The notes under the pieces: generated by a model
What the model was told of the DNA's origin: nothing
Seen by the model: only the letters and a program-made list of their open reading frames with translations
Database searches by the model: none
Position numbers and translations under genes: made by a program
Assembly (NCBI GenBank): GCA_038060895.1
Contig: JBBTCT010000022.1
Coordinates: 224,001 to 288,000 of the forward strand
DNA length: 64,000 bases
Reading direction: 5' to 3'
Source: Planctomycetota bacterium
GTDB taxonomy: Bacteria > Planctomycetota > MHYJ01 > WSZJ01
Part shown: piece by piece, positions 1 through 64,000 of the stretch
Layout: every line of letters begins with the position of its first letter
How positions within the stretch are numbered: position 1 is the first letter of the stretch

Positions 1-1
1 C

Positions 2-3000
2 GAGGACGTGGCGCTCGAGATCACGATTGCCGCGACGAAGGGGCTGGCGGCGGCGCACGACAAGGGGATCATTCACCGGGACGTGAAGCCGGACAACATC
101 CTGATCCCGGAGGGAGACTTCGAGGGCGCGAAATTGGCGGATCTCGGGCTCGCGAAGCCCGAAGGCTCCATGCAGACGTTCGGGACGCTGTCGAACGTCG
201 CGATGGGAACGCCGGGGTTCATGGCGCCGGAGCAGGCGGAGAACGCGAAGTCGGCGGGCCCCGCCGCGGACGTCTTCGCGATGGGCGCCACCTTTTACGC
301 CCTCCTGATGGGCGGCCCGCCGTTCCGCGGATCGAGCCTCGTCGCCGTGATCCGAGCCGCCATGGAAGAAGACCATCCGCCGCTGCCGGACACCGTGAGC
401 GGCGGCATCCGCTGGGTGATCGACCGCTGCCTCTGCAAGAACCCGAAGGACCGCTTCCGCGACGGCTCGGAACTGCTCGCGGCGCTTCTGCGCGTGCAGA
501 AGAACCCGAATGCCACGATGGCGAAGCAGCGGAGCGTGGTGGAGCACATTCCGGAAAAGAAGCGGAGCAAGGCGCCGCTCTGGGCGGGGGCGACGTTGCT
601 GGCCGCGGGGCTGCTGGTTGCGGGGTTCTGGTACCTGAGGCACCGCAGGGGCAACGAAGCGCCGCCGGAGCCGCCGCGGGACATGGCGGCAGAGAAGCTC
701 GACGAGCTTTTCGCGCAGGCCGCGAAGCAGGAAACGGCGGGGAGGCACGAGGACGCGCTCTCGACGCTGACGCGGGTTGCGGCGTACGCGCCCGACGACC
801 GGCGGCTGAGGGAGATGCGGGAGAGGATCGGCGAGAAGATCGTCGCGGCAAAGGCCGCTTCCGAAAAGTCCGCCTCTTACCGCTCGTACCTGCCGGCGGC
901 CGATGCGACGCGGCTGGCGGCCGACGCGGCGGACACGGTCGAGCTGTGGGACAAGATGCTGGAGGCCTGCGCGAAGCTCGAGCCCTCGGCACAGACGGAT
1001 ACGGAAAAGCAGATGGTGGGGCAGATGAAGTCGGAAGCGACGCAGCGGCGTCACTGGGCGGCGGCGCGGGTGGCGGAAAAGGGAGGGGACCTGGCGGGGG
1101 CGCTTGAACTGGCGCGGAAGGCCGCGGCGTCGGGGGGCCCGAAGAACGATTTTCTCGACGCGTACATCGCTGCGATCGAACTGAAGGCGAAGGAGACGGA
1201 AGGGAAGCTCCGCAAGAAGAAGGAATTCGACGCGGCGGTGGCGGCGGCGGAGCGCGAGCCGGACGTCATGAAGGCGCGCGCGCTCTGGACGACCGCGGTC
1301 GGGCTCGCGGAGGATCCCGCGGACCTCAGCCGCGCCCAACTGAAACTGCGGGAGGTCACCGACCGGCTGCAGGGCGCCGAGCGCGACACGCTCTTCGACG
1401 CCGCGATGCGCGAAGGCAACGAGGCGCTCTCCTCCGGAAACCTTGACGCGGCCGCGAAGCGATTCCAGGACGCGCTGGATCTGAAGCCGGACGAACCGAA
1501 GGCGCTGGAGATGCAGCGTGCGGTGGCGGACCGGAGGGTGGCGAAGGAGTGGGAAGCGGTGCTGAAGGAGATCGAAGCGGCGAAAAAGGGCGGGGACCCG
1601 GCCGTATTGAAGCTGGCCTACCGGAAGGCACTGGCGTTGAAGGACGACCGGGACATCGCCCGGGCGCTGACGGAGCTCGAGAGCGAAGACACGGCCATCA
1701 AGCCGAAGGTCTCCGGCGACCGGATCGAGGCCGTCCTCGACGCCGGGAGCGGGGTGAAGATGGAGTTCGTAAAGGTCAAGCCGGGAACGTTCACGCTTGG
1801 GGCCTCCTCGGACGCCAGAAAGGTCATCCTGACGCGGGAATTCTTCATACAGTCCACCGAAGTGACGCAGGACCAGTGGGCCGCGATCATGGGGACCAAC
1901 CCTTCGTACTTCCGCGGGGGCAACCTCCCCGTCGAGCAGATCAGCTGGTACGACGCGATCGAATTCATCGAACGGCTCAATCTCCGCCTCGCCGGCTGGT
2001 CGGCAGCTCTTCCGTCAGTCGCGCAGTGGGAGTGCGCCTGCCGGGCGGGGTCAAAGTGGGACTGGGGCGCGGCCGAATCGCAGGAAGCGCTTGCCGAATT
2101 CGCGTGGCTCCCGAAGAACTCGGGCGAGAAGACGCATCCGGTGGGCGCGCTGAAGCCGAACGCCTGGGGGCTGTTCGACATGCAGGGGAACATCTGGGAA
2201 TTCTGCTGGGACTGGATGGCGCCCGTTCCGTCGACGCCGGAGCTGACCGATCCGGTCGGGCCTGCGTCGGGGACTCTCAAACACATCCGCGGCGGCTGCT
2301 ACAACGACGGAAACGCCGCCACCCCCGCGACGCGCAGCGAGGCCGATCCCCGCAAGCGCGTCGGGAGCGTCGGGTTCCGCATGATCCTGGTGCCTGGGAA
2401 GGAAGGCAATCCGCACCTGAAGCGGATGTCGGTGATGCTCGACGAATCGAAGAAGCTGCGGATGGACTTCGTCCACATCCGTTCCGGGAAGTTCGTGGCC
2501 GGCGCGCCCGGGAGCGTGAACCCCGACGCGGCCGCGCACTCCGTGACGATCACGGAGGACTACTGGATCTCCACGACGGAGACGACGCAGGCGCAGTGGG
2601 AGTCGATCGTCGGCCGGAAGACGTTTTCACGCCGGGCCGCGGACCTGCCCGCCGACACGCTGAGCTGGAACGATCTCCAGGATTTCACGAGGCGGCTCGC
2701 GTCGAAGACCGGCAAGCTCAAACCCGCTCTTCCGACGGAAGCCGAGTGGGAGTACGCCTGCCGGGGAGGCGCATCGAGCGTCTACCAGAGCGGCGACACG
2801 CTCGACCGCATTGGCGAGTTCGCGTGGCATGCGGCAAACGCGAAGGAAGCGCAGACGGTCGGGAAACTCCGGCCGAATTCCTGGGGCCTCTACGACATGG
2901 CCGGCAACGTCCGCGAGTGGTGCTCCGACTGGTACGCGCCGTACAGCGGCGACGCGACGGACCCGCACGGGCCGGACAAAGGGACCGAGCGGGTGATCCG

Positions 3001-3109
3001 CGGCGGCGCCTGGGACGAGCCGGCGTCGGCGACCGCTTCCGGCGCGCGCGCCCGGCTGGCGCCGGACAAGCGGATCCCGAACGTCGGGTTTCGCGTCGTG
3101 CTGCGGTAG
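2..3109 (+). CDS. Ser/Thr protein kinase (5'-partial) with TM helix, TPR-like region and two C-terminal FGE-sulfatase (SUMF1) domains
   Basis: HRDVKPDNIL, DLGLAK, GTPGFMAPEQ and DVFAMG kinase motifs; hydrophobic segment; two FGE modules (LPTEAEWEYACR, PNAWGLFDMQGNIWE, RGG..GFR). Frame is open to the window start. Confidence 0.92.
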   Translation, partial: EDVALEITIAATKGLAAAHDKGIIHRDVKPDNILIPEGDFEGAKLADLGLAKPEGSMQTFGTLSNVAMGTPGFMAPEQAENAKSAGPAADVFAMGATFYALLMGGPPFRGSSLVAVIRAAMEEDHPPLPDTVSGGIRWVIDRCLCKNPKDRFRDGSELLAALLRVQKNPNATMAKQRSVVEHIPEKKRSKAPLWAGATLLAAGLLVAGFWYLRHRRGNEAPPEPPRDMAAEKLDELFAQAAKQETAGRHEDALSTLTRVAAYAPDDRRLREMRERIGEKIVAAKAASEKSASYRSYLPAADATRLAADAADTVELWDKMLEACAKLEPSAQTDTEKQMVGQMKSEATQRRHWAAARVAEKGGDLAGALELARKAAASGGPKNDFLDAYIAAIELKAKETEGKLRKKKEFDAAVAAAEREPDVMKARALWTTAVGLAEDPADLSRAQLKLREVTDRLQGAERDTLFDAAMREGNEALSSGNLDAAAKRFQDALDLKPDEPKALEMQRAVADRRVAKEWEAVLKEIEAAKKGGDPAVLKLAYRKALALKDDRDIARALTELESEDTAIKPKVSGDRIEAVLDAGSGVKMEFVKVKPGTFTLGASSDARKVILTREFFIQSTEVTQDQWAAIMGTNPSYFRGGNLPVEQISWYDAIEFIERLNLRLAGWSAALPSVAQWECACRAGSKWDWGAAESQEALAEFAWLPKNSGEKTHPVGALKPNAWGLFDMQGNIWEFCWDWMAPVPSTPELTDPVGPASGTLKHIRGGCYNDGNAATPATRSEADPRKRVGSVGFRMILVPGKEGNPHLKRMSVMLDESKKLRMDFVHIRSGKFVAGAPGSVNPDAAAHSVTITEDYWISTTETTQAQWESIVGRKTFSRRAADLPADTLSWNDLQDFTRRLASKTGKLKPALPTEAEWEYACRGGASSVYQSGDTLDRIGEFAWHAANAKEAQTVGKLRPNSWGLYDMAGNVREWCSDWYAPYSGDATDPHGPDKGTERVIRGGAWDEPASATASGARARLAPDKRIPNVGFRVVLR

Positions 3110-3146
3110 GCTTGCATGACCGCCGCCCGCGCCGCTGAACTGCCGG

Positions 3147-3395
3147 GTGCAGCTCGAAACTTCTGCAGTGCGTCAGTTCGAGGCGCTCGAAGCGGCGGCG
3201 AAGGCGCGCATCAGCGACGCCATCGACGATCTTGCGGGGAATCCCAGGCCCGCGGGCGCGAAGAAGCTCGCGGGTACGACCGGGTACCGTGTCCGGACGG
3301 GGGATTGGCGCATTCTCTACACCGTGGACGATCCCGTCCGGCTGGTCCGCGTCTATCGCATCGGGAACCGACGGGACGCGCACAGAAACCTTTAA
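3147..3395 (+). CDS. RelE/ParE family toxin, no adjacent antitoxin seen
   Basis: NPRPAGAKKLAG..YRVRTGDWRILYTVDD..VYRIGNRRD is typical RelE/StbE. Confidence 0.85.
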   Translation: MQLETSAVRQFEALEAAAKARISDAIDDLAGNPRPAGAKKLAGTTGYRVRTGDWRILYTVDDPVRLVRVYRIGNRRDAHRNL

Positions 3396-3646
3396 GCCAC
3401 GTGCTCCACCATCCGCCGCGCCGCCGGCGCCGCGAGGTGCCGCGGGTAGCCGCCCTTCCGCAGAATCGCCCTCATGGCCACGTCGCACTCCCCGGGCAGC
3501 ATGACGCCCGAAACCGCGTCGCGAGCCGCTTCGGCGAGCCGCGCTGCGATGAGGCGAAGCAGGTCCTCGCCGAGCGTCGAAACTTCCGGCGCGAACGGGT
3601 CCAGCAGGTCGAAAATCGCGGACTCGAGTTCGGTCATCGCGGACAC
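3392..3646 (-). CDS. Small protein resembling the C-terminal domain of type I restriction HsdR (DUF3387-like)
   Basis: LGEDLLRLIA..L....R ... ILRKGGYP resembles the HsdR C-terminal LGDxxLxxIA..ILRKYGYP pattern (recalled, not searched). Confidence 0.5.
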   Translation of the reverse strand: MSAMTELESAIFDLLDPFAPEVSTLGEDLLRLIAARLAEAARDAVSGVMLPGECDVAMRAILRKGGYPRHLAAPAARRMVEHVA

Positions 3647-3721
3647 TCCGATGGATTGCGGCTGATCTCCTATCGGTTCAAATCCGCGCCAGCTTGAGGG
3701 GAAAAACCGGCTTGAGACGAC

Positions 3722-4201
3722 TCAGGCCATTCGAAGAGCCGACTCGAGCCGGTGAAGCCATCCCTTCAGGTCAATGGAGACGCCTCGGGCCGCGAACTCC
3801 AGCAATGCCGCGATCCGGTCGAGCAGCACCGGGACGTGAAGCCGCGTCAGCGTCTCTTCGTCCTCGGATTCGCACATGAGCCACTCGTACCCGCGTTCGT
3901 AGACGTAACCCATCCCGCATCCCGGGCAGCGGATCTCCTCGTAACAGCGGCTGTTCCCGCGCAGCCCCGGCGGGATGATCCGGGAGCACCCGGCGGGCAG
4001 CGACCCGGGATTCGAACTCCTCGATAGCACCGCGCTCGAATCCGGGACGTCGCGGCAGACGGCACAGGTCGCGGAAACGGGCGCCGCCTCGATGCGGGAA
4101 GCGCGGAAGGCGACGAGCGCCGCGCGCGCTTCCTCGACGGCCGGCGGATCGGGTCTGCGGATGACAGCATGAAGGGCGTCCAGCAGGCGGATCTGAGTCA
4201 T
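3722..4201 (-). CDS. Hypothetical protein with two CxxC motifs
   Basis: 159-aa ORF containing CAVC and CPGC; possible Zn binding. Confidence 0.6.
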   Translation of the reverse strand: MTQIRLLDALHAVIRRPDPPAVEEARAALVAFRASRIEAAPVSATCAVCRDVPDSSAVLSRSSNPGSLPAGCSRIIPPGLRGNSRCYEEIRCPGCGMGYVYERGYEWLMCESEDEETLTRLHVPVLLDRIAALLEFAARGVSIDLKGWLHRLESALRMA

Positions 4202-4285
4202 GGCGTGTCCGGTTCTCGCGCGTGGACCGCGCCGACGCCGGACATGCTGAAGCTGAGGATGGCAACGCGGGTCATGATCGCGGCT

Positions 4286-4531
4286 TCAGGCGGGCGGAAG
4301 CGACTTGTGCGACCCATCGCAGAGGTGGCCGTTCTTCGAGTGCTTGCACATACAGAGGGCGACGCGCTCCTTCGCCGTGATCGTGAACACCTTCGGCGTG
4401 AAGATCGAGCCCTTGTGGGACCCGTCGCAGTACGGCTGCTTCTGTGAGGACCCGCACGAGCACCACGCGTAGGTTCCGGGGTCGACTTCGGCCACGGCGG
4501 GACGGCGATCGGCGATTTTCGGGTCGGGCAT
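4286..4531 (-). CDS. CDGSH iron-sulfur domain protein (two CDGSH motifs)
   Basis: WCSCGSSQKQPYCDGSH and LCMCKHSKNGHLCDGSH; ATG at 4531. Confidence 0.92.
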   Translation of the reverse strand: MPDPKIADRRPAVAEVDPGTYAWCSCGSSQKQPYCDGSHKGSIFTPKVFTITAKERVALCMCKHSKNGHLCDGSHKSLPPA

Positions 4532-4705
4532 GGCGCGTTCTCCCGCAATTTGGGTTGCCGGAATCGTAGTGCCGGCGGGGTCGCTGCGATAGGGGGATGA
4601 AGCGGGCGCGGCAGGCCCGGCAATTTCGGCGCGTGGCCCGGTGCCGCGGCCGTAGTGCAGGGCGCCCGCTTGCCGGGCCCCCCTGGACGGACTATCGTTG
4701 GCCGC

Positions 4706-5185
4706 ATGACAAAGCGCGCCGTGCCGGTTCTTACCCTGATCTTCGCCGCCTGCATGCCGGCCACTCCGCCGCAGGCGAAGGTCACGATGGCGATTTCCGT
4801 GCGCGTTTCGGAGAACGCGGACGTCGCGGCCGTCTCCGTGAACGGCCAGCCGCGCGGGAAGACGCCGCTCGAGCTCGACGCACTGACGCTGCCGTTTGAC
4901 GCGGCGATCAAGCCCAGGTCCTGGCCTCCGCCCGGCGCGCAGGTCTTCTCGCCCACGAGCACAACCCACGGCAAACAGGAGTCGAGCTTCGCCCTCGCCA
5001 TCGCCGGCGACATCGTCTACGTCCGCACGCTCCTCCACGGCGCTGAGACGATCGGCGCCGTCCGTCTCTCGGTTGCCGGCGCCAACGGCGCTTCGCTCGA
5101 GTTCGACAGCGCCGAGAAGGAACTGAACTCCTCCATCGGCCGCGCGGAGCACAAAGTCCGGCTGTACTACAAGGCACGCAAGTAG
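4706..5185 (+). CDS. Putative lipoprotein with PEGA-like segment
   Basis: Signal peptide ending FAAC; VSVNGQPRGKTPL is PEGA-like. Confidence 0.6.
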   Translation: MTKRAVPVLTLIFAACMPATPPQAKVTMAISVRVSENADVAAVSVNGQPRGKTPLELDALTLPFDAAIKPRSWPPPGAQVFSPTSTTHGKQESSFALAIAGDIVYVRTLLHGAETIGAVRLSVAGANGASLEFDSAEKELNSSIGRAEHKVRLYYKARK

Positions 5186-5211
5186 ATTCCGGAAACTCTC
5201 GGAGGCACTTC

Positions 5212-5586
5212 ATGAAGAAACTCGCGCTTCTTGTCCCCGTGGCCTTCCTCTCCCTCGCCTGCGGCGCAGCCCCCGGCTACCTCAACACCGACGTCATGGC
5301 CCCCGAAAACCTCGGCAACCCCGTCGCCGCCGGCGTCCGCGTCCAGGGAGAACTCATGACGGACGGGACGCTCACCTGCCAGGGCGCAGGCGAAGTCCAC
5401 AAGGCGTACACCGACTACGTGGAAGCGATGCGCGGCCAGGGCTGGGAGCCGCGCTCGGCCGACGGCGACGACGTCAGCAGCATGAAGTGTTCGCTGAAGA
5501 AGGACACGCGGCAGGTGGACGTCGCGATCACCGCCGAGGGGAACGGGGCGATCAAGGTGGTCGTCACGGTGGGGACGGCGAAGTAG
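5212..5586 (+). CDS. Putative lipoprotein
   Basis: GGAGG RBS; MKK-hydrophobic-SLAC lipobox. Confidence 0.75.
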   Translation: MKKLALLVPVAFLSLACGAAPGYLNTDVMAPENLGNPVAAGVRVQGELMTDGTLTCQGAGEVHKAYTDYVEAMRGQGWEPRSADGDDVSSMKCSLKKDTRQVDVAITAEGNGAIKVVVTVGTAK

Positions 5587-5845
5587 GCTCGACCTTTGCC
5601 CTGAATCCTCGCCGCCCTCGCTATGGCCGCTTCGACCTGCTCCGCCGGCGAGTCTGAGAACGTGGTGCTCTGCGACTGCCAGTGGAAGAGCGAGGAGGTG
5701 CGCGCGTGTTGGCGGCAATTGGATTTCGGAGGGAAATCGAGCGCCGATTCCAGAGCGGCAGCAAGCTGCGGATCGGCAATTCCTGAGCAGTTGGCCGGAA
5801 GATGTTGGTCGCACTTCGATACTCGACCGATATCATCTAGAACTA

Positions 5846-7669
5846 ATGAGTTCTGCTTCCTGCGCTTGGCAAGGCTCTGTCTCTTCCTTCCTGGAAACTT
5901 CGGAGGAACGCGTCCTTTCCGATCTCACCGCGTTTCTGCGCGAAACCGGCGCGCCTCAGATCCTCGCCTGGGATCGCTCTCTCCGCGTCTTGCGAGACCA
6001 GCTCCATACGTGTATGCCCGACGCCTCGAACTTCGCACTCGTCCTCGAATTCGAACTTCCGCGAAGCGGTGGCAGGCGCCCGGACTTGATCGTTCTGGAG
6101 AACGGCCTCGTCCTCGTCATCGAATTCAAGAATCGCGTAACTGCGGAAGCGGCGGACCTCGCCCAGGTGAAGGGGTACGTGCGCGACCTCGAGGACTACC
6201 ACGCCGCTTGCCGCGGCAAGACGCTCGTTCCGATCCTCGTGCCGATCGGGATGGAAGGGGAGCCCGAGGAGCGTGACGGCGTGCGCGTCGTCCCGTCGCG
6301 TCTGTTAGGCAGGGTGATTCGCGAGATCTCCAAAGGCGGCGAGGGGAAGCGCGGCGACGGGGAAGCGTTCGTTCTGGCACCATTTGAGCCTCTCCCCGCT
6401 CTTGTCGACGCCGCACGCCTACTATTCGAGCGCAAGCCTCTCCCTCGTATCAGAGCTGCCGAATCGGCACGCATCCCGGCGACGGTGGCCCGCCTCGAGC
6501 GGCTCGCTCGAGAAGTGCGCGGCACCGGAAGGCGGTCGCTCGCGCTTGTCTCGGGAGTGCCGGGAAGTGGCAAGACGCTTGTGGGTCTTCAACTGGTGCA
6601 CTCGCGCGACCTCGGTGTCCCGGCGGTGTTCCTCTCCGGAAACGGGCCGCTCGTCAACGTTCTCCAGTACGTCCTGGAGAACAAAGAGTTCGTGCGCGAC
6701 ATGAAGAAATTCATTCACGACCACCTCGTGCGTACGACCTCGGCGCCGCGGGAACACGTCGTTGTGTTCGACGAAGCGCAGCGAGCGTGGGACCGAGACC
6801 GTGTGCTCAAGAAGCATCGCGGGGCACTGGCGGACGGCGAGCCGGCTCTTCTCGCGAGGATTGCGACCAAGGTGAGCGACGGATTTGTGCTTGTCGCCCT
6901 GATCGGGACAGGGCAGGAGATCCATGAGGGAGAAGAAGGCGGGATTGCCCAGTGGGTGGGCGCGCTGAAAGAGGTCGGCGGGTGGGATGTGCTTGGACCC
7001 CCCGGGTACCGGGAGGAATTCGTGAAGGCCGGAATCGAATACACGGCGGATGACCTGCTTCATCTCACGGTAGCGCTTCGGAGTCACAGGGCGTCCGACA
7101 CGGCTCTGTGGGCCGGGCTCCTTCTTGAAGGTCGCCTGACCGAAGCGGCGAGCGTCGCTGCCGGCATGCGCGACAACAATTTCGAGATTCTCGGTTCACG
7201 ATCGCTGAACGCTCTTCGCGACTATGCGCGTGAGCGATACAGCAATGAGTCCGGAAAGAGGTTTGGGCTGGTGACTTCGTCGAGATTCCGAAATATCGAC
7301 GAGTACGGAGTGCGAACGCCACCCGCGAAATTCTTTCCGCATGGGCCGTGGTATGAGAGCCATCGTGACGATCCGAAATCCTGTTGTCGCCTCGAGGTCG
7401 CCGAAACGGAATTTGGATGCCAAGGACTGGAGCTAGACTTTCCGATCGTCTGCTGGGGACCGGACCTTGTCTGGCGCGGAGCTCACTGGGAAGTGGTGAT
7501 CAAGCGACGGAATCCCGACGTAAGGAATCCGGCCAAGCTGAGGCTCAACGCATACCGAGTCCTCCTGACGCGCGGCCGAGACGGCATGGCCGTGTTTGTG
7601 CCTCCTGGCCAAGCCGGAGACGCAACCTGGAGTGCACTCTTGGCGGGCGGGATCCGCGAACTGGCTTAG
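5846..7669 (+). CDS. DUF2075-family nuclease-helicase (PD-(D/E)xK/NERD-like N-terminus plus Schlafen-group-3-like helicase)
   Basis: RRPDLIVL..VIEFK nuclease motif; GVPGSGKT Walker A; VVVFDEAQR; QGLELD; NAYRVLLTRGRDG. Confidence 0.85.
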   Translation: MSSASCAWQGSVSSFLETSEERVLSDLTAFLRETGAPQILAWDRSLRVLRDQLHTCMPDASNFALVLEFELPRSGGRRPDLIVLENGLVLVIEFKNRVTAEAADLAQVKGYVRDLEDYHAACRGKTLVPILVPIGMEGEPEERDGVRVVPSRLLGRVIREISKGGEGKRGDGEAFVLAPFEPLPALVDAARLLFERKPLPRIRAAESARIPATVARLERLAREVRGTGRRSLALVSGVPGSGKTLVGLQLVHSRDLGVPAVFLSGNGPLVNVLQYVLENKEFVRDMKKFIHDHLVRTTSAPREHVVVFDEAQRAWDRDRVLKKHRGALADGEPALLARIATKVSDGFVLVALIGTGQEIHEGEEGGIAQWVGALKEVGGWDVLGPPGYREEFVKAGIEYTADDLLHLTVALRSHRASDTALWAGLLLEGRLTEAASVAAGMRDNNFEILGSRSLNALRDYARERYSNESGKRFGLVTSSRFRNIDEYGVRTPPAKFFPHGPWYESHRDDPKSCCRLEVAETEFGCQGLELDFPIVCWGPDLVWRGAHWEVVIKRRNPDVRNPAKLRLNAYRVLLTRGRDGMAVFVPPGQAGDATWSALLAGGIRELA

Positions 7670-7674
7670 CGTTT

Positions 7675-8049
7675 TCAACCACGTTTTACAGTTCTTGCCG
7701 TCCGGACCCTGTGGACGACGGGAGGGGGGTCCGTTTTCGTGGCGTCGACTTGCCTGAACCTGCGTCGATCTCCTTTCGATTTCCTAGCCCAACTTTCGTC
7801 GGTCACCGACCAGTCGCCGTAGTACATGCCGTCGTAGTAGAGCAGGCACTCGCACGTCACCTGCAGGTCGGCGCTTGCGCACTCGTCTGGCTGCCCCTCA
7901 CCGTCGAGAGGACAGCACTTCAGGTCGCCCGCGTATGTCGTGTGGACGTAAGAGAGCGGACCGAGAATCGGGCCCTGTTCGCCCCAATCGTTGAGTTCTG
8001 ACCGATCGGTGGTCTCGGTTCCATGGAAGAGTTCGAGGTAGACGGGCAT
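7675..8049 (-). CDS. Hypothetical protein
   Basis: AAGGAGG RBS before the ATG; 124 aa. Confidence 0.7.
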   Translation of the reverse strand: MPVYLELFHGTETTDRSELNDWGEQGPILGPLSYVHTTYAGDLKCCPLDGEGQPDECASADLQVTCECLLYYDGMYYGDWSVTDESWARKSKGDRRRFRQVDATKTDPPPVVHRVRTARTVKRG

Positions 8050-8292
8050 GGAACCTCCTTGATCCGTGTGAGTTCAGAATTCCAATCGTGTGACATTGAT
8101 ACGTCCCGATCGAAAAACTCCTGGAGGAATTCCCAGGAATTCGGACAAGGTTCCACCGCGCCTGCCACCTCCTAGAACTCCTCAATGTGATTCCCCGTCC
8201 TCTTCCGCTTCACCCGGTCGAACTCCTTCACCGTCTTCGGGGATGAGGTCGAGGAACGCTTCCGATGCCACGACCTCGCGAGGCCGGGAGGA

Positions 8293-9111
8293 GTGGCGGG
8301 TTATCCTGCAACTATGCGAGCGCCGGCCCACTACGAATACACCGGCCTCATGGCCCAATCCTGGGACCTTCTCCGCGGCGACACTTCCGCCTGGCCCGAC
8401 CGTGCGTTCTACCTCGAGGTCATCCGCCGGCACGGGCAGCCGGTGCTGGATGTCGGGTGCGGGACGGGGCGGCTGCTGCTGGATTTTCTCGCGCAAGGGA
8501 TCGACGTGGACGGGGTGGACAACTCACCGGAGATGCTGGCGTTGTTGCGGGAGAAAGCTCGGGTGGCGGGACTGCAACCGCGCGTCTACGAGCAGCCGAT
8601 GGAAGCGCTCTCGCTGCCGCGGCGCTACCGGACGATTCTCATTCCGTCGAGCTCGCTTCAGCTGGTCACGGACGTCGCGGCGGCCGGAGCGGCGCTGCGC
8701 GGGATGCGGTCGCTTCTCCCGGAAGGCGGCGTCCTGGTCGCGCCGTTCATGACGCTCTGGCACGAAGGCCAGCCGCTGGAGTCGGGGCGCGAGACGAGGG
8801 CGGTGCGGCCGGCGGACGGGGCGGTTTTCCGGCGGATCGAGAAGTGCCGCTTCGACCCGGCGAATGGATGCGAGCACACGGAGGACCGGTATGAGGTGAT
8901 CGTGGACGGCCGCGTGGTCGGGGAGGAGACGCACCGGCGGTCGCCGGCGACGCGGTCGTACACGCAGGAGGAGGCGCGGCGGCTGTTTCTGGAAGCGGGG
9001 TTCGCGGAGGTGACGGTGACCAGCGGGTTCAGGTTGGTCGCCGCGAAGGCGGACGACCTGTTGTTCTGCGTGACCGCGCTGGATTCGAGGGCCCGTCCCG
9101 GGATAAGCTGA
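8293..9111 (+). CDS. Class I SAM-dependent methyltransferase
   Basis: VLDVGCGTGR, GVDNSPEML and LPEGGVL motifs. Start could be 8314. Confidence 0.9.
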   Translation: MAGYPATMRAPAHYEYTGLMAQSWDLLRGDTSAWPDRAFYLEVIRRHGQPVLDVGCGTGRLLLDFLAQGIDVDGVDNSPEMLALLREKARVAGLQPRVYEQPMEALSLPRRYRTILIPSSSLQLVTDVAAAGAALRGMRSLLPEGGVLVAPFMTLWHEGQPLESGRETRAVRPADGAVFRRIEKCRFDPANGCEHTEDRYEVIVDGRVVGEETHRRSPATRSYTQEEARRLFLEAGFAEVTVTSGFRLVAAKADDLLFCVTALDSRARPGIS

Positions 9112-9115
9112 ATCC

Positions 9116-9394
9116 ATGTCAACGCTTCCCGACCACGGCGACTTCTTCGTCAAAACCACGCTCAACGAAGACCTCAAGGCGATTCGCCAGGCCACCGAGA
9201 TGGCGAAGCAGAACCCCTCGAAGCCGGGGCACTACTGGCTGCGGGCGGTGATCAAGGGGGACGGGCCGGAAGGGAAGTTCGAGGTGATCAAGATGTATCA
9301 CGTGGACCTGAACGCGGGGATCGTGGAGATCACGGAGACGATGGAAGGCGAAGAGCGGGCGCGGCGGACGCGCAAGCTGGACGATCTGGGGTAG
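9116..9394 (+). CDS. Hypothetical protein
   Basis: 92-aa ORF with typical codon usage, directly after the methyltransferase. Confidence 0.7.
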   Translation: MSTLPDHGDFFVKTTLNEDLKAIRQATEMAKQNPSKPGHYWLRAVIKGDGPEGKFEVIKMYHVDLNAGIVEITETMEGEERARRTRKLDDLG

Positions 9395-9420
9395 GCTCGT
9401 TTGCGGCGAGGGTCGAAACG

Positions 9421-9489
9421 ATGGGCTATGACGAAAAGCTGGCCGGCCGGATTGCCGGGAAGCTCGACGGGAAGAAGCCTCGGAAGTGA
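9421..9489 (+). pseudogene. Remnant of a TfoX/Sxy-like gene (internal deletion)
   Basis: MGYDEKLAGRI matches the MAYDExLAxRI start of TfoX-N proteins, then jumps to a KKPRK* tail after 22 codons. Confidence 0.45.
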
Positions 9490-9542
9490 GCGGCCCGCGG
9501 AACCGATCAGGCTTTCGCCGCACGAGCCGCTAACATGAGGGC

Positions 9543-10514
9543 ATGATCCGACTTGCCGCTCTCCTTCTGCCGTTCCTGGCCGGCGTTTCCGCGGCCCAGT
9601 CGCCGGCGACGCAGGTCACTTTCGAGCTGAACGACGCGTTCGTGAAAGGAAAGGCGCTGGAAGGGGTGGAGGTTTCGCTTCAGCGAAGCCCTGAAGGTCC
9701 TGTCGAGCACTCGGGGTTCACGGGCGCGGGCGGTCGCCTGGTGATCATCGTGGAGCCTGGGAAGTGGCTCGTGTCGTACCGGCTGCGCGGATACGTGCCG
9801 GTCGTGCGGAGCGAGACGGACTTTGTCCGCGGTGCGGCGATCGTGACGACGAGCCTGTCGATGAACCTTGAGAGCGAAGGGAGCGACGGCGGCCGCCGGG
9901 TCCGGATGATCCTGAACTGGGGATCCGGCGCTGACCAGGTCCGCGACCTGGATGCGCACGCGCTGTGTGTGTGCGTGCCGGCCAATCCGCACATCTACTA
10001 CCAGGCGAGGATGCACGAGGCCGGTGCGCACGAGGTGTCGCTGGATGTCGACGACCGGGACGGGGGCGGGCCGGAGACGATCACGCTACGGGATCCCACG
10101 CCGGGACAATATCGGTACTTCGTGCACAACTTCAGCGGCGCGCCGGCGCGGCTCGGCGCTTCGGACGCCGTCGTGCGCGTCCTCTCGGGGGACGAACTGA
10201 TCGGGGAATTCCGCGTGCCGCCCGACGTCGCGGAGCGGGTGTGGCGGCCGTTCAAGGCGATCGAAGTGACGCCCGAGGGAAAAGTCTGGATCGTGCCGTT
10301 CGCGGAGTCCGAACTGAAGCGCGCCGAGGACCGGCGGGCACCTGTCGGGACGTCGACGTTCCGGGAACCGGCGGATGAGGAAGGGGCGCCGGTGCGTGCC
10401 GCCGCGCCGGCGAAGAAGGACAACTCCTCTTCCTTCGGGGTCCCGATCGCCGTACTGGTTGTCGTCCTCATCATCCTGGCCGAATTGTTTTTGCGCCGCA
10501 GGCGCGCTTCCTGA
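9543..10514 (+). CDS. Secreted YfaP/DUF2135-like protein with C-terminal TM anchor and Arg cluster
   Basis: Signal peptide; ILNW..DLDAH; DVDDRDGGGPETITL..PGQYRYFVHNFS; hydrophobic tail plus RRRR. Confidence 0.75.
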   Translation: MIRLAALLLPFLAGVSAAQSPATQVTFELNDAFVKGKALEGVEVSLQRSPEGPVEHSGFTGAGGRLVIIVEPGKWLVSYRLRGYVPVVRSETDFVRGAAIVTTSLSMNLESEGSDGGRRVRMILNWGSGADQVRDLDAHALCVCVPANPHIYYQARMHEAGAHEVSLDVDDRDGGGPETITLRDPTPGQYRYFVHNFSGAPARLGASDAVVRVLSGDELIGEFRVPPDVAERVWRPFKAIEVTPEGKVWIVPFAESELKRAEDRRAPVGTSTFREPADEEGAPVRAAAPAKKDNSSSFGVPIAVLVVVLIILAELFLRRRRAS

Positions 10515-10619
10515 CCGGCGACGAGGTTTCCCGGGACCTTCCGGCGGCCTCCCGGCGCCGACGCGTCGCAGGTGAGCGTGCTGCTCACGCTCGGCGGCGT
10601 GGTCGACGAGGTCCTGAAG

Positions 10620-11032
10620 TAGCCGCGCGCCGACTTCAGGCGCGCACCACGCTTCGAGTACCTGCGAGCCGAGTTCCTTCTGGTCACGGCCGATTTTCTC
10701 CAGCGTCGTCGAGCGCAGCCGCCGGCGAGTGCGTGGCCGTTGATGGCGGCGACGAGGGGTTTGGGGAACGTGAAAGCGGCGCGGAGCGCGTCGTGAAGTG
10801 CCGGGATCAGATCGCGGATGTACGTGGGCCCGCCGTCGGCGAGTTGTTTGATGTCGAGCCCGGCGGAGAATATCGGGCCGTCTGCGGCGAGGACCACGGC
10901 GCGCGACCCGGATTTCGCCTCGCTCGCGAACGCCGCTTCCAGCTCGCGCAGCAGTCCGACGTCCATCGCGTTCGCCTTGCCCTGTCGGAGGCGCAGGATC
11001 GTGATCGCACTGCGGGATTCGGTGGCGAGCAT
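10620..11032 (-). pseudogene. Enoyl-CoA hydratase/isomerase, internally deleted and frameshifted
   Basis: KANAMD, FSAGLDI and PKPLVAAINGHALAGGC, then an abrupt switch to a C-terminal-like segment in another frame. End is approximate. Confidence 0.75.
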
Positions 11033-11096
11033 GGAGGTCCATGGAACCATGCCCGCGGCCGGGGCGCACGCCGTTCGGAATTCTGCGAAATTCCGC

Positions 11097-11147
11097 TTGA
11101 CATGAAATGAATTATAATGGATCATAATGACATGAAACGATATGAGA
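11097..11147 (+). promoter_or_regulatory. Promoter region with TTGACA and five 10-bp periodic direct repeats
   Basis: TTGACA at 11097; TGACATGAAA|TGAATTATAA|TGGATCATAA|TGACATGAAA|CGATATGAGA in an AT-rich patch. Confidence 0.65.
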
Positions 11148-12265
11148 CGGACTTCGACGCCGCCCTGGCGTTCCTCCAGGTCAGCCGCTCCACCCTGAAC
11201 CGCTGGGTCCACGACGGCAAACTCCCCGCCCGAAAGGTCGGCGGCCAGTGGCGCTTCTCCGAAGAAGACCTCACCAGACTCCGCGACGGATCCGGGGAGC
11301 CCGCCCCGCTCGTCCGCGCTCGAGAAGAGCTGAAGACTTTCCTCGAATCCTCACGGGCCAACCGAAAGGGACCGAAAAACATGAACGCCATCGACACGAA
11401 ATCGCAGCCGCTCGCCGAAGCCCTGGTCTGGGAAGCGCACGACCGCAAGGCCTCCGAGCTGCACCTCCAGCCGAGGAAGGACGGCGTCCACATCTCCGTG
11501 GGCAAAGAAGCGCGGCTCGAGACGATCCGCGTCATTCCGGCGGACCTCGCGCGCGAACTCGAGCAGGCATGGGAAGAAATCGGGCTGCCGTTCGGCGACT
11601 CGGGCATCCGCCGGATCTTCCTCAGTCGCGCCGGGGACCAGGCCGTGAACGAAGTCTCCGTGCTACTCCAGGCCATCGACACCCTCCAGGGGCGCCGCGT
11701 CACGCTACGCTTCATGGGCGGCGGCCGCATCGCCGACCTCGATACCGTCGCGCCGAAAGCCGACGACCGCGCCGTCTTCGAGCGCTGGCTCAAGCGCCCC
11801 AACGGGATCATTCTCTTCTCGGGCCCGACCGGCTCCGGCAAGACGACGACGCTCCTCTCCTGCCTTCAGCATCTCGCGAAGGACGCCGGGCTGGCCGTCT
11901 TCAGCCTCGAGTACCCCGCTTATGTCCGCGTCGATGGCGTCGACCAGGTTGAGGTTCCGAGCGAAGACGGCCCGGTCGTCAAGGCCGCGCTCGAGCGCAT
12001 CATGAGGATGTATCCCAACGCGATCGGAATCTGCGTCGAGACCGAAGAAGCCGCCGCGGCCGCGCTGAACATGGCGATCACGGGGCATCTCGTGCTGATG
12101 CAGGTGCATGCAGAAGAGCACGAGGCGGCGGTGAAGCGCCTCGAGCAGCTCGCAGGCAGGCCGGTCGCGCCGTCCGTGATCGGGGTGATCTCGCAGCGGC
12201 TCAAGCGCGGCGACGCGGGCGGGAAGGTGGCTGAGTACCGCTTCTGGGAGCCTGGCGGGAGATAG
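11132..12265 (+). CDS. Excisionase-like (HTH_17) DNA-binding domain fused to a GspE/PilB-type ATPase domain
   Basis: AALAFLQVSRSTLNRWVHDGKLPARKVGGQWRF; ASELHLQP; GIILFSGPTGSGKTTTL; TGHLVL..VH. Alternative start 11117. Confidence 0.85.
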   Translation: MKRYETDFDAALAFLQVSRSTLNRWVHDGKLPARKVGGQWRFSEEDLTRLRDGSGEPAPLVRAREELKTFLESSRANRKGPKNMNAIDTKSQPLAEALVWEAHDRKASELHLQPRKDGVHISVGKEARLETIRVIPADLARELEQAWEEIGLPFGDSGIRRIFLSRAGDQAVNEVSVLLQAIDTLQGRRVTLRFMGGGRIADLDTVAPKADDRAVFERWLKRPNGIILFSGPTGSGKTTTLLSCLQHLAKDAGLAVFSLEYPAYVRVDGVDQVEVPSEDGPVVKAALERIMRMYPNAIGICVETEEAAAAALNMAITGHLVLMQVHAEEHEAAVKRLEQLAGRPVAPSVIGVISQRLKRGDAGGKVAEYRFWEPGGR

Positions 12266-12305
12266 GCTCCCGCGCGACGGCGGCCCGTTGCGTAAGATGC
12301 CGGGG

Positions 12306-13613
12306 ATGCCTCTGCTTCGCCGCCCGGGCTGGATCTGCGCCGCCGTCGCGCTCGCTTGCCTTGCCGGATGCGGGCAGAAAAAGCCGGCCGCATCCCGAAC
12401 TTCTTCGCCGGCGCCTCAGGAAATCACCGAACTCGACGCGGGGGAGCTCTTCACGAAGCTTCTTCCCGAAGGACTCCAGGCGCGCGTCACCCGCCGCGAG
12501 TACGCAGGCTACCGCGAGGGAGGCGTCTTCGTCATCGACGGCGACTACCAGTTCTTCCTCACCGTCATCAACAGCACGGCCGCGCCGGCGCGTGCGACGT
12601 GCCCGAAGTACCTGCTCGGCAAGGGCGAGGGGTGGAGGAACCCCAATCCGGGCGAAGGGCGGGAGCCGGAGTTCCTCTATTTCATGGTCGTCCGCGACCG
12701 GGAACTGCGGATCCCCGCGGGACAGGAGACGCGCGTTGAGCTCCGTGAAGCGCATTACCTGGGCAACGTAAACCGACCGCCCTATTTCGGGCCGGGGACG
12801 GAGCCGGAGCTGCGGATCTCGGTGCCGGCTGCGGATTCGCAGTATGTCAGAGCCGCTGAAGCGCTCGAAGCCCTGAAACCGTCGCTGGCGCCCTGGTTCC
12901 CGGGCCTCGCTTTCAGCCTCATTTCCGACGCGTCCCCCGACGAGATCCAGCGCAAGCGAATCCTGGCGTGGGAGTGGGTCGGGCTGAAGAGGCTTCGCGA
13001 GGCGCTGGAAGGGGCCGGTGTCCGGCCGCGGCAGGCATCGTCCTTCGAGGAGGCCGCGAAAAAGCGCGAGGGCATTCTCGGGAAGCTGCGCGCGGCCGTT
13101 GACGCCGCCGAGGCGATCCGCGCGGTGGACGAGCGATCGTGCGCCGGCGACGTCGAGGTCGCCGTCGCGGTCGCAGCTTTCCTCAAGCCGGAAGCCGACC
13201 GGACGGAGAAGTCACCGCTTCCCCTGGTCCTGGGCCGCCTCAAGGTCCGCGACCCCCGCATTCTCGACCGGCTCTTCGAATTCGCCCTGCGCGACGGCCA
13301 CGAATTCAGCCGCGTGCAGGCGGCCATGGAGGGAGCGAAGCTCGGCGACCCCCGGTGCATTCCGCTGCTCGTGCAGTACAGCCGGAACCCGGCCATGGCC
13401 GATGGCGACGTGGCGAAACTGGCCCAGGAATGCACCGGCACGCTGGTCGAGTTGTGGGAAGCGCAGGGAAAGTTCGCGCGGGGAGGGAAATGGAAAGAAG
13501 CCATCGACCGCTTCGGCGGCCTGGATGCCCCCGATCTGGCGGCCGTCCCGCAGGGGCAGCTCGCCGAGCTCAGGACCTTCCTCGAGTCCGGAAAAAACCT
13601 CCGCAGGAAATAG
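12306..13613 (+). CDS. Putative lipoprotein with HEAT-like C-terminal region
   Basis: LACLAGC lipobox; LGDPRCIPLL HEAT-like repeat. Start uncertain (12288-12306). Confidence 0.65.
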   Translation: MPLLRRPGWICAAVALACLAGCGQKKPAASRTSSPAPQEITELDAGELFTKLLPEGLQARVTRREYAGYREGGVFVIDGDYQFFLTVINSTAAPARATCPKYLLGKGEGWRNPNPGEGREPEFLYFMVVRDRELRIPAGQETRVELREAHYLGNVNRPPYFGPGTEPELRISVPAADSQYVRAAEALEALKPSLAPWFPGLAFSLISDASPDEIQRKRILAWEWVGLKRLREALEGAGVRPRQASSFEEAAKKREGILGKLRAAVDAAEAIRAVDERSCAGDVEVAVAVAAFLKPEADRTEKSPLPLVLGRLKVRDPRILDRLFEFALRDGHEFSRVQAAMEGAKLGDPRCIPLLVQYSRNPAMADGDVAKLAQECTGTLVELWEAQGKFARGGKWKEAIDRFGGLDAPDLAAVPQGQLAELRTFLESGKNLRRK

Positions 13614-13685
13614 CCGCCCCGTCCGTGGCTACAATGCCCGTGTCCTTTCGCCGTTCCGTGGAATCGCGGTCGCAGGGGGTGCGGC

Positions 13686-15908
13686 GTGGGCAGGGAGCTC
13701 GAGATTCTCGCTGGACTCATGGCAGTCCAGCTGCGCCTCGTGCCGGGCCCCCGATTCATCCACGCCGGCGCGCAGACCGAATCGGACCCGACGAAACTCC
13801 TCACCCGGCGACTGGTCGAGGAACGGGACATCGGCGAAGCCGAAATGGCGTCGATTCTCATGCTGGCGTCGGGGCAGGTCCGGCAGCACGGCGGGGACGA
13901 GACCGCCGCCCTGGCCTCGGCGCCGATCGACCCGAAGCTCCTCGACGCGCTTCTGGAGTGCGGGCCGTCTCCGAAAATGAAAGGGTTGCTGCGGCTGCTG
14001 CGTCCCGCGGAAAAAGTCGGCACTTCGGTGCTGCCGGGGCACGCACCGAAGCTGTCGCTCATCGACACTTCGGAGCTGGACGACGTTCTCGGCGGCGGCG
14101 AAGTCGACCTGGAACAGGAGCTCCGCGGCGCGCGGCCGATGGGCGGCGGCCTGGCCATCCCCGCTTCCATTCCGGCGCCGACCGCGGAATCGGCCGAGGC
14201 GGACGACGTCCGCAGGGTTGAGCGCGCGCTGAAAACGTACGCGGATTCGCTGGCGGCGGCGCAGGGGCAGAAAGGGTTCCATGCCAGGGGGATGACGCGC
14301 GGCGTCTCGGAGTCGAACGTGACGGCGCTCGGGTCCGACCAGTCCGCGACCCGGGAAGCCAGGCAGAAAGCGGCGACCTTGTTCGAGGGATTGCGCAAGA
14401 CGATCGAGGAAGCGGTCGCGCGCCGGCCCGCGAACCGCGCCATCCGGCACGCCGCGGCGGAGTTCTACACGCGCGCGGCGAGCCAGCGCGAAATCGAGGG
14501 AGAGGCGGCGGCTTCTTCCGAACTCAAGGCCCGCGCCCGGCTGCTCGACACCTCCGTTCACTCCGCGGTCCGGCGCTCCGGGACGCTGGGCGTGCGGACC
14601 CGGGCGTTTTCCTGCGCGTGCGTGCGCGAGGGACGCGAGTTCGCGCCCGGCGCGCTGGCACTTCGCGGCCTGAGCCTGTTCACCGGCCTCCCCGCAGTCA
14701 AATCGCCCTCGAAAGTTCCGGGAGATTCCGGCGAATCGGATCGCCCCGTCCGGCTGAAGGCCCACGGGCCCGAGTGCGTTCCGGCGCCCCTTCCCGGAGC
14801 CGACGTCTGGCTCTTCCGGTACGACCTCGGCACGGATCACTCCACGCTCACGACGCCGAAGGACGTGGCCGGGCGCGGGACCGATCCGCTGCCGGTTCAT
14901 CTGCGCGAAGCGCTTTTTGCGAAGAACTCCCCGCACGCGCCGGAAGGGCCCGGCGTCCACCTCGGGAAGACGCCGGTGGAGGGCCTCGTCCTCCCCTCCG
15001 GTTCGTGGATGCTGCTGGTCTGGCAAGCCGGCCGCAATCCGGCGCGGGTGCCCGTGCGCACGGGCGTCAGCGGCGACACTTCCATCGACGTGACGCTGTC
15101 GCTCCCCACGGAAGTTCCGCCGAAGTTCGCTTCGATCGCCGAAGGAACGTTCCTGTACCAGGGGGACGTGAAGAACCCGCACTCGGAGCCCGGCCAGTCC
15201 GGATCGACGCACGAGTTCCTGCTGGCGAAGTACCCGGTCACCGCGAGGGAGTACGCCGAATTTCTGAACGCCCGCTGCCAGGCGGAACTCGACCTCGTCG
15301 TGCGCCGGAGCGCGCCGCGGGACGTGGAAAAGGCGACCACTCTCTGGCCCGGGCCTCCGTTTGCCGTGCCGACGGCGCAGGCCCTCGAGGCCGCGCCCGC
15401 GGAGTTCCGCGCCGCCGCGAAGAAACTCCCCGGCTGCACCGCCGACTGGAATGAACGGTGGCCGATCGTCTCGATTTCGTGGCGCGACGCGATGATGTTC
15501 TGCGAATGGAAGCGCGCCACCACGGGATGGCTCATGACGCTTCCCCACGAAATCGACTGGGAGAAAGCCGCCAGGGGAGTGGACGGGCGGACGTTTCCGT
15601 GGGGGCACGGCCTGAAGCAGGGCAACTGCAATACCGTCAGCGCGCGTCCCGACTCGGCCAGCCCCTCGGCCGTGGAGGAGTTCCCGGCCGACGAGTCGCC
15701 CTACGGCGTCTTCGGGCTCGGCGGGAACGCGCGCGACATGTGCCTCAACCAGCCCGGGCCGGAATTCGCCGGGCAGCGCGTCATGCGCGGCGGCTACTGG
15801 GCGAGCGACGGCCTCCGCTGCCACTCCAGCTACCGCACCTGCGCCAGGCAGGACCACGTTTCCGCGAACGGAGGCTTCCGGCTGATGTGCATCACACGGC
15901 TCTCCTGA
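13686..15908 (+). CDS. FGE-sulfatase (SUMF1) domain protein
   Basis: KYPVTAREY, ISWRDA, LPHEIDWEKAARGVDGRTFPWG, SPYGVFGLGGN, RGG..GFRL. Confidence 0.85.
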   Translation: MGRELEILAGLMAVQLRLVPGPRFIHAGAQTESDPTKLLTRRLVEERDIGEAEMASILMLASGQVRQHGGDETAALASAPIDPKLLDALLECGPSPKMKGLLRLLRPAEKVGTSVLPGHAPKLSLIDTSELDDVLGGGEVDLEQELRGARPMGGGLAIPASIPAPTAESAEADDVRRVERALKTYADSLAAAQGQKGFHARGMTRGVSESNVTALGSDQSATREARQKAATLFEGLRKTIEEAVARRPANRAIRHAAAEFYTRAASQREIEGEAAASSELKARARLLDTSVHSAVRRSGTLGVRTRAFSCACVREGREFAPGALALRGLSLFTGLPAVKSPSKVPGDSGESDRPVRLKAHGPECVPAPLPGADVWLFRYDLGTDHSTLTTPKDVAGRGTDPLPVHLREALFAKNSPHAPEGPGVHLGKTPVEGLVLPSGSWMLLVWQAGRNPARVPVRTGVSGDTSIDVTLSLPTEVPPKFASIAEGTFLYQGDVKNPHSEPGQSGSTHEFLLAKYPVTAREYAEFLNARCQAELDLVVRRSAPRDVEKATTLWPGPPFAVPTAQALEAAPAEFRAAAKKLPGCTADWNERWPIVSISWRDAMMFCEWKRATTGWLMTLPHEIDWEKAARGVDGRTFPWGHGLKQGNCNTVSARPDSASPSAVEEFPADESPYGVFGLGGNARDMCLNQPGPEFAGQRVMRGGYWASDGLRCHSSYRTCARQDHVSANGGFRLMCITRLS

Positions 15909-15960
15909 TGGCCCGTCCGGCGGCGCCTCCCTTGTCCGGCGCCTGGAGCAGGAGGTACGC

Positions 15961-17856
15961 TTGCAGACATCCATCAGCGGGGAAGCCGGCGATCCGCGCC
16001 GGGCGCTGGATTCAGGGGAAGCGGCGGTGACAGAGCAAGAGAATCCGGGCCGGTGCCGGAACTTCGTGAACGCCTGCCGTGAACGGCGGTCGGTGAAGGT
16101 CCTCGCCGCGGGGGTGTTCCTCCTCGCGGCCGCGTGGGTCGTGCAGATCGCCTCACAGCCCGAGGGCCCGCGCTTCCGCGAAGGCCTCGCTCTCTACGCG
16201 ACTCGCTTCTGGCCGCTTCTGGGAAGCGCCGCCGTGCTCTTCGCCGTGTGGGTCGCGCTGTGGGCCGCGACGCACCGCGCGAAGCTCTCGGCGGTCCTGC
16301 TCCTCGTGCTGTGGCTGCCGCCTGCGATCGCCAACGCGGCGAAGCTGGCGAGCCTCGACCTCCCGCTGATGCCGCTGGACGCGTACCGCACGGGGGACAT
16401 GCTGTCGATTTTTCACGCGGACCTCGTGCGGCCGGGGGGGTGGCTGAAGCTGTCGCTCCTGGTCGCGCTCACGGCGCCGCTCGTCATGGCATTCGCGGTG
16501 ATGCCGTCGCCGAAGACGCGGCCGCGCGTCCGCATCGCCGCCGGCGTGGCGGCCCTCGCGTTCCTGGGCTCGCTCTTTCTCCCGGCGACGAACGTCTTCG
16601 CGCAGCTCTCGGGACCGTTCACGCGCTACAGCTGGGACAGCCGCGGCACCCACGACCAGAACGGATTCGTCGTGTTTTTCGCCATGAACTGCCGGTACGT
16701 GAGGGTCGAAGAGCCGCGCGGCTACTCGGAGGAAGCGGTCGCGCGCATCATCCGCGAGCTGCCGCCGTCCACTGCGAAGACGAGCGGCCTCCGCCCGAAC
16801 GTCATCGTCGTCCTGAGCGAGTCGTTCAGCGACGTGACGCGCATCCCGGGCGTCGAATTCGAAACCGACCCGCTCCCGACCCTCCACGAACTCCAGCGCG
16901 ACTTCGGCCGCCTCGACCTCGTCAGCCCCGTCTACGCCGGCATCACGTGCAACGCCGAGCTCGAGATCCTCACCGGATTCAACATGCGCTTCTTCCCCGA
17001 ACCCTCCGCCGCCTGGGTCGATTCGATCCGCCGCCCGGTGCCGTCTCTCGCTTCCATCCTCCGCGGCCACGGATATCGCGCGATCTCGCTTCACGCCGCC
17101 GGCGGGTTCCACAACGACGCGCAGGTGCAGCCGCTTCTCGGTTTCGAAAAGTGCATTCCCGGAAGCGACTGGGTCAACCGCGACGCGATCGGCTGGCTCG
17201 TGACGGACGAAGCGGTGACGAAGGAGGTCATCCGCGTTTCGCGCGAGCTGCCGCGGCCGTGGTTCGTGTGCGTGAACACCATCGAGGGGCACGCGCCCTA
17301 CGACGGCAAGTACCCGGACCCGAAGTGCGGGATTCGCTTTACGAGGCCGCTCTCGGAGAAGTCGCGTGAGATTCTCGAAGGGTACGCGTACGGACTGAAC
17401 CGAGCCGACCGCGCGCTGCGCGCGCTCATCGACGGGTACCGCGACTCGCCCGAGCCCACGCTCATCCTGTTCTACGGCGACCACCTTCCCGACCTCGGCG
17501 AGAACTTCCTCGCCTGGAGCGAAACCGGTTTCCTCCCGCCCGGACAGGGAAGCTCCTCCCTCGCCATGCGCACCGTCCCCGCCGCGATCTGGAACAACTA
17601 CGGGAAGCGGCTTCCCGTGCTCAACGGTCCCGTCGGCATGTCGCGAGTCCTGCCGCTTCTCCTCGACGCGCTCGAGTTGCCGAAGCCGGCGCACGTGCGC
17701 GTCGTCGAGCAGGTGGGCGCCCGCTGGCCGGTCGTGAGCACCGCGGGATGCTTTGACGCCAGCGGGACCGGCGCGGACGCGGATCTCGCCGATTACTCCC
17801 TCATGCAGTACGACCTGCTGTTCGGCAAGCAGCACTTCCTGCAGGGCGGGCGCTGA
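15961..17856 (+). CDS. LTA synthase family (sulfatase-fold) membrane protein
   Basis: N-terminal TMs; PNVIVVLSESF, T.NAELEILTG, TIEGHAPY, FYGDHLP. Start could be about 16027. Confidence 0.88.
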   Translation: MQTSISGEAGDPRRALDSGEAAVTEQENPGRCRNFVNACRERRSVKVLAAGVFLLAAAWVVQIASQPEGPRFREGLALYATRFWPLLGSAAVLFAVWVALWAATHRAKLSAVLLLVLWLPPAIANAAKLASLDLPLMPLDAYRTGDMLSIFHADLVRPGGWLKLSLLVALTAPLVMAFAVMPSPKTRPRVRIAAGVAALAFLGSLFLPATNVFAQLSGPFTRYSWDSRGTHDQNGFVVFFAMNCRYVRVEEPRGYSEEAVARIIRELPPSTAKTSGLRPNVIVVLSESFSDVTRIPGVEFETDPLPTLHELQRDFGRLDLVSPVYAGITCNAELEILTGFNMRFFPEPSAAWVDSIRRPVPSLASILRGHGYRAISLHAAGGFHNDAQVQPLLGFEKCIPGSDWVNRDAIGWLVTDEAVTKEVIRVSRELPRPWFVCVNTIEGHAPYDGKYPDPKCGIRFTRPLSEKSREILEGYAYGLNRADRALRALIDGYRDSPEPTLILFYGDHLPDLGENFLAWSETGFLPPGQGSSSLAMRTVPAAIWNNYGKRLPVLNGPVGMSRVLPLLLDALELPKPAHVRVVEQVGARWPVVSTAGCFDASGTGADADLADYSLMQYDLLFGKQHFLQGGR

Positions 17857-17859
17857 TGC

Positions 17860-18261
17860 CTAGGGCGGGCAAAGCAGCGGGATCGCTTCGCGTTTGTTCC
17901 TGCGATAGACATGAAAGTCGGTTCGGTCAGTCGTGATCACGATGTGGCGCGGGTACATCTCGCTCATGCGGATGAGGCAGAGATCGGCAAAATCGGGTTT
18001 CAAGTCGGCGTAACGCTTCGCCAGGGCTGCCAGCTGCGGAATATGCGCGCGGGATTCGAATGACGGAAGCACCAGGCCTTCCTCGATCATCGCCAGGACG
18101 ATGGCAGAGTCCTGTACGTGGAAGGCCGCTTCCGCAAGGACCGCATCGCAGGTGAGCAGCGGTTCCGTCATGCCTTCCGCCACGCTGACGGCCCAGTCGT
18201 GGTGCATGTCGTTCCGGCGGATGAAGGCGACGATGAAGCCGGTGTCGGCGATCCCCTTCAA
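17860..18261 (-). CDS. PIN-domain (VapC-like) toxin
   Basis: IADTGFIVA, VLAEA, DFADLCL, TTD..DF. Confidence 0.9.
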   Translation of the reverse strand: MKGIADTGFIVAFIRRNDMHHDWAVSVAEGMTEPLLTCDAVLAEAAFHVQDSAIVLAMIEEGLVLPSFESRAHIPQLAALAKRYADLKPDFADLCLIRMSEMYPRHIVITTDRTDFHVYRRNKREAIPLLCPP

Positions 18262-18473
18262 TGCTTGCTGAAGCCCTTGCGCATCGAAAGGTCGCGAGGC
18301 CCTCCGCGGATGATGCCTGCGAGCCTCATGAATTTGCGTTGCTCGCCGGCCGCGCGAGCCTTCTCCAGCTGCTCGCGGACGAGACGGCCCTGTGAAATCC
18401 CGCTCCGGGCGGCGGCTTTTTCAAGCCAGTCGGCGAGGTCGGGGGTGAGGCGGATGGAGAGTGTACGACTCAT
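18258..18473 (-). CDS. Ribbon-helix-helix (CopG-like) antitoxin
   Basis: RTLSIRL..L..AAARSGISQGRLVRE; GPRDLS; ATGA overlap with the PIN gene. Confidence 0.85.
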   Translation of the reverse strand: MSRTLSIRLTPDLADWLEKAAARSGISQGRLVREQLEKARAAGEQRKFMRLAGIIRGGPRDLSMRKGFSKH

Positions 18474-18490
18474 ATGGCAGAAGTGTACTC

Positions 18491-18615
18491 AGAGCGCGCG
18501 AAGAAGTCGAGTGCCGTCGGCGGTCGGACCTCGCTGCGCGACGCCGCCGAACGGCCGGCGTCGTCGCTTCGCTCGCCCCGACCGCTCGCCGTCACTCGAT
18601 TTCTTCGCGCGCTCT
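18491..18615. repeat. About 125-bp palindromic intergenic element (REP/REPIN/MITE-like)
   Basis: AGAGCGCGCGAAGAAGTCGAGTG..GCGGTCGG pairs with CCGACCGC..CACTCGATTTCTTCGCGCGCTCT; inner hairpin CGACGCCG..CGGCGTCG. Confidence 0.7.
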
Positions 18616-18642
18616 CACCTGGCCCGCACCGGTCAATGCGCC

Positions 18643-20229
18643 CTACTTTTCCGCCTCCAGCCGGACGGTCACGTTTTGCACCGATCGATCGCGGACTCTC
18701 AATTCCGCGCTCAACTTCTCTCCGTCCACTTCCCCCCACGCCACCAGGTCCAGCCGGTCCACGTCCTCGGAATCGAAGAGCAGGCTGAACCGCCCGTCCG
18801 CCCCGACGACGACGATGCCGGAGTCGGGGCGCTTGATGAGGGTGCAGACGCTCGCTCCCGCGCAGGGTTCGCCGTCGGGCTTGAGGACGACCCCGGCGAT
18901 GCGGAAGCCGGCGCGGAGGCGGACGACGAGTTCTTGCCCCTGGGGCTCGACGTTGCGGACGAGTCCCTTGACCCAGTCGATCGCGGCGGGGTCGTCGTCG
19001 GGAGGAGAGACCTCGACGAGCAGTTTCACGGGAGGGAGGCCGGTGAACGCGGCGACGCCGAGCTGATCCGTGACGCGGGCGCTGGCCGGGCTCTCGTAGA
19101 CTTCATAGAGCCGCACGGCCGCCGCGGCGACAGGCCCGCCCGTCGGCGATTCGACCTTGACCCGCAGCGTCCGGTCGAGCGGCTGCACCTGGAGCTGCAG
19201 GACGAGGTCGCGCGCGCCGGCGCTCACGCCGGGCAGCGAGCCGGTGACGCGGACCGGCCACGTGTCTTCCGCTTCCTGAAGCGCCGGCGCCTTCTCGCCG
19301 AAGTCGATCGCGAGCGTGACGGTTTCGCCTTCGGGGACGGTGGCTTCGAAGCGGCCCTCGGCGTCGGTTTTGGCCGTCGAGACCGTGTCCTTCCCCCGGA
19401 GAGTGGCGACGACGCCGCCCTTGAAGGGTCGCCCGCGAGGAGTCAGGACGACGCCTGAGGCGATGCCCGCATCCTCGAGCACGAAGCGCACGTCGTTGCC
19501 GTCGTCCGGGTACAGCTGCGTCTGCATCGGCAGCACGTAGCGGCGTCCGAAGGCGGGGGTTTCGACGACCTCGACCACGGGAAAGTCCCCGTACGACGTC
19601 AGCCGGGCGACGCCGAGCTCGTTGGTGGGGACGCACCCCTGCTTCGGGTCGTCGTTCGCGCGCTCCGACGAAACCACGACCTGCGCGCCGGCGACCGCGG
19701 CGCCGCGGGCGTCGACGACGGTCACGGTGATGATCCGCGCCTGCGGAAGGCGCAGTTCGAGGCCGTCGCGACTTCTTCCATCGGACAGGTCGAAGGGAAG
19801 CGTCACCACGCTTGCGGGGAAACGCAACGCGTCACCCGCCGAGAGGATTCCTGTGCTGGCGGGCAGGCCGTCAAACCGGAAAGCCCCGTCGGACCCTGTC
19901 TCCACGCCATTCATGAAGATGTCCGCAACCGATCTCGTCGAGCGAACCTGCACCAGGCAGCCGGCCGCGGCCGTCCCGTCGTGATTCAGCACCCGACCCG
20001 CGATGAAGAGTTTCCCGGCGGGCGCCGGAGCCCGCAGGCCCGTCGAACTTTCCTTCGGCGGGCTGCCTTCGCCGCCCTCGCCTGCCGCCGGCCTCTCGGG
20101 GCCCCGCGCCAGGTCCGCGGACGAGTCTTCGACAACGGGGCGCTCCGCCCCACGGAACCGGAGCCAGAGCCCGGCCGCCCCTGCCATCAGCAGGCAAAAG
20201 ACGACGCCGATGACAACGCGGTTCCGCAC
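18643..20229 (-). CDS. Carboxypeptidase-regulatory-like (prealbumin-fold) repeat protein with N-terminal TM
   Basis: Repeated GRVL/GVVL..DG.P..GA.V and TD..G.F motifs. Confidence 0.8.
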   Translation of the reverse strand: MRNRVVIGVVFCLLMAGAAGLWLRFRGAERPVVEDSSADLARGPERPAAGEGGEGSPPKESSTGLRAPAPAGKLFIAGRVLNHDGTAAAGCLVQVRSTRSVADIFMNGVETGSDGAFRFDGLPASTGILSAGDALRFPASVVTLPFDLSDGRSRDGLELRLPQARIITVTVVDARGAAVAGAQVVVSSERANDDPKQGCVPTNELGVARLTSYGDFPVVEVVETPAFGRRYVLPMQTQLYPDDGNDVRFVLEDAGIASGVVLTPRGRPFKGGVVATLRGKDTVSTAKTDAEGRFEATVPEGETVTLAIDFGEKAPALQEAEDTWPVRVTGSLPGVSAGARDLVLQLQVQPLDRTLRVKVESPTGGPVAAAAVRLYEVYESPASARVTDQLGVAAFTGLPPVKLLVEVSPPDDDPAAIDWVKGLVRNVEPQGQELVVRLRAGFRIAGVVLKPDGEPCAGASVCTLIKRPDSGIVVVGADGRFSLLFDSEDVDRLDLVAWGEVDGEKLSAELRVRDRSVQNVTVRLEAEK

Positions 20230-20235
20230 GAAGGT

Positions 20236-20964
20236 CTATTTGTCCTCCGTTTCGTCCGGCTTCCCGTGTTTCACCAGCTTCGCCGGCCCGTCCTTGATCA
20301 GCCCGATCCCCTTCACGTAGTACTTGTACTCAATGTGCCCGGGCTCGAGCGGCGTCGATTCCTGGATCTTGAGCACGTCCTTGAACTTCCCGGCCGGCGT
20401 CGTGACCTTGCGGTCGAGGCCGACGATCTCCGCCCGGTCCATCGCGACCCCGGGGGCGACTTCCTGCATGTAGCGGGCGCCCAGAAGCGCCGTCCCCGGC
20501 ATGATCATTCCGAACTTCGCGCCGTCCTTGCCGGCGAGCCAGGAGCCGTCGTGCGAGACGACCTTCCCGCCCTTGTACATGTCCACGTCCTCGCCGAAGT
20601 AGTACACGGCGTTGGTGCGCTTCGAGATCACGAAGTAGTTGCGCGAGACCTCGATCAGTTCGTCTCCTTCCCACTCTTTCTCCTCGACGATGCGCGTGTT
20701 GATGTCGCCGACCTTCTTCGTCTCTTTGAGGACGGTGATCAGGAGCTTGAGCTTCTTTTTCCCCTCCATCCCTTCGTACTCGAGCACGTAACCGGGATCG
20801 AGAATGAAGTAAGGGTTCTTGCCGGATGTCTCGAAGTCCGCGGGGTCCTCGCCGAAATCCTGTGTGAACACGGGCTCGTCCGGCGGCGGCGCTTTCGGGT
20901 CTTCTGCGCAGACGGTCAGGACGAGAAAAAGGGCGGAGGCGGTGAAAAGGGAAGCGCGGATCAT
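20236..20964 (-). CDS. Secreted hypothetical protein
   Basis: AGGAG RBS; signal peptide; NPYFILDPG, VYYFGEDV, GSWLAGKDGA, VTTPAGKF..KYYVKGIGLIK. Confidence 0.8.
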   Translation of the reverse strand: MIRASLFTASALFLVLTVCAEDPKAPPPDEPVFTQDFGEDPADFETSGKNPYFILDPGYVLEYEGMEGKKKLKLLITVLKETKKVGDINTRIVEEKEWEGDELIEVSRNYFVISKRTNAVYYFGEDVDMYKGGKVVSHDGSWLAGKDGAKFGMIMPGTALLGARYMQEVAPGVAMDRAEIVGLDRKVTTPAGKFKDVLKIQESTPLEPGHIEYKYYVKGIGLIKDGPAKLVKHGKPDETEDK

Positions 20965-21098
20965 GGGGGCTCCTGCGGGCAGGTAGAAGTGCCTTCGACC
21001 ATACGCCCCGGAGCGTGGGCGGTTCAAGGACCATATGCGGGCTCCGCGGGCCGAAGTCTCGAGCAGACGATTGCCTGCTCCATGATTTTCAGTCCAAG

Positions 21099-22109
21099 TC
21101 AGCCACCGAGGATCACGCACGAGTCCCCGAACTCGTGGCAGAGGTAACCTTCGGATTCGGCGTGCCGGTAAGACTCGCGCAGCAGTTCCTCCGCCGCGAA
21201 TGCGCACAGCAGCCGGTAGTGGCTGGTGCCGGGTTCGTGGATGCCGGTGAAGATCCCGTGGACGACGCGGGGCCGGGTGTCCGGGGTCACGAGGTGCGTC
21301 GTGCGGCCGGCGCCGGCGCGGATTTCGCCATCGTGCGAACAGGCGCTTCCTTCGAGCGCGCGCACAACGCTGGTGCCGACGGCGATCACGCGGCGCGCGA
21401 CGGCGATCGCATCCACCGTGGCCTGCGGAATCTCGAAGCTTTCCCCGAACGGCAGGCGCGCGTCGAGCGCGGCGTCGCCGGAAGAAGAGAGCCCCGCCGA
21501 GTGCGTGATCGACGCGACGCGCACGCCGGCGCGCGCGAGCCCGAGCAGCGTCGCCCACGACAGCGGGCGCCCCGCCGACGGCGCTTCCGCCGCCCACGGC
21601 CGTGCGGCCCAGCCGGTCTGGACGTCCCAGAGCGCGAGGGGGCGGTCGAGGTACGAGTACTGCACGGGACGGCCGGCGCGATAGAGCGCGGGCCAAAAGG
21701 CGTCGGGGGGTTCGTCGAAACGGAGGTGCACGAGGCGGGGCGAAACGGCGTCCACGGCGGTGACGATGGCGTGCAACTCCGCGCCGAAATCGAGGTGCGT
21801 GCCGGCCGGAAGAAGCGGCGGCGCCGGTCGGTCCTCGGTGCGCGCACGCCAGTCGCCGGCGCCGAAGGCGATCGCTTCCCAGGAATCTGCTGACGGTGCG
21901 CCGCACAGGCGAAGCTCGACGGGATGCGAGGTGGAATTGAGGGAAGCGGGGAGAGTCGCGGCGTCGTTGACGACGACGAGGTCGCGGGGACGAAGGAAGG
22001 AGGGGAGGTCGCGGACGCGTGAGTCGTGGAAAGCGCCGGTGGATGGGTCGATTCGGAGAAGGCGCTCGGCGTCGCGGTCCGTGCGGGGGTGGCGGGCGGG
22101 GCTGAGCAT
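21099..22109 (-). CDS. QueA-like S-adenosylmethionine:tRNA ribosyltransferase-isomerase family protein
   Basis: DLVVVNDAATLPA, PSAGRP, RVIAVGTSVVRALE, TGIHEPGTSH, HEFGDS. Confidence 0.85.
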   Translation of the reverse strand: MLSPARHPRTDRDAERLLRIDPSTGAFHDSRVRDLPSFLRPRDLVVVNDAATLPASLNSTSHPVELRLCGAPSADSWEAIAFGAGDWRARTEDRPAPPLLPAGTHLDFGAELHAIVTAVDAVSPRLVHLRFDEPPDAFWPALYRAGRPVQYSYLDRPLALWDVQTGWAARPWAAEAPSAGRPLSWATLLGLARAGVRVASITHSAGLSSSGDAALDARLPFGESFEIPQATVDAIAVARRVIAVGTSVVRALEGSACSHDGEIRAGAGRTTHLVTPDTRPRVVHGIFTGIHEPGTSHYRLLCAFAAEELLRESYRHAESEGYLCHEFGDSCVILGG

Positions 22110-22114
22110 GGTCT

Positions 22115-22885
22115 TTAGCCTCCGCCAGCTTTCGCCAGCCTCGGCCAGCCTTCGCCAGCCTCACCTTCCATTCCCGGCAAACCGCTGAGCCGCGTTCCGC
22201 TGGGGATTTCCTCAACCCCCTCGATGCACCGCACGATCCGCTTCGCCACTTCCGCCGGATCCGCCAGCGTCGCGGGGTCGGCCTCGGGCATTGCTTCGGC
22301 ATGCATGCGCGTGTTCATCTCGCCGGGGTCGATGCCGAGGAAGCGCACGCCGGTGCCTTCGAGTTCCGCGGCCCAGATGCGGGCGAGGTGATCGAGGGCT
22401 GCCTTGGAAGAGGAGTAGGCGCCCCAGCCGGGGTAGGCGCTTGTGGCGGCGTCGCTGGAGATGTGGAGGACGAGGCCGCGGCGGCGGAGGACCATGGAGC
22501 CGGCGAGGGCTTTGGTCAGGCGGAAGGGACCGACGAGGTTGACCTCGAGGACGCGGGAGAGGTCTTCGCACTCGGTGTCGAGGAGGAGGGGAAGGGGCGT
22601 TTTGCCGAGGGTGCTGGCGTTGTGGACGAGGAGGTCGATCGGGCCGACGAGGGCGGCCGCGGCGCCGGCGAGAGGGTAGATCGCGGACTTGTCGCCGATG
22701 TCGGCGGGGAGGGGGTGGGCTTCACCGCCTTCGGCGCGGATTTCGGCCGCGACGCGATCGAGATCCGTTCTTGAGCGGGCGACGAGGACGACGCGGGCGC
22801 CGCGGCGGGCGAGTTCCTTCGCGAGCGAGGCGCCGAGGCCGCGGCCGGCGCCGGTGACGAGAGCGGAAAGACGGTTGAGATTCAT
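22115..22885 (-). CDS. SDR family oxidoreductase
   Basis: TGAGRGLG, HNAS, YSSSK (YxxxK), DPGEMNT. Confidence 0.92.
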   Translation of the reverse strand: MNLNRLSALVTGAGRGLGASLAKELARRGARVVLVARSRTDLDRVAAEIRAEGGEAHPLPADIGDKSAIYPLAGAAAALVGPIDLLVHNASTLGKTPLPLLLDTECEDLSRVLEVNLVGPFRLTKALAGSMVLRRRGLVLHISSDAATSAYPGWGAYSSSKAALDHLARIWAAELEGTGVRFLGIDPGEMNTRMHAEAMPEADPATLADPAEVAKRIVRCIEGVEEIPSGTRLSGLPGMEGEAGEGWPRLAKAGGG

Positions 22886-22911
22886 TGAGAGCCCTCCGGA
22901 TTGTGTTCCCT

Positions 22912-22946
22912 ACTTAATAAAGTAACTCCTTTACTAAGTTTGTCAA
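22912..22946 (-). promoter_or_regulatory. Inverted-repeat operator overlapping a sigma70-like promoter of the SDR-QueA-like operon
   Basis: ACTTAATAAAG-N6-CTTTACTAAGT (10/11 IR); TTGACA on the minus strand at 22941-22946. Confidence 0.6.
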
Positions 22947-23093
22947 GCGGGTTGGGTAGAAAGGCGGGAGAGAACGGAACCTGGCCCTTGCCCAGGGGAC
23001 GGAATGGGAGCGCCTGGGATTGAAGTTTGGTGGGCAAGGGCAAGGGCGAGGGCAACGACTGCGCTGTGACCGAATTCCGGTAACATTCCGGCG

Positions 23094-24458
23094 ATGCGCA
23101 TCACACTGCTGCTCCTGTTCCTGACCTCCACCGCGTTCGCCGATCGCTGGGGGGCATACGTGGAAAACCGCACGGTGTCCCCCAACGGAAAACACTACGT
23201 CGTCGCCAGAAGCCCCGAGTTCATGAAGCTCTCCTTCCAGATCTGCCGCCGCCGCGACGGTGTCGCGCCCCTTCTCCCGGCCGAGAATCCCGATCCCATC
23301 GATCGCGATTCCGAGGACAAGCTGCTGGCGGAAGGGCAGCTCGACTGGTGCCCGATTGCGATCCGGGTGCTGGACTCGGAGCCCTCGGCGGTGCTGTTCG
23401 AGAAGCACGGCGGAGTCGGGCGCGGAAACTCGCTGGCGCTGGTGGACGAGAAGGGACAGACGCGGTGGACGGTGCAGCTGGACGACCTCTTCACGGCGCA
23501 GGAGATCGAAAAGTTCATGCGCACGGTGTCGTCGATCTGGTGGTCGCAGGGGTGGTGGATTGACGAAAAGCGCGGAAAGGTCGTGGTCGTCGCGACCGGG
23601 GACGCGCTTCGCGAGGTTGACCTCAAGGACGGCAAGGTTTCGACGCCGCCGGCGAAGGTGCTGCTCCTGCGCGTGGAGGAAGGACCGGTGGCGGACCGGT
23701 GCCTGGCGCTTGAGGTGATGTCGCGGATACTGCCGGAGGGGATGACGCCGTGGGTCACGACGGTGGCGCAGGATGAGAAACAGCCGGTTGCGGTGCGGCT
23801 GCGCGCCGCGATTGCGTCGAAAAAGGCGGGTGAGGATCCGAGGGCGGGAGATCTTTTCCTGGCGGCGATCCCGAAGGGACAGCCGATCGACGAGCGGCGG
23901 TACGCAATCGGGCATCTCGGGGAGATTCTCGGTGAGAAGGCGATCCCTCACCTGCGTGAAGCGATGCGCGGGACTGCCGACGGGGCCTGGGGCTCGGCGC
24001 AGGAGGGTCTGGCGGCGTTCGGGGAGCACGCGGTGCCCGTGCTGATCGAGATGATGAAGGAAGTCAAGGAGACGCCGGACTACCGTGGAGGCGCGGCGCA
24101 CGTGCTGGCGAAGATCGGGGCGAGGTCGTCGGTGCCGGCGCTGGTCGAGACGATTTCGGACCCGGTTGAATACGTTGCGAATGCCGCGGCAAACGCGGCG
24201 ATCGCGATCGGGGCGCCGGATCTGGAGGAGAAGCTCGCCGCGATTCTGCTGAAGGGATCGACGCAGGACTCGCGCCTGGCCGGGTACTTCGAGGATCACC
24301 CGGGCGAGCGGGCGGTGGAAGCGCTCGTCGCGGCGCTAGGGCGGACGAAGCCGGATACGTACGACCGGCGGAGGGTGCTGCAAACGCTGAGGAAAATTAC
24401 GGGGAAGGATTTCGGTGAAGAGGCGGAGGATTGGAAGGCGGGGTTGAAAGGGAGGTAA
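23094..24458 (+). CDS. Secreted HEAT-repeat protein
   Basis: Signal peptide; AIPHL, AVPVL, SVPALV and AVEALV HEAT repeats. Confidence 0.8.
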   Translation: MRITLLLLFLTSTAFADRWGAYVENRTVSPNGKHYVVARSPEFMKLSFQICRRRDGVAPLLPAENPDPIDRDSEDKLLAEGQLDWCPIAIRVLDSEPSAVLFEKHGGVGRGNSLALVDEKGQTRWTVQLDDLFTAQEIEKFMRTVSSIWWSQGWWIDEKRGKVVVVATGDALREVDLKDGKVSTPPAKVLLLRVEEGPVADRCLALEVMSRILPEGMTPWVTTVAQDEKQPVAVRLRAAIASKKAGEDPRAGDLFLAAIPKGQPIDERRYAIGHLGEILGEKAIPHLREAMRGTADGAWGSAQEGLAAFGEHAVPVLIEMMKEVKETPDYRGGAAHVLAKIGARSSVPALVETISDPVEYVANAAANAAIAIGAPDLEEKLAAILLKGSTQDSRLAGYFEDHPGERAVEALVAALGRTKPDTYDRRRVLQTLRKITGKDFGEEAEDWKAGLKGR

Positions 24459-24573
24459 CGACGGCGGAAGGAAGCTGTCCTCGCGGCGCCATTCCTCTCA
24501 GGGCGGTGCCATTTCCCATTCCCTCATGCCGGGTAGGAGGGAAAGGACAAGACGGGCGGCTGAATTGGCCTGG

Positions 24574-26391
24574 TTACTTCGCTCCCAACGTCCTCGCCCG
24601 AACAAGGTAAACCCAGACCTCCCGCCCCTTCGCCCCGTTCCTTGTGACCGCCGAGGCCACGAACGCTCTCCCGTCCTGCAGATGCGCGTCGCATCCCAGC
24701 GACACGACCTCGCAGGTCGGCGTCTGCACGGCGCCCCCTGTCTCGGACTCGGTCTCCAGTGCCTCCGCCATCGAGGCTTCGGCCAGACCCGACTGAAGCT
24801 TCACCTGCAGCCGTCCCTCGGTGGCCTGGAGGACGCCGGCGTGGAGAAGGAAGCCGTCGTTCAGCGAATCGATGACGGGATCCCAGGCCTTGGCGCCCCA
24901 GGCGATTTCCACGTCGTGCTCCGCGACGAAATCGGCGTGGCGGCCGCGAAGCGAATGGAAAGGACTCCCGGTGCGGCCGAGCGCGGACGACTGGGCGACG
25001 AGGCGCGCGGTCCCTTTCTGCACGAGCCCGAGGATGTCGCCGAAAAGCGCGTCGGGGAGCCCGCCCGCCCGCTCCAGGACGTCGCGGCGGGCGAGCCACT
25101 CGGACTCGGGGAACGCGAGAAGCCACGACTCGGCCGCGAGGTTCGCGCCAAGGCGCAACTCCAGGTCGGTCAGCGTGCGCCGGATCTTGTCCTGCACTTC
25201 CGGCGGCGCGTGCACGACGAGGTCGTCGCCGATGATGGCGTAGCGGCAGCCGTCTTCGCTCCAGGTTTCTTCGCCGGTGCCGGCCTTGATCCGCTCGTCC
25301 AGTTCGTCGAGGTCCAGGCAGGTCGGATCGGGACCCGGGCCACATCGGATTCCCCCTCCGTTCTCGGGCGGATCGTTCAGCCCCAGATGGGGGGGCCTGC
25401 GATCGAACCAGGGGAGGCGCAGCAGAGCGCCGATGCTGTAGGCACGGAAGACCTCCGCGTTTCCCGCCCGCTCGGCGACGGCGTCGGAAGCGCCCTCGAC
25501 GCGTGCGCGCAGGAGGACGGCCGTGGTCCAGCCCGGAGTGAAGGGGCGGTAATCGGTCGCAGCGAGGAGGAGGGTCCGGCCCGGCTGAAGCGCGACGTAG
25601 GTGCGGATTTCCGTGGAATCCATGCGCGGAAGTTCGAGGCGTCCGCCGGACGCCGCCGGGAGTTTGAAATCGGCCAGCTCGGCCAGGCGCGCGGTCTGGA
25701 TCAGGAGCTCGAGGTGCAACAGGTCCTCGCCCGCCGAAAAATGCGGCCGCATCTCCAGGACCGCACCTTCCTGAAGTTCGTCCATGATCGGGTCGGCGAT
25801 CGCAGACTGCTGCGCAATCTCGATGTCGAAATCTCTCACATAGGTCTTCCGCCGGAGCGACGACGCAACCGCGTAGCGCCCCCCGCCCCCGCGGGCGACC
25901 AGCCGGTGCGCCACCCGGCCGCGCGCCTTGTCAGCCGCCGCGGCCCGAAGCCCCGCCGCCGCCGCTTCGTCCAGCAATCCCGGCGCAAGCCCGTCCGCAA
26001 CCCCGGGCGCCAATTCCACCATCTCCATCTCCACCACGATCGTCCGCGCCGCCCGCTTTTCGAGCAGCTCGAGCGCTGCGGCAATCGACTGAAGCACTTC
26101 CGGCCCCGCCGTCACGCGCAGCGTCCCGTTGGCGTACTCGAGCGTGTCCACGCCGCTGTCCCACGCGCCGGCATTCACGGTCTGGCCGAGGAGAAGCGCG
26201 ATGCTGTCTCCGGTGCCCTCCGTCTCGGGGGCCGCGCCCACCGGGGGCTCGTAAACGACAAAGCCGATCCGCGGCCCGCGCTTTTCGGGACGAGGGTCCG
26301 TCAGGGAGCGCAGATCCCACGTGCGGCGCTCCTGCGCGGAAGCGGCCGTTGCGAAGGCGAGGACGGCGAGGATGGCGATTGAGACCCGCAT
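24574..26391 (-). CDS. Secretin-like protein with two tandem modules
   Basis: Signal peptide; two copies of the DxEIA..DP..G.(V/L)L motif preceded by N3-like segments. Confidence 0.65.
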   Translation of the reverse strand: MRVSIAILAVLAFATAASAQERRTWDLRSLTDPRPEKRGPRIGFVVYEPPVGAAPETEGTGDSIALLLGQTVNAGAWDSGVDTLEYANGTLRVTAGPEVLQSIAAALELLEKRAARTIVVEMEMVELAPGVADGLAPGLLDEAAAAGLRAAAADKARGRVAHRLVARGGGGRYAVASSLRRKTYVRDFDIEIAQQSAIADPIMDELQEGAVLEMRPHFSAGEDLLHLELLIQTARLAELADFKLPAASGGRLELPRMDSTEIRTYVALQPGRTLLLAATDYRPFTPGWTTAVLLRARVEGASDAVAERAGNAEVFRAYSIGALLRLPWFDRRPPHLGLNDPPENGGGIRCGPGPDPTCLDLDELDERIKAGTGEETWSEDGCRYAIIGDDLVVHAPPEVQDKIRRTLTDLELRLGANLAAESWLLAFPESEWLARRDVLERAGGLPDALFGDILGLVQKGTARLVAQSSALGRTGSPFHSLRGRHADFVAEHDVEIAWGAKAWDPVIDSLNDGFLLHAGVLQATEGRLQVKLQSGLAEASMAEALETESETGGAVQTPTCEVVSLGCDAHLQDGRAFVASAVTRNGAKGREVWVYLVRARTLGAK

Positions 26392-28199
26392 CAGCGCACC
26401 TCCGGAAAGCGGACCCGGATGAGGAGAAGGAGCGTTTCGGCGGGGCCTTCGCGTCGCGCCTCCGTCACCGCCGTCCACTCGCCGGCCTTGACGGTCGAGT
26501 CCGTCCGGATTTCGAGCAGGTCGATCGTGGTCCGGTGGATGTCGCCGCCGTGCTCCGCCCCGGTTCCAAATGCTGCGATTTCCGAACGCCACCCGAACTG
26601 GCCCTGGAGTTCCACCCGCGCGCGCCCGCCAGCGTCGGCCGCAAAGGGCCTCACGTCAAGCAGGAGCCCTTCGCGCAGGACGTCGTTGACCGGGTCCGTC
26701 GCCGCCGCTTCCTGCGCAATCTCGACGTCGCGGTCGCGCACGAAGAGCGACTCGGCGCCCGCGAACGCGTGGACGCGCTGGCCGGTGAGCCCGAGAGCCG
26801 TCGCGCCTGCGACCACGCGCGCACGGTCGCCCTTGCGCGCCGCCGCGAGAACGTCCGCCGCCGGGAGGTCGCCGCGCTCCCTGCCCTCGAGGGCCACCAC
26901 GACCGCGTCCACCGCGACCCGCTTCAGCCGGAGTTCGGCCATTCCCTTGAGCGCCGCTTCCGTCGCTTCCAGGATCCCCTGCGGTGCGACGGCCATGATG
27001 CGGTCGTGCCTGAAGCGCAGTTCGCGGCCTTCCACCGACCAGGCGTCCTCCCCGCCGGCCGACTGGCGGAGCAGCGCCCCGAGAGTGTCGTCGTCGAGCC
27101 CGGGATTGCGCGGGTCTTCGATGAAGATGACGCCGCCCTGCTGTTCGTCCCAGTCCGAGAGGTCCAGCCGCTGCCCGGGGAAATCCGTCACGTTCCATTG
27201 GAGGGTGCCGGCCTCGAGGAAGCGCATCTTGAGATCGTCGAGGCCCGCCGCGAGATCGCCGAGGGGCTCTTCGACGCGCTTGGCGCGGACCAGCGCCACG
27301 AGCGTCCAGCCGTTCTCGATGCCTTCGACGCCGCCGGGGACGAGCAGGACGGTGCGCCCCGAAGGGCACGGCCACGTCCCGGCCGCGAACCAGGCCGCGC
27401 GCGAGGGGAGCTGGATCTTTCCCTCGGGTTTCGCCTTCGCGTCGAATTCGAGCACCGTGCCCGGGCGGGCGCACTGGAAGCGGTACTCCAGGAGGACCGT
27501 CGCGCCGTCGGGGGCGAGCACCGGCCGCACGTCGAGCACGGTCCCATCCAGCACTTTCTGCACGAACGGGTCGGCGACCGTGGCCGCCTGCGCAATTTCG
27601 ATGTCGTAGTCCACCACCAGTTGCCGCTCGCGCACGTCGGCCGCGTGAAACCGAAGCCCCGGCGCGCCGCCCGATCGCAGCACCGCCACTGTCCGCCCGC
27701 GCGTCCCGCCCGCCGCCGCTTCCCGCAACGACTGCTCCTGCGCATCCGTCACGACGCCCGCTTCGAGCCCGGCCGTTTCAAGCACCCCCGGCGCCAGCAG
27801 CATGACCTCCGCATCCACCACCACCCGGCGCGCGCCGATCCGCGCGAGCACGTTCAGGGCCGCGACGATCTTCTCCTGGGCCTGCTTCGTCTGCTTGACC
27901 GTCATCCACCCGTCGCCGGCGATGTCGAGCGACGCGTCCCCCGCTTCCCACGACTCCGGCTCGACCATCCGCTGGATCGCCCAGGTCAGCGTCTCGGCGT
28001 CGAAGGCGGCCACTTCCTCGTACTCCTCGCCGTTCTCAACGGCCGAAGTATCCGGAATGGTTTTCAGGCTCAGCCTCGGTCCCGGCTTCGAACTGCCCGT
28101 AGCCCGGAGCGCGCGGACGTCGTGCGTGCGCGTCACAAAGCCAGAGTCCTCGGCCCAGGCAAGTCCCGCGGCGAGGAAGAGGACGGCGATCGGTCGCAT
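26391..28199 (-). CDS. Secretin-like protein with two tandem modules (paralog of the downstream gene)
   Basis: Signal peptide; DYDIEIAQAATVADP..GTVLDVRP and DRDVEIAQEAAATDP..GLLLDVRP; TGATG coupling. Confidence 0.65.
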   Translation of the reverse strand: MRPIAVLFLAAGLAWAEDSGFVTRTHDVRALRATGSSKPGPRLSLKTIPDTSAVENGEEYEEVAAFDAETLTWAIQRMVEPESWEAGDASLDIAGDGWMTVKQTKQAQEKIVAALNVLARIGARRVVVDAEVMLLAPGVLETAGLEAGVVTDAQEQSLREAAAGGTRGRTVAVLRSGGAPGLRFHAADVRERQLVVDYDIEIAQAATVADPFVQKVLDGTVLDVRPVLAPDGATVLLEYRFQCARPGTVLEFDAKAKPEGKIQLPSRAAWFAAGTWPCPSGRTVLLVPGGVEGIENGWTLVALVRAKRVEEPLGDLAAGLDDLKMRFLEAGTLQWNVTDFPGQRLDLSDWDEQQGGVIFIEDPRNPGLDDDTLGALLRQSAGGEDAWSVEGRELRFRHDRIMAVAPQGILEATEAALKGMAELRLKRVAVDAVVVALEGRERGDLPAADVLAAARKGDRARVVAGATALGLTGQRVHAFAGAESLFVRDRDVEIAQEAAATDPVNDVLREGLLLDVRPFAADAGGRARVELQGQFGWRSEIAAFGTGAEHGGDIHRTTIDLLEIRTDSTVKAGEWTAVTEARREGPAETLLLLIRVRFPEVR

Positions 28200-28528
28200 G
28201 AAGCGGTCTCCCGGGTGAATTGGCAGGGCGTCCCCCGGTGCATGAGACGGCCCGACGGGGGTGCGGGTCAAGCGCATTTCTGAAGTTCTGGGCTGGCATG
28301 GGCCGGCATGAGCTGGCGTTGGCTTAGTTCAGCAGGAAGACCAAGACCCGTACAGAGGGTGGGCTGAAACGCCAGTGACTCGGGGCCGGCCAGGGGACTA
28401 TACTCTGGTCGGGGGAGATTTTTCCGAGTGGACCGCTGCTTTGCGCTGAGATCGCTGGTGCGGGAGGGAGAAGTAATGAGCGACCTGCTCTGCGTTGGAC
28501 TTTCGAAACGCTCCGCCCCCTCTCGTGT

Positions 28529-28552
28529 GCAAGCAAGCAAGCAAGCAAGCAA
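28529..28552. repeat. (GCAA)6 microsatellite
   Basis: Six perfect GCAA units. Confidence 0.85.
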
Positions 28553-28694
28553 GGTAACCCACCTCTCAGCGCTGTTTGCGCGCCGCCGAAAGTCGAGATG
28601 CGGAAGACCGCATGGACGCCAGATGTCGCTGTGCCTCCCAGTCTGAAGGTTTCAATGCCAAGTTTTGCCTGGTGCCTACGAGAGGAAATCGCCC

Positions 28695-30224
28695 ATGGAA
28701 CGATTTGAGGCCGCACGTCGCGCACGCGCAGTTCTGCAAAATCTGGTCATCGCGGCGGCTCCGGCTGGTCAAATCCTGAATGCCACGCTTCGCGAGTGCC
28801 TCCTCCTGACTGGGGCGCGAACCGCGCTCTTCATTGGCGCCGCCGAGGTCCCAGAGCACCTTCGAAGCGTTCCCATGACCTTCGATGGACCGGGAAAGTG
28901 GCCGCCGCTTTCACCGAAACTGCTCGAAACGGTCATGCGTACGGCGAAGCCCTGGGTTCCCGTGGCAACGCCCGCGGATGGAAATGGCACTCCACCCCAC
29001 GTCTCCGAAGTGCTGTGCCTGGGCGATCGTTTCATGGGGGTCGCAGGGTTCATGCCCTGCTCGTTGGAAACTCTCGGTGAAGCGGGGCGTGAACTGCTCA
29101 CAGAGCTCCTACAGTCCATCGCCGAAGCTCTCTCCGCGGCCGTGTACCAGACGGCAATCGCCCGATTGGAGTCGGACCTGCGGCTTGCGAGAGTTGGCAA
29201 TGCCCTCACGCCGCTACCTCTCGTCGGCGGACCGACGAAGCTGCAGTCAAAGCGGCTGGTCGGCAATTCATCCCAGATGCGCGATTTGGACGGACGGATC
29301 GATCGTGCAGCCGCCACCGATGCAACGGTCCTGATCCAGGGGGAAACAGGAACGGGGAAGGAACTTGTCGCCCAGGAAATTCACGCCCGTTCGCCGCGGC
29401 GGCGGGGCCCGTTCGTCGATCAGCACATGGGAGCCTTGCCCGACGACCTGATCGAAGCGGTCATCATGGGGTACGTCAAGGACATCCACTCGCAAGCCCA
29501 CAAAGACAAGCCCGGCCAGTTCGAGCTAGCCGACAAGGGCACCTACTTCATGGACGAGGTCGGGCTGACCACCCTGATCGTGCAGGAGAAATTTCTGCGT
29601 GTTCTCCAGGAGCGAAAGGTCCGCCGCATCGGGTCGGAAGTGTCGTTCGATTTCGACACGCGCATCATTGCGGCGAGCAATCGCGATCTGCAGGAACTCG
29701 TCCGTGAAGGAAAAATGCGTGAGGACTTTTTCTACCGGCTCAAGGTCGTGACCATTCCCATCCCCCCGCTGCGTCACCATCTCGAGGACTTGCCGGCACT
29801 GTTCGAGTATTTCACCGAGCGCCTCGCCTGCAAGTGGAGCCTGCCCGCGCTTCGCGACCACAAATTCGATTCCGCCTGGGCCGCTCTCCTCGGGGGATGG
29901 TCGTGGCCCGGAAACGTTCGGGAACTTGAAAACACCGTTGAGGAGGTCGTAACGAATTCGGGAGGCGCGCCAAAGCTCGAGGAACTGGAAAAGATCATGG
30001 ACGCGAAGCGGAATGCGGCCGGGATCGAGGAGGCAGCGTCCGGCGAGCGGATTTCGCACGCCAAGCGGATGGAGAATGCCGAAGCGAACTTCCTGCGAAG
30101 CGACCTGCGCGAGAGCAACGGCAGCGTCCGCAAGGCGGCAGAGAAGAACGGCCTCTCGGAGCCGACCATGCGAAGGAAGGCAACCCGGTATCACCTCTCG
30201 ACTTCGTCAGGCGCTCAGAAATGA
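28695..30224 (+). CDS. NtrC/Fis-family AAA+ enhancer-binding protein (GAF-like N-terminus) lacking GAFTGA
   Basis: GETGTGKELVA, FMDEVG, RIIAASNRDL, REDFFYRL, WPGNVRELEN, C-terminal HTH; loop 1 reads GYVKDIHSQA. Confidence 0.9.
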   Translation: MERFEAARRARAVLQNLVIAAAPAGQILNATLRECLLLTGARTALFIGAAEVPEHLRSVPMTFDGPGKWPPLSPKLLETVMRTAKPWVPVATPADGNGTPPHVSEVLCLGDRFMGVAGFMPCSLETLGEAGRELLTELLQSIAEALSAAVYQTAIARLESDLRLARVGNALTPLPLVGGPTKLQSKRLVGNSSQMRDLDGRIDRAAATDATVLIQGETGTGKELVAQEIHARSPRRRGPFVDQHMGALPDDLIEAVIMGYVKDIHSQAHKDKPGQFELADKGTYFMDEVGLTTLIVQEKFLRVLQERKVRRIGSEVSFDFDTRIIAASNRDLQELVREGKMREDFFYRLKVVTIPIPPLRHHLEDLPALFEYFTERLACKWSLPALRDHKFDSAWAALLGGWSWPGNVRELENTVEEVVTNSGGAPKLEELEKIMDAKRNAAGIEEAASGERISHAKRMENAEANFLRSDLRESNGSVRKAAEKNGLSEPTMRRKATRYHLSTSSGAQK

Positions 30225-30262
30225 CGAAGCGCCGCTCATCTTTGACGAAACGCACTTCGTAA
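30203..30262. promoter_or_regulatory. Candidate upstream activator sites
   Basis: TGACGAA half-sites at 30222 and 30243, TTCGTCA at 30203, and palindrome TGACGAA-N6-TTCGTAA. Confidence 0.45.
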
Positions 30263-30381
30263 GTCGAAGCCCTGTGGTGCGCGAAACTTGTGTCGCGTGC
30301 CGCACCGGCCGGTTCCGTTGAATTCGTCAAGAGTGAGCGAGTGCCGGATCCTTTTCCGGATCCCGCCCCGGGGAATGTGAG

Positions 30382-30396
30382 TGGCCCGCGGCTTGC
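30382..30396 (+). promoter_or_regulatory. Sigma54 (-24/-12) promoter
   Basis: TGGCCCG-CGGC-TTGC matches TGGCACG-N4-TTGC; ATG about 13 nt downstream. Confidence 0.7.
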
Positions 30397-30409
30397 GATA
30401 AAGATTCGC

Positions 30410-30937
30410 ATGGGAGCCTGCTGCGGCGGATGCGATGAGGGCGCGAGTTGCGCTGGCAAACAGCCTGCGGCGGTTTTGCTGCCTCCGGACCTGATCATCC
30501 CGGGACCCGACCCGGATCGCACGGGAGTGCTTGAGCTGGAAGAAGTTCCGGATGAGACGACGAGCGATGAATCGGTCCCGCTGATCACGAAGTCGCTCGG
30601 CCCCACCCGGCCAGTCGCACTTAACACCCGTCTCGTCCTCACGGACGGCGGAACGACTGTCAGCGAAGCGCTGCACGTCCGGGGTTGCAACTCGGGTAGC
30701 GTCGACCTTGTCGTCTTCCTTCTGAATTCGATCTCGACCATAGACGCGGTCCTGGAGGGCGGAATCGACGGAGAAAACTACCGCCGGATTTCCTCGACGC
30801 GATTCAGCGCAGCCGGGTTTGCGAGGTTCCGATTTCGCCGGGTGGGTTACCGCTTTCTCCGAGTGTATTACAGCGCTTCCGGCTCGGCCGGTGGCGTCGC
30901 TGTCCTGACCACAACGATCAACGGTTCATCCAACTGA
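30410..30937 (+). CDS. Small beta-sandwich protein, phage-structural-like, with Cys-rich N-terminus
   Basis: VSEALHV..LEGGIDGENY..YRFLRV motif shared with neighbours. Confidence 0.65.
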   Translation: MGACCGGCDEGASCAGKQPAAVLLPPDLIIPGPDPDRTGVLELEEVPDETTSDESVPLITKSLGPTRPVALNTRLVLTDGGTTVSEALHVRGCNSGSVDLVVFLLNSISTIDAVLEGGIDGENYRRISSTRFSAAGFARFRFRRVGYRFLRVYYSASGSAGGVAVLTTTINGSSN

Positions 30938-30956
30938 CCCCCAAAGGAGGACGTTC

Positions 30957-31280
30957 ATGGCCTATGCCAAGCTCTTTACAAACTTGTCCGTCGTCAACGG
31001 AGTTTCGCAGTACTCGCAACCGTTCAGTATGGCGGGGAACAACGCGTTCCGGTTCGGAGTGACGGTCTTCAGCAACTCCGCGACGAGTCTGACCTGTACG
31101 CCCCAAGGTTCCATCGACGGACAAAACTGGCGGGACCTCACCGCCGCAACCGGGCTCGTCGTCGGGTGGGCCTCGTTCACGCAAGGGAGCATCACCGACC
31201 TGATGGTGAGACTCGTCTGCACGGTCGTAGGAACCGGGACGATCGTCCTGGCCGCTGATGTGTACACGAGCCAGCAGTAG
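30957..31280 (+). CDS. Small beta-sandwich protein, phage-structural-like
   Basis: AAAGGAGG RBS; YSQPF..QGSIDGQNWRDL..MVRL. Confidence 0.75.
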   Translation: MAYAKLFTNLSVVNGVSQYSQPFSMAGNNAFRFGVTVFSNSATSLTCTPQGSIDGQNWRDLTAATGLVVGWASFTQGSITDLMVRLVCTVVGTGTIVLAADVYTSQQ

Positions 31281-31400
31281 GAACACGAAGAGTCGGAGCA
31301 GTCGCAACCCTCGGACCAGTCGGGGCGGAGGAGAGCCGTCGTCCGGCTCTCTTCCGTCCGGCTTCCGAAATAAAAACATCGTCGTTACAAAGAGGTCGAA

Positions 31401-31967
31401 ATGCCCGAACTTCCGCTGACCTACGTCTACGAGCCGCCGAACTGGCTTGCGCGCGCGAACGCCTACGGCTCCTGCGTCGGCGGCCGGAGATTCTCCGTCG
31501 CGCATCAGACACCCGGGACGACCGTGACGGGGCAGACCTCCTTCGTGGCCACGACTCCCACGTTCCTGATCAACCAGGCGAGCGCCGCGCACCGCGTCGT
31601 GCTCTCGAACTTCGCGCTCTGCCAGATCGGGACGCCCGCGGGAGGGACGATCCACGTGGCGCTGGCGATCGACTCGTCGGATCGATACTCCTCAGGAGGG
31701 ACGTCGATCACCCCGCAGGCGACCGCGATGCCCAGTGCGCTCACCGCGGGCTTCAGTTTCCGGTTCAACCCGACCGCCGCCGCCGCCAGCGCCGTCCGGA
31801 TCCTGAACGAGTGGACCCAGCCCGCGTGGGCCGGTTCGATTTTCAATCCCGACCTGCATGACGGCGTCCTGATCGGATACACGGGTTCGATTCTGATCTA
31901 TACGTGGGCGGCCACGACGGCGCCGACGTGGATCATCGGCGGCTTCGACGTCCTGGAGGACGAGTAG
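31401..31967 (+). CDS. Hypothetical Thr/Ala/Ser-rich beta protein, phage-structural-like
   Basis: AGAGG RBS; composition typical of virion proteins. Confidence 0.7.
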   Translation: MPELPLTYVYEPPNWLARANAYGSCVGGRRFSVAHQTPGTTVTGQTSFVATTPTFLINQASAAHRVVLSNFALCQIGTPAGGTIHVALAIDSSDRYSSGGTSITPQATAMPSALTAGFSFRFNPTAAAASAVRILNEWTQPAWAGSIFNPDLHDGVLIGYTGSILIYTWAATTAPTWIIGGFDVLEDE

Positions 31968-31968
31968 G

Positions 31969-32853
31969 ATGCCGACGATCCGAGACCTGAGCCAGGGCGG
32001 CGTCCAGCCTCACGCCTCGACGCACATGTCGGGAGGTTCCGACGCGATCAAGCTCGACGAGCTCGCCGCGCCTACGGACGTCACGACGCTGAATGTCTCC
32101 ACTTCGGCTCACGGGCTGACGCCGAAGCTCCCGAACGATGCGACCAAATACCTCGACGGGACTGGCGCGTTCAGCGTCCCTGCGGGAAGCGGCGGCTCCG
32201 GCTCGTACCTCGGGACCACCGTGAAGACTTCCGGCACGACGTTCACGACCGGAGCCTCCACCAACACGATCCGTGTACGCCTTCAGGCCGGCGGCGGTGG
32301 AGGCGGCGGCGCTGCGTCGAATCTATTCAGCCCCGCCGGCGGCGGTGGCGCGGGCGGATACGCGGAAAAGACATTCGCCGTGAGCCCCTCGACCGCCTAC
32401 ACCTGCGCGATCGGCGCCGCAGGAGCCGGGGGCTCGGCAGGAAACAACAACGGCTCGGCCGGAGGGAACTCCACTTTCGCAGTCGGCGGAACGACCGTCA
32501 CAGCTTTCGGCGGCAATGGCGGAATCGGAACTGCCGGCGGAAGCGGCTCATCCGCGATCTTCGTTCTGGGGGGCGCTGCCGCATCCGTCTCCACGAGCGC
32601 CGACCTGAACGCAAGCGGCTCGCCGGGAGGGTTCGGGACAGGAAGTGGCGGCATTGGTGGTAGCGGCGCCTCGGGAGCCGGAGGTTCGTGCCTCTTCGGC
32701 GCCGGCGGAAACAGCCTCAATACCCAGAGCGGCGGCGCCGCGGGCGTCGGTTACGGCGCGGGCGGAAGCGGCGGCTGTTCGCTTTCCAGCGGCGGAAACG
32801 TTGCCGGCGGCGCAGGACTCGCCGGGGTGATCGTCGTCGAGGAGTTCTCGTAG
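31969..32853 (+). CDS. Glycine-rich tail-fibre/spike-like protein
   Basis: HASTHMSGGSDAI and HGLTPKL..ATKYLDGTGAFSVP fibre motifs; GGGGGGG..GGGAGGY..GYGAGGSGG..GVIVVEE Gly-rich domain. Confidence 0.75.
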   Translation: MPTIRDLSQGGVQPHASTHMSGGSDAIKLDELAAPTDVTTLNVSTSAHGLTPKLPNDATKYLDGTGAFSVPAGSGGSGSYLGTTVKTSGTTFTTGASTNTIRVRLQAGGGGGGGAASNLFSPAGGGGAGGYAEKTFAVSPSTAYTCAIGAAGAGGSAGNNNGSAGGNSTFAVGGTTVTAFGGNGGIGTAGGSGSSAIFVLGGAAASVSTSADLNASGSPGGFGTGSGGIGGSGASGAGGSCLFGAGGNSLNTQSGGAAGVGYGAGGSGGCSLSSGGNVAGGAGLAGVIVVEEFS

Positions 32854-32874
32854 CAAGATCGAGGAGATGAAGTC

Positions 32875-33315
32875 GTGAGCGGAAACGGCTGTTCCTTCTG
32901 GGCCCAGAACGTCTCCCCGGAGACGAGCTGGCCGATTTCCTCCGAAGCGCCGGCGGGGATGGACGGAATGTCCTGGTCGAGCGAGTGCGTCTGGGACGCG
33001 ATGTCCTTCCCGCAGGGAGTCCTGCAGGTCTCCGCGCCCGTCGAGATCCGGAACCCAAACAACACCGTGATCTTCTCCATCGTGATCATCGGCCAGAGCA
33101 GCGGGTCTCCTCAGCTCGCCATCGTATTCTCCGGCGCCAATTGTCCGGAGGGTCCCTACACCACGCTGAGCGGGCCGACCAACATCACGACCTTGGGCCT
33201 GCAGTTCCTAGGCGCCGTGACCGGAATCAGGTTCCCCTACGTCCGGGCAGAAGTCATGTCGTCGAACGGGAGTGCGGTGGCGGGGAGCGGGTGCTTTTGT
33301 GTCTCGGAAGCCTAA
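32875..33315 (+). CDS. Small beta-sandwich protein (third paralog of the cluster)
   Basis: GAGGAG RBS; VSAPVEI..FSGAN..FPYVRA aligns with the 30410 and 30957 proteins. Confidence 0.6.
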   Translation: MSGNGCSFWAQNVSPETSWPISSEAPAGMDGMSWSSECVWDAMSFPQGVLQVSAPVEIRNPNNTVIFSIVIIGQSSGSPQLAIVFSGANCPEGPYTTLSGPTNITTLGLQFLGAVTGIRFPYVRAEVMSSNGSAVAGSGCFCVSEA

Positions 33316-33473
33316 AGCCAGCGTTCGCTCGACAAACCAACCGTCCAAAGCGCCATCGGTGTAGCACATAACGAGAAGAGGTTTCGCGCGACTGTCTCTC
33401 ATCAAAGTCAAGTCAGAGCTCTCCAGCGCCTGACGGGTCTTCGAGTCGATTTTCCCTAGAGAAGGAGGTACCG

Positions 33474-33956
33474 ATGCCAGATCCAGAGATTGTGTCAATT
33501 GACGAAATCTTGCGTGCTAATGAGCTAAGGGATCCGCTGACCGGGGTCAGAACCGGCGGCACCGTGCTACACCCTGGCACTGGCGTGAAACTTCGGAAAG
33601 ATCGGCCTTCAGGATCCATTGGAATCAACTTGGACACAGGTCAATTGGAGATGCATGACTGGGGGCCGACCGTTGCTGGGCCCAGTACTGATTTCTCAAA
33701 GTTACCTGAACGAATCCGACTCTTTGGGGGAGAAACTGGCGACGGGCCCAGGGTGGGTCGTGACCCAAAGGAGTCTGAGGACCGTGGCGTGGAGATGCTG
33801 CTTCCGGAAGGCGTGAGAAAATTCGTCGCAGGAGATGCGCTGAAGGCAGGTATTGTCTCCATTTCCTTCGAGTTCGGAGGACCTTGGGGCCTTACCGTCA
33901 CGTTTGGAAGGCCGCCTGAGCCGGCTGGGGTCAGACGGAAGGACCTGGAGAAGTGA
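33474..33956 (+). CDS. Hypothetical protein (low GC)
   Basis: AAGGAGGT RBS; 160 aa. Confidence 0.6.
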   Translation: MPDPEIVSIDEILRANELRDPLTGVRTGGTVLHPGTGVKLRKDRPSGSIGINLDTGQLEMHDWGPTVAGPSTDFSKLPERIRLFGGETGDGPRVGRDPKESEDRGVEMLLPEGVRKFVAGDALKAGIVSISFEFGGPWGLTVTFGRPPEPAGVRRKDLEK

Positions 33957-34060
33957 CGCAATGCGAAACACGATCCATTTCTCGAAGTCGAGGACTGTCT
34001 GGGATGGGATGACTTCCCAGGAGCTAACCGCGCCTCCGTCGAAATCTCAGGAGCACGTCA

Positions 34061-35209
34061 ATGCGAACAGAAGCTTCTAGCGAACTGACTCATTCGTCAA
34101 GGTGGTGTCATCCAGTTACATTTGCACTTGCCTTGTTTCTTGGATGCGCCGCGGGTCAGGGCACCAACGAATCGAAGCCAGAAGAACCCAGGATTCACAA
34201 TTCGGTGGAATTGAGGGACTCGCAAGGGAGGATCCGGCTCTCGATCTGTCTGGATCAAGATGAGTGTCCTCAAATCATGCTATTTGATCCCGCCGGACAC
34301 CCTCGCTCGCGAATTGGACTAAGTTCGGAATTCGAACCCGTAATTCGTATGACGGGTTCGAACGGCGAGGATGCGGTTTCGCTTGGTTTGCGCGAGGATT
34401 CCCCCCAACTCCGGCTGGAGTGTGGCGAGGGACGAAGTGGTATTCGGATCCAGGCTGAAGCAACGCGAGGACCGGAGTTGACGTTGTCGGATGGCGATGG
34501 TTTGGAGCGCGCCCGACTGGCAATTGATCGTGGCGCCCCACAACTTTCGATGTTGGACCCTGGACTCAAGCCTCGCCTGTACCTTGGAACCGAGGTCTCG
34601 ACACCGGATAATTACGGACTCCGCGTCACCTCAGACGACGGCCTTTCCCGCGCGGAGGTTGGCACGACAAAAAACTCGCCGGCGTTCATCCTCGTTTCTG
34701 GAGGCGCTGGCGAATGGTCAGCGCTTGCAATGAGCCGTGGCGGGCACCCGCTGCTAAGCTTTGTCGATTCGACCGACATCGAACGAATTCGAGTCAGCTT
34801 GACGCCTCAACAGGAGTCCGAAGTAGCGCTTTGTAGCGCCGAAGGTCAGATTTCCGTTCTGGCAAGATGTCCGAAGTCGGGTTTCGGGTTGGTCAACTTG
34901 TCCGATGGCGATTCACCGACAGCCGTGTTTCTGGGGAAAGGTTCGTCCGGTGATGTCTTGGCCGGGATCGTTGATGCGGCGGGGTGTAGACGAGCGAGCT
35001 TGTCGCTAACCCCGGAGGACCGAGCTTACGCCTCCGTACAGGATTCGACCGCCTCCTCAGCCTTTCTGACGAACGATGGCAAAGGACTTTGCAAACTCGA
35101 GCTGAATCGAAAGGGAAAGACCAGACTGCTCGCGGGTTTTGACAAGACTGATACAGCATCCTTCATGTCGCTTGATTCGGAGGAAATCGAAACTTGGCGA
35201 TCAAAGTAG
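34061..35209 (+). CDS. Putative lipoprotein with about 22-aa beta repeats (LxLxDxxGxxRxxL)
   Basis: LFLGC lipobox-like; LRDSQGRIRL, LFDPAGHPRS, LSDGDGLERA and MLDPGLKPRL repeats. Confidence 0.7.
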   Translation: MRTEASSELTHSSRWCHPVTFALALFLGCAAGQGTNESKPEEPRIHNSVELRDSQGRIRLSICLDQDECPQIMLFDPAGHPRSRIGLSSEFEPVIRMTGSNGEDAVSLGLREDSPQLRLECGEGRSGIRIQAEATRGPELTLSDGDGLERARLAIDRGAPQLSMLDPGLKPRLYLGTEVSTPDNYGLRVTSDDGLSRAEVGTTKNSPAFILVSGGAGEWSALAMSRGGHPLLSFVDSTDIERIRVSLTPQQESEVALCSAEGQISVLARCPKSGFGLVNLSDGDSPTAVFLGKGSSGDVLAGIVDAAGCRRASLSLTPEDRAYASVQDSTASSAFLTNDGKGLCKLELNRKGKTRLLAGFDKTDTASFMSLDSEEIETWRSK

Positions 35210-35503
35210 ACTGCGGGGCTGCCATTCTTCTACAGACAGGCTTCAGTAGATGCGGTCGGGCGTCTCGATGGGGTTGAGACGTCGGGTGTAGACGGTTTCG
35301 CGACGTTGTAGACGTCGTAGGGCGACTCTTCCGTTCGGACGGAGCCCAACACCTGGGCTTGCGGGACACCCCGAACCTCCGAACGCAAATCGCTTCGTCC
35401 ACATCCAATTTCCCCAGGAGTCTCATGCCCGCCTTGCTCCGCCTCCCCCGCCAATGCTAAAGTCGCCCTTCCGGGTAACCCAGGGCCCGGTTGAGGGCCT
35501 CTC

Positions 35504-36025
35504 ATGGACGCAACGAAACCGGAAGTCGCCGCTCCAGCACCGCCCGCGCCGCTGGCCGACCCGCGCGTGGACAAGCTCCTTGAAAAGATCGGGATCCTTG
35601 AGCAGCTTTTCGTGAAGCGCATCAAGGACGACCAGGCGCACGCGGCGGCGTACAACACGCTGTACCAGGACATGTCGAAGTACCGGGACGACGCGTTCCG
35701 GGGGGCGCAGAAGTCGCTTCTCAAGGGTCTAGTGCTCATTTACGACACGATGAAGCGGTCCATTTCGGGGATCGGGGACGGGACGGTGCGCGAGATGGTG
35801 AACCTGCACGTCGAGGAACTGCTCGAGCTGCTTCATCGCCACGACGTCGAGCGGATGCCGGACACGCTGGGAAAATTCGACCGGAACGTGCAGCAGGCGC
35901 TGGGGACGGAGCCGGCGGCGACGGCGGAAGAAGATCAGACTGTTGCGCGAGTGGTGCGTGACGGGTTCAAATGGGGGACTCAGGTGTTGAGGCCGCAGGA
36001 AGTAGTGATTAAGGTAAAAAAGTAG
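35504..36025 (+). CDS. grpE: GrpE-like nucleotide exchange factor
   Basis: Coiled coil; KFDRNVQQAL, VARVVRDGF..VLRPQEV. Confidence 0.85.
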   Translation: MDATKPEVAAPAPPAPLADPRVDKLLEKIGILEQLFVKRIKDDQAHAAAYNTLYQDMSKYRDDAFRGAQKSLLKGLVLIYDTMKRSISGIGDGTVREMVNLHVEELLELLHRHDVERMPDTLGKFDRNVQQALGTEPAATAEEDQTVARVVRDGFKWGTQVLRPQEVVIKVKK

Positions 36026-36088
36026 TAGGGAGCAGGGGGTAGTGGGTAGTTGGTAGGAAAGGCAAAGACTCTTAACAGGAGACCGTCC

Positions 36089-37678
36089 ATGGCCGACCAG
36101 AAGACGCCGATGACGTGCGGGATTGACCTGGGCACGACGAACAGCGCCATCGCGTTCATCGACGAGCACGGCAAGGCGCAGGTGATCCAGAACACGGACA
36201 ACGAGCGGATCACGCCCTCGGTCGTGCTGTTCGAGGAGAAGGAAGTCATCGTCGGCAAGATCGCCAAGAACTCGGCGGTGGCAGCGCCGGACCGGGTAGT
36301 GCAGTTCGTGAAGCGGCACATCGGCGAAGAGGGCTGGGTGAAGACGTACTTCGGGACGGAGTACACGCCCGAGACGATCAGCGCGCTGATCCTGAAGCGC
36401 ATCGTGCAGGACGCCGAGAAGGTGAGCGGCGGCAAAGTTGGGAGCGTGGTGATCACGGTTCCGGCGTACTTCAACGAAGTCGAGCGCAAGGCGACGCAGG
36501 ACGCGGGGACGATCGCGGGCCTGAACGTCGTCTCCATCCTCAATGAGCCGACGGCCGCGGCGCTGGCTTACGGGCTGGACCGGCTGGGCGAGAAGAAGCG
36601 CGTCCTGGTCTACGACCTGGGCGGCGGGACGTTCGACGTGACGATCATCGAGATCGACGGCACGAAGATCGACGTGCTGGCGACGGACGGCGAGCGGCGG
36701 CTGGGCGGCATCGACTGGGACGACGAGATCATCAACATGGTCTCCGAGAAGTTCCAGGCGGAGCACGGGATCGACCCGCGCAACGACCTCGAAGCGTGCC
36801 AGGACCTGCGCAACAAGGCGGAAGACGCGAAGATCAGCCTGTCGAAGCTCGAAAAGGTGCGCATCCTCTGCCAGTGCCAGGGCAAGACGACCAAGGTCGA
36901 ACTGACGCGCGAAGATTTCGAGAAGATCACCAAGGGCCTGCTCGACCAGACCGAGACGTACCTCGGGGTCGTGCTCCAGAAGGCGAAGCTCGCCTGGAAG
37001 GACATCGGCACCGTCCTGCTCGTCGGCGGCATGACCCGCATGCCCGCCGTGCAGGGCATGATCCAGCGTGTCACGGGTCTTAAACCCGAAACCGGCATCA
37101 ACCCCGACGAATGCGTCGCGATGGGCGCCGCCTACTACAACGCCGTCCTCGCCCTCCAGGCCAAGCCGTCCGAGGAGCCCGAGCTGGCGCTTCAGGGCGA
37201 AGCGCTGAAGGAGTCGATCGACGAGGAAGTCATGATCCTGCTGCAGGGCGTCGAGGTCACGAACGTGAACTCGCACTCGCTGGGCATCGTGGGCATCCAC
37301 AAGAAGACCGGCAAGCTGGTCGCGTACAAGATGATCCCGAAGAACACGCCGATCCCGGCCGACATCACAAAGCCGTTCGGGACGGAGAAGGAAAACCAGG
37401 TCAGCGTGCAGATCAAGATCGTCGAGGGCGAAGGCGAGACCCCCGAGGATTGCACGGAGATCGGGATGTGCGAGATCAAGGACCTCCCGAAGGGCCACCC
37501 CGCGGGCTCGATCATCGACGTGACCTACTCGTACAGCGTCGACGGCCGACTGCAAGTCACAGGCAAGGACCGCCTGTCCGGCAAGGAGGCCAGGGTCGAG
37601 ATCGTCCGCGCGAGCGGTATGGATGACAAAGAGATCAAGGAGGCGAAGAAGGACGTGGTTGAGATGGAAGTAGGCTAA
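36089..37678 (+). CDS. Hsp70 family protein (short, lid-less DnaK paralog)
   Basis: GIDLGTTNS, TVPAYF, NEPTAAALAYG, YDLGGGTFD, VGGMTRMP. Confidence 0.95.
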   Translation: MADQKTPMTCGIDLGTTNSAIAFIDEHGKAQVIQNTDNERITPSVVLFEEKEVIVGKIAKNSAVAAPDRVVQFVKRHIGEEGWVKTYFGTEYTPETISALILKRIVQDAEKVSGGKVGSVVITVPAYFNEVERKATQDAGTIAGLNVVSILNEPTAAALAYGLDRLGEKKRVLVYDLGGGTFDVTIIEIDGTKIDVLATDGERRLGGIDWDDEIINMVSEKFQAEHGIDPRNDLEACQDLRNKAEDAKISLSKLEKVRILCQCQGKTTKVELTREDFEKITKGLLDQTETYLGVVLQKAKLAWKDIGTVLLVGGMTRMPAVQGMIQRVTGLKPETGINPDECVAMGAAYYNAVLALQAKPSEEPELALQGEALKESIDEEVMILLQGVEVTNVNSHSLGIVGIHKKTGKLVAYKMIPKNTPIPADITKPFGTEKENQVSVQIKIVEGEGETPEDCTEIGMCEIKDLPKGHPAGSIIDVTYSYSVDGRLQVTGKDRLSGKEARVEIVRASGMDDKEIKEAKKDVVEMEVG

Positions 37679-37683
37679 GGACA

Positions 37684-37846
37684 GGCTGGCATAGGCTGGC
37701 GGAGGCTGCGGAGGCTGGCGGAGGCTTTGGCGCAAAGGGAGGCAACCCCCTATGAGTAAGCGCCGACGCAATCGCCAGCCCCGATTCAGCCGACGCCTTT
37801 AGCCTTCGCCAGCCTCCGCCAGCCTCTGCCAGCCTCCGCCAGCCTC
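37684..37846. repeat. Inverted arrays of a 10-bp repeat (GCCAGCCTCC / GGAGGCTGGC)
   Basis: GGCTGGCGGAGGCTG tandem at about 37684-37730 and the complement at about 37801-37846; same unit at about 22118-22162. Confidence 0.7.
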
Positions 37847-37856
37847 TTCACTACCC

Positions 37857-39071
37857 ATGCCTGAAAACCGCTTCCACGAACTTCTGGGCCTCCCAGAAGA
37901 GGTCTCCGACCCGGACTATTACCAGCTCCTGGGCGTGCCACGCTCCGAGAATGACGCCGCCGCAATCGAGGCGTGCTTCAAGGAGAAGATGACGCATGTC
38001 CAGCACATCGAGAACCCGCGCCACAAGGAGTTTCTCGAGTTTCTCAAGGGGGAGCTGAAGCGCGCCCGGTCGATCCTGACCGACGAAGAGCGGCGCGGCG
38101 AGTACGACCGCGAGCTGGCGGAGGAGCGCGGCGACGAGCTTCGGAAGGTGCTGTCGCACATGCTCGTGGACGGGACGCTGAGCTCGATCGCCGAGGTGTC
38201 GGTCTTCCGCGAGGGTCACAATCTCGGGCTGAGCGGCGAGTTCGTGAAGCAGGTCGTGGACGAGGAGTTGAAGAAGGCGGGGGCGCGCCGCGTCTCGGTC
38301 GCGACGGGGACCAACGGGCACCAGACGCAGGTCCTCATGAACCAGAAGGCGCAGGAAGTCGCGCGCCAGATGCAGGAAGCCCGCATGGCGGCGCGCATCG
38401 CCGACACGCGCGCGAAGATCGCGGAGACGCACCAGAAGAAGGCCGAGGAGCAGGTGCAGGTCGTGCTGCAGAAGGCCCGCGTGGCCGAGGTCCAGAAGAA
38501 GCAGGCCGTCGAACTGGCGCAGGAAACCCGCGAACGCGCGCGGCAGGCCGAGATCCACAAGATGCGCGCCGAACAGAAGGTCCAGGCCGTCACGCAGAAG
38601 GCCCGCGAAGCCGAGACGCTCGCGCGCAAGGCGATTACCCGTGAGCACCTCGCCGCCGCCCGCCACAAGATGTCCGAACAGGAACGCAAGCAGCTCGAAG
38701 CCGGCATGAAGGAGGCGGAGACCCGCTTCCAGGCCTACGTCGAAGCCTCCAACGAAGAACTTGAGTCGGTCCGTGAGAAAGGCATGGCAGGGCGGCGCCT
38801 CACGATGTGCTACGCCCTCCTCAGCATGTCGCTCGTCGCCGGCGCCGCGCTGCCTAAATACGTGCCGGGCGCCGCTTCCGCCATCACGAAACTGCTCGAA
38901 CCCTATGTCTCCAGGGTCAGCGGCATTCCGCACGCGGCCCTGCCGCTCATCGCCATCGCAATCCTGCTCCCGACGCTTCATTGGCTGGCAGGGACGCGGG
39001 CCACCGGGTTCTTCGCGCCGCTGCTGGTTATCCTCGCGCTGGCCGTCGCGGCGGGCGTGCTGCGGGGATAG
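37857..39071 (+). CDS. J-domain-like (no HPD) coiled-coil membrane protein
   Basis: PDYYQLLGV..ARSILTDEERRGEYD J-like ends; long coiled coil; C-terminal TMs. Confidence 0.75.
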   Translation: MPENRFHELLGLPEEVSDPDYYQLLGVPRSENDAAAIEACFKEKMTHVQHIENPRHKEFLEFLKGELKRARSILTDEERRGEYDRELAEERGDELRKVLSHMLVDGTLSSIAEVSVFREGHNLGLSGEFVKQVVDEELKKAGARRVSVATGTNGHQTQVLMNQKAQEVARQMQEARMAARIADTRAKIAETHQKKAEEQVQVVLQKARVAEVQKKQAVELAQETRERARQAEIHKMRAEQKVQAVTQKAREAETLARKAITREHLAAARHKMSEQERKQLEAGMKEAETRFQAYVEASNEELESVREKGMAGRRLTMCYALLSMSLVAGAALPKYVPGAASAITKLLEPYVSRVSGIPHAALPLIAIAILLPTLHWLAGTRATGFFAPLLVILALAVAAGVLRG

Positions 39072-39157
39072 TGGCTGTCGGGAACGGAATTGAATGTAGC
39101 CGCGCCCGGCGAAGGATTGCAGGATTCCGCCCCTTAACCCATTCAGGGGAAACCGCC

Positions 39158-39567
39158 ATGAAGTTCCGCAACGCTCTCCCGCTCCTCGCCTCGTTTGCCC
39201 TTCTCGCTGGCTGCGCCTCGAACGGCGAGGGCACCGCCGACACTTCCGGCAAACCCGGCGCCTTCCACGTCCGGGGCGACCAGGTTGAAGCCTGCGAGTG
39301 CGACTCAGTCTGCCCGTGCATCTTCGAAAAAGATGTCACCCACGAACAGTGCCAGGGCTGGCTCGCCCTCGCGATCCGGGAAGGCAGCTACGAGGGGACG
39401 GACCTCGCGGGCGTCACCTGCGCGATCGCCCTGCTGAAGACCGAGAAAAACCTGGGCAAGTCGATGGGCAAGTTGCGGACAGCAACACGCTCAGCGACGG
39501 CCCGGTGAAGTGGGATTTCAAGGGTCGCAACGGCGGGTACGGCGGCTTCGAATTCAAGAGCAAGTAG
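39158..39567 (+). pseudogene. DUF1326-family lipoprotein with internal deletion and frameshift
   Basis: EACECDSVCPC..CQG..I.EG.Y.GTDLAG N-terminus; WDFKGRNG C-terminus in another frame after GGGCAAG. Confidence 0.7.
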
Positions 39568-39576
39568 CAGAGTCCC

Positions 39577-39609
39577 GGGAGCCCGGCGAAAACGCCGGGC
39601 TCCCTTTGT
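39577..39609 (+). terminator. Rho-independent terminator
   Basis: 12-bp stem GGGAGCCCGGCG-AAAA-CGCCGGGCTCCC followed by TTTGT. Confidence 0.7.
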
Positions 39610-39631
39610 CTACGGACCACCCGGAGGTCCC

Positions 39632-39898
39632 ATGCCCCTCTACGACTCCGTCCTCCAGCTCATCGGCCGCACGCCGCTTGTCCGCCTCGCGCGCGTCGGC
39701 GCGGGATGCCCGGCGCGCGTCTGCGGCGTCGGAACAGGCGGCACACTGACCGGCGCCGGGCGCTTCCTCAAGGAGCGCAAGCCGGCGCTTCGCGTCGTCC
39801 TGGCCGACCCGGTGGGGTCGACGCTGTCCGGCGGGGCTTCGGGGACCTACTTGCAGGGGCAATCGGCGACCCAAGACCCGAATCCGCATCGTCCTTAA
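39632..39898 (+). pseudogene. Cysteine synthase / cystathionine beta-synthase remnant
   Basis: IGRTPLVRL joined directly to CGVGTGGTLTGAGRFLKE..ADPVGS; the PLP-lysine region and C-terminus are missing. Confidence 0.8.
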
Positions 39899-40017
39899 CG
39901 AAGAGTCGCTAGAATCCCACCCCCTTCAGGGGGTAGGGGGTAGTAAAGGCCCTGCGTAGCCGGTTTTTCCTACCCACTACCTCCTGCCACTGCCGTCCCC
40001 GCTTCCAGGAACCCACG

Positions 40018-40977
40018 ATGAGTCCCAAAGACGATTCGGAACGCAATACGTTCCGCCGCATCCACAGCGACCTCGTCGATGATTTCGACGAAGAGCTCGA
40101 GCTGGAATCCGAGGACTACGAGCCCGGGGACATTCCGGCGAAGGGGATTTCCGACGCCGAGCGCGTCCTGCGCCGCCGTTATTTCAAGGAGCTCTTCCGG
40201 CTCCAGTCCGACCTGATCAAGATGCAGGACTGGATCGTGCACAAGGGGCTGAAGCTGGTGATTCTCTTTGAAGGGCGCGACGCGGCCGGCAAGGGAGGGC
40301 TGATCAAGCGGATCACGCAGCGCCTGAACCCGCGCGCCCTTCGCGTCGCGGCCCTGCCGGCGCCGACGGACCGGCAGCGGTCGCAGTGGTACTTCCAGCG
40401 CTACGTGGAACACCTGCCGGCGGCGGGCGAAATGGTGCTCTTCGACCGCAGCTGGTACAACCGCGCCGGCGTGGAAAAAGTGATGGGGTTCTGCACGGCG
40501 GCGGAGCTCGAGGAGTTCTACCGGTCGGTGCCGGAATTCGAAAAGATGCTCGTGCGGTCGGGGATCCAGCTCATCAAGTACTGGTTCTCGATCAGCGACG
40601 AAGAGCAGGAGTTCCGGTTCATGTGCCGGACGATGGACCCGATGAAGCAGTGGAAGCTCTCCAAGATGGACCTCGAGTCGCGCCGGCGGTGGGAGGACTA
40701 CACGAAGGCGAAGGAGATGATGCTCGAGCGCACGCACATCCCGGAGGCGCCCTGGTGGGTGGTGATGGCCAACGACAAGAAGCGCGCGCGGCTGAACTGC
40801 ATCCACCACCTGTTGAGCCAGGTGAAGTTCCAGGAAGTGCCGCACACGCCGCTGACGCTGCCGAAGAGGGAGCACCGGGAGGACTACCACCGGAATCCGG
40901 TGCCGAAGAGCATGATCGTCCCGGACGTTTACGGAGAACCCGGAAGTCCTTCGGGTCAGGCTCCGACGGCCGAATGA
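40018..40977 (+). CDS. ppk2: Polyphosphate kinase 2
   Basis: FEGRDAAGKGG, QWYFQRY, FDRSWYNRAGVE, WKLS, DKKRARLN. Confidence 0.95.
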   Translation: MSPKDDSERNTFRRIHSDLVDDFDEELELESEDYEPGDIPAKGISDAERVLRRRYFKELFRLQSDLIKMQDWIVHKGLKLVILFEGRDAAGKGGLIKRITQRLNPRALRVAALPAPTDRQRSQWYFQRYVEHLPAAGEMVLFDRSWYNRAGVEKVMGFCTAAELEEFYRSVPEFEKMLVRSGIQLIKYWFSISDEEQEFRFMCRTMDPMKQWKLSKMDLESRRRWEDYTKAKEMMLERTHIPEAPWWVVMANDKKRARLNCIHHLLSQVKFQEVPHTPLTLPKREHREDYHRNPVPKSMIVPDVYGEPGSPSGQAPTAE

Positions 40978-42827
40978 CTCGCGCTGCCGCTCCCGGAGTT
41001 CTCCTCCTGCTGGCCACCTTCGCCTCCGCCCAGACGACGACGGTCCGCGACGCGGACGGGTTCCGGCAGGCGGTGAGGACGGCGAAGCCGGGCGCGAAGA
41101 TCCTCCTTGCGGCAGGGGAGTACGGCGGAGGTTTTTATTTCGAGAACGTGAAGGGCGAATCCGGGAAGCCTGTGACCATCGCCGCCGCGGACCCCGCGCA
41201 CCCGCCCGAGTTCACCGGCGGCGCTTCCGCGATGCACTTCACGGACGCCTGCCACCTCGAGCTGCGCGACGTCACGGTGAAAGGCTCAACCGCCAACGGC
41301 CTCAACTTCGACGACGGCGGCACGTTCGACACGACGTCGCACCACCTAGTCCTCCGCGGGATCAGGGTCACCGACGTCGGCGCGAGAGGCAACGAGGACG
41401 GACTGAAGATGTCGGGCATCCAGGATTTCCGCGTCGAAGACTGCTCGTTCGAGCGCTGGGGCGCGAACGGATCGGGGATCGACATGGTCGGGTGCGTGCG
41501 GGGCGTGATCGAAAATTGCCGCTTCAGCCACCCGGGAGGCTCCAACGGCGTGCAGATGAAGGGGGCCAGCGCCTCCGTATCGGTCCGCAGGTGCCGCTTC
41601 GAGGACGCCGGCTCGCGCGCGATCAACATCGGCGGCAGCACCGGCCTCCCGTTCTTCCGGCCGCCGCTCAAGGAGCCGCCGTTTGCGGAAGCGCGGGACA
41701 TCACGGTCGAAGGAAACACGTTCACGGGGTCGGACTGCCCGGTGGCGTTCGTCGGCGTGGACGGCGCCGTGGTCCGCTACAACACGATCTACCGCCCGCG
41801 GCGCTGGGCGATGCGCATCCTGCAGGAGACGACGGCGGACGGATTCGTGCCGTGCCGCAACGGCGAGTTCAGCCGGAACATCGTAGTTTTCCGGAGCGAC
41901 GCGTGGTCGGAGGGCGGGGTCAATGCAGGCTCCGGGACGGAGCCGTCGAGCTTCAAGTTCGAGGGAAACGCCTGGTTCTGCCTCGACGCCCCGGCGCGGT
42001 CGAAACCCAAACTGCCGGCGGAAGAGATCAAGGGGTTGTACGGGACCGACCCGATGTTCGAGGATCCTGAGAAGGGTGACTTGCGCGTGAGGGCGGCGAG
42101 CCCCATCCGCGACGCGGGGGCTGAGGCGCTTCAGGACTCGCCGGTCGTCTGGCTCGACGATGCGAAAACGGTGAAGATGGAATTCCGCCGCATCAAGGCC
42201 GGGAAGTTCACGATGGGTGCGAAGGAAGGCGCGGACGAAAAGCGGCTGCCGCATTCGGTGACGCTGACGCGGGATTTCCTGATGCAGACCACAGAGGTGA
42301 CGCAGGCGCAGTTCGAGGCGCTGATGGGGTCGAATCCGTCGAAATCGAAAGGCAAGGACCTGCCCGTGGAGCACGTGACGTGGGATGAGTGCCAGGAATT
42401 CGTCGAGAAGCTGAACGTACGCCTCGCAGGATGGGTCGCAAGCCTTCCGACCGAGGCGGAGTGGGAATACGCCTGTGGCGCGGGGTCTGCCGGGAGATGG
42501 GGCAGCGGGAACGACGCGAAACAGCTCCTCGATTACGCCTGGCTCGAGCCGAACTCGGGCGGCAAGACGCACCCGGTCGCGCAGAAGAAGCCGAACGCCT
42601 GGGGACTCCACGACATGCACGGCAACGCGTGGGAGTGGTGCGCCGACTGGTACGGCCCCTTCCGCGGCGACGAAATCGACCCCAAAGGCCCCGAAACCGG
42701 CGTCGCACGCTGCCTGCGCGGCGGGAGCTGGACCAGCCTCGCTACCCACGCGCGGTCGGCCCACAGCCTGTGGTGCGCGCCGGACTACCGAATGGAAGAA
42801 GCGGGGTTCCGGGTGCTCCTCAAATAG
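40974..42827 (+). CDS. Secreted right-handed beta-helix protein fused to an FGE-sulfatase domain
   Basis: Signal peptide; parallel beta-helix repeats (GIDMVGC, GVQMKG, INIGGSTG); LPTEAEWEYAC, PNAWGLHDMHGNAWEWC. Confidence 0.85.
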   Translation: MTRAAAPGVLLLLATFASAQTTTVRDADGFRQAVRTAKPGAKILLAAGEYGGGFYFENVKGESGKPVTIAAADPAHPPEFTGGASAMHFTDACHLELRDVTVKGSTANGLNFDDGGTFDTTSHHLVLRGIRVTDVGARGNEDGLKMSGIQDFRVEDCSFERWGANGSGIDMVGCVRGVIENCRFSHPGGSNGVQMKGASASVSVRRCRFEDAGSRAINIGGSTGLPFFRPPLKEPPFAEARDITVEGNTFTGSDCPVAFVGVDGAVVRYNTIYRPRRWAMRILQETTADGFVPCRNGEFSRNIVVFRSDAWSEGGVNAGSGTEPSSFKFEGNAWFCLDAPARSKPKLPAEEIKGLYGTDPMFEDPEKGDLRVRAASPIRDAGAEALQDSPVVWLDDAKTVKMEFRRIKAGKFTMGAKEGADEKRLPHSVTLTRDFLMQTTEVTQAQFEALMGSNPSKSKGKDLPVEHVTWDECQEFVEKLNVRLAGWVASLPTEAEWEYACGAGSAGRWGSGNDAKQLLDYAWLEPNSGGKTHPVAQKKPNAWGLHDMHGNAWEWCADWYGPFRGDEIDPKGPETGVARCLRGGSWTSLATHARSAHSLWCAPDYRMEEAGFRVLLK

Positions 42828-43126
42828 ACATCATTTCTCCGGTGACCACTCCACCGGCGTTTTCACCGCTTCCTTGATCGCGTCCCACTCCTTCGGCGTC
42901 ATGTTCATGCGCTCGGCGCGGCTTGTCGTTTCGCGAATTTGGCAAAGCCGTCCGCCGGCATGATCGAGTTAGACGGAGTGCATCCCGATGAAGAGATCCT
43001 CGCCCAGGCCGCGCTCGCCGGCGAAGGCAAGGGTGCGTGCCTTGAAGGCGCGCTCAAGTTCCTTGGCGGAAAATGAACCGGGCATGACGTCCCGCAGCGA
43101 ATGAGCCGTGCTACGATCCGCCCGCG

Positions 43127-43963
43127 ATGACCATGCTGCGCGTCATGACGTACAACATCCTCGAGGGCGCGAACGACCGCCTCGACGTGGTCGCCTCGGT
43201 CGTGCGCGCGGCGGACCCGGACGTGCTCGGCGTCACCGAGGCGAACGGGTTCGAGGACCCGAAGCGGCTGAAGGAAGTCGAGAAGGCGTTCGGGATGAAG
43301 GGTGTCGTGGGGCATGCGAAGAGCGGTTTCCACGTCGCAATTTTCACGAAGCCGGCGTGGACCGTCGAGGCCAGCGGGTCCGAGTTCTACCCGTTTTTTC
43401 ACGCGGCGCTCTGGGCGAAGCTGCGGTTCGACAAGGACCGCCACTTCACCGCCGTCGTCGCCCACCTCAATCCGTTCAGCCCGGATGAGCGCCTCGCGGA
43501 AGTCCGGGCCCTGTGCCGTCACGCGGCGCCCAAGGAGCGCGCCGTCCTGATGGGAGACTTCAACTGCATGGCTCCCGGAGACGAGATCGACCAGAGCGTC
43601 CTCGAACTCCCGCGCAACATCCTGGCGCGCTTCATCAAGGAGGCCGGCGACCCCGTCGAGTTCGACCGCCGCGAGATCGCGCTCGCCGAGTGGGCGGGGT
43701 TCGTGGACGTTTACCGGAAAATGGTCCCGAAGAAACCGGGGTGGACGCTCATGACGACGCGGTTCGGCGCGGCGCTCCGGTCGCGAATGCGCATCGACTA
43801 CATGCTGGCGACTCCGGGGATGTCGAAGCGCGCGACTTCGTCGGAGGTCATCGAGACGAACGAGTCGCGGCGCGCGAGCGACCACTACCCGCTGATGGCG
43901 ACGTTCGACATGCGCGGGATGGGGACGGGGAAGTCGGAAAAGTGGATACCGCTTGAAAAGTAG
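43127..43963 (+). CDS. Endonuclease/exonuclease/phosphatase family protein
   Basis: MTYNI, GVTE, MGDFN, RIDY, ASDHYP. Confidence 0.9.
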   Translation: MTMLRVMTYNILEGANDRLDVVASVVRAADPDVLGVTEANGFEDPKRLKEVEKAFGMKGVVGHAKSGFHVAIFTKPAWTVEASGSEFYPFFHAALWAKLRFDKDRHFTAVVAHLNPFSPDERLAEVRALCRHAAPKERAVLMGDFNCMAPGDEIDQSVLELPRNILARFIKEAGDPVEFDRREIALAEWAGFVDVYRKMVPKKPGWTLMTTRFGAALRSRMRIDYMLATPGMSKRATSSEVIETNESRRASDHYPLMATFDMRGMGTGKSEKWIPLEK

Positions 43964-43996
43964 AGGCTTGCCATCCTGGAGGAAAGGCGGTAGCCC

Positions 43997-46108
43997 ATGA
44001 GACTTCATGGAACATTCACGGCGCTCGCGCTCATCGCCTTCGTCGCCGGCTGCGGGGGAAGCGCCGACCATGCCGACCCGGGGGAAACGGACTTGAGCGC
44101 GGACCCGCATCTCTGGCTTGAAGACGTCTACGGCGAGAAAGCGCTCGATTGGGTGCGCGCGCAGAACGCCGTGAGCCAGAAGGAGCTCGAGGCGCTGCCG
44201 GAATTCGAGCCGACGCGGAAGCGGCTTCTGGCGATCTACGATTCGCGGGAGCGGATTCCGCACGTGGGGAAGCGGGGGAAGTGGTTCTACAACTTCTGGC
44301 GCGATGCGAAGAACGTGCGCGGCGTGTGGCGGCGGACGACGCTGGACGAGTACCGCAAGGCGGCGCCGGCGTGGGAGACGGTGATCGACGTCGACCAGCT
44401 CGCGGCCGCGGAGAACGAGAATTGGGTCTGGCAGGGGACGCACTTCCTCGAGCCGGGTTGGGAGCGCTGCATGGTCCAGCTCTCGCGCGGCGGGCTGGAC
44501 GCGAGCGTGTGGCGCGAGTTTGACGTCGTGAAGAAGGAATTCGTGGCTGGCGGGTTCGCGGTGCCGGAGGCGAAGAGCTGGGTCGCGTGGCGCGACATCG
44601 ACACGATCTACGTCGGGACCGATTTCGGCCCGGGGTCAATGACGACATCCGGGTACACGCGCATCGGCAAGGAGTGGAAGCGCGGGACGCCGCTGGCGGA
44701 GGCGCGGACGGTCTTTGAGGGGACGGTGGACGACGTCAACGCGGACATCACGGTCATCCACGATCACGGCCGCACGTACGAGCTGGCGTCGCGCTCGCCG
44801 ACGTTTTTCACGGACGAGATGTTCGTGCGCCGGGGGGACGAGTTCGTGCGCATCGAGAAGCCGGCTGACACCCGACTCCGCTTCTTCGGCGACGCGGCGC
44901 TGTTCGAGCCGCGCACGGACTGGACCGTCGGCGGGAAGACGTGGCCCGCCGGCACGCTCCTTTCGACGGACTTCGACTCCTGGATGAGGGGCGAACGCAA
45001 CCTCGTCCCCGTCTTCGAGCCCACGGCGCGCGCTTCGCTGAGCAGCATCCATTCGACGAAGAGCTGCCTGATCCTGAACATCCTCGAGAATGTCCGCAGC
45101 CGCCCCGTTCTTCTGCACCTTGAAAAGGGAGCCTGGAAACGCACGCCCCTCGAGGTGCCGGAGATCGGCGTCGTGGGCGCGCACGGCGTTGACCCGGACG
45201 AGAACGACGACTACTTCCTGGACGTGACCAGCTTCCTCACGCCGTCCAGCCTGTGGATGGGGACCGTCGGGAAACCGGGGCGCGAAAAGTTGAAGAGTCT
45301 CCCGGAGTATTTCGAGGCCGACGGTCTCGAGATCCAGCAGTTCGAGGTCAAGTCGAAGGACGGCACGCGCGTCCCGTACTTCCAGGTCAGCCGCAAGGGC
45401 CTCGCGCTCGACGGCTCGAATCCCACCCTTCTCTACGGCTACGGCGGCTTCGAAATCTCCATGCTCCCTTCCTACAACTCCGGCCTCGGAGCCTCCTGGC
45501 TCGAGCGCGGCGGCGTCTACGTCCTTTCCAACATCCGCGGCGGCGGCGAGTTCGGCCCCGCGTGGCACAACGCCGTGCGAAAGGAGAACCGGCAGCTCGC
45601 CTACGACGACTTCATCGCGATCGCCGAGGACCTCATCGCGCGCAAGGTCTCATCCCCGCGCCACCTCGGCATCTCAGGCCGCTCGAACGGCGGCCTCCTC
45701 ATGGGCGCCATTCTCACCCAGCGCCCGGAACTCTTCCGCGCCGTCGTCTGCGGGAATCCGCTTCTCGACATGAAGCGTTACCACAAGCTGCTGGCCGGCG
45801 CGAGCTGGATGGACGAGTACGGCGACCCCGACAAGCCGGAGGAGTGGGCGTACATTTCGAAGTTCTCGCCGTACCAGAACCTGCGCAAGGAGCGGACGTA
45901 CCCGCGCGTGCTGTTCACGACGTCGACGAGGGACGACCGCGTCCACCCCGGCCACGCGAGGAAGATGTTCGCGCGCATGCAGGAGCAGGGCCATGACGCC
46001 CTCTACTACGAGAACATCGAGGGAGGGCACGGGTCGGCGGCGAACAACAAGCAGTCGGCCTTCATGGAAGCGCTGGCGTATGCGTTCCTGTGGAAGGAGC
46101 TGAAGTGA
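43997..46108 (+). CDS. Prolyl oligopeptidase (S9A), lipoprotein
   Basis: DPHLWLED, YGYGGF, NIRGGGEFG, GRSNGGLL, DDRVHPGH, GGHG. Confidence 0.95.
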   Translation: MRLHGTFTALALIAFVAGCGGSADHADPGETDLSADPHLWLEDVYGEKALDWVRAQNAVSQKELEALPEFEPTRKRLLAIYDSRERIPHVGKRGKWFYNFWRDAKNVRGVWRRTTLDEYRKAAPAWETVIDVDQLAAAENENWVWQGTHFLEPGWERCMVQLSRGGLDASVWREFDVVKKEFVAGGFAVPEAKSWVAWRDIDTIYVGTDFGPGSMTTSGYTRIGKEWKRGTPLAEARTVFEGTVDDVNADITVIHDHGRTYELASRSPTFFTDEMFVRRGDEFVRIEKPADTRLRFFGDAALFEPRTDWTVGGKTWPAGTLLSTDFDSWMRGERNLVPVFEPTARASLSSIHSTKSCLILNILENVRSRPVLLHLEKGAWKRTPLEVPEIGVVGAHGVDPDENDDYFLDVTSFLTPSSLWMGTVGKPGREKLKSLPEYFEADGLEIQQFEVKSKDGTRVPYFQVSRKGLALDGSNPTLLYGYGGFEISMLPSYNSGLGASWLERGGVYVLSNIRGGGEFGPAWHNAVRKENRQLAYDDFIAIAEDLIARKVSSPRHLGISGRSNGGLLMGAILTQRPELFRAVVCGNPLLDMKRYHKLLAGASWMDEYGDPDKPEEWAYISKFSPYQNLRKERTYPRVLFTTSTRDDRVHPGHARKMFARMQEQGHDALYYENIEGGHGSAANNKQSAFMEALAYAFLWKELK

Positions 46109-46127
46109 ATCGAGGCTGGTTGCAGCA

Positions 46128-46480
46128 GTGAGCACGAAGCCACAATTTCCATGTCCGTGTTGTGGATACGTCGTGTTTTTCGAGCGTCCGGGTAACTACG
46201 AAATTTGCCCGATCTGTTTCTGGGAAGACGACCTCGTTCAACTTCGTGACCCGCGGTTTCCAGGGGGCGCCAACAAATCCAGCCTGGTGGATGCGCAGCA
46301 GAACTGCATTTTGGAAGGTGCCATGGAATCCCGATTCAAGGGGAATGTCCGCAAGCCGCGACCTACCGACGAACAGGATCCGCATTGGCGGCCGGTCAAC
46401 CTCGAGAAGGACAACCTGGAGCAGTGCCTGCCTGAAGGGGTCTTCCCTGCCCGAGCTTCCGATTCGCCGGCGCGAGATTT
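46128..46480 (+). CDS. CPCC-family cysteine-rich protein (own stop codon absent; reads into the next gene)
   Basis: CPCCGY..YEICPICFWEDD..GGANK.SL..AQ.N. End is approximate. Confidence 0.7.
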
Positions 46481-46541
46481 CAGGTGTTCGACTGCCCCCG
46501 CCGCGGCATCATGCCTGCAACCTCTCAGCCGGAGAATTGCC

Positions 46542-47261
46542 ATGCGCGTTTGCCTCGTTCTCGCCTTCGTCGGCATCGCCGCTTCCCTCGCTGCCGCCCA
46601 GGACTCGAAGCCCGACGTCTCCGAAAACGCCTGGCTCGACTACGACGTCGCTTCGCTCAAGAACGGCGAGTGGGTGAAACTGAAACTCGACCGCGACGGG
46701 GAGAAGCCTCTGGAGTACCGGCTGTCGTGCGTGGGGCTGGAAGCGGAGGTGGTCTGGATCGAGGAGGACCGGACGACGGTGGAGTCGTTCCCGGGGACGG
46801 TGATCCTGTGCTCGGTGGGGTTGAAGGACCGGAAGGTGAAGCGCGCGTTCTGGGGGAAGCCGGGTGAGAAGGGCCGGGAGCTGAACCTGACGCGGCGGAT
46901 TTTGCCGGATCCGGGCAACGACGCGGCGAAGGGGACTGCGGAAGTGACCGCGGGCAAGGTGACGATCAAGGGAAAGGAGCACGTCACCGAGAAAATCGAA
47001 ATCAAGGTGGAGATCGAGGGGTTCGGCGCGCCGATCAAGACGAAGCAGGTGATCGTCCTTGCAGCCGAGATCCCATTCCCGCTGGCGATGGACGAGAAGG
47101 GCAACTGCCGCGCGAGCATTTCGGAGGGGAAGATCGAATGGAAGGGGAAGCCGACGTGGAAGGGCGGGGTGGTGACGCTTCAATTTGAGGGCGGAACGAA
47201 GTCGACGCTGTCGCTTGTGGACTGGGGGGCGGACGCGAAGGCGACGTTGTTCAAGCCCTAG
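46542..47261 (+). CDS. Secreted hypothetical protein
   Basis: GGAG RBS; MRVCLVLAFVGIAASLAAA signal peptide. Confidence 0.75.
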   Translation: MRVCLVLAFVGIAASLAAAQDSKPDVSENAWLDYDVASLKNGEWVKLKLDRDGEKPLEYRLSCVGLEAEVVWIEEDRTTVESFPGTVILCSVGLKDRKVKRAFWGKPGEKGRELNLTRRILPDPGNDAAKGTAEVTAGKVTIKGKEHVTEKIEIKVEIEGFGAPIKTKQVIVLAAEIPFPLAMDEKGNCRASISEGKIEWKGKPTWKGGVVTLQFEGGTKSTLSLVDWGADAKATLFKP

Positions 47262-48085
47262 CGCCCGAGCCTCTCGGAAGCATCCCACTCTTCTTCATTT
47301 TCCAGACCTGTCCTGTAGTCCGGATTCTCGACGAAGTGGCCGAGGTCCTGGTCCCAGAAGAACACCTTCCGGCAGGGGAACTCGGAAACCGGATCCCGGC
47401 GGATGATGCCTTCCTCACCTTCAATTGTGTCACCGTCGTCTTCTCCCTTGTCGACGACGGTTCCCGTGAGATCGAGGTCGTCGTACCCGTCGAGGTCGAT
47501 GTCGCGATAGCAGGGAGACAGCAGGCCCCCCTTGTAGGTGTACCGGTCGTCATGGTCGTCCACGGCGCGCGTCTCGAGGAGCAGCACCAGCTTCCGGCCG
47601 CGCAACTCGTACAGGTACAAGCCTCCGTTGCCCATGTGCGTCTGGCCGAAAACCTCGAACACCGGATTGGGGATTCCGTGCAGCGCCAGGGCCCGCATCT
47701 CCCGGACCGATTGCTCCCCGGGCTGGTTTTCGCACTCCGCCTGCCAGACAATGGCATCCTCCTCAACCCCGTACACCGTCATGAATCCCCACCACTGGCC
47801 TTCGTAGTCGCAAATGGCGCCGAGCAGATCGGGGTGCCCGGCGACCGGGACTGAAGTGATCGCGCGGAGTTCGGCCGACTCGTGTTTCAGGTTCCATGCG
47901 GCGATCGCGGCGTTGAAGCGGCCTGAATCGTCTCCCTCAGGGTCCTCCAGGCGGGGAGAGATTCCGGCCTCATCGGCGGATTTGCGCGACGAGAGCCGCC
48001 GGCATCCGGCGAGCAGAAGAGCGATCGCGACTGAGATCGTAAGGACTCTGATGGGGCACCTCGGGCTGTGAGCGACGCGCGGCAC
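47258..48085 (-). CDS. Putative lipoprotein
   Basis: LLLAGC lipobox; DIDLDGYDDL Ca-binding-like loop. Start uncertain. Confidence 0.65.
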   Translation of the reverse strand: MPRVAHSPRCPIRVLTISVAIALLLAGCRRLSSRKSADEAGISPRLEDPEGDDSGRFNAAIAAWNLKHESAELRAITSVPVAGHPDLLGAICDYEGQWWGFMTVYGVEEDAIVWQAECENQPGEQSVREMRALALHGIPNPVFEVFGQTHMGNGGLYLYELRGRKLVLLLETRAVDDHDDRYTYKGGLLSPCYRDIDLDGYDDLDLTGTVVDKGEDDGDTIEGEEGIIRRDPVSEFPCRKVFFWDQDLGHFVENPDYRTGLENEEEWDASERLGR

Positions 48086-48117
48086 TGCTATCGGCGCGCC
48101 GCCGACCCGGGCCGCAC

Positions 48118-48585
48118 TTACTCTTTACCGCCGCAGCACTTCTTGTACTTCTTGCCGCTCCCGCAAGGGCACGGATCGTTGCGGCCGAGAGGCGCGCCCG
48201 CATTCTTGAAAGGCGTTCCCTCGGGTTTCGCCTGCTTTTCGAACGCCGCGGTGAGCGCGCCGGCGTAGGTGGCGAGCTGGCGGCCGCCGTAGAGGCGACC
48301 CTCGGATTCCAGGAATTCGAGGAAGGCGCCGACGAGGTGGGGGACGGAGGCGCGCGCTTCGGGTGGAAGGGCAAGCCGGGCGAGGCCGGTGAGGAGGCCG
48401 TTTCTGACGGAGAGTTCGTCGAGATCGCCGGGAGAAACGGAGGCGCACGCCGTTTCCATGAAGGCCATGAGGAGCGGGGCGGCGTCCAGATCGGGGCGTG
48501 CGCGGAAGGGGCGGAAGGGAGTGGACTCGAGGAAGTCAGCGATCCAGGCTTCGACGCTGTCGCGTTCGAACGTTTCCATGGGCAA
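48118..48585 (-). CDS. SEC-C motif-containing protein
   Basis: [18 protein letters not shown] at the C-terminus. Confidence 0.9.
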
Positions 48586-48873
48586 AGCATCGTACGCGCG
48601 GGGCTGCTGTCGCGCGAGTGGCAGGGGGAATAGTCGCCGGAACGCTCAGCCGAGATCGTATAAAATAAGTACTCTGCGCTGCTTAATGATATGCGTGGCT
48701 GGAGTCTGACGCACAGCGAATTTCAACGGGATTATGCACTTGACAAACTTAAAATCCATGAACGAAACTCGTACAGGCATCATGGTTTGCGTCGATTATG
48801 GCCCCGCGATTAAACGAATAAGAAAATCGCCAGAGTCCCGTTTCAGGACGCGATTTTGGCCCGCGACGAGGAT

Positions 48874-49002
48874 TCAGGACTTACGGCGAGGTTTCCCGGC
48901 CTTCTTAGCCCGCTTCAGGGGGGGTGTAGCGAGGGCCTTCCGGATCATGGCGTCGAAGTCCACGCGGGTCACTTCTCGGTGGCTCTCTGGCTTGGGTTTC
49001 AT
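48874..49002 (-). CDS. 42-aa basic peptide (IS cargo)
   Basis: AAGGAG RBS; MKPKPESHREVTRVDFDAMIRKALATPPLKRAKKAGKPRRKS. Confidence 0.6.
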   Translation of the reverse strand: MKPKPESHREVTRVDFDAMIRKALATPPLKRAKKAGKPRRKS

Positions 49003-49049
49003 CTATCTATCTCCTTGGGGGTTATCAGGCTGATTCCCCTAGAAAGTAT

Positions 49050-49078
49050 TTGACAGCGTCTGCGGCGCAGCTTAGGAT
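49050..49078 (+). promoter_or_regulatory. Sigma70 promoter for the cargo gene and tRNAs
   Basis: TTGACA-17 bp-TAGGAT; ATG 7 nt downstream (leaderless). Confidence 0.7.
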
Positions 49079-49085
49079 TTCCCAG

Positions 49086-49475
49086 ATGCGAAGGAACAAC
49101 AAGATCGTGAGCCTTGGAGAGGAAATCGCGGCGAAGCGCCGGGAGCTGGCGGCGCTTGAGGCCGAACTTGACATCGAAGTCAGGCGGTATAGCGGTGGTC
49201 ATGCGAAGGCTCCACAAGCGGTGGTGACACCGCCTAGACCTGCGGACCCTGAAGAGGTCCTTCTGAGTGATGCCATCATCGCTGGCAAGGTGGTGCCTCT
49301 CTTGGACAGGGAGCCGGATCGGGTGTTCACCGTGGATGATATCACAAGATTGACCGGAGTGCCGCGCCACCTTCTGGTGATGTCTATCGGGCGCATGGTG
49401 CGCTGGCACAAGGTCCACAAAGTGGAAGCTGGCAAGTACAAGGCATCCACGGTTAAGAAAGCGATGGAGGGATAA
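49086..49475 (+). CDS. Coiled-coil plus winged-helix-like small protein (IS cargo)
   Basis: EIAAKRRELAALEAEL coiled coil; FTVDDITRLTGV..SIGRMVR..KVHKVEAGKY wHTH-like. Confidence 0.7.
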   Translation: MRRNNKIVSLGEEIAAKRRELAALEAELDIEVRRYSGGHAKAPQAVVTPPRPADPEEVLLSDAIIAGKVVPLLDREPDRVFTVDDITRLTGVPRHLLVMSIGRMVRWHKVHKVEAGKYKASTVKKAMEG

Positions 49476-49504
49476 AGAAAAACCCTCGGTCGTTGGCCGA
49501 GGGT
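49473..49504 (-). terminator. Rho-independent terminator (minus strand)
   Basis: ACCCTCGG/CCGAGGGT stem followed on the minus strand by a TTTTCTTT tract. Confidence 0.65.
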
Positions 49505-49515
49505 GTACGTCGGTT

Positions 49516-49607
49516 GGAGAGGTGTCCGAGTGGCTTATGGTGCTGGTTTCCAAAACCAGTGAACGGTGGTGACACACCGTCCGAGGGTTCGACTCCCTCC
49601 CTCTCCG
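49516..49607 (+). tRNA. Class II tRNA with Ser-type body and CCA (Trp) anticodon
   Basis: Acceptor GGAGAGG/CCTCTCC, G73; anticodon arm CTGGT-TTCCAAA-ACCAG; long variable arm ACGGTG/CACCGT; T arm GAGGG-TTCGACT-CCCTC; no encoded CCA tail. Confidence 0.88.
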
Positions 49608-49625
49608 TTTTGCTGTTCTGAGGCT

Positions 49626-49720
49626 GGCCGGGTGGCGGAACTGGTTTACGCGCCCGACTTGGAATCGGGTGGTTGTCTCTTGACGGGGGCACCATGCGGG
49701 TTCGAATCCCGTCCCGGTCA
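49626..49720 (+). tRNA. Class II tRNA with Leu-type body and TGG (Pro) anticodon
   Basis: Acceptor GGCCGGG/CCCGGTC, A73; D arm GCG-GAACTGGTTTA-CGC; anticodon arm CCCGA-CTTGGAA-TCGGG; long variable arm; T arm GCGGG-TTCGAAT-CCCGT. Confidence 0.88.
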
Positions 49721-49780
49721 GTCTCATTTTTGAAAGATCGAAGCGCCTTTGCGAAGTGCTTGAGGCTGGCGCGTGTCAAA

Positions 49781-49809
49781 AGAATACAACAAGACTGGGT
49801 GCGTGTCAA
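49781..49809 (-). promoter_or_regulatory. Candidate sigma70 promoter antisense to the tRNA pair
   Basis: Minus strand TTGACA(49809-49804)-17 bp-TATTCT(49786-49781); GCGTGTCAA repeated at 49771 and 49801. Confidence 0.6.
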
Positions 49810-49841
49810 CTTGCGAAATTGACGCACCGCGCCAACTCTGA

Positions 49842-50795
49842 CTAGCGCTTCACATCCCGCTTTGGCGCTTCCAGAGTGAGGCGTTTTCCTTCGGTGCGCT
49901 GGATCGCGTCGAGCATCTTCGCCCCGTCTGACTTCTTCCGGTTGTTGAACGTCCAGAGGTAGGAATCGAGGTACTTCGGAAGGTAGTCATGCCCAACGCC
50001 GTGGAAGATGCCCACGATGGAAGTCTTGAAGTTGGCGAAGAGGCCCTCAACGCCGTTCGTCGTGACGTCCCCACGGGCGTACTCTTCGATGGAGTGGTTG
50101 ACGGTTTCATGCTTCACCATCATCCGCCCTGGCGTGACGTACAGCTTGGATTCGTCTGAGTGAAGCACCGTCCGCTTGGGATCAACGTTCTTCATTACGA
50201 AGCGGCGGATGTCCCGCGCGTTGGCCTTGGGCGCTGGCTTGACGACGGCACGCGCGGACCCTCCACGCTGAACCAGCGCCAGCACGGTTGACTTCTTCAC
50301 GGCCTTGCCACGGCGCGATCCGCGCCCCTTGTGGCCGAAGTAGGTTTCGTCCGCTTCGATGATCCCGGCGAGTGGTGACTTGTCGGAGTTCTGGAGAGCG
50401 TGGCGCACCCGATGGCAGAGAAACCACGCGGTGCGATAACTGCCGAGTTCAAGGTGCCGCTGGATTGCCAGCGCCGAGATTCCTGTCTTGCTGGACGAAA
50501 TGAGGTAGAAGGCCAGCAGCCACTTGTTGAGCGGGATGTGGCTGTCCTCGAAGATCGTGCCAACGGTGCAAGTGAACTGCTTCCGGCACGCCACGCAGAA
50601 CAGCAGCCCCTTGCGAATCTTCTTCTCCGCGTCTGGCTTGAGCCGGGCGACCTTCTCGCGTTCGGTGCAGCCACAGTGCGGGCAAACGGGGCCAGAGGGC
50701 CAGCGCACCGCTTCGATGTAGTTACGCGCGGCGTCCTCGTCTGGGAAGAGAGAGAAGATGTTCGTCAGGCTCACGGCATCGGGCGTCGGGATCAT
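49842..50795 (-). CDS. IS1595-family (ISXO2-like) transposase
   Basis: RWP...CPHCG..CVACRKQFT..GTIF Zn ribbon; SYRTAW HTH; EADETY, HSDE, VNHS..EY, TNGVEG catalytic motifs. Confidence 0.95.
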   Translation of the reverse strand: MIPTPDAVSLTNIFSLFPDEDAARNYIEAVRWPSGPVCPHCGCTEREKVARLKPDAEKKIRKGLLFCVACRKQFTCTVGTIFEDSHIPLNKWLLAFYLISSSKTGISALAIQRHLELGSYRTAWFLCHRVRHALQNSDKSPLAGIIEADETYFGHKGRGSRRGKAVKKSTVLALVQRGGSARAVVKPAPKANARDIRRFVMKNVDPKRTVLHSDESKLYVTPGRMMVKHETVNHSIEEYARGDVTTNGVEGLFANFKTSIVGIFHGVGHDYLPKYLDSYLWTFNNRKKSDGAKMLDAIQRTEGKRLTLEAPKRDVKR

Positions 50796-50820
50796 GGGCG
50801 TCTCCTTTGAGTACGCCTAA

Positions 50821-50849
50821 AAGATACTAGATCATGCTTGTTTTGTCAA
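50821..50849 (-). promoter_or_regulatory. Transposase promoter with -35 inside the IR
   Basis: Minus strand TTGACA-17 bp-TATCTT, then AAAGGAG RBS. Confidence 0.7.
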
Positions 50850-50923
50850 GTGCATAATCCCGATTTCAAGCTTAACATTATGATATTAAATAAGTTATGA
50901 CACATTGTCTGCAACGGTTCATT

Positions 50924-50939
50924 CGGCACGTGCGTTGCA
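50924..50939 (+). promoter_or_regulatory. Candidate sigma54 promoter
   Basis: CGGCACG-TGCG-TTGCA, preceded by an AT-rich tract. Confidence 0.55.
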
Positions 50940-51021
50940 ATTCAATCTTGACGCGACCTGATCAACGAACGGTTGCGGCCTTCACTTCCCAAACAACAAC
51001 TCACCGATCGGAGAACGACCC

Positions 51022-51561
51022 ATGAGCAACACATTGGACACAACCATCCGGGTTCAGTGGTCCCCGGCCCCCGGCTCCCCCGAAGCCCTTTCTTCCAACC
51101 GCCGTCTCTCGAAGCTCGCCGCTGCGGCGCTTCACTGCGCCTGGCTGTCCTACATCGCGGCGCTCTTCCTTCCTGCCGCTGTCTACACACCCGGCTACCT
51201 GTGCCTGCTCGGGTCGGCCGTTTCGGTGGTGGTTCTCTGCCTGGGCTCGGTCTCCGCGCTCGTTCCCGCGCTTCTGTTCATCCCGAACCTGGCGATGCTC
51301 CTGAGCCCGATGGTCCTGGCGCGGTCCGTGCGTCGCGGCCGCATGATGCAGGTCCTGAGCGGGCTCAGCGTGGCCGGCGCCATCCTGACCGTTTCGTGCG
51401 GCGCGCTGATCTGCTCCCAGGGGCTCGACACCGGCGGCTGCGGCGGCACGGGCGGACGGAACTCCGATCCGGAGATCGGGTTCTTCATGTGGGTCGTGTC
51501 GGCGGTCTTCCTCGCGGCCGGCACGGTCCTCGCCCGCCGGTCGGAAGGCGCCGCGAAGTAA
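51022..51561 (+). CDS. Membrane protein
   Basis: GGAG RBS; four to five hydrophobic segments. Confidence 0.7.
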   Translation: MSNTLDTTIRVQWSPAPGSPEALSSNRRLSKLAAAALHCAWLSYIAALFLPAAVYTPGYLCLLGSAVSVVVLCLGSVSALVPALLFIPNLAMLLSPMVLARSVRRGRMMQVLSGLSVAGAILTVSCGALICSQGLDTGGCGGTGGRNSDPEIGFFMWVVSAVFLAAGTVLARRSEGAAK

Positions 51562-51653
51562 GTCCGGTCTCCTCTCTGCCGAACGGGCCGCGCGATCCCC
51601 ACGGATCCGCGGCCCGTCGCGTTTCCGGCATTCTTCGGGGACAATGCCCCGGA

Positions 51654-52013
51654 ATGGACCAGCTGAACACCGTGCGCGTTCACCTCCTCGAACTTCATCG
51701 CCTCCTCCTCGCCGTCGAGCGCGAGGACTACGAACGCGTCCACGGCCGCGTGACGGGCGCCACCTTCCTGAACGTGCTGACCTCCGACCCGGCGTTCGCA
51801 TGGCTGCGGCCCCTCACGTCGCTGATCCTCACGCTGGACGAGATGCTGGAAGCGGAACTCACCGAGGCCGACCGGGTGGACGGCATCACGCGCATCCGCG
51901 CTTTCCTGGCCCCCGACGAAAACGGGAACGAGTTCCAGAGGAGGTACGCCGACGCGCTTCAGCAGAGCCCGCACGTTCTACTCGCGCACGGGGTGGTGAT
52001 GAAGGCGCTGTAG
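51654..52013 (+). CDS. Conserved-looking hypothetical protein
   Basis: LHRLLL..ER..YER.HG..L..DP.FAWLRPL..LI..LDE. Confidence 0.75.
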   Translation: MDQLNTVRVHLLELHRLLLAVEREDYERVHGRVTGATFLNVLTSDPAFAWLRPLTSLILTLDEMLEAELTEADRVDGITRIRAFLAPDENGNEFQRRYADALQQSPHVLLAHGVVMKAL

Positions 52014-52111
52014 ACCGCCGCCGGGCGCTCCCCCGGCTCACTGTAATAGACAATAAAACCATTATGTCTATTCTGGGCATTATGGTAATTTCCGTCCAGG
52101 AGGTTTCACCC

Positions 52112-52462
52112 ATGACGACAAGTTCCCTGCCGACGCCGACGGGCGAATCCGTTCCCATGACCAGCTTCCCGGCCTCTGCGCTCAAGAACTCCGCTGCGGA
52201 TGTCCTGGAGATGGTCCTGACCTCCGGCGCCGTTGTCATCACCCGACACGGCAAGGAGAAGGCCGTGATCCTGTCCGTCGAAGCCTACCGGCGACTCGTG
52301 GCTTCCCGCCGCGACGACCTGGACGTTCTACGCGCAAAATTCGGCGGGCTGCTAGCCAGAATGCAGACTCCCGCTGCGCGAAAGGGCGCACGGGCCGCCT
52401 TCGACGCTTCGCCGGATGAAATGGGCAAAGCAGCCGTAAAGGCGGCGCGCCGCCGTGGCTGA
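52112..52462 (+). CDS. Phd/YefM family antitoxin
   Basis: AGGAGG RBS; ASALKN..VVITRHGKEKAVILSVEAY; AT-rich IR at about 52045-52070 upstream. Confidence 0.85.
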   Translation: MTTSSLPTPTGESVPMTSFPASALKNSAADVLEMVLTSGAVVITRHGKEKAVILSVEAYRRLVASRRDDLDVLRAKFGGLLARMQTPAARKGARAAFDASPDEMGKAAVKAARRRG

Positions 52463-53102
52463 CCGCCGCGCCGTCATCACCGTGCTCGCCGGCACGAATG
52501 GCGCCGGCAAGAGCAGCATTGCAGGAGCCACGATTCGTTCGCGCCAGGCGGACTACTACAACCCTGACGAAGCGGCGCGCGCTCACAAGGAAGCGCATCC
52601 GGAGGCGACTGCCGAAGAAGCGAACGCCGCTGCGTGGGAATTCGGCCGCCGCATGCTCGAAGAGGCCGCTCGTGAGCGGAAGAACTTCGCCTTTGAAACG
52701 ACACTGGGCGGCAACACGATCATGTTTCTTCTTGAGAATGCAGCGAATTCCGGTTTGGACGTGCGGATCTGGTACACCGGACTTGCTTCAGTCGAGTTGC
52801 ACCTCAAACGCGTCCGGCAACGGGTCCGCCTGGGAGGTCACGACATTCCCGAGGAAATGATCCGGCGCCGCTATGAGAACGGGCCCCGGAACCTGATCCG
52901 CCTCATGCCGAAGCTCGCCTCGCTGCGCGTCTACGACAACAGTGCCGCAGGGGATCCCGCCGCGGGAGTGGCTCCGAAACCAGTTCTTGTTCTGCAGATG
53001 GAAAAGGGCCGAATTGCCGGGCCGAAGGATCTGTCCCGGACTTCCGAATGGGCGAAATCGATCGTCGCGCGGGCCATGGAACTTCACTCGGCGCCCAGGT
53101 AG
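52455..53102 (+). CDS. Zeta-toxin-like P-loop kinase
   Basis: [37 protein letters not shown]. Confidence 0.88.
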
Positions 53103-53163
53103 CGACCCCGCTCGGATCGGCATTGTGCTATCCTCCCGCCCCCTCATTTCCGGAACCACCTTG

Positions 53164-54687
53164 ATGCGTTTCGCAGACCTGCACCTGATCGAGCCTCTTC
53201 TCCGCGCCGTGCACGACGAAGGCTATGTCACGCCCACCCCCATCCAGGAAATGTCGATCCCGCACGTGCTGGAAGGGAAGGACCTGCTCGGCTGCGCCCA
53301 GACCGGCACCGGCAAGACGGCGGCCTTCGCACTTCCGATCCTCCAGCGCCTCCACGCCCAGCCCATCCCGAACCCGCGATACGTGCGCGTGCTGGTGCTC
53401 GCGCCCACGCGCGAGCTGGCGACCCAGATCGGCGATTCGTTCCGGACCTACGGGAAACACCTCGGCTTCCGGCACGTCACCATCTACGGCGGCGTCGGCC
53501 AGAACCCGCAGGCACAGGCGCTTCACCGCGGCGTCGACATCGTCGTCGCCACCCCCGGCCGGCTGCTCGACCTGATGCAGCAGGGGTATGCGAAGCTGAA
53601 CCGGGTGGAAGTGCTGGTGCTCGACGAAGCGGACCGGATGCTGGACATGGGGTTCATCCACGACGTGAAGCGGATCATCGCGGCGATCCCGAAGAAGCGG
53701 CAGACGCTTTTTTACAGCGCGACGCTGCCGCGCGAGATCCAGTCGCTGGCGCACGACATCCTGTCGAGCCCGGTTCGCGTCGAGGTCACGCCCGCGGCGA
53801 CGACGGTCGAGAAAATCGCACAGTCGGTGTGCTTCGTGGACAAGGGAAACAAGTTCACGGTCCTTCAGGGGCTTCTGCGCGACACGAAAATTCAGCGCGC
53901 CCTCATTTTCACGCGCACGAAGCACGGCGCGAACAAGCTCGCCAAGCAGCTCAACCAGGTCGGCGTCCGATCCGACGCCATCCATGGGAACAAGGCGCAG
54001 ACGGCGCGCGAGCGCGCGCTGGCGGACTTCGGGCGAGGCAAGATCCGGGTCCTGGTCGCCACCGACATCGCCGCGCGCGGGATCGACGTCGAGGGCATCA
54101 CGCACGTCTTCAACTACGACCTCCCCAACGTCCCCGACAGCTACGTGCACCGCATCGGGCGCACCGCGCGAGCGGGGGCTTCCGGCGAAGCGATTTCATT
54201 CTGCTCCCCCGAGGAGCGCGGCGAGCTGTCCGACATCGAGCGGCTGATCCGGATGACGCTTCCGACGCGGCCGGGACAGCCGGAACGGCCCGCGGCGGGG
54301 CGGCCGGGCGGCCAATCGGCCGGGCGGGCAGGCGGGCGCAGCTTCGGCTCCTCAGGGCAGATGGGCGGCTCCTCGAATCGCTTCAATCGCCCGGGACAGG
54401 GACATGGAGGCCACGCGCACCGCTCGCAGGGCGCGAAGCCGGCCGGTCACGGCCACTCCGGGTCCCACGGCCACCACACTTCCGGCGGTCACGCCGCTTC
54501 CCACGTCCAGGCAGCCTCCCACGGCTCAACTCCCGCGCACCCGGCTCCGCACTCCCACGCCGCGCCTCACTCGCACGGAGCTCCGCGATCCGCCGGCGGT
54601 TCGCATCAGCACGGCGGCGCGCCGGCTCACGGCCAGGGCCGCTTCGCGGGAAAACTCCGGGGACGGCATCCCCGGAAGGGGCGTTAG
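53164..54687 (+). CDS. rhlE: DEAD-box RNA helicase (RhlE-like) with Gly/His-rich tail
   Basis: [43 protein letters not shown]. Confidence 0.93.
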
Positions 54688-54772
54688 CCGGAGTTCGTCC
54701 AGGGAGATCGAACCCGCGGCTCAGCGGTTCGTTGAAGGGGAGGACGCCCGGACGGGCGGCCCAACCCTTCTC

Positions 54773-56233
54773 ATGAGAACACTTCTCAGCCCCTGTCTTG
54801 CCGCGCTTGCGACGGCGGCCTGCTTCGCGATGAACGCGAGCGCCGAAGAGCCCGCTTCCGCCGATGTGTTCATCGAAACGGCCGACGGAACGATGATCGC
54901 GGGCACCTTGCCCTCGGACCTGGCGTTTGTGCTCGCGCGACCGGACGGAGAAACGAAAATCGCCGCGGGTGCGGTGCGCCGGCTGGCGGTGTCGAGCCTT
55001 CGGGAAGCGGAAGCGCTGGAGCTGGAGGCTTCGGTCAAGGGGATCGGAGTGCGGTGGAAGAGCGAGGAATTCGAGGAGCGCGAAGCGGCGACGAAGGAAG
55101 CGTTGAAGCTGCCGGCGGCGGCGGCGGCGTTCCTGTCGCGATTGAGAGCGGACCCGGACGCGGAGGTGGGCGCGCGGGCGCGCGAGGTGCTGGAAGAGAT
55201 CCAGGCGCGCGGAGACCCGGGCGATGCGCGCGACCAGGTATTTGCGGACGGCAAGATCCTGCGGGGCTGGCTGAAGCTCGAGACGTTCACGCTCACGACG
55301 ATGCTGGGGCCGGCCAAGATTTCACTGGCGGACGTGCGCACGCTGCGCCGGGTGGAAGAGCCGGAGCGCCTGCCGCGCGCGACACAGGAGGACGAATGGC
55401 CACCGCCGCCGCCGGACCGGCCCGCGCCGCCGCCGGCGAACGGTTCTATTCAGGTCGCGATGCTTCTGCGAAACGGCTGGCGGCTCGTGGGCGAGTTGGC
55501 GCCGGAGGCTCTTTCTCTCGAAGGAGAGAACGGCGACCTGGTGGCGATGGAGAACCTCGTCCGGCTCGAACGGGCGAAGGACGATCGCAAGTTCTTCCGG
55601 GTGATCCGAAAGGGAAAACCTTCGGTCAGCGCGACGCTGGCGGCAGATGAGGTCGCTCTCGATGCGCTCGTCGGGCGCTGGGCCGTGCCCGCCGACGACA
55701 TCGAGTGGATTGAGTTCGGGCCGCTTCGGCGCAACTCGGGAGCCCTCGTTCAACTCATTGCCGACTTCACCGCGGCGAAGGCCGCCGGCGAAAAACGGCT
55801 GGAGTCGAAGTTCTGGGTCCACATCCGCGACCAGCGTGCCAACCCGTGGGACAGCGCGGGAAAGGTGGGAATGACCTGGTCGCTTCTCGACGTCCAGGGC
55901 GACGCCTGCCTGGTCGGCGTGCACGCGAAGAGCAACGCCTACCAGGGCGATACGTCCGTGGAGGAAGAGCTTCCGATCCTCGCGATCCGCAAAGGGAAGT
56001 TCGCGCCGCCGGAGGGGCTGGACGTCTCGAACGCGTACCGGGGCTGGGCCTCGGGCGAGATCCGGCTGACGCGGCCGGTGCGCGGGACGGCGATGACTTC
56101 GCTGGAAGCGGCGAACAAGCTGGTCGTGGAGGAGTTCGGGGACGGCTGGCGGATGGCGCAGTTCCACGATACGAACAGGACGGGATGGCACTGGTGGGCC
56201 TACTGGGTGGATCCGACCGGGAAAGAGAAGTAG
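54773..56233 (+). CDS. Secreted multi-domain hypothetical protein
   Basis: Signal peptide; HEAT-like segment (EEREAA..DPDAEV..RA); C-terminal Trp-rich domain. Confidence 0.75.
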   Translation: MRTLLSPCLAALATAACFAMNASAEEPASADVFIETADGTMIAGTLPSDLAFVLARPDGETKIAAGAVRRLAVSSLREAEALELEASVKGIGVRWKSEEFEEREAATKEALKLPAAAAAFLSRLRADPDAEVGARAREVLEEIQARGDPGDARDQVFADGKILRGWLKLETFTLTTMLGPAKISLADVRTLRRVEEPERLPRATQEDEWPPPPPDRPAPPPANGSIQVAMLLRNGWRLVGELAPEALSLEGENGDLVAMENLVRLERAKDDRKFFRVIRKGKPSVSATLAADEVALDALVGRWAVPADDIEWIEFGPLRRNSGALVQLIADFTAAKAAGEKRLESKFWVHIRDQRANPWDSAGKVGMTWSLLDVQGDACLVGVHAKSNAYQGDTSVEEELPILAIRKGKFAPPEGLDVSNAYRGWASGEIRLTRPVRGTAMTSLEAANKLVVEEFGDGWRMAQFHDTNRTGWHWWAYWVDPTGKEK

Positions 56234-56308
56234 GGAGGAGCGCTCGATCGCGGCCCTCTGTCCGCCGAACAAGCCGGAAAGGAGGTCCCTGCAACTACAC
56301 TCCGTTCC

Positions 56309-59300
56309 ATGAGCGGCGATTCGTCCCTGCAGAACCGCGCCCTTGCCGAGCTGGCCCGCGCCCGCGGGTGGGTGGAGGACGCGGCGCTCGACCGGGCGGT
56401 CTCGGAAGCGGCAGGCGCCGATCTTGGAAACCGGCTGCGGGACGCCGGGCTGATTTCGCAGGGGCAGCTCGAATCGCTTCGCGCCGCCCTCGGCGTGCCT
56501 CTTCAGCCGGGCTCTGATGCGACGGTGGTCCCGGGCGCGGTCGTCGGCGAGGCGTCTGCGGCAGACACCCAGGTCGGGCCTTACCGGATCCTGCGCGAAC
56601 TCGGCCGCGGTGGCATGGGGGTCGTCTACCGCGCGCTCGACCCGAAGCTCGGGCGCGAAGTCGCGCTCAAGGTGCTTCTCGGTGGCGGCATCGCTCCCGA
56701 GGACCAGGTCGAGCGCTTCCGCCGCGAAGCCGCCCTCCTCGCGCGGCTCGGCCGCCATCCGCATCTCGTCGCGGTGCACGACGCGGGGCGCGACGGGGAT
56801 TCGCTGTACTTCACGATGGACCTCGTCGCCGGGAGGTCGCTGCAAAAGCGCCTCGATGACGAAGGCGCTCTTCCTCCCCTCGAAGCCGCGCGCATCGCCG
56901 CGGAGGCCGCTTCGGCCCTGGCGTTCGTGCATGCTGCGGGGGCGGTGCACCGCGACGTGAAGCCCGCGAACGTCCTGCTCGACGCGGAAGGCCGCGCGTA
57001 TCTCACGGATTTCGGGCTGGCGCGGGCGGGGGATTCCGGGCTGACGCTGACGGGGGACGTCTTCGGGACGCCCGCGTTCATGCCGCCGGAACAGGCGGCG
57101 GGGATGGGGAAGTCCGCGACCGCCGCGGCGGACGTCTATTCGTTGGGCGCGACGCTGTACCAGGCGATGACCGGCGCGGCGCCTTTCGCGGGCGAAAGCG
57201 CGGCCGAGATTCTGCGGCAGGTCGTGAGCGAAGAGCCGCAGGCGCCGCGCTCGGTGCGCGCGGCGATCCCCGTCGATCTCGAAGTCATCTGCCTGAAGGC
57301 GATGCGCAAGGAACCTCACCGCCGGTACGGATCGGCTGCGGACATGGAAGCGGACCTGCGGCATTTCATCGCGGGAGAGTCGATCCAGGCGCGCCCGGCC
57401 GGCGCGGCCGAGAGGGCGGCGGGCTGGGCGCGCCGCCATCGCGGCCCCGTCGCGGCGGGAGCGGTGGCGCTTCTGCTCATCGCCGCAGCAGGCGGCGCCG
57501 CCGGCTGGAAGGCGATCACCCAGGCGCGCTCGGACCGCTCGCGGCAGGAAAACGAATCGCGGGCGCGCGCGGAAGCGGCGCCGCTTCTGGCCGAAGGAAG
57601 TTCCCTGATCCGGCAGTCCGACGAGGCCTGGAGGGCGGGCGATCCCTCCCTCCGCGCCGCGATCGCCGCGCGCGCGATCGCGCCGCTTCGCCGCGCCGCC
57701 GGCCTTCTCCCCGGAGACGGCGACATCGCCTGCGAACTCGGCCGCGCGCTCCGGAGGTCCGGGCATCGCGGTGAAGCGCTGGCCGCGCTCGAGCGCGCGC
57801 AGCGGCTGAGCCCCCGGAACTCGCTGGCGTGGTACGAACACGGGGCGACGCTGATGGACCAGCTCGAAGACCAGCGCGGGCGGATCCTGCGCACGGTCAT
57901 TCCCCGCGGAACCTTCAGCATGGAGCAGGACAGCAAAGTTCGCCCCGTCATGGAAGTGTCGCTGGATGAGACGGCCTCGCCCGCCGCGGAGTCGCTGAAA
58001 GCCCGCGCGGCCCAGGATTTCCGCGCGCTGGTCGATCTCGAGCCGGCCGGCGAACGCTCGGCCTACGGGCGGGGGATCCTGCACTTCTTCGAGAAGCGAT
58101 ACGAGGACGGGCTCCGCGAGCTCGACGCCGCGCTGGCCGAGAATCCGTATTTCTTCGAAGCGCGCGAGGCCCGTGCGCAGCTGCTCGACCTCTGGACGAA
58201 GGACCCGCTTCGCGCCCTCGAAGACCGCCGCACGCTCGCAGCGCAGCTTCCGCTCAACCTGCTCGCGCGCCTCGGATACGCCATGTCGCTGGCGGCGGTG
58301 GGGCGCAAGGAGGAAGCGCTCGCCGCGGCCCGCGGCATCGCCGCCGGGTGGCCGGACGACCTCGTCAGTCAGTTCAACGCGGGCGTGATCTGCCTCGCGT
58401 GCGACGACCGCGACAGCGCGAGCCGCTGCGCCGTCCGCGTGCTCGAGCTGGCGGACACGCAGGAAGAGCTGGAGGCCGGCGTCGAGCTCTCGGTCAATTC
58501 CTGCCTTCTCGTGCACGACGTCGCGGCCGCCGACGAAGCCCTGGAGCGCTTCGCGTCGCGCATCGACCCCGATTTCGCCCACCTCTTGCGCGCCATGGTC
58601 CGCCGCGAACAGGGGCGCCACGCCGAGGCCTCCCGCGAACTCCGGGCGATTTCACCGGATGACCCCTACTACCTCATCTGCTCCGACATGCGCGGCTGGG
58701 TCGAGTGGACCTGCGGCAACCTCGACCTCGCCGACAAGGCCTCCTTCGACGGCGCCCGGCGCTTCAGCGAAGGCGGCAGCTTCTGGGTCCGCGGCCTCAT
58801 CCTCATGGACCTCGGCCGCTACCCCGAGGCCGTCGAAAACCTCGACGCAGCCTGCCGCATCACGCCGGACTTCAACGCCTACATCATTCACCTCTCCGGC
58901 GCCCGCTTCCTCAATCGCGACCTCCCCGGCGCTGTCGAAGCGCTGGCGCAGGCGATCGCGACGACGCCCATGCCCGAGTCGGCGCGCAAGACCGCCGACA
59001 GTTACGTCGCCAACCTCCGCAAGCAGGCGGAAGCGGCAAAAACGCCCGCGCAGGAGGGCGCGCTCGTGCAGGGCGTCGCGGGTGCGCTGGCCTTTCTGGG
59101 GGCGCAGGTCGAGGCCCGCTCGGCGACCCGGCAGGCGATCGACATCGGCCTCGCCGGCCTCTGGTACCTGCTCCAGCAATTCTACTTCGACCGAGGGATG
59201 CACAAGGAATCGTCGACGGCCGGCGAAGCGCACCTGAGGATCCAGCGCAACGGGGCGGTCTTGTACAAGCTGGCGCGCTCAAAAGCTTCCGAGGGGAAGA

Positions 59301-59437
59301 CAAAGTCGGCGCTGAAGGCGCTCGCGGAGGCGTTCGAGAAAGGCTTCGACGACGGAAAGCGGCTGGACTCGGAAAAGGCGTTTGACGGAGTGAGGGAGTC
59401 GGGGGATTTCATTGAGCTTCGGAAGCGGTGCCGGTGA
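56309..59437 (+). CDS. Ser/Thr protein kinase with TM and TPR repeats
   Basis: LGRGGMGVVY, VALK, HRDVKPAN, DFGLA, GTPAFMPPEQ; multiple TPRs. Confidence 0.93.
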   Translation: MSGDSSLQNRALAELARARGWVEDAALDRAVSEAAGADLGNRLRDAGLISQGQLESLRAALGVPLQPGSDATVVPGAVVGEASAADTQVGPYRILRELGRGGMGVVYRALDPKLGREVALKVLLGGGIAPEDQVERFRREAALLARLGRHPHLVAVHDAGRDGDSLYFTMDLVAGRSLQKRLDDEGALPPLEAARIAAEAASALAFVHAAGAVHRDVKPANVLLDAEGRAYLTDFGLARAGDSGLTLTGDVFGTPAFMPPEQAAGMGKSATAAADVYSLGATLYQAMTGAAPFAGESAAEILRQVVSEEPQAPRSVRAAIPVDLEVICLKAMRKEPHRRYGSAADMEADLRHFIAGESIQARPAGAAERAAGWARRHRGPVAAGAVALLLIAAAGGAAGWKAITQARSDRSRQENESRARAEAAPLLAEGSSLIRQSDEAWRAGDPSLRAAIAARAIAPLRRAAGLLPGDGDIACELGRALRRSGHRGEALAALERAQRLSPRNSLAWYEHGATLMDQLEDQRGRILRTVIPRGTFSMEQDSKVRPVMEVSLDETASPAAESLKARAAQDFRALVDLEPAGERSAYGRGILHFFEKRYEDGLRELDAALAENPYFFEAREARAQLLDLWTKDPLRALEDRRTLAAQLPLNLLARLGYAMSLAAVGRKEEALAAARGIAAGWPDDLVSQFNAGVICLACDDRDSASRCAVRVLELADTQEELEAGVELSVNSCLLVHDVAAADEALERFASRIDPDFAHLLRAMVRREQGRHAEASRELRAISPDDPYYLICSDMRGWVEWTCGNLDLADKASFDGARRFSEGGSFWVRGLILMDLGRYPEAVENLDAACRITPDFNAYIIHLSGARFLNRDLPGAVEALAQAIATTPMPESARKTADSYVANLRKQAEAAKTPAQEGALVQGVAGALAFLGAQVEARSATRQAIDIGLAGLWYLLQQFYFDRGMHKESSTAGEAHLRIQRNGAVLYKLARSKASEGKTKSALKALAEAFEKGFDDGKRLDSEKAFDGVRESGDFIELRKRCR

Positions 59438-59452
59438 TCCGACGCACGACCA

Positions 59453-60058
59453 TCAACAATTCTCGTACTTCCAGTTCCGCGACTTTCCTTTCGTCAGCCA
59501 CTCCAGCGTCGTCGCGAGGCGGCGCTGGCGCGTCGCCTCCTGTTTCGCTTCCGTGATCCACTCGATGTACTCGCGCCGGTGGCTCGGCGGAAAGGCCTCG
59601 AACGTCGCGCGCGCCTTCGCGTTTTTCTTGAGCGCCGCGGCGAGATCCGCCGGCACCTTCGCCTCAGGCTTCTTCGTGCGTGGCCGCGACATCGGCGACT
59701 TCGCACCGGAGAGGTTCAGCTCGACGGCCTGCCGCACGTAGTCCGCGATCACTCCGTCCGGCGGAAGCTGCGACACGTCCGTGTACCGAGACCCCATCAT
59801 CCCGTCGTGCCTGCCGAGAATCCCCGCCGGGTCCTTCATCTGCTTCTCGCGCCAGAACCCGAACGTCGCGTGCGCCTTGAACGCCGCCATCCCGCAGACC
59901 ATTCCGTACTTCTCGAAGCTCGGCACACCCCACTTGATTTTCTCCTCGATCCCGGGGCACCCCGTGCGCACCGCCGCGCGGACGCGCTTCAGGATCGGCT
60001 GCGCGAACGGCGCGGCCTTCGCGATGTACGCATCGACTTTCTTCGAGTCGTCGGGCAT
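59453..60058 (-). CDS. YdeI/OmpD-associated (DUF1801) family protein
   Basis: VDAYI..EEKIKWG.P..AAFKAH; SHRREYIEWITEAK..TR.RR..G.SRNWKY. Confidence 0.9.
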   Translation of the reverse strand: MPDDSKKVDAYIAKAAPFAQPILKRVRAAVRTGCPGIEEKIKWGVPSFEKYGMVCGMAAFKAHATFGFWREKQMKDPAGILGRHDGMMGSRYTDVSQLPPDGVIADYVRQAVELNLSGAKSPMSRPRTKKPEAKVPADLAAALKKNAKARATFEAFPPSHRREYIEWITEAKQEATRQRRLATTLEWLTKGKSRNWKYENC

Positions 60059-60145
60059 GGCGGGACCTCTTGCAGGAGAAGCGCCGATGTTGCGGAAGGC
60101 CGCCCGGCGAGTCAAGCCGCGCGCACCGCGTATAATGCGCACCCC

Positions 60146-60607
60146 TTGCGACTCTTCCTCGCCACCGGCTGCGGCCTCGGCCGATTCCCCTTCGGCGGAT
60201 CGATCGCGTCGCTTGCCTCCTGCTTCTTCGCCGTCGTCGTCGCCGAATCGACGTTCCCTGACCGGCTCGAGTGGGCGGTGCTCGCCGTCCTTGCGTCGCT
60301 CGTGTGCCTTGCGACAGCCGGAGAAGCGGAGCGGGTGCTCGGGAGGAAGGACCCGCTGGAAGTCGTCGCCGACGAATTCGCGGGGATGTGGCTGGCGTTT
60401 GCAATCGCGCCGCCGGGGCGGAATCTCGCACTGGTCTTCGTGGTGTTCGGACTATTCCGACTCTTCGACGGCGTAAAGCCGTTCGGGCTGAAGAAGCTCC
60501 AGGCGGCACCGGGCGCAGTGGGGATCCTGATTGACGACCTGGTGGCAGGTGCCATAGCAGGAGCCGGCACCCTCGGCCTGTCCGCCGCGTTACCGGGAGT
60601 CCTTTAG
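60146..60607 (+). CDS. pgpA: Phosphatidylglycerophosphatase A
   Basis: ATGCGLG..P, KDP.EVVADE..G, LFRLFD..KP, GILIDDLVAG; TATAAT at 60131; TTG start inferred. Confidence 0.88.
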   Translation: MRLFLATGCGLGRFPFGGSIASLASCFFAVVVAESTFPDRLEWAVLAVLASLVCLATAGEAERVLGRKDPLEVVADEFAGMWLAFAIAPPGRNLALVFVVFGLFRLFDGVKPFGLKKLQAAPGAVGILIDDLVAGAIAGAGTLGLSAALPGVL

Positions 60608-60618
60608 CCGACCGCGGG

Positions 60619-61203
60619 CTACTTCGTGCCTGCCGGGGCCATCCAGGCACTTGGGTCGCCGTCGAGGAGGTCATCGGCGAGCGAGCCGGTCGGACTGTCG
60701 TACGTAAAGACGTCCACGCGGCCCTGGAAGAAGAGGACGTTGAGATCGTCCCCGTTGCCGTGATTCGGCTCGCCCGTCGCAGGATTGTCGTCGTCGCAGG
60801 CGATCGGCAGGTCCGGGGGCGCGCCGTCGTTGATGCCCGCGGTCGTCCACGTGTAGGTCACGCCGCCTTCAGGCGTGTAGGCGCCCGCGTCCACGATCGC
60901 GGCGTAGTGCGTCCCCGTGCCGCCCTTGCCGACTACGGCGCAGCGGAACAGATTGCCGTCGGTCGCCAGGTCGGGGCGCCAGAGCAACCCGAACCACGTC
61001 AGGGCGCCCGGCGTCGGGTAGGCCTTGAACTTTCCCTCGTACAGGGCGAAGTACACGCCGATCTGCTTGAGCGAGTTCTTGCAGTCCGTCTTGCGGCTCG
61101 ATTTGCGCGCCGCGGCCAGGGCAGGGAGGAGGAGCGCCGCCAGGATGCCGATGATGGCGATGACGACGAGCAGTTCGATGAGAGTGAAGCCTTTGCGTCG
61201 CAT
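60619..61203 (-). CDS. Prepilin-type N-terminal cleavage/methylation protein (DUF1559-like)
   Basis: [32 protein letters not shown]; H-X-N.LF..GRV. Confidence 0.9.
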
Positions 61204-61408
61204 CAGACGTCTCCTGCTCCAAGAATAGCGTTTGTTCCCCACAAAGAGATGCCGGCATTCGTGAGGGGCTTTCACGGGGAAGCGGAATTCGTCCATCGGG
61301 GGAGGAGGGGCTATCGAATAGCCGCCACGACCTAACTTCCGGCTTACTTCAGCTCCGTCTGCGCGCTCTTTCCCCCACCCGTCCCGCTATCATGCATCTC
61401 CGACACCC

Positions 61409-62062
61409 GTGCCCACCTTCCCCAGCACCATCTGGCACGACCTCGACCGCGCCCGCAACGGCGAGGCCGCCGCGTGGACCGCCGTCGTCACCCGCTATCG
61501 CCCGGCGATTCACTCCTTTCTTCGAAGCGCCGGCAGATCGGAGGCCGACGCGGATGACATCGCGCAGGATGTCTTCCTCCAGATGGTCCGCAGCAGCCTC
61601 CTCGACGGCGCGCACCCCAGGCGCGGCAAGTTCCGGAGCCTCGTCCTCGCCGTGACGACCAACGTCATGCGCCACAAGCTCCGCGACGACCGCGCGGAAA
61701 AACGCGGCGGCGGCAGGAAGCCCGTCCCGCTCGAAGGGCAGGACGTCCCGGCGCCCGAGGAAGAAGAGCGCTTCGACCGCGAATGGGTCAAGCGCATGGT
61801 CGCCTCGGCGCTCGAAGAGCTGGCCCGGACACGGCCGCTCTATCACGAAGCGCTCCGGCTCTCCCTCGAGGACCGGACGCAGGCGCAGATCGCGCAGACG
61901 CTGGGAAAGTCGTCCGCCCAGGTGAACAACCACATCCATCGCGCGAAGAAGTGGGTCCGGCGGCGGTTGCGCGCGCTGGTGAGGGAGTCGTGCGCGGACG
62001 CGGTGACGTACCGGGAGGAGCTCGCCTACCTCGGGAAGTACCTGGACCTGGAGGGGGAATAG
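61409..62062 (+). CDS. ECF sigma-70 factor
   Basis: FPST.W, DADDIAQDVF, RGKFRS, EKRGGG, FDREW and region 4 HTH. Confidence 0.88.
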   Translation: MPTFPSTIWHDLDRARNGEAAAWTAVVTRYRPAIHSFLRSAGRSEADADDIAQDVFLQMVRSSLLDGAHPRRGKFRSLVLAVTTNVMRHKLRDDRAEKRGGGRKPVPLEGQDVPAPEEEERFDREWVKRMVASALEELARTRPLYHEALRLSLEDRTQAQIAQTLGKSSAQVNNHIHRAKKWVRRRLRALVRESCADAVTYREELAYLGKYLDLEGE

Positions 62063-62064
62063 CC

Positions 62065-64000
62065 CTATTTCGCAGCTTCCACCGACCGCACCAGCCTGAA
62101 CCCGATGTCGCTGTCCACTTCTCTCTCCGGATCCCCATCCACGAACGTCGTCCGAAACTCGACCCAGTCCATGTCGCGCGACCCGCCGCCCCGCACCCCG
62201 CGCAGCCTCACCGACTTGTCCTGCCAGTTCGAGCACCACTCCTTCACATTCCCCGCCAGGTCCATGATCCCGTACGGGCACTCGTCCGCGGGATTCGACC
62301 CGACGGGAAGCGCCCCGAGTTCCACCGTCGGTCGCGACCGCCCGCCGTTCGTCCAGATCCAGTCGAACGTCGGTCCCCACGGAAACGCACGCCCGTCCGC
62401 GCCGCGGGCGATCGCTTCGCGCTCCCGCGTCGTCGGAAGCCGCCACGGGAGCCCGTCCCGCTGCGCCCGCCACGCGCAATACTTCCGCGCGTCCCAGTAC
62501 GACACTTTCACCATCGGCAGACGCAGACCTCCGTCCGGGTAACCCGGCTCCGCCGGCATCAGCCGCCCGTCCCGCATCTCCCAGCCGTCCGGCGGCGCCC
62601 GCTTCCGCAATTCCTCCGGGTCCCCCGCTGCCGCAAGCGCCGCGAGATACTCCGCGTACTCCGCACGCGTAACCTCGTACTTCCCGGCCACCAGGTCCCC
62701 CATCTCGCGAACCCGCCGCCTCTCGTCCGGACCCACGACGAATTTTCCGGCAGGCACGTGCACGAAGTCCGCACCGATCTCCGCTTCCGTCAGCAGCCGT
62801 ACCGTCGCGGCCACCTGCGGATACTTGCGCGTGATCGCGAACGGGAAGCGCGTGTCCCGGCGGCCCGGGAGCCGGAGGATCGCCAGGTACGAACCCGCCG
62901 GCAGCTTTTCCGGCGGCGCTTTCATCGGGCGCAGCACGAGTCGTGGATCCTCTCCCTGCTCGTACCGGAAGTACTCAACGGCAGCGCCCGGCGGGTCCGA
63001 GGTGATCACCACCGAGCCGCTCGCGCGGTCGCACTCTTCCGACCTCGGCTTGTCGTAGAGCTTCAGCAGACCTTTCGCTTCCGCCATCTTGAGTGCATCC
63101 CCGGCCCACTCCGCGCGCTTGAAAGCTCTCCAGTAATAGCCGGACAGGAATTCCCGGGGCGGCGCGTAGTCCGGGTCGGCCTGTACGGCGGACGAATAGA
63201 AGTGGACCACCTTTGTGCGTTCCTCGGAGAGTTCGCGCTCGAGCGTGGCGATCCGGGTTTCCATTCTCCAGAGCTCGTCGTGCTTGCCGGAGGGCGCGGT
63301 GGTGTCGAGCGAAGCGAACAGCGCGTCGCGTTCGACCTGAAGTGCCTTGAGCGAGGCGCCAATCTCCTTCACACGCGCGCGTGCCGCCTTTCCCTGCTCG
63401 GTGTTGCGCTCCGCGTTGTACCGCTTTGCTTCCCGACGCTTGAGCGCCAGCAGGTTCGAGTTCCGGTCGCTCTTCTCGAGATTCCAGAGCTGGCTGGCCA
63501 GCCACACGGCCTGCTCCGTGTCGCGTTCCGCCAGGACCTCCGCGTGTTTCGCTTCGACGTCGCTCCGGTGGCGGGCGGCATCGACGGCGAGCTTCACGCC
63601 GAGTCCTGCGAGTGCGAGCACCAGGGCGGCTCCCGCCGTCGCGGCCGCGACATGACGGCGCACCCAGAGTTCCGCCTTGCGCGCCGGCGAAGGCGGGCGC
63701 GCGAGCACGCGGCCTCCGTCGAGATGTCTGCGGAGGTCGTCGGCAAAGGAAGCGGCATCCGGGTATCGGCGCGCAGGATCTTTTTCGAGGGCGCGCAGGG
63801 CGACGAGCTCGAGGTCGCGCGGGACGCCGGGATTCAGCGCGTTCGGGGGAAGCGGATCTTCATACGCGACCCGCCGGATCACGTCGGCCGCGTTATCCCC
63901 CTGGTGCGGGGCGCGGCCGGTGAGGATGTGGTACAGGATCGCGCCGAGCGCGTAGACGTCGGTGCGGACCGAAAGGAGCCCCGACTGCCCGAGCGCCTGC
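62065..64000 (-). CDS. Ser/Thr kinase - TM - PEGA-like - FGE-sulfatase protein (5'-partial)
   Basis: RTDVYALGAILY kinase C-lobe; DPARRY; ARGADGRAFPWG, PYGIMDLAGNVKEW, IGFRLV. Confidence 0.9.
   Translation of the reverse strand, partial: QALGQSGLLSVRTDVYALGAILYHILTGRAPHQGDNAADVIRRVAYEDPLPPNALNPGVPRDLELVALRALEKDPARRYPDAASFADDLRRHLDGGRVLARPPSPARKAELWVRRHVAAATAGAALVLALAGLGVKLAVDAARHRSDVEAKHAEVLAERDTEQAVWLASQLWNLEKSDRNSNLLALKRREAKRYNAERNTEQGKAARARVKEIGASLKALQVERDALFASLDTTAPSGKHDELWRMETRIATLERELSEERTKVVHFYSSAVQADPDYAPPREFLSGYYWRAFKRAEWAGDALKMAEAKGLLKLYDKPRSEECDRASGSVVITSDPPGAAVEYFRYEQGEDPRLVLRPMKAPPEKLPAGSYLAILRLPGRRDTRFPFAITRKYPQVAATVRLLTEAEIGADFVHVPAGKFVVGPDERRRVREMGDLVAGKYEVTRAEYAEYLAALAAAGDPEELRKRAPPDGWEMRDGRLMPAEPGYPDGGLRLPMVKVSYWDARKYCAWRAQRDGLPWRLPTTREREAIARGADGRAFPWGPTFDWIWTNGGRSRPTVELGALPVGSNPADECPYGIMDLAGNVKEWCSNWQDKSVRLRGVRGGGSRDMDWVEFRTTFVDGDPEREVDSDIGFRLVRSVEAAK

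What the first reader, a model, noticed from the sequence alone, without database searches (positions are those of the whole stretch)
48727..50862. IS1595 element carrying a pair of identity-mismatched tRNA genes: candidate mobile mistranslation or RNA toxin-antitoxin module
Seen: a complete IS1595 element (perfect 21-bp IRs, ATTTCAA duplication, intact transposase). Its cargo is a promoter, a 129-aa coiled-coil/wHTH gene, two long-arm tRNA genes in tandem, a convergent promoter/terminator pair and a 42-aa peptide. Known: IS1595 members can carry passenger genes, and bacterial SerRS and LeuRS largely ignore the anticodon, so Ser and Leu bodies are the ones that can carry a foreign anticodon. 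Inference: the element may encode Trp-to-Ser and Pro-to-Leu mistranslating tRNAs under regulation. These could act as an addiction, anti-phage or proteome-diversifying system. I do not know of this arrangement being described.
Basis: partly seen in the sequence, partly recalled or inferred. Interest (0 to 1): 0.95.

Follow-up and report, generated by a model that had tools for sequence, protein, structure and literature searches.

The report
Jumping gene carrying mismatched tRNAs
A small jumping gene carries two tRNA genes built like serine and leucine tRNAs but set to read tryptophan and proline codons, and relatives elsewhere carry the same odd leucine-type tRNA, so it may spread deliberate mistranslation.

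Summary
Window 48727-50862 is a complete IS1595-family element: perfect 21-bp inverted repeats, a 7-bp ATTTCAA duplication and an intact transposase. It occurs once in the genome, and another study's DNA run holds a contig that looks like the empty site.

The cargo is two canonical 7/5 class-II tRNA genes. One scores as tRNA-Ser but has anticodon CCA. The other scores as tRNA-Leu but has anticodon UGG.

The new result is that the Leu-type tRNA is not a one-off. Of 98 related transposase loci or elements, 14 carry 15 Leu-type tRNA genes. All 15 have proline anticodons (12 UGG, 3 AGG) and none has a leucine anticodon. Across 15 sequences 99% of stem cells pair, and the E. coli LeuRS determinants are kept. 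A tRNA-first scan of viral contigs found 21 more, 7 of them beside an IS1595 transposase. Sister elements fill the same slot with ParE or PIN toxins, restriction-modification methylases or an NYN nuclease.

Best reading (about 0.5): a restrained cassette of tRNAs charged by their body and decoding by their anticodon, giving Pro-to-Leu and Trp-to-Ser errors. Charging and expression are untested. The host ProRS is the type described as keeping anticodon recognition, so dual or cognate charging remains possible. The Ser/CCA tRNA was found only here.

The parts
48720..48726 (.). Left copy of the 7-bp target-site duplication (ATTTCAA)
   Evidence: Read. The empty-site-like joint in run X3 shares 7 letters on both sides (table 5).
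48727..48747 (+). Left terminal inverted repeat, 21 bp
   Evidence: I1: 100% complementary to 50842-50862. The same repeat consensus recurs in related elements.
48874..49002 (-). 42-aa basic peptide gene at the end opposite the transposase, on the same strand as it
   Evidence: ORF. Look-alike terminal peptides sit at the same place in C9, L031, L033, L039, L040, L054, L080, L098, L103 and L004, L043, L047, L118. No Pfam match.
49050..49078 (+). Promoter-like site (TTGACA-17-TAGGAT) for the cargo operon
   Evidence: The second hexamer ends 7 nt before the ATG at 49086, so the mRNA may be leaderless (inference). L085 has the same two hexamers upstream of its tRNA pair.
49086..49475 (+). 129-aa protein: long N-terminal helix, linker, probable winged-helix C-terminal half; putative regulator
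   Evidence: AlphaFold2 single-sequence model, pLDDT 67.1, elements H4-36, H55-75, E80-82, H83-90, H94-107, E117-119. Foldseek best E = 0.065, not significant, but the top hits are winged-helix domains. MarR_2 is below cut-off. No homologue found. Proteins of similar layout lie just upstream of the tRNA in L003, L047 and L118.
49482..49504 (-). Terminator-like hairpin plus T-run on the minus strand, just past the antisense of tRNA1
   Evidence: 8 pairs, 6 of them G-C, tail TTTTCTTTAT. L003 has an equivalent site at 2090-2076 (-).
49516..49607 (+). tRNA1: tRNA-Ser-type body (class II, G73) with anticodon CCA (Trp)
   Evidence: Ser model gives 78.6 bits against 38.8 for the host Trp tRNA. The four nearest host tRNAs are all Ser. 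Its anticodon arm equals that of a relative's tRNA-Ser(CGA) except for the middle anticodon base.
49626..49720 (+). tRNA2: tRNA-Leu-type body (class II, A73) with anticodon UGG (Pro); member of a recurrent IS- and phage-borne family
49781..49809 (-). Promoter-like site (TTGACA-17-TATTCT) pointing into the antisense of both tRNAs
   Evidence: With the terminator-like site at 49504-49482 it would give an antisense RNA of about 300 nt (inference). L003 has a similar pair of sites around its tRNA.
49842..50795 (-). IS1595-family DDE transposase, 317 aa, intact
   Evidence: It aligns full length with four relatives, and D149, D214 and E250 are among the invariant columns.
50821..50849 (-). Promoter-like site for the transposase, partly inside the right repeat
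   Evidence: TTGACA-17-TATCTT.
50842..50862 (-). Right terminal inverted repeat, 21 bp
   Evidence: I1.
50863..50869 (.). Right copy of the 7-bp target-site duplication
   Evidence: table 5.

Best explanation
Window 48727-50862 is a complete IS1595-family transporter element that was probably mobile recently. Its cargo is a small operon: a promoter-like site, a 129-aa probable winged-helix regulator, then two canonical 7/5 class-II tRNA genes. tRNA2 belongs to a conserved family of tRNA-Leu-type molecules whose anticodon is always a proline anticodon. This family rides in one subgroup of IS1595 elements and also occurs on viral contigs. tRNA1 is a tRNA-Ser(CGA)-type molecule with one changed anticodon base, giving CCA. 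The most likely mechanism is that LeuRS and SerRS, which do not read the anticodon, charge the two tRNAs by their bodies. The ribosome then uses them by their anticodons, putting Leu at CCN codons and Ser at UGG codons. Expression would be held down by the upstream regulator and by an opposing antisense transcription unit. The cassette would then be a conditionally toxic or stress-inducing cargo, filling the slot where sister elements carry toxins, restriction-modification methylases or nucleases. Shown here: the element's anatomy, the body type of each tRNA, the recurrence, covariation and invariant proline anticodon of the Leu-type family, and the cargo of sister elements. Inferred: expression, who charges the tRNAs, mistranslation, regulation and the benefit.
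For: Body and anticodon disagree. Under a Ser model built from 7 tRNA-Ser genes of 4 related genomes, tRNA1 scores 78.6 bits; the host Ser tRNAs score 98.7, 94.3 and 81.1, Tyr 63.9, and the host Trp tRNA 38.8. The Leu-type family model scores the host's five class-II Leu tRNAs at 67.0-77.6 bits and its Pro tRNAs at 42.6 or less. The nearest host tRNAs are four Ser for tRNA1 and three Leu for tRNA2.

The cargo recurs. In transposase-anchored searches 98 loci or elements were examined: the window, the C9 copy, 16 from genomes and 80 from metagenomes. Fourteen carry 15 Leu-type tRNA genes: 12 UGG, 3 AGG and 0 leucine anticodons. The only other tRNA calls in these loci were tRNA1, one ordinary Met tRNA, one ARAGORN-only call (L050) and one weak hit (L054).

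The family looks selected. In 15 sequences 99.0% of stem cells pair, against 68.2 +/- 2.0 in shuffles (0 of 500 reach it) and 36-47% when partners are slid. Sixteen of 20 pairs change on both sides. In 33 aligned members A14, A15 and G19 are invariant, and U48, G18, G35, G36 and A73 are each kept in at least 90% (A73 in 31 of 33). These are the E. coli LeuRS determinants (A73, A15-U48, G18G19) listed in the passages of PMC9976931 read, which also say the anticodon and long arm are not needed.

An independent tRNA-first scan of viral contigs found 21 loci, 7 of them with an IS1595 transposase or a fragment of one beside the tRNA.

tRNA-bearing elements cluster in three places on the transposase tree.

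Sister elements hold ParE toxins plus N6 methylases (L033, L039), an N6 methylase (L010), an NYN nuclease (L043), and annotated PIN/VapC toxins in Roseomonas marmotae p1318-1 and Methylobacterium oryzae pMOC1.

Control elements are plausible. A promoter-like site precedes the regulator gene and the tRNAs. An antisense promoter-like site and a terminator-like site bracket the tRNAs, and L003 has a similar arrangement.

The element looks mobile: perfect repeats and duplication, plus an empty-site-like joint in another study's DNA run.

There is precedent. [quoted passage not shown]
Against: No charging or expression data exist. The one RNA run holds contigs only inside the transposase gene, and the tool warns that this does not show transcription.

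The host ProRS is the family-I (archaeal/eukaryal-like) enzyme: TIGR00408 scores 558 bits against a cut-off of 437, and TIGR00409 scores only 74.9 against 306.7. The review passages read say anticodon recognition was kept through ProRS evolution while acceptor recognition changed. tRNA2 (G35, G36, A73) may therefore also, or mainly, be prolylated.

tRNA1 has CCA and G73, the major bacterial TrpRS determinants, so it may be charged with Trp.

The window's tRNA2 is the only one of 33 family members with T instead of A at the D-loop position I assign to A20a, which is an E. coli LeuRS determinant.

tRNA1 is a single example, one base away from a normal tRNA-Ser(CGA) arm, so it could be a recent neutral or harmful mutation.

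The regulator is an orphan and its fold match is not significant. Promoters and terminators are consensus matches only, and terminator-like sites are not enriched. Only 2 of the 4 elements scanned show the antisense arrangement.

The transposase genes do not avoid CCA or CCG codons, so the element would harm its own protein as well.
Confidence: 0.5

Rival explanations
1. The tRNAs are charged mainly through their anticodons, by ProRS and TrpRS, and work as correct proline and tryptophan tRNAs in an unusual body. One possible use is as spare tRNAs that escape a nuclease or toxin recognising the normal tRNA-Pro or tRNA-Trp body. Mistranslation would then be minor or absent.
For: The host ProRS is the family-I type. 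The review passages say anticodon recognition is kept across ProRS types. Discriminator bases fit both identities: A73 for Leu and Pro, G73 for Ser and Trp. The window's tRNA2 lacks the A I assign to A20a. The family also sits in phage tRNA clusters (L122, L125), where ordinary supplementary tRNAs are common.
Against: The Leu-specific A15-U48 pair and A73 are kept across 33 members, which makes little sense if LeuRS were irrelevant. The host's own Pro tRNAs have C1:G72 while the family has G1:C72. A real tRNA-Pro would be easier to capture than a remodelled tRNA-Leu. The cargo slot otherwise holds toxins and nucleases.
Confidence: 0.2
2. The tRNA-shaped RNAs do not act in translation but serve the element. 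The tRNA gene usually converges on the transposase gene, so its transcription, its processing sites or its antisense partner could tune transposase levels. Alternatively the RNA could bind the small proteins of the element.
For: In 10 of 14 elements the tRNA lies downstream of the transposase gene and converges on it, often within about 100 nt of the stop codon (coordinates). Antisense promoter-like and terminator-like sites bracket the tRNAs in the window and in L003. [quoted passage not shown]
Against: A purely cis or structural role does not explain why the anticodon is always NGG, with both UGG and AGG. Nor does it explain why the D-loop, T-loop, the LeuRS determinants and A73 are all kept. 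Four of 14 elements have the tRNA on the same strand as the transposase gene.
Confidence: 0.15
3. The two genes are decaying hitchhikers: ordinary Ser and Leu tRNA genes captured by the element and then hit by anticodon mutations, with no function.
For: Each anticodon is one base from a cognate one: CGA to CCA, as the tRNA1 arm shows, and UAG to UGG. tRNA1 has no known relatives with CCA.
Against: For tRNA2 this is effectively excluded: 15 of 15 transposase-linked genes have proline anticodons, 99% of stem cells pair, and 16 of 20 pairs show compensatory changes. Both window genes keep intact cloverleaves well above Rfam's gathering score.
Confidence: 0.05

Closest known systems
allo-tRNAs (Mukai et al. 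2017, PMC5389517; outline and sections 12 part 1 and 16 read)
   Same: Natural bacterial tRNAs whose identity elements (Ser or Ala) disagree with their anticodon. Some insert Ser at Leu codons and arrest E. coli growth. They were found near toxin-antitoxin genes and a transposon-related ORF, and in soil polycistrons of irregular tRNAs.
   Different: allo-tRNAs are defined by an 8/4 or 9/3 acceptor/T branch; both window tRNAs are canonical 7/5. allo-tRNA anticodons cover 35 codons, whereas this family has only proline anticodons. Its body is Leu-type, not Ser-type. Here the carrier is a defined IS1595 element with repeats and a target duplication.
tRNA-ProX with ProRSx of Streptomyces and Kitasatospora (passages of PMC11415595 read; PMC10404621 seen only as a search listing)
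   Same: A family of bacterial hybrid-identity tRNAs thought to cause deliberate mistranslation; some carry the rare A34, as do 3 members here (AGG).
   Different: The direction is opposite: tRNA-ProX is a Pro body with Ala, Asn or Thr anticodons. It is co-encoded with a dedicated synthetase, and no synthetase gene lies in the elements here. No link to an insertion sequence is mentioned in the passages I read.
IS1595-family elements with passenger genes (family description recalled, Siguier et al. 2009, not read; papers pairing 'IS1595 family' with 'passenger genes' seen only as listings)
   Same: DDE_Tnp_IS1595 plus zinc-ribbon transposase, short terminal repeats, and extra genes between the repeats.
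   Different: I found no report of tRNA genes as passengers. This subgroup also has a conserved small basic peptide gene at the far end.
Engineered or human anticodon variants of tRNA-Ser and tRNA-Leu (tRNA-Ser(UGG) in yeast; tRNA-Leu variants, PMC11028032; abstracts or listings only; passage in PMC9976931)
   Same: Same logic: SerRS and LeuRS ignore the anticodon, so anticodon changes give Ser or Leu at the wrong codons, and this is toxic in a dose-dependent way.
   Different: Those are laboratory constructs or sporadic human alleles, not a conserved mobile family in bacteria.
Nematode nev-tRNAs
   Same: Class-II tRNAs charged with Leu that carry Gly or Ile anticodons. This is the nearest natural case of a Leu body with a foreign anticodon.
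   Different: They are eukaryotic and chromosomal, have different anticodons, and have no known link to mobile elements.

Membership tests
IS1595 family insertion sequence | DDE transposase with the ISXO2-like/IS1595 catalytic domain | tested here: met
   PF12762 at 102.8 bits against a cut-off of 27, covering profile positions 2-153 of 153.
IS1595 family insertion sequence | N-terminal zinc-ribbon domain of IS1595 transposases | tested here: met
   PF12760 at 46 bits against a cut-off of 25.4. The CPHC...C..C columns are invariant in 5 relatives.
IS1595 family insertion sequence | Terminal inverted repeats and a direct target duplication (8 bp is typical by my recollection) | tested here: met
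   21-bp perfect repeats and a 7-bp duplication (7 shared letters at the joint). The length is 7, not the recalled 8. The C9 copy also shows 7 bp.
Canonical (7/5) tRNA | Cloverleaf that reaches Rfam's tRNA gathering score, with a 7-bp acceptor stem and 5-bp T stem | tested here: met
   48.8 and 55.5 bits against 29, full model length 1-71; ARAGORN drawings.
allo-tRNA | 12-bp acceptor branch arranged 8/4 or 9/3 | tested here: not met
   Both tRNAs and the whole Leu-type family fold as 7/5.
tRNA-Leu (bacterial LeuRS substrate, E. coli rules from PMC9976931 passages) | A73 discriminator | tested here: met
   A73 in tRNA2 and in 31 of 33 family members.
tRNA-Leu (bacterial LeuRS substrate, E. coli rules from PMC9976931 passages) | A15-U48 pair and G18G19 | tested here: met
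   A14, A15 and G19 are invariant; G18 and U48 are kept in at least 90% of 33 rows. In the 15-sequence alignment A15, G19 and U48 are invariant.
tRNA-Leu (bacterial LeuRS substrate, E. coli rules from PMC9976931 passages) | A20a in the D loop | tested here: not met
   The window's tRNA2 has T at the position I assign to A20a, while 32 of 33 family rows have A. The numbering is my assignment.
tRNA-Leu (bacterial LeuRS substrate, E. coli rules from PMC9976931 passages) | Leucine anticodon (NAG or NAA), needed for decoding but not for charging | tested here: not met
   UGG in tRNA2. None of the 15 transposase-linked genes has a Leu anticodon.
tRNA-Ser (bacterial SerRS substrate) | Long variable arm, G73 and overall Ser-type body | tested here: met
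   Ser model gives 78.6 bits, ranking fourth after the three host Ser tRNAs. G73 and a variable-arm stem of 6 bp, comparable to that of the host tRNA-Ser(GGA). Acceptor stem and T arm are identical to the host tRNA-Ser(GGA).
tRNA-Pro | G35, G36 and A73, with G72 (C1:G72) and a class-I body | tested here: not met
   G35, G36 and A73 are present, but the pair is G1:C72 and the body is class II. The host Pro tRNAs are C1:G72 and class I and score 42.6 bits or less under the family model.
tRNA-Trp | CCA anticodon and G73, with a class-I body and A1:U72 | tested here: not met
   CCA and G73 are present. The body is class II with G1:C72. The host Trp tRNA is A1:U72 and scores 38.8 bits under the Ser model, against 78.6 for tRNA1.
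Toxin-antitoxin-like module (RNA toxin with antisense RNA or repressor) | A toxic product and a neutralising partner encoded together | not testable with these tools
   Only consensus promoter-like and terminator-like sites and a probable winged-helix protein support it. Toxicity and neutralisation need experiments.

The most novel reading that the evidence does not exclude
A widespread but undescribed class of mobile 'mistranslator' genes exists. These are tRNA-Leu-bodied tRNAs that read proline codons, carried by a subgroup of IS1595 elements and by phages. They are kept under a repressor and antisense control, and used as a proteome-level toxin or stress switch in the way other members of the same IS subgroup use ParE or PIN toxins and restriction-modification systems. 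The window's element has gone one step further and added a Ser-bodied tryptophan decoder, making a two-tRNA cassette.
Probability: 0.4. Interest if true: 0.9.

Novelty: new variant of a known kind. Interest (0 to 1): 0.8.

Why it matters
Natural tRNAs that break the codon-to-amino-acid rule are rare, and their biology is unknown (allo-tRNAs, tRNA-ProX). This finding gives a family defined by three features: a Leu body, a proline anticodon, and a known vehicle with clear ends, an IS1595 subgroup. That makes the open question directly testable, namely whether bacteria or their parasites use deliberate mistranslation, and for what. The cassette is about 0.7 kb, has its own promoter-like site and putative regulator, and has dozens of diverged natural variants to compare. 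If the tRNAs do insert Leu at proline codons, horizontally moving elements could change a cell's decoding rules on arrival. That would matter for ideas on how the genetic code evolves, for conflicts between phages, mobile elements and hosts, and for annotation: tRNA finders label these genes tRNA-Pro and tRNA-Trp.

Tried and rejected
Private recoding of the transposase. I asked whether tRNA-bearing elements put Pro codons where relatives have conserved Leu or other hydrophobic residues, or Trp where relatives have Ser. In an alignment of 87 transposases (11 elements then known to carry a tRNA against 76 others) no such column exists, and the transposase genes use CCA and CCG freely. Rejected.

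Anticodon-anticodon pairing. CCA is the complement of UGG, so I considered tRNA1 as an RNA antidote to tRNA2. Three family members with AGG instead of UGG, and L085 pairing two UGG tRNAs, point to proline decoding rather than the UGG sequence as the selected feature. Not pursued.

Other odd long 'tRNAs' in the genome. ARAGORN's long calls with strange anticodons (C5 Gln, C33 Arg, C46 Pro-AGG, C32 Trp, C22:398993 Ser, C1 SeC) lack a T-loop motif. None appears among the 29 matches of the family model in the whole genome. I treat them as false positives.

Ser-type CCA tRNAs elsewhere. A D-arm plus anticodon-loop pattern gave 98 stretches in viral contigs, but none lies in an ARAGORN tRNA.

Own phylum. 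The Leu/UGG pattern was found in 1 of 401 genomes searched, the window's own. It was not found in those searched, many of which are incomplete.

Cultured plasmids. Four related elements (Mesorhizobium AR07 and AR02, Roseomonas marmotae, Methylobacterium oryzae) have no Leu-type tRNA.

Homologues of the 129-aa protein. None was found beyond itself. The Foldseek matches are not significant.

RNA evidence. Run X7 covers only 49880-50051 and 50351-50503 of the element, and the tool says this does not show transcription. The absence of cover over the tRNAs says nothing. High depth over 49484-49697 in X3 and X4 comes with loose ends and probably reflects other organisms' tRNA genes.

Literature. Searches for allo-tRNA; mistranslating tRNA; IS1595 with tRNA or passenger; insertion sequence with tRNA-Leu or proline codons; chimeric tRNA with isotype; tRNA-Leu with UGG anticodon; transposon-encoded tRNA; IS1595 family with passenger genes; and isotype mismatch gave no description of Leu-type proline-anticodon tRNAs or of tRNA cargo in IS1595 elements. 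The supplements of PMC5389517, which list irregular 7/5 tRNAs in polycistrons, could hold related sequences that I could not see.

The first script for finding repeats timed out and was replaced by a seeded version. The phage collection gave only an unrelated partial match for the L122 tRNA cluster.

Full report
WHAT IS THERE. The finding's coordinates are exact. Two 21-nt arms at 48727-48747 and 50842-50862 are perfectly complementary. They are flanked by direct ATTTCAA copies at 48720-48726 and 50863-50869. Inside, the 317-aa ORF at 49842-50795 (-) matches both Pfam domains of IS1595 transposases well above their cut-offs. It aligns full length with four relatives, and D149, D214 and E250 are among the invariant columns.

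ARAGORN finds two tRNA genes in the whole 64-kb window, at 49515-49608 (anticodon CCA, 94 nt) and 49625-49721 (anticodon UGG, 97 nt). Rfam's tRNA model scores them at 48.8 and 55.5 bits against a gathering score of 29, over the full model. Both are ordinary 7/5 cloverleaves with long variable arms.

Upstream on the same strand lies an ORF that is 129 aa when read from the ATG at 49086. A TTGACA-17-TAGGAT site ending 7 nt before that ATG precedes it. On the other strand a TTGACA-17-TATTCT site at 49809-49781 points into the antisense of both tRNAs, and a hairpin with a T-run at 49504-49482 lies just beyond them. A third promoter-like site sits in the right repeat, facing the transposase gene. 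Three promoter-like sites were found against 0.8 +/- 0.8 in shuffles; terminator-like sites are not enriched. A 42-aa basic ORF at 48874-49002 (-) closes the element.

The element occurs once in the 5.4-Mb, 47-contig assembly.

IS IT MOBILE? A DNA run from a different study (X3) holds contigs across both filled junctions. It also holds one contig that joins 48719 to 50863, skipping 2143 bases with 7 letters shared by both sides. That is exactly the element plus one copy of the duplication, so it looks like an empty site. The shorter side of the joint is only 23 letters, so I count it as a hint of insertion polymorphism, not proof.

WHAT KIND OF tRNAs ARE THEY? tRNAscan-SE was not available, so I ran two stand-in isotype tests.

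For tRNA1 I built a covariance model from 7 tRNA-Ser genes of four related genomes, using none from the host or the element. I then scored the whole host genome with it. The three canonical host Ser tRNAs score 98.7, 94.3 and 81.1 bits. tRNA1 scores 78.6, Tyr 63.9, a Leu tRNA 59.7, and the host tRNA-Trp 38.8. Its acceptor stem, T arm and G73 are identical to the host tRNA-Ser(GGA). Its four nearest host tRNAs are all Ser. Its anticodon arm equals that of a relative's tRNA-Ser(CGA) except for the middle anticodon base. tRNA1 is therefore a Ser-type tRNA one mutation away from a normal one.

For tRNA2 I used a model of the Leu-type family described below. It scores the host's five class-II tRNA-Leu genes at 77.6 to 67.0 bits, but the host Pro tRNAs at 42.6 or less and a Ser tRNA at 43.9. 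tRNA2 itself was part of that model, so its own 78.5 bits is by construction; the informative result is the ranking of the host tRNAs. The three nearest host tRNAs by pairwise alignment are Leu.

The host has its own normal tRNA-Pro (UGG, CGG, GGG; all C1:G72 with A73) and tRNA-Trp (A1:U72 with G73). The element's tRNAs are therefore extra.

THE MAIN NEW RESULT IS RECURRENCE. A second IS1595 element in the same genome, on contig C9, has a transposase 48% identical to the window's. It has the same layout and a 73-nt tRNA with anticodon UGG. The nearest relatives of that tRNA are three short-armed tRNAs with Leu anticodons elsewhere on contig C22.

Searching public genomes with the transposase gave 16 loci of at most 44% identity. 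Two of the top three (L003 and L004, both alphaproteobacterial assemblies) hold a long-armed tRNA with UGG inside their inverted repeats. The third (L002) is cut by the contig end.

A metagenome scan with a 5-sequence transposase alignment found 521 relatives, of which the best 80 were kept. I scanned these with ARAGORN, with Rfam on 40 loci, and finally with a family covariance model on all 98 sources. Leu-type tRNAs turned up in L040, L043, L047, L054, L061, L066, L069, L080, L085 (two in tandem) and L097.

Counting the window, C9, L003 and L004, 14 of 98 loci or elements carry 15 such genes. Many of the 98 are short contigs that cannot show cargo. Among the 27 loci where I could place both repeats, 7 have the tRNA; with the window and C9 that makes 9 of 29.

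Every one of the 15 genes has a proline anticodon: 12 UGG and 3 AGG. None has a leucine anticodon. The only other tRNA calls in these loci were tRNA1, one ordinary-looking Met tRNA (L068), one ARAGORN-only call without a T-loop (L050), and one weak hit (L054, 19.3 bits).

A search in the opposite direction used a D-arm plus anticodon pattern against 2.9 million viral contigs. It found 21 loci. Seven of them have an IS1595 transposase or a fragment of one next to the tRNA, and two sit in a phage tRNA cluster. In 401 genomes of the window's own phylum the pattern occurs only in the window's genome.

IS THE FAMILY UNDER SELECTION? In 15 diverged members, 99.0% of stem cells form standard pairs. 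Shuffles give 68.2 +/- 2.0, and none of 500 reaches the observed value. Sliding the partners gives 36-47%. Sixteen of 20 pairs change on both sides (likewise 16 of 20 in an 11-sequence set).

In the 33-member model alignment A14, A15 and G19 are invariant. G18, U33, G35, G36, U48 and A73 are each kept in at least 90% of rows, and A73 in 31 of 33. The anticodon of the viral members was fixed by the search pattern, so only the 15 transposase-anchored genes are unbiased on that point.

The conserved set matches what the identity review lists for E. coli LeuRS: A73, the A15-U48 pair, G18G19 and A20a. The same passages state that neither the anticodon nor the long arm is needed (PMC9976931, passages). 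The window's tRNA2 is the single member with T at the position I assign to A20a.

On a transposase tree the tRNA-bearing elements cluster in three places. In one of them 8 of 12 members carry the tRNA. This argues for long co-inheritance rather than repeated accidents.

WHAT ELSE DO THESE ELEMENTS CARRY? The subgroup shares repeat termini of the form GGnATTAT..ACTTGACAAA. Elements are 1.8-4.0 kb long, with the transposase gene at one end and a small basic peptide gene at the other, on the same strand as the transposase.

The middle slot varies:
- ParE toxin plus a large N6 DNA methylase in L033 and L039.
- An N6 DNA methylase in L010.
- An NYN nuclease next to the tRNA in L043.
- Indole-3-glycerol-phosphate synthase in L040.
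- DUF3800 in L098 and DUF1828 in L063.
- Annotated PIN/VapC toxins in elements on plasmids of cultured Roseomonas marmotae and Methylobacterium oryzae.

In the window, L003, L047 and L118, a protein with an N-terminal helix, a basic linker and a probable winged-helix end lies directly upstream of the tRNA on the same strand. Only the L047 and L118 proteins are detectably homologous to each other. The window's 129-aa protein has no homologue in the large protein search. Its single-sequence model (pLDDT 67) shows helix-strand-helix-helix-strand after a long helix. Foldseek's best matches are winged-helix domains, but none is significant; the best E-value is 0.065.

L085 has the same TTGACA-17-TAGGAT hexamers upstream of its tRNA pair. 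L003 has an antisense promoter-like site and a minus-strand terminator-like site bracketing its tRNA, as in the window. L047 does not.

HOW IT MOST LIKELY WORKS. SerRS does not use the anticodon, and E. coli LeuRS does not either (PMC9976931 passages). Natural Ser-identity tRNAs with Leu anticodons do insert Ser at Leu codons and arrest E. coli growth (PMC5389517, section 12).

The simplest reading is that tRNA2 is leucylated and reads CCA and CCG, and that tRNA1 is serylated and reads UGG. This would give Pro-to-Leu and Trp-to-Ser errors in competition with the host's single-copy tRNA-Pro(UGG) and tRNA-Trp. Such a cassette would be harmful when fully expressed. That fits a dedicated regulator, an opposing antisense unit, and a cargo slot otherwise used for toxins and nucleases.

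I put this at about 0.5. What the carrier gains (stabilisation, abortive defence, a stress switch) is speculation.

WHAT WEAKENS IT. The host ProRS is the family-I type (the family-II model fails). The review passages say anticodon recognition was kept across ProRS types while acceptor recognition changed. tRNA2 (G35, G36, A73) may therefore be prolylated as well.

tRNA1 has the major bacterial TrpRS determinants, CCA and G73. Both tRNAs could thus have dual identity or even be benign. It is notable that each foreign anticodon is paired with a discriminator base that suits both identities.

There are no data on expression or charging. tRNA1 is unique and one base from normal. The control elements are consensus matches only.

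NOVELTY. Hybrid-identity tRNAs (allo-tRNAs, tRNA-ProX) and IS1595 elements with passenger genes are both known. I found no description of a Leu-bodied, proline-decoding tRNA family or of tRNA cargo in IS1595 elements in nine literature searches. I therefore file it as a new variant of a known kind. It is of high interest because it comes with a defined vehicle and dozens of natural variants, and because it is directly testable.

Noticed in passing
Same contig, outside the window: G000:C22:195134-199316, about 25 kb upstream of window position 1: A dense array of 34 tRNA genes on one strand. It includes short-armed (73-74 nt) tRNAs with Leu anticodons and one ARAGORN call with a 4-base anticodon. 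A further short-armed (75 nt) Leu(GAG) tRNA lies alone at C22:182028. The array resembles the long tRNA arrays described in PMC8421152 (listing only). The C9 element's tRNA(UGG) is most similar to these short 'Leu' tRNAs.
   Followed up: partly
G000:C9:~98595-100664 (L001 ~1096-3164): A second, diverged IS1595 element in the same genome. Its transposase is 48% identical to the window's. It has imperfect repeats and a 7-bp TGAGAAA duplication. It carries a homologous small basic peptide, a 73-nt tRNA with anticodon UGG and an unrelated 128-aa ORF with no Pfam match.
   Followed up: partly
L085:3899-4092 (-): A metagenomic sister element carries two different Leu-type tRNA(UGG) genes in tandem, 7 nt apart. 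A TTGACA-17-TAGGAT site lies upstream, the same hexamers as in the window.
   Followed up: partly
L054:1306-1374 (-): Next to the Leu-type tRNA(UGG) lies a 69-nt tRNA-like sequence (19.3 bits under the family model). It has a G3:U70 pair and A73 in its apparent acceptor stem but no clear anticodon arm.
   Followed up: no
L122:1614-1777 and L125:8477-8640 (viral contigs; L125 is from a 327-kb contig): A Leu-type tRNA(UGG) sits in a phage tRNA cluster (Lys, Tyr, Lys, Tyr, Lys). Beside it is a 74-nt tRNA with anticodon ACU, which has the rare A34.
   Followed up: no
Window 48874-49002 (-) and the equivalent ends of related elements: A conserved small basic peptide of 40-75 aa, with a hydrophobic/acidic motif followed by a Pro- and Lys-rich tail, marks the end opposite the transposase in many elements of this subgroup, with or without tRNA cargo. 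It has no Pfam family, and it is annotated 'hypothetical' in the cultured-plasmid copies.
   Followed up: partly
L040:1881-2807 (+): One tRNA(UGG)-bearing element also carries an indole-3-glycerol-phosphate synthase gene, a tryptophan-pathway enzyme (174 bits). This is odd cargo for an insertion sequence.
   Followed up: no
G000:C4:13533-13625 and G000:C1:472898-472990: ARAGORN calls two tRNA-Sec genes. The C4 one has a normal T loop and looks real. The C1 one lacks a T loop and is probably a false positive in GC-rich sequence.
   Followed up: no
Window 48118-48585 (-) and 51022-51561 (+): The element sits in an AT-rich gap between a 155-aa protein ending in a SEC-C motif (41.1 bits) and a 179-aa hydrophobic protein with no Pfam match. 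No gene appears to be interrupted.
   Followed up: no

Follow-up and report, generated by a model that had tools for sequence, protein, structure and literature searches.

The window analysed here is a stretch of 64 kb of a Planctomycetota contig. ARAGORN finds only two tRNA genes in it, and the two are adjacent. The first, tRNA1 (49516..49607, plus strand), is a class II gene with a Ser-type body, the anticodon CCA at 49550-49552 and the discriminator G73, an assignment based on ARAGORN, Rfam, comparison with the host tRNAs and independent contigs. ARAGORN names it tRNA-Trp (CCA) and places it at 49515-49608, and at 49516-49607 it scores 48.8 bits against the Rfam tRNA family RF00005, above the family gathering cut-off of 29. 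The acceptor strands (GGAGAGG...CCTCTCC) provide the pairs G1-C72, G2-C71 and A3-U70, the long variable arm has a 6-bp stem and the anticodon loop reads UU-CCA-AA. The Ser-type hallmarks and the Trp anticodon described in an earlier reading made from the sequence only (hereafter the sequence-only reading) are thus borne out by the sequence, by ARAGORN and by Rfam. Both programs agree on an intact 7/5 cloverleaf with seven acceptor pairs and five T-stem pairs. All four stems, U33, A37-A38, G18-G19 and the T loop are intact, and the sole flaw is a U10:U25 mismatch in the D stem.

To place tRNA1 among the tRNAs of its host we ran ARAGORN on the whole genome (G000, 5.4 Mb in 47 contigs, 86.5% complete). 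The acceptor stem and T arm of the host tRNA-Ser(GGA) gene (G000:C10:56411-56501) are base-for-base the same as those of tRNA1, whereas the D arm, the anticodon stem (with compensated changes) and the variable arm differ, giving 77% identity overall. The long variable arm, G73 and host-like acceptor stem are those of a bacterial tRNA-Ser, but the anticodon is not a Ser anticodon. Conversely, the anticodon CCA together with G73 fits tRNA-Trp, but a body of 92 nt with G1-C72 does not fit a class I tRNA with a short variable loop and, in this host, A1-U72. The host tRNA-Trp(CCA) is normal, being 76 nt long and starting with A1-U72, in line with the earlier remark that tRNA-Trp normally has a short variable arm. 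tRNA1 is a real, intact class II tRNA gene on the tRNA-Ser(GGA) scaffold of the host genus with the Trp anticodon CCA. The exact match of its acceptor stem and T arm to the tRNA-Ser of the genus suggests, at the level of sequence, that it arose or was remodelled in this lineage. A Ser-type CCA tRNA was seen nowhere else, neither in 40 relatives nor at any of the other IS1595 or tRNA(UGG) loci examined, and because it is found in one lineage only tRNA1 has no covariation support of its own.

The second gene, tRNA2 (49626..49720, plus strand), starts 18 bases downstream of tRNA1 and was overlooked in the sequence-only reading. It is a class II tRNA with a Leu-type D arm (UGGCGGAA...ACGC), A73, a 7-bp variable stem, the anticodon UGG and A37, as judged from ARAGORN, Rfam and homologues in other genomes. 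ARAGORN names it tRNA-Pro (UGG) at 49625-49721, and Rfam gives RF00005 a score of 55.5 bits (cut-off 29) with a 7-bp acceptor stem and a 5-bp T stem. Its D arm and A73 are those of the host tRNA-Leu genes, but its anticodon is that of Pro and not of Leu. It has a G2-U71 pair and A37 where tRNA-Pro has G37, and it lacks the C1-G72 pair of the host tRNA-Pro genes. Judging from sequence comparison, no host tRNA-Leu gave rise to tRNA2 by recent mutation.

Both tRNAs lie inside a 2,136-bp insertion sequence of the IS1595 family, which was likewise overlooked before. The left terminal inverted repeat (48727..48747, plus strand) is 21 nt long, has the core TTTGTCAAGTGCATAAT and perfectly matches the right one (50842..50862, listed on the plus strand). 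Outside the repeats the sequence ATTTCAA is read on the left (48720..48726) and on the right (50863..50869) as a 7-nt target-site duplication. IS1595 elements usually duplicate 8 bp of target, and in the window 7 nt are exact. Perfect 21-nt repeats, ATTTCAA on both flanks and an IS1595 transposase identify the unit as a transposed element, and the DDE transposase, terminal inverted repeats and target-site duplication are those expected of the family. Within the host genome the core occurs only at the two ends of this element. The G+C content is 0.597 at 48001-50000 compared with 0.661 for the window. The transposase gene (49842..50795, minus strand) encodes 317 residues with an N-terminal zinc ribbon and matches Pfam PF12762 (2.3e-29) and PF12760 (5e-12) and NCBIfam NF033547 (194 bits, cut-off 75). 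The transposase alignment draws attention to a CCA codon seven codons before its stop (49863..49865, minus strand). On the minus strand the right inverted repeat holds a TTGACA -35 match, which is a candidate for the transposase promoter.

Upstream of the tRNAs the list of open reading frames and their translations contains a possible ORF of 141 aa (49050..49475, plus strand), in which we recognize by eye an N-terminal coiled coil and a C-terminal winged-helix-like part and which matches no Pfam or NCBIfam family. A candidate match to a sigma-70-like promoter spans 49050-49078 (plus strand). By eye, the architecture of the 141-aa ORF resembles that of small ORFs that precede the tRNA at other loci, but hhalign does not support homology between them (probability 0.2%). 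Between this ORF and tRNA1, a hairpin followed by a T-run on the minus strand (49482..49504) is terminator-like for transcripts coming from the transposase, and a congener of the host (G004) has an A-run and a hairpin at the matching position. Given the convergent layout and the T-run of the hairpin on the minus strand, transposase transcripts would run antisense through both tRNAs. The host genome has a second IS1595 element (C9:99057-100566, locus L176), whose transposase is 48% identical to that of the window; the inverted repeats of this second element enclose a class I tRNA(UGG) of 73 nt with G1-C72 and A73. Elsewhere in the window a GrpE, Hsp70 and DnaJ-domain cluster (35504-39071) sits in a stretch of lower G+C (about 28-54 kb), which may be part of a larger island.

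The sequence-only reading had advised a check for errors at 49550-49552. We compared four of the 11 listed sequencing runs (X1, X3, X5 and X9) with the window. A contig of run X3, from another study, covers 49525-49730 with 0 differences, and this run also crosses the left end of the element (48700-48898) with 0 differences. A contig of run X5, from a second other study, covers 49446-49641, again with 0 differences, and run X1, which is possibly the source run, agrees with the tRNA1 sequence, which is thus identical in three data sets. The contigs without differences from the two independent studies indicate that the CCA anticodon is not an assembly error. In run X9, a soil metatranscriptome, a contig of 239 nt covers 49615-49730, and with it tRNA2, with 1 difference, and is unrelated to the window upstream of tRNA2, where it has no tRNA1. 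A near-identical tRNA2 thus occurs in different surroundings, where tRNA1 is missing, and its presence in an RNA library is weak evidence that tRNA2 is transcribed, as the cover may be DNA carry-over.

The host has normal sets of tRNA-Ser and tRNA-Leu and normal tRNA-Pro genes with C1-G72, including Pro(UGG). Its synthetases comprise one SerRS, one LeuRS-type match, TrpRS and TyrRS and five class IIa enzymes, and no extra or dedicated synthetase was found in this 86.5% complete genome. Other long "odd" tRNAs called by ARAGORN (on C5, C32, C33 and C46, at C22:398993 and at C1:472898) lack T-loop motifs and were set aside as likely false calls in GC-rich coding DNA. A plausible tRNA-Sec (UCA, 93 nt) is found at G000:C4:13533-13625, and a second tRNA-Sec call, on C1, looks spurious. 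On the contig of the window, 25-42 kb before the window start (G000:C22:182028-199316), there is an array of about 35 tRNAs for most amino acids, among them class-I-like tRNAs of 73-75 nt with the Leu anticodons GAG, CAA and CAG, whose bodies resemble the 73-nt tRNA(UGG) on C9.

A homologous pair is found in the congener G004, where a 95-nt Leu-type tRNA(UGG) comes after a Leu-type tRNA(UUA); among the genes near the UUA tRNA we found no convincing interrupted gene that would call for TAA read-through. The first position of the cassette varies, with UUA in G004 and a 74-nt tRNA(CGA) in L081. A pattern scan of one genome per species returned 86 stretches, 80 of which were examined. At 16 of these 80 loci a Leu-type tRNA(UGG) of 84-99 nt lies at the match, and the other 64 have no tRNA there. 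The 16 loci come from Terriglobia and other Acidobacteriota, Planctomycetota, Gemmatimonadota, Armatimonadota, Binatota and one proteobacterium. A stricter pattern gave three metagenome loci with tRNA(UGG) genes of 101-102 nt that ARAGORN misses and Rfam scores at 53-56 bits. Across 17 tRNA(UGG) sequences 98.8% of cells pair and both-sided changes occur at 14 of 20 pairs, including all five anticodon-stem pairs, figures that are biased to structure because the set was partly chosen with a pattern that fixes the anticodon loop and with tRNA finders. In BLAST searches of five acidobacterial genomes (four Terriglobia-type, one Bryobacteraceae) the only full-length matches of tRNA(UGG) genes were other tRNA(UGG) genes, and the partial matches checked (two loci in two Terriglobia-type genomes) were both tRNA-Leu(UAA). 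From this match pattern the tRNA(UGG) genes are not fresh point mutants of tRNA-Leu(UAG).

Pfam analysis of 87 flank ORFs placed an IS1595 transposase, or part of one, next to the tRNA at 11 of 18 tRNA(UGG) loci. The core TTTGTCAAGTGCATAAT also bounds the Bryobacteraceae copy L034 (1600-1616 and 3783-3799), with the tRNA inside, and three copies are present on that chromosome. Altogether the tRNA lies inside inverted repeats at L034, L176, L157, L184 and L186. To sample the elements blind to the anticodon we used a transposase protein as a query against 400 genomes per phylum for Planctomycetota and Acidobacteriota and examined the best loci. Four of the 29 Planctomycetota loci have a non-canonical tRNA, which is UGG at L154, L157 and L176 and UGC on a Leu-type body at L156, and three more have ordinary Pro(GGG), Trp and Lys tRNAs nearby. 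The Acidobacteriota sample comprised 28 loci (one locus of an unpublished genome was excluded). Here L184 has UGG on a Ser-type G73 body with the same anticodon arm as tRNA2 of the window, the Leu-type bodies of L186, where the variable arm is very long, and of L185 carry UGG and UUA, respectively, and three loci have ordinary Asp, Ala and Met tRNAs. In all, the anticodon-blind sampling yielded seven non-canonical tRNAs (five UGG, one UUA and one UGC) on bodies of several kinds. UGG tRNAs on Leu-type, Ser-type or odd class I bodies thus recur as cargo of this IS1595 subgroup in at least five phyla.

Several tRNA(UGG) loci have further features. At all six Terriglobia-type loci L019, L021, L067, L072, L089 and L122 (from MAGs labelled Terriglobia, Acidobacteriota or Acidobacteria) the Leu-type tRNA(UGG) is divergent to a gene with an NYN domain, a predicted RNase fold. 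In the genome of L067 tRNA positions 8-43 recur, inverted and 3' of the NYN gene, as a partial copy with the CTTGGAA loop (L120:2289-2325), and partial BLAST matches point to such a copy at the corresponding place in two more genomes. Conserved hairpins and tiny ORFs are found 5' of the very long metagenome tRNA(UGG) genes (L105:640-740, L107:1130-1227 and, on the minus strand, L106:596-700), the ORFs reading ATG AGG AGG TAG in L105 and L107 and ATG CTC AGG AGG TGA in L106. A lone IS1595-type repeat core with one mismatch to that of the window lies 215 nt downstream of an Armatimonadota tRNA(UGG) (L041:2293-2309); the locus has no transposase, and the core looks like an element remnant. A crude scan of L185 gave a possible second, degenerate tRNA-like sequence of 70 nt (1362-1431) between the tRNA(UUA) and the transposase end.

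We then aligned the transposases of 11 tRNA-bearing and 16 non-bearing elements, with further tails added later. The C-terminal motif GKRL.Y ends in Y, or in L in the window, and three residues past this position bearing elements have Pro encoded as CCA. This is the case in 9 of the 15 UGG-bearing elements (the window, L176, L154, L019, L034, L106, L122, L087 and L186, with L019 and L122 being near-duplicates); in L081 and L040 the CCA is shifted one or two codons later, and in the remaining four (L157, L080, L032 and L184) it is absent from the tail. None of the 22 evaluable non-bearing transposases has CCA at this site, their codons being for Leu (including those of the close relatives L187, CTT, and L190, CTG), Val, Ile, Gln, Ser or Thr, or the Pro codons CCG and CCT. 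CCA is also found at the site in L185, which has the UUA tRNA, and in L183, where the locus ends 300 nt past the gene. From the per-gene share of CCA among Pro codons, the chance that the first seven would all be CCA is about 7e-5, for a column chosen post hoc and with independence assumed. In a quick tree of the transposases the bearing CCA rows are scattered, and in three places they stand beside non-bearing rows with other codons (L186 by L181, L019 and L122 by L193, the window and L176 by L182 and L188). A crude scan of the non-bearing sisters found no tRNA-like T arm and acceptor; L181 and L193 still have a cargo-sized space inside their repeats. The recurrent tRNA(UGG) thus appears, from these alignments, to be tied to the transposase of its own element through a fixed CCA codon in the tail.

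Six of the 15 Pro codons of the window transposase are CCA, and a second of these falls in a column that is hydrophobic in 88% of the other sequences. In the bearing transposases CCA is found more often than the other Pro codons at columns that are Leu or hydrophobic (fL 0.11 vs 0.03), and non-bearing transposases show no such difference. The signal of this tally comes mostly from one column, and Pro at hydrophobic columns is also seen in the controls, so that the tally weakly favours a reading of CCA as Leu. For a corresponding reading of UGG as Ser in the window transposase we saw no sign, as each of its four Trp codons aligns with a Trp, aromatic or hydrophobic column.

SerRS and LeuRS do not read the anticodon according to established identity rules, and for this reason a Ser-tRNA(CCA) reading UGG and a Leu-tRNA(UGG) reading CCN would be the most likely chemistry. 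The explanation that we prefer, and to which we give about an even chance, is that tRNA1 and tRNA2 are missense suppressors borne by an insertion sequence, resembling allo-tRNAs in function and not in structure. The two form a cassette carried as cargo by the 2.1-kb IS1595-family element. The 3' UTR of the transposase would be antisense to both tRNAs, given the convergent layout and the minus-strand terminator beyond them, and this would couple tRNA and transposase levels. From sequence we infer that the tRNAs would be expressed, charged and used in decoding in this organism, and that the element or the host may benefit. Cross-charging is countered by G73 in tRNA-Ser and by C2-G71 in tRNA-Leu (PMC9976931). 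The amino acid to be inserted is not of one conserved kind across the cargo, since the scaffolds differ and are Leu-type, Ser-type (L184) or class I (L176). The sequence-only reading had offered Ser insertion at UGG codons or a class II tRNA-Trp, which is a fair statement of the two translational options but leaves out tRNA2 and the IS1595 context.

If charging instead follows the anticodons, tRNA1 is a class II tRNA-Trp and tRNA2 a class II tRNA-Pro, and both are extra isoacceptors, for instance for the CCA codons, rare in a host of 66% G+C, of the element genes. We consider this unlikely. Family-I ProRS relies mainly on the anticodon, of which it reads mainly G35 and G36. The ProRS of this genome is of family I (TIGR00408) and tRNA2 has G35, G36 and A73, which could let the enzyme charge it, and nothing would then be mistranslated. 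The UGG anticodon is moreover retained over differing scaffolds, and the CCA share of the Pro codons in the window transposase fits such a demand. However, most of these scaffolds are of the Ser and Leu types, whose synthetases are blind to the anticodon, and this is odd for honest isoacceptors; tRNA2 has neither the C1-G72 of the host tRNA-Pro nor G37, and tRNA1 does not have the A1-U72 of the host tRNA-Trp. For tRNA1, the anticodon CCA and G73 are listed as major determinants of bacterial TrpRS (PMC9976931), as the sequence-only reading had held, and could let TrpRS charge it. The host nevertheless has canonical Trp and Pro(UGG) tRNAs already, and related elements carry the stop-reading anticodon UUA and the anticodon UGC on Leu-type bodies.

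Alternatively the tRNAs may act as RNAs and not as adaptors, being antisense to the transposase 3' UTR, serving as processing signals or forming a loop-loop pair, which we regard as improbable. The loops of tRNA1 (UUCCAAA) and tRNA2 (CUUGGAA) share six complementary bases and the two anticodons are exact complements, but this complementarity is full in the window only, is weak in G004 (UUA with UGG) and is absent between the CGA and UGG anticodons of the L081 pair. The convergent orientation and the terminator-like hairpin beyond the tRNAs would suit a role of this kind, yet some tRNAs (L034, L106 and L184) are co-directional with the transposase. The partial inverted copy after the NYN-domain gene in Terriglobia also speaks for it, as does the finding that allo-tRNA-like genes can be charged yet not used in translation (Mukai et al., PMC5389517). 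Against it, compensatory changes preserve the whole cloverleaf, with its canonical T loop and its acceptor stem, a pattern that points to products processed and charged as tRNAs. It is likewise improbable that tRNA1 is a passenger without function, derived from a host tRNA-Ser that was trapped in the element, is decaying or recombinant and has drifted in its anticodon. Its restriction to one lineage, its U10:U25 mismatch, its Rfam score, the lower of the two, and the soil RNA contig with tRNA2 and no tRNA1 upstream favour this view; against it stand otherwise intact stems and conserved loop positions, an exact match to the host tRNA-Ser acceptor stem and T arm, compensated changes in the anticodon stem and an identical sequence in three data sets.

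The preferred explanation, that of transposon-borne missense suppressors, has its closest parallel in the allo-tRNAs. These are defined by a 12-bp acceptor branch split 8/4 or 9/3 and occur in soil bacteria near transposon-related and toxin-antitoxin genes, sometimes in polycistrons of irregular tRNAs, and some of them put Ser at Leu codons in E. coli (Mukai et al. 2017, PMC5389517). Like tRNA1 they are class II tRNAs that combine SerRS features with a non-Ser anticodon, whereas both tRNAs of the window have the canonical 7/5 split, so that the likeness to allo-tRNAs drawn in the sequence-only reading applies to function and not to structure (PMC5389517). Just past the element, at 51644-54687, the window encodes a Phd/YefM antitoxin-like ORF, a zeta-toxin-like kinase ORF and a DEAD-box helicase, neighbours that echo the surroundings of allo-tRNAs. 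The portions of PMC5389517 available to us, supplementary figures aside, mention neither a Leu-type tRNA(UGG) nor a Ser-type tRNA(CCA) with a canonical scaffold, nor any tRNA carried within IS1595 repeats. The tRNA-ProX of Streptomyces and Kitasatospora are another natural bacterial case of body and anticodon in disagreement, and they mistranslate when expressed in E. coli (PMC11415595). Their bodies are class I Pro bodies in which A33 and A34 accompany an Ala, Asn or Thr anticodon, and a synthetase paralogue, ProRSx, is dedicated to them (PMC11415595). In this they differ from the window tRNAs, which are Ser- and Leu-type, keep U33 and have no extra synthetase that we could find in the 86.5% complete genome.

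Among eukaryotes, nematode nev-tRNAs and the tRNA-Ser(CAG) of CTG-clade yeasts are class II tRNAs that are charged by the anticodon-blind LeuRS or SerRS and bear the anticodon of another amino acid; unlike the window tRNAs they are chromosomal and are not carried by transposons. Mistranslating tRNA-Ser(UGG) with a Ser scaffold and a UGG anticodon have reportedly been engineered in yeast as laboratory constructs, a design that the natural L184 tRNA matches. Some IS1595 subgroups carry passenger genes, and the window element resembles the family in its zinc-ribbon DDE transposase, its terminal inverted repeats and its short target duplication. In the literature outside subscription journals we found no report of tRNA cargo in IS1595 elements. 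Nor did that literature, leaving aside the supplementary figures of PMC5389517, contain a natural bacterial Leu-type tRNA(UGG) or Ser-type tRNA(CCA).

The data also allow a bolder reading, not proven, in which the transposase has a private codon. The IS1595 subgroup would run a code of its own, with the tail CCA read by the element's tRNA(UGG) as Leu (or as Ser on a Ser-type scaffold) instead of Pro, and the function or dosage of the transposase would then depend on the cargo tRNA. In the window the tRNA1 loop UUCCAAA would mimic the context of a CCA codon and, by pairing loop to loop with tRNA2 over 6 bp, titrate it, so that an RNA would hold back a toxic suppressor. We think it rather unlikely that this full scheme holds. 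To our knowledge no mobile element has been known to couple its own gene to its own suppressor tRNA, and a transposase CCA codon matched to the cargo would be the first case.

A mismatch between body and anticodon is, as far as we know, rare among natural tRNAs. The mismatched tRNAs described here are canonical cloverleaves built on the two scaffolds whose synthetases disregard the anticodon, and they lie inside simple insertion sequences of several phyla. In genome annotation such genes will be mislabelled as tRNA-Trp and tRNA-Pro, and for synthetic biology they represent natural suppressor scaffolds of canonical shape. Provided that charging follows the tRNA bodies, misreading of the Trp-to-Ser and Pro-to-Leu kinds can pass between bacteria by way of a transposon.
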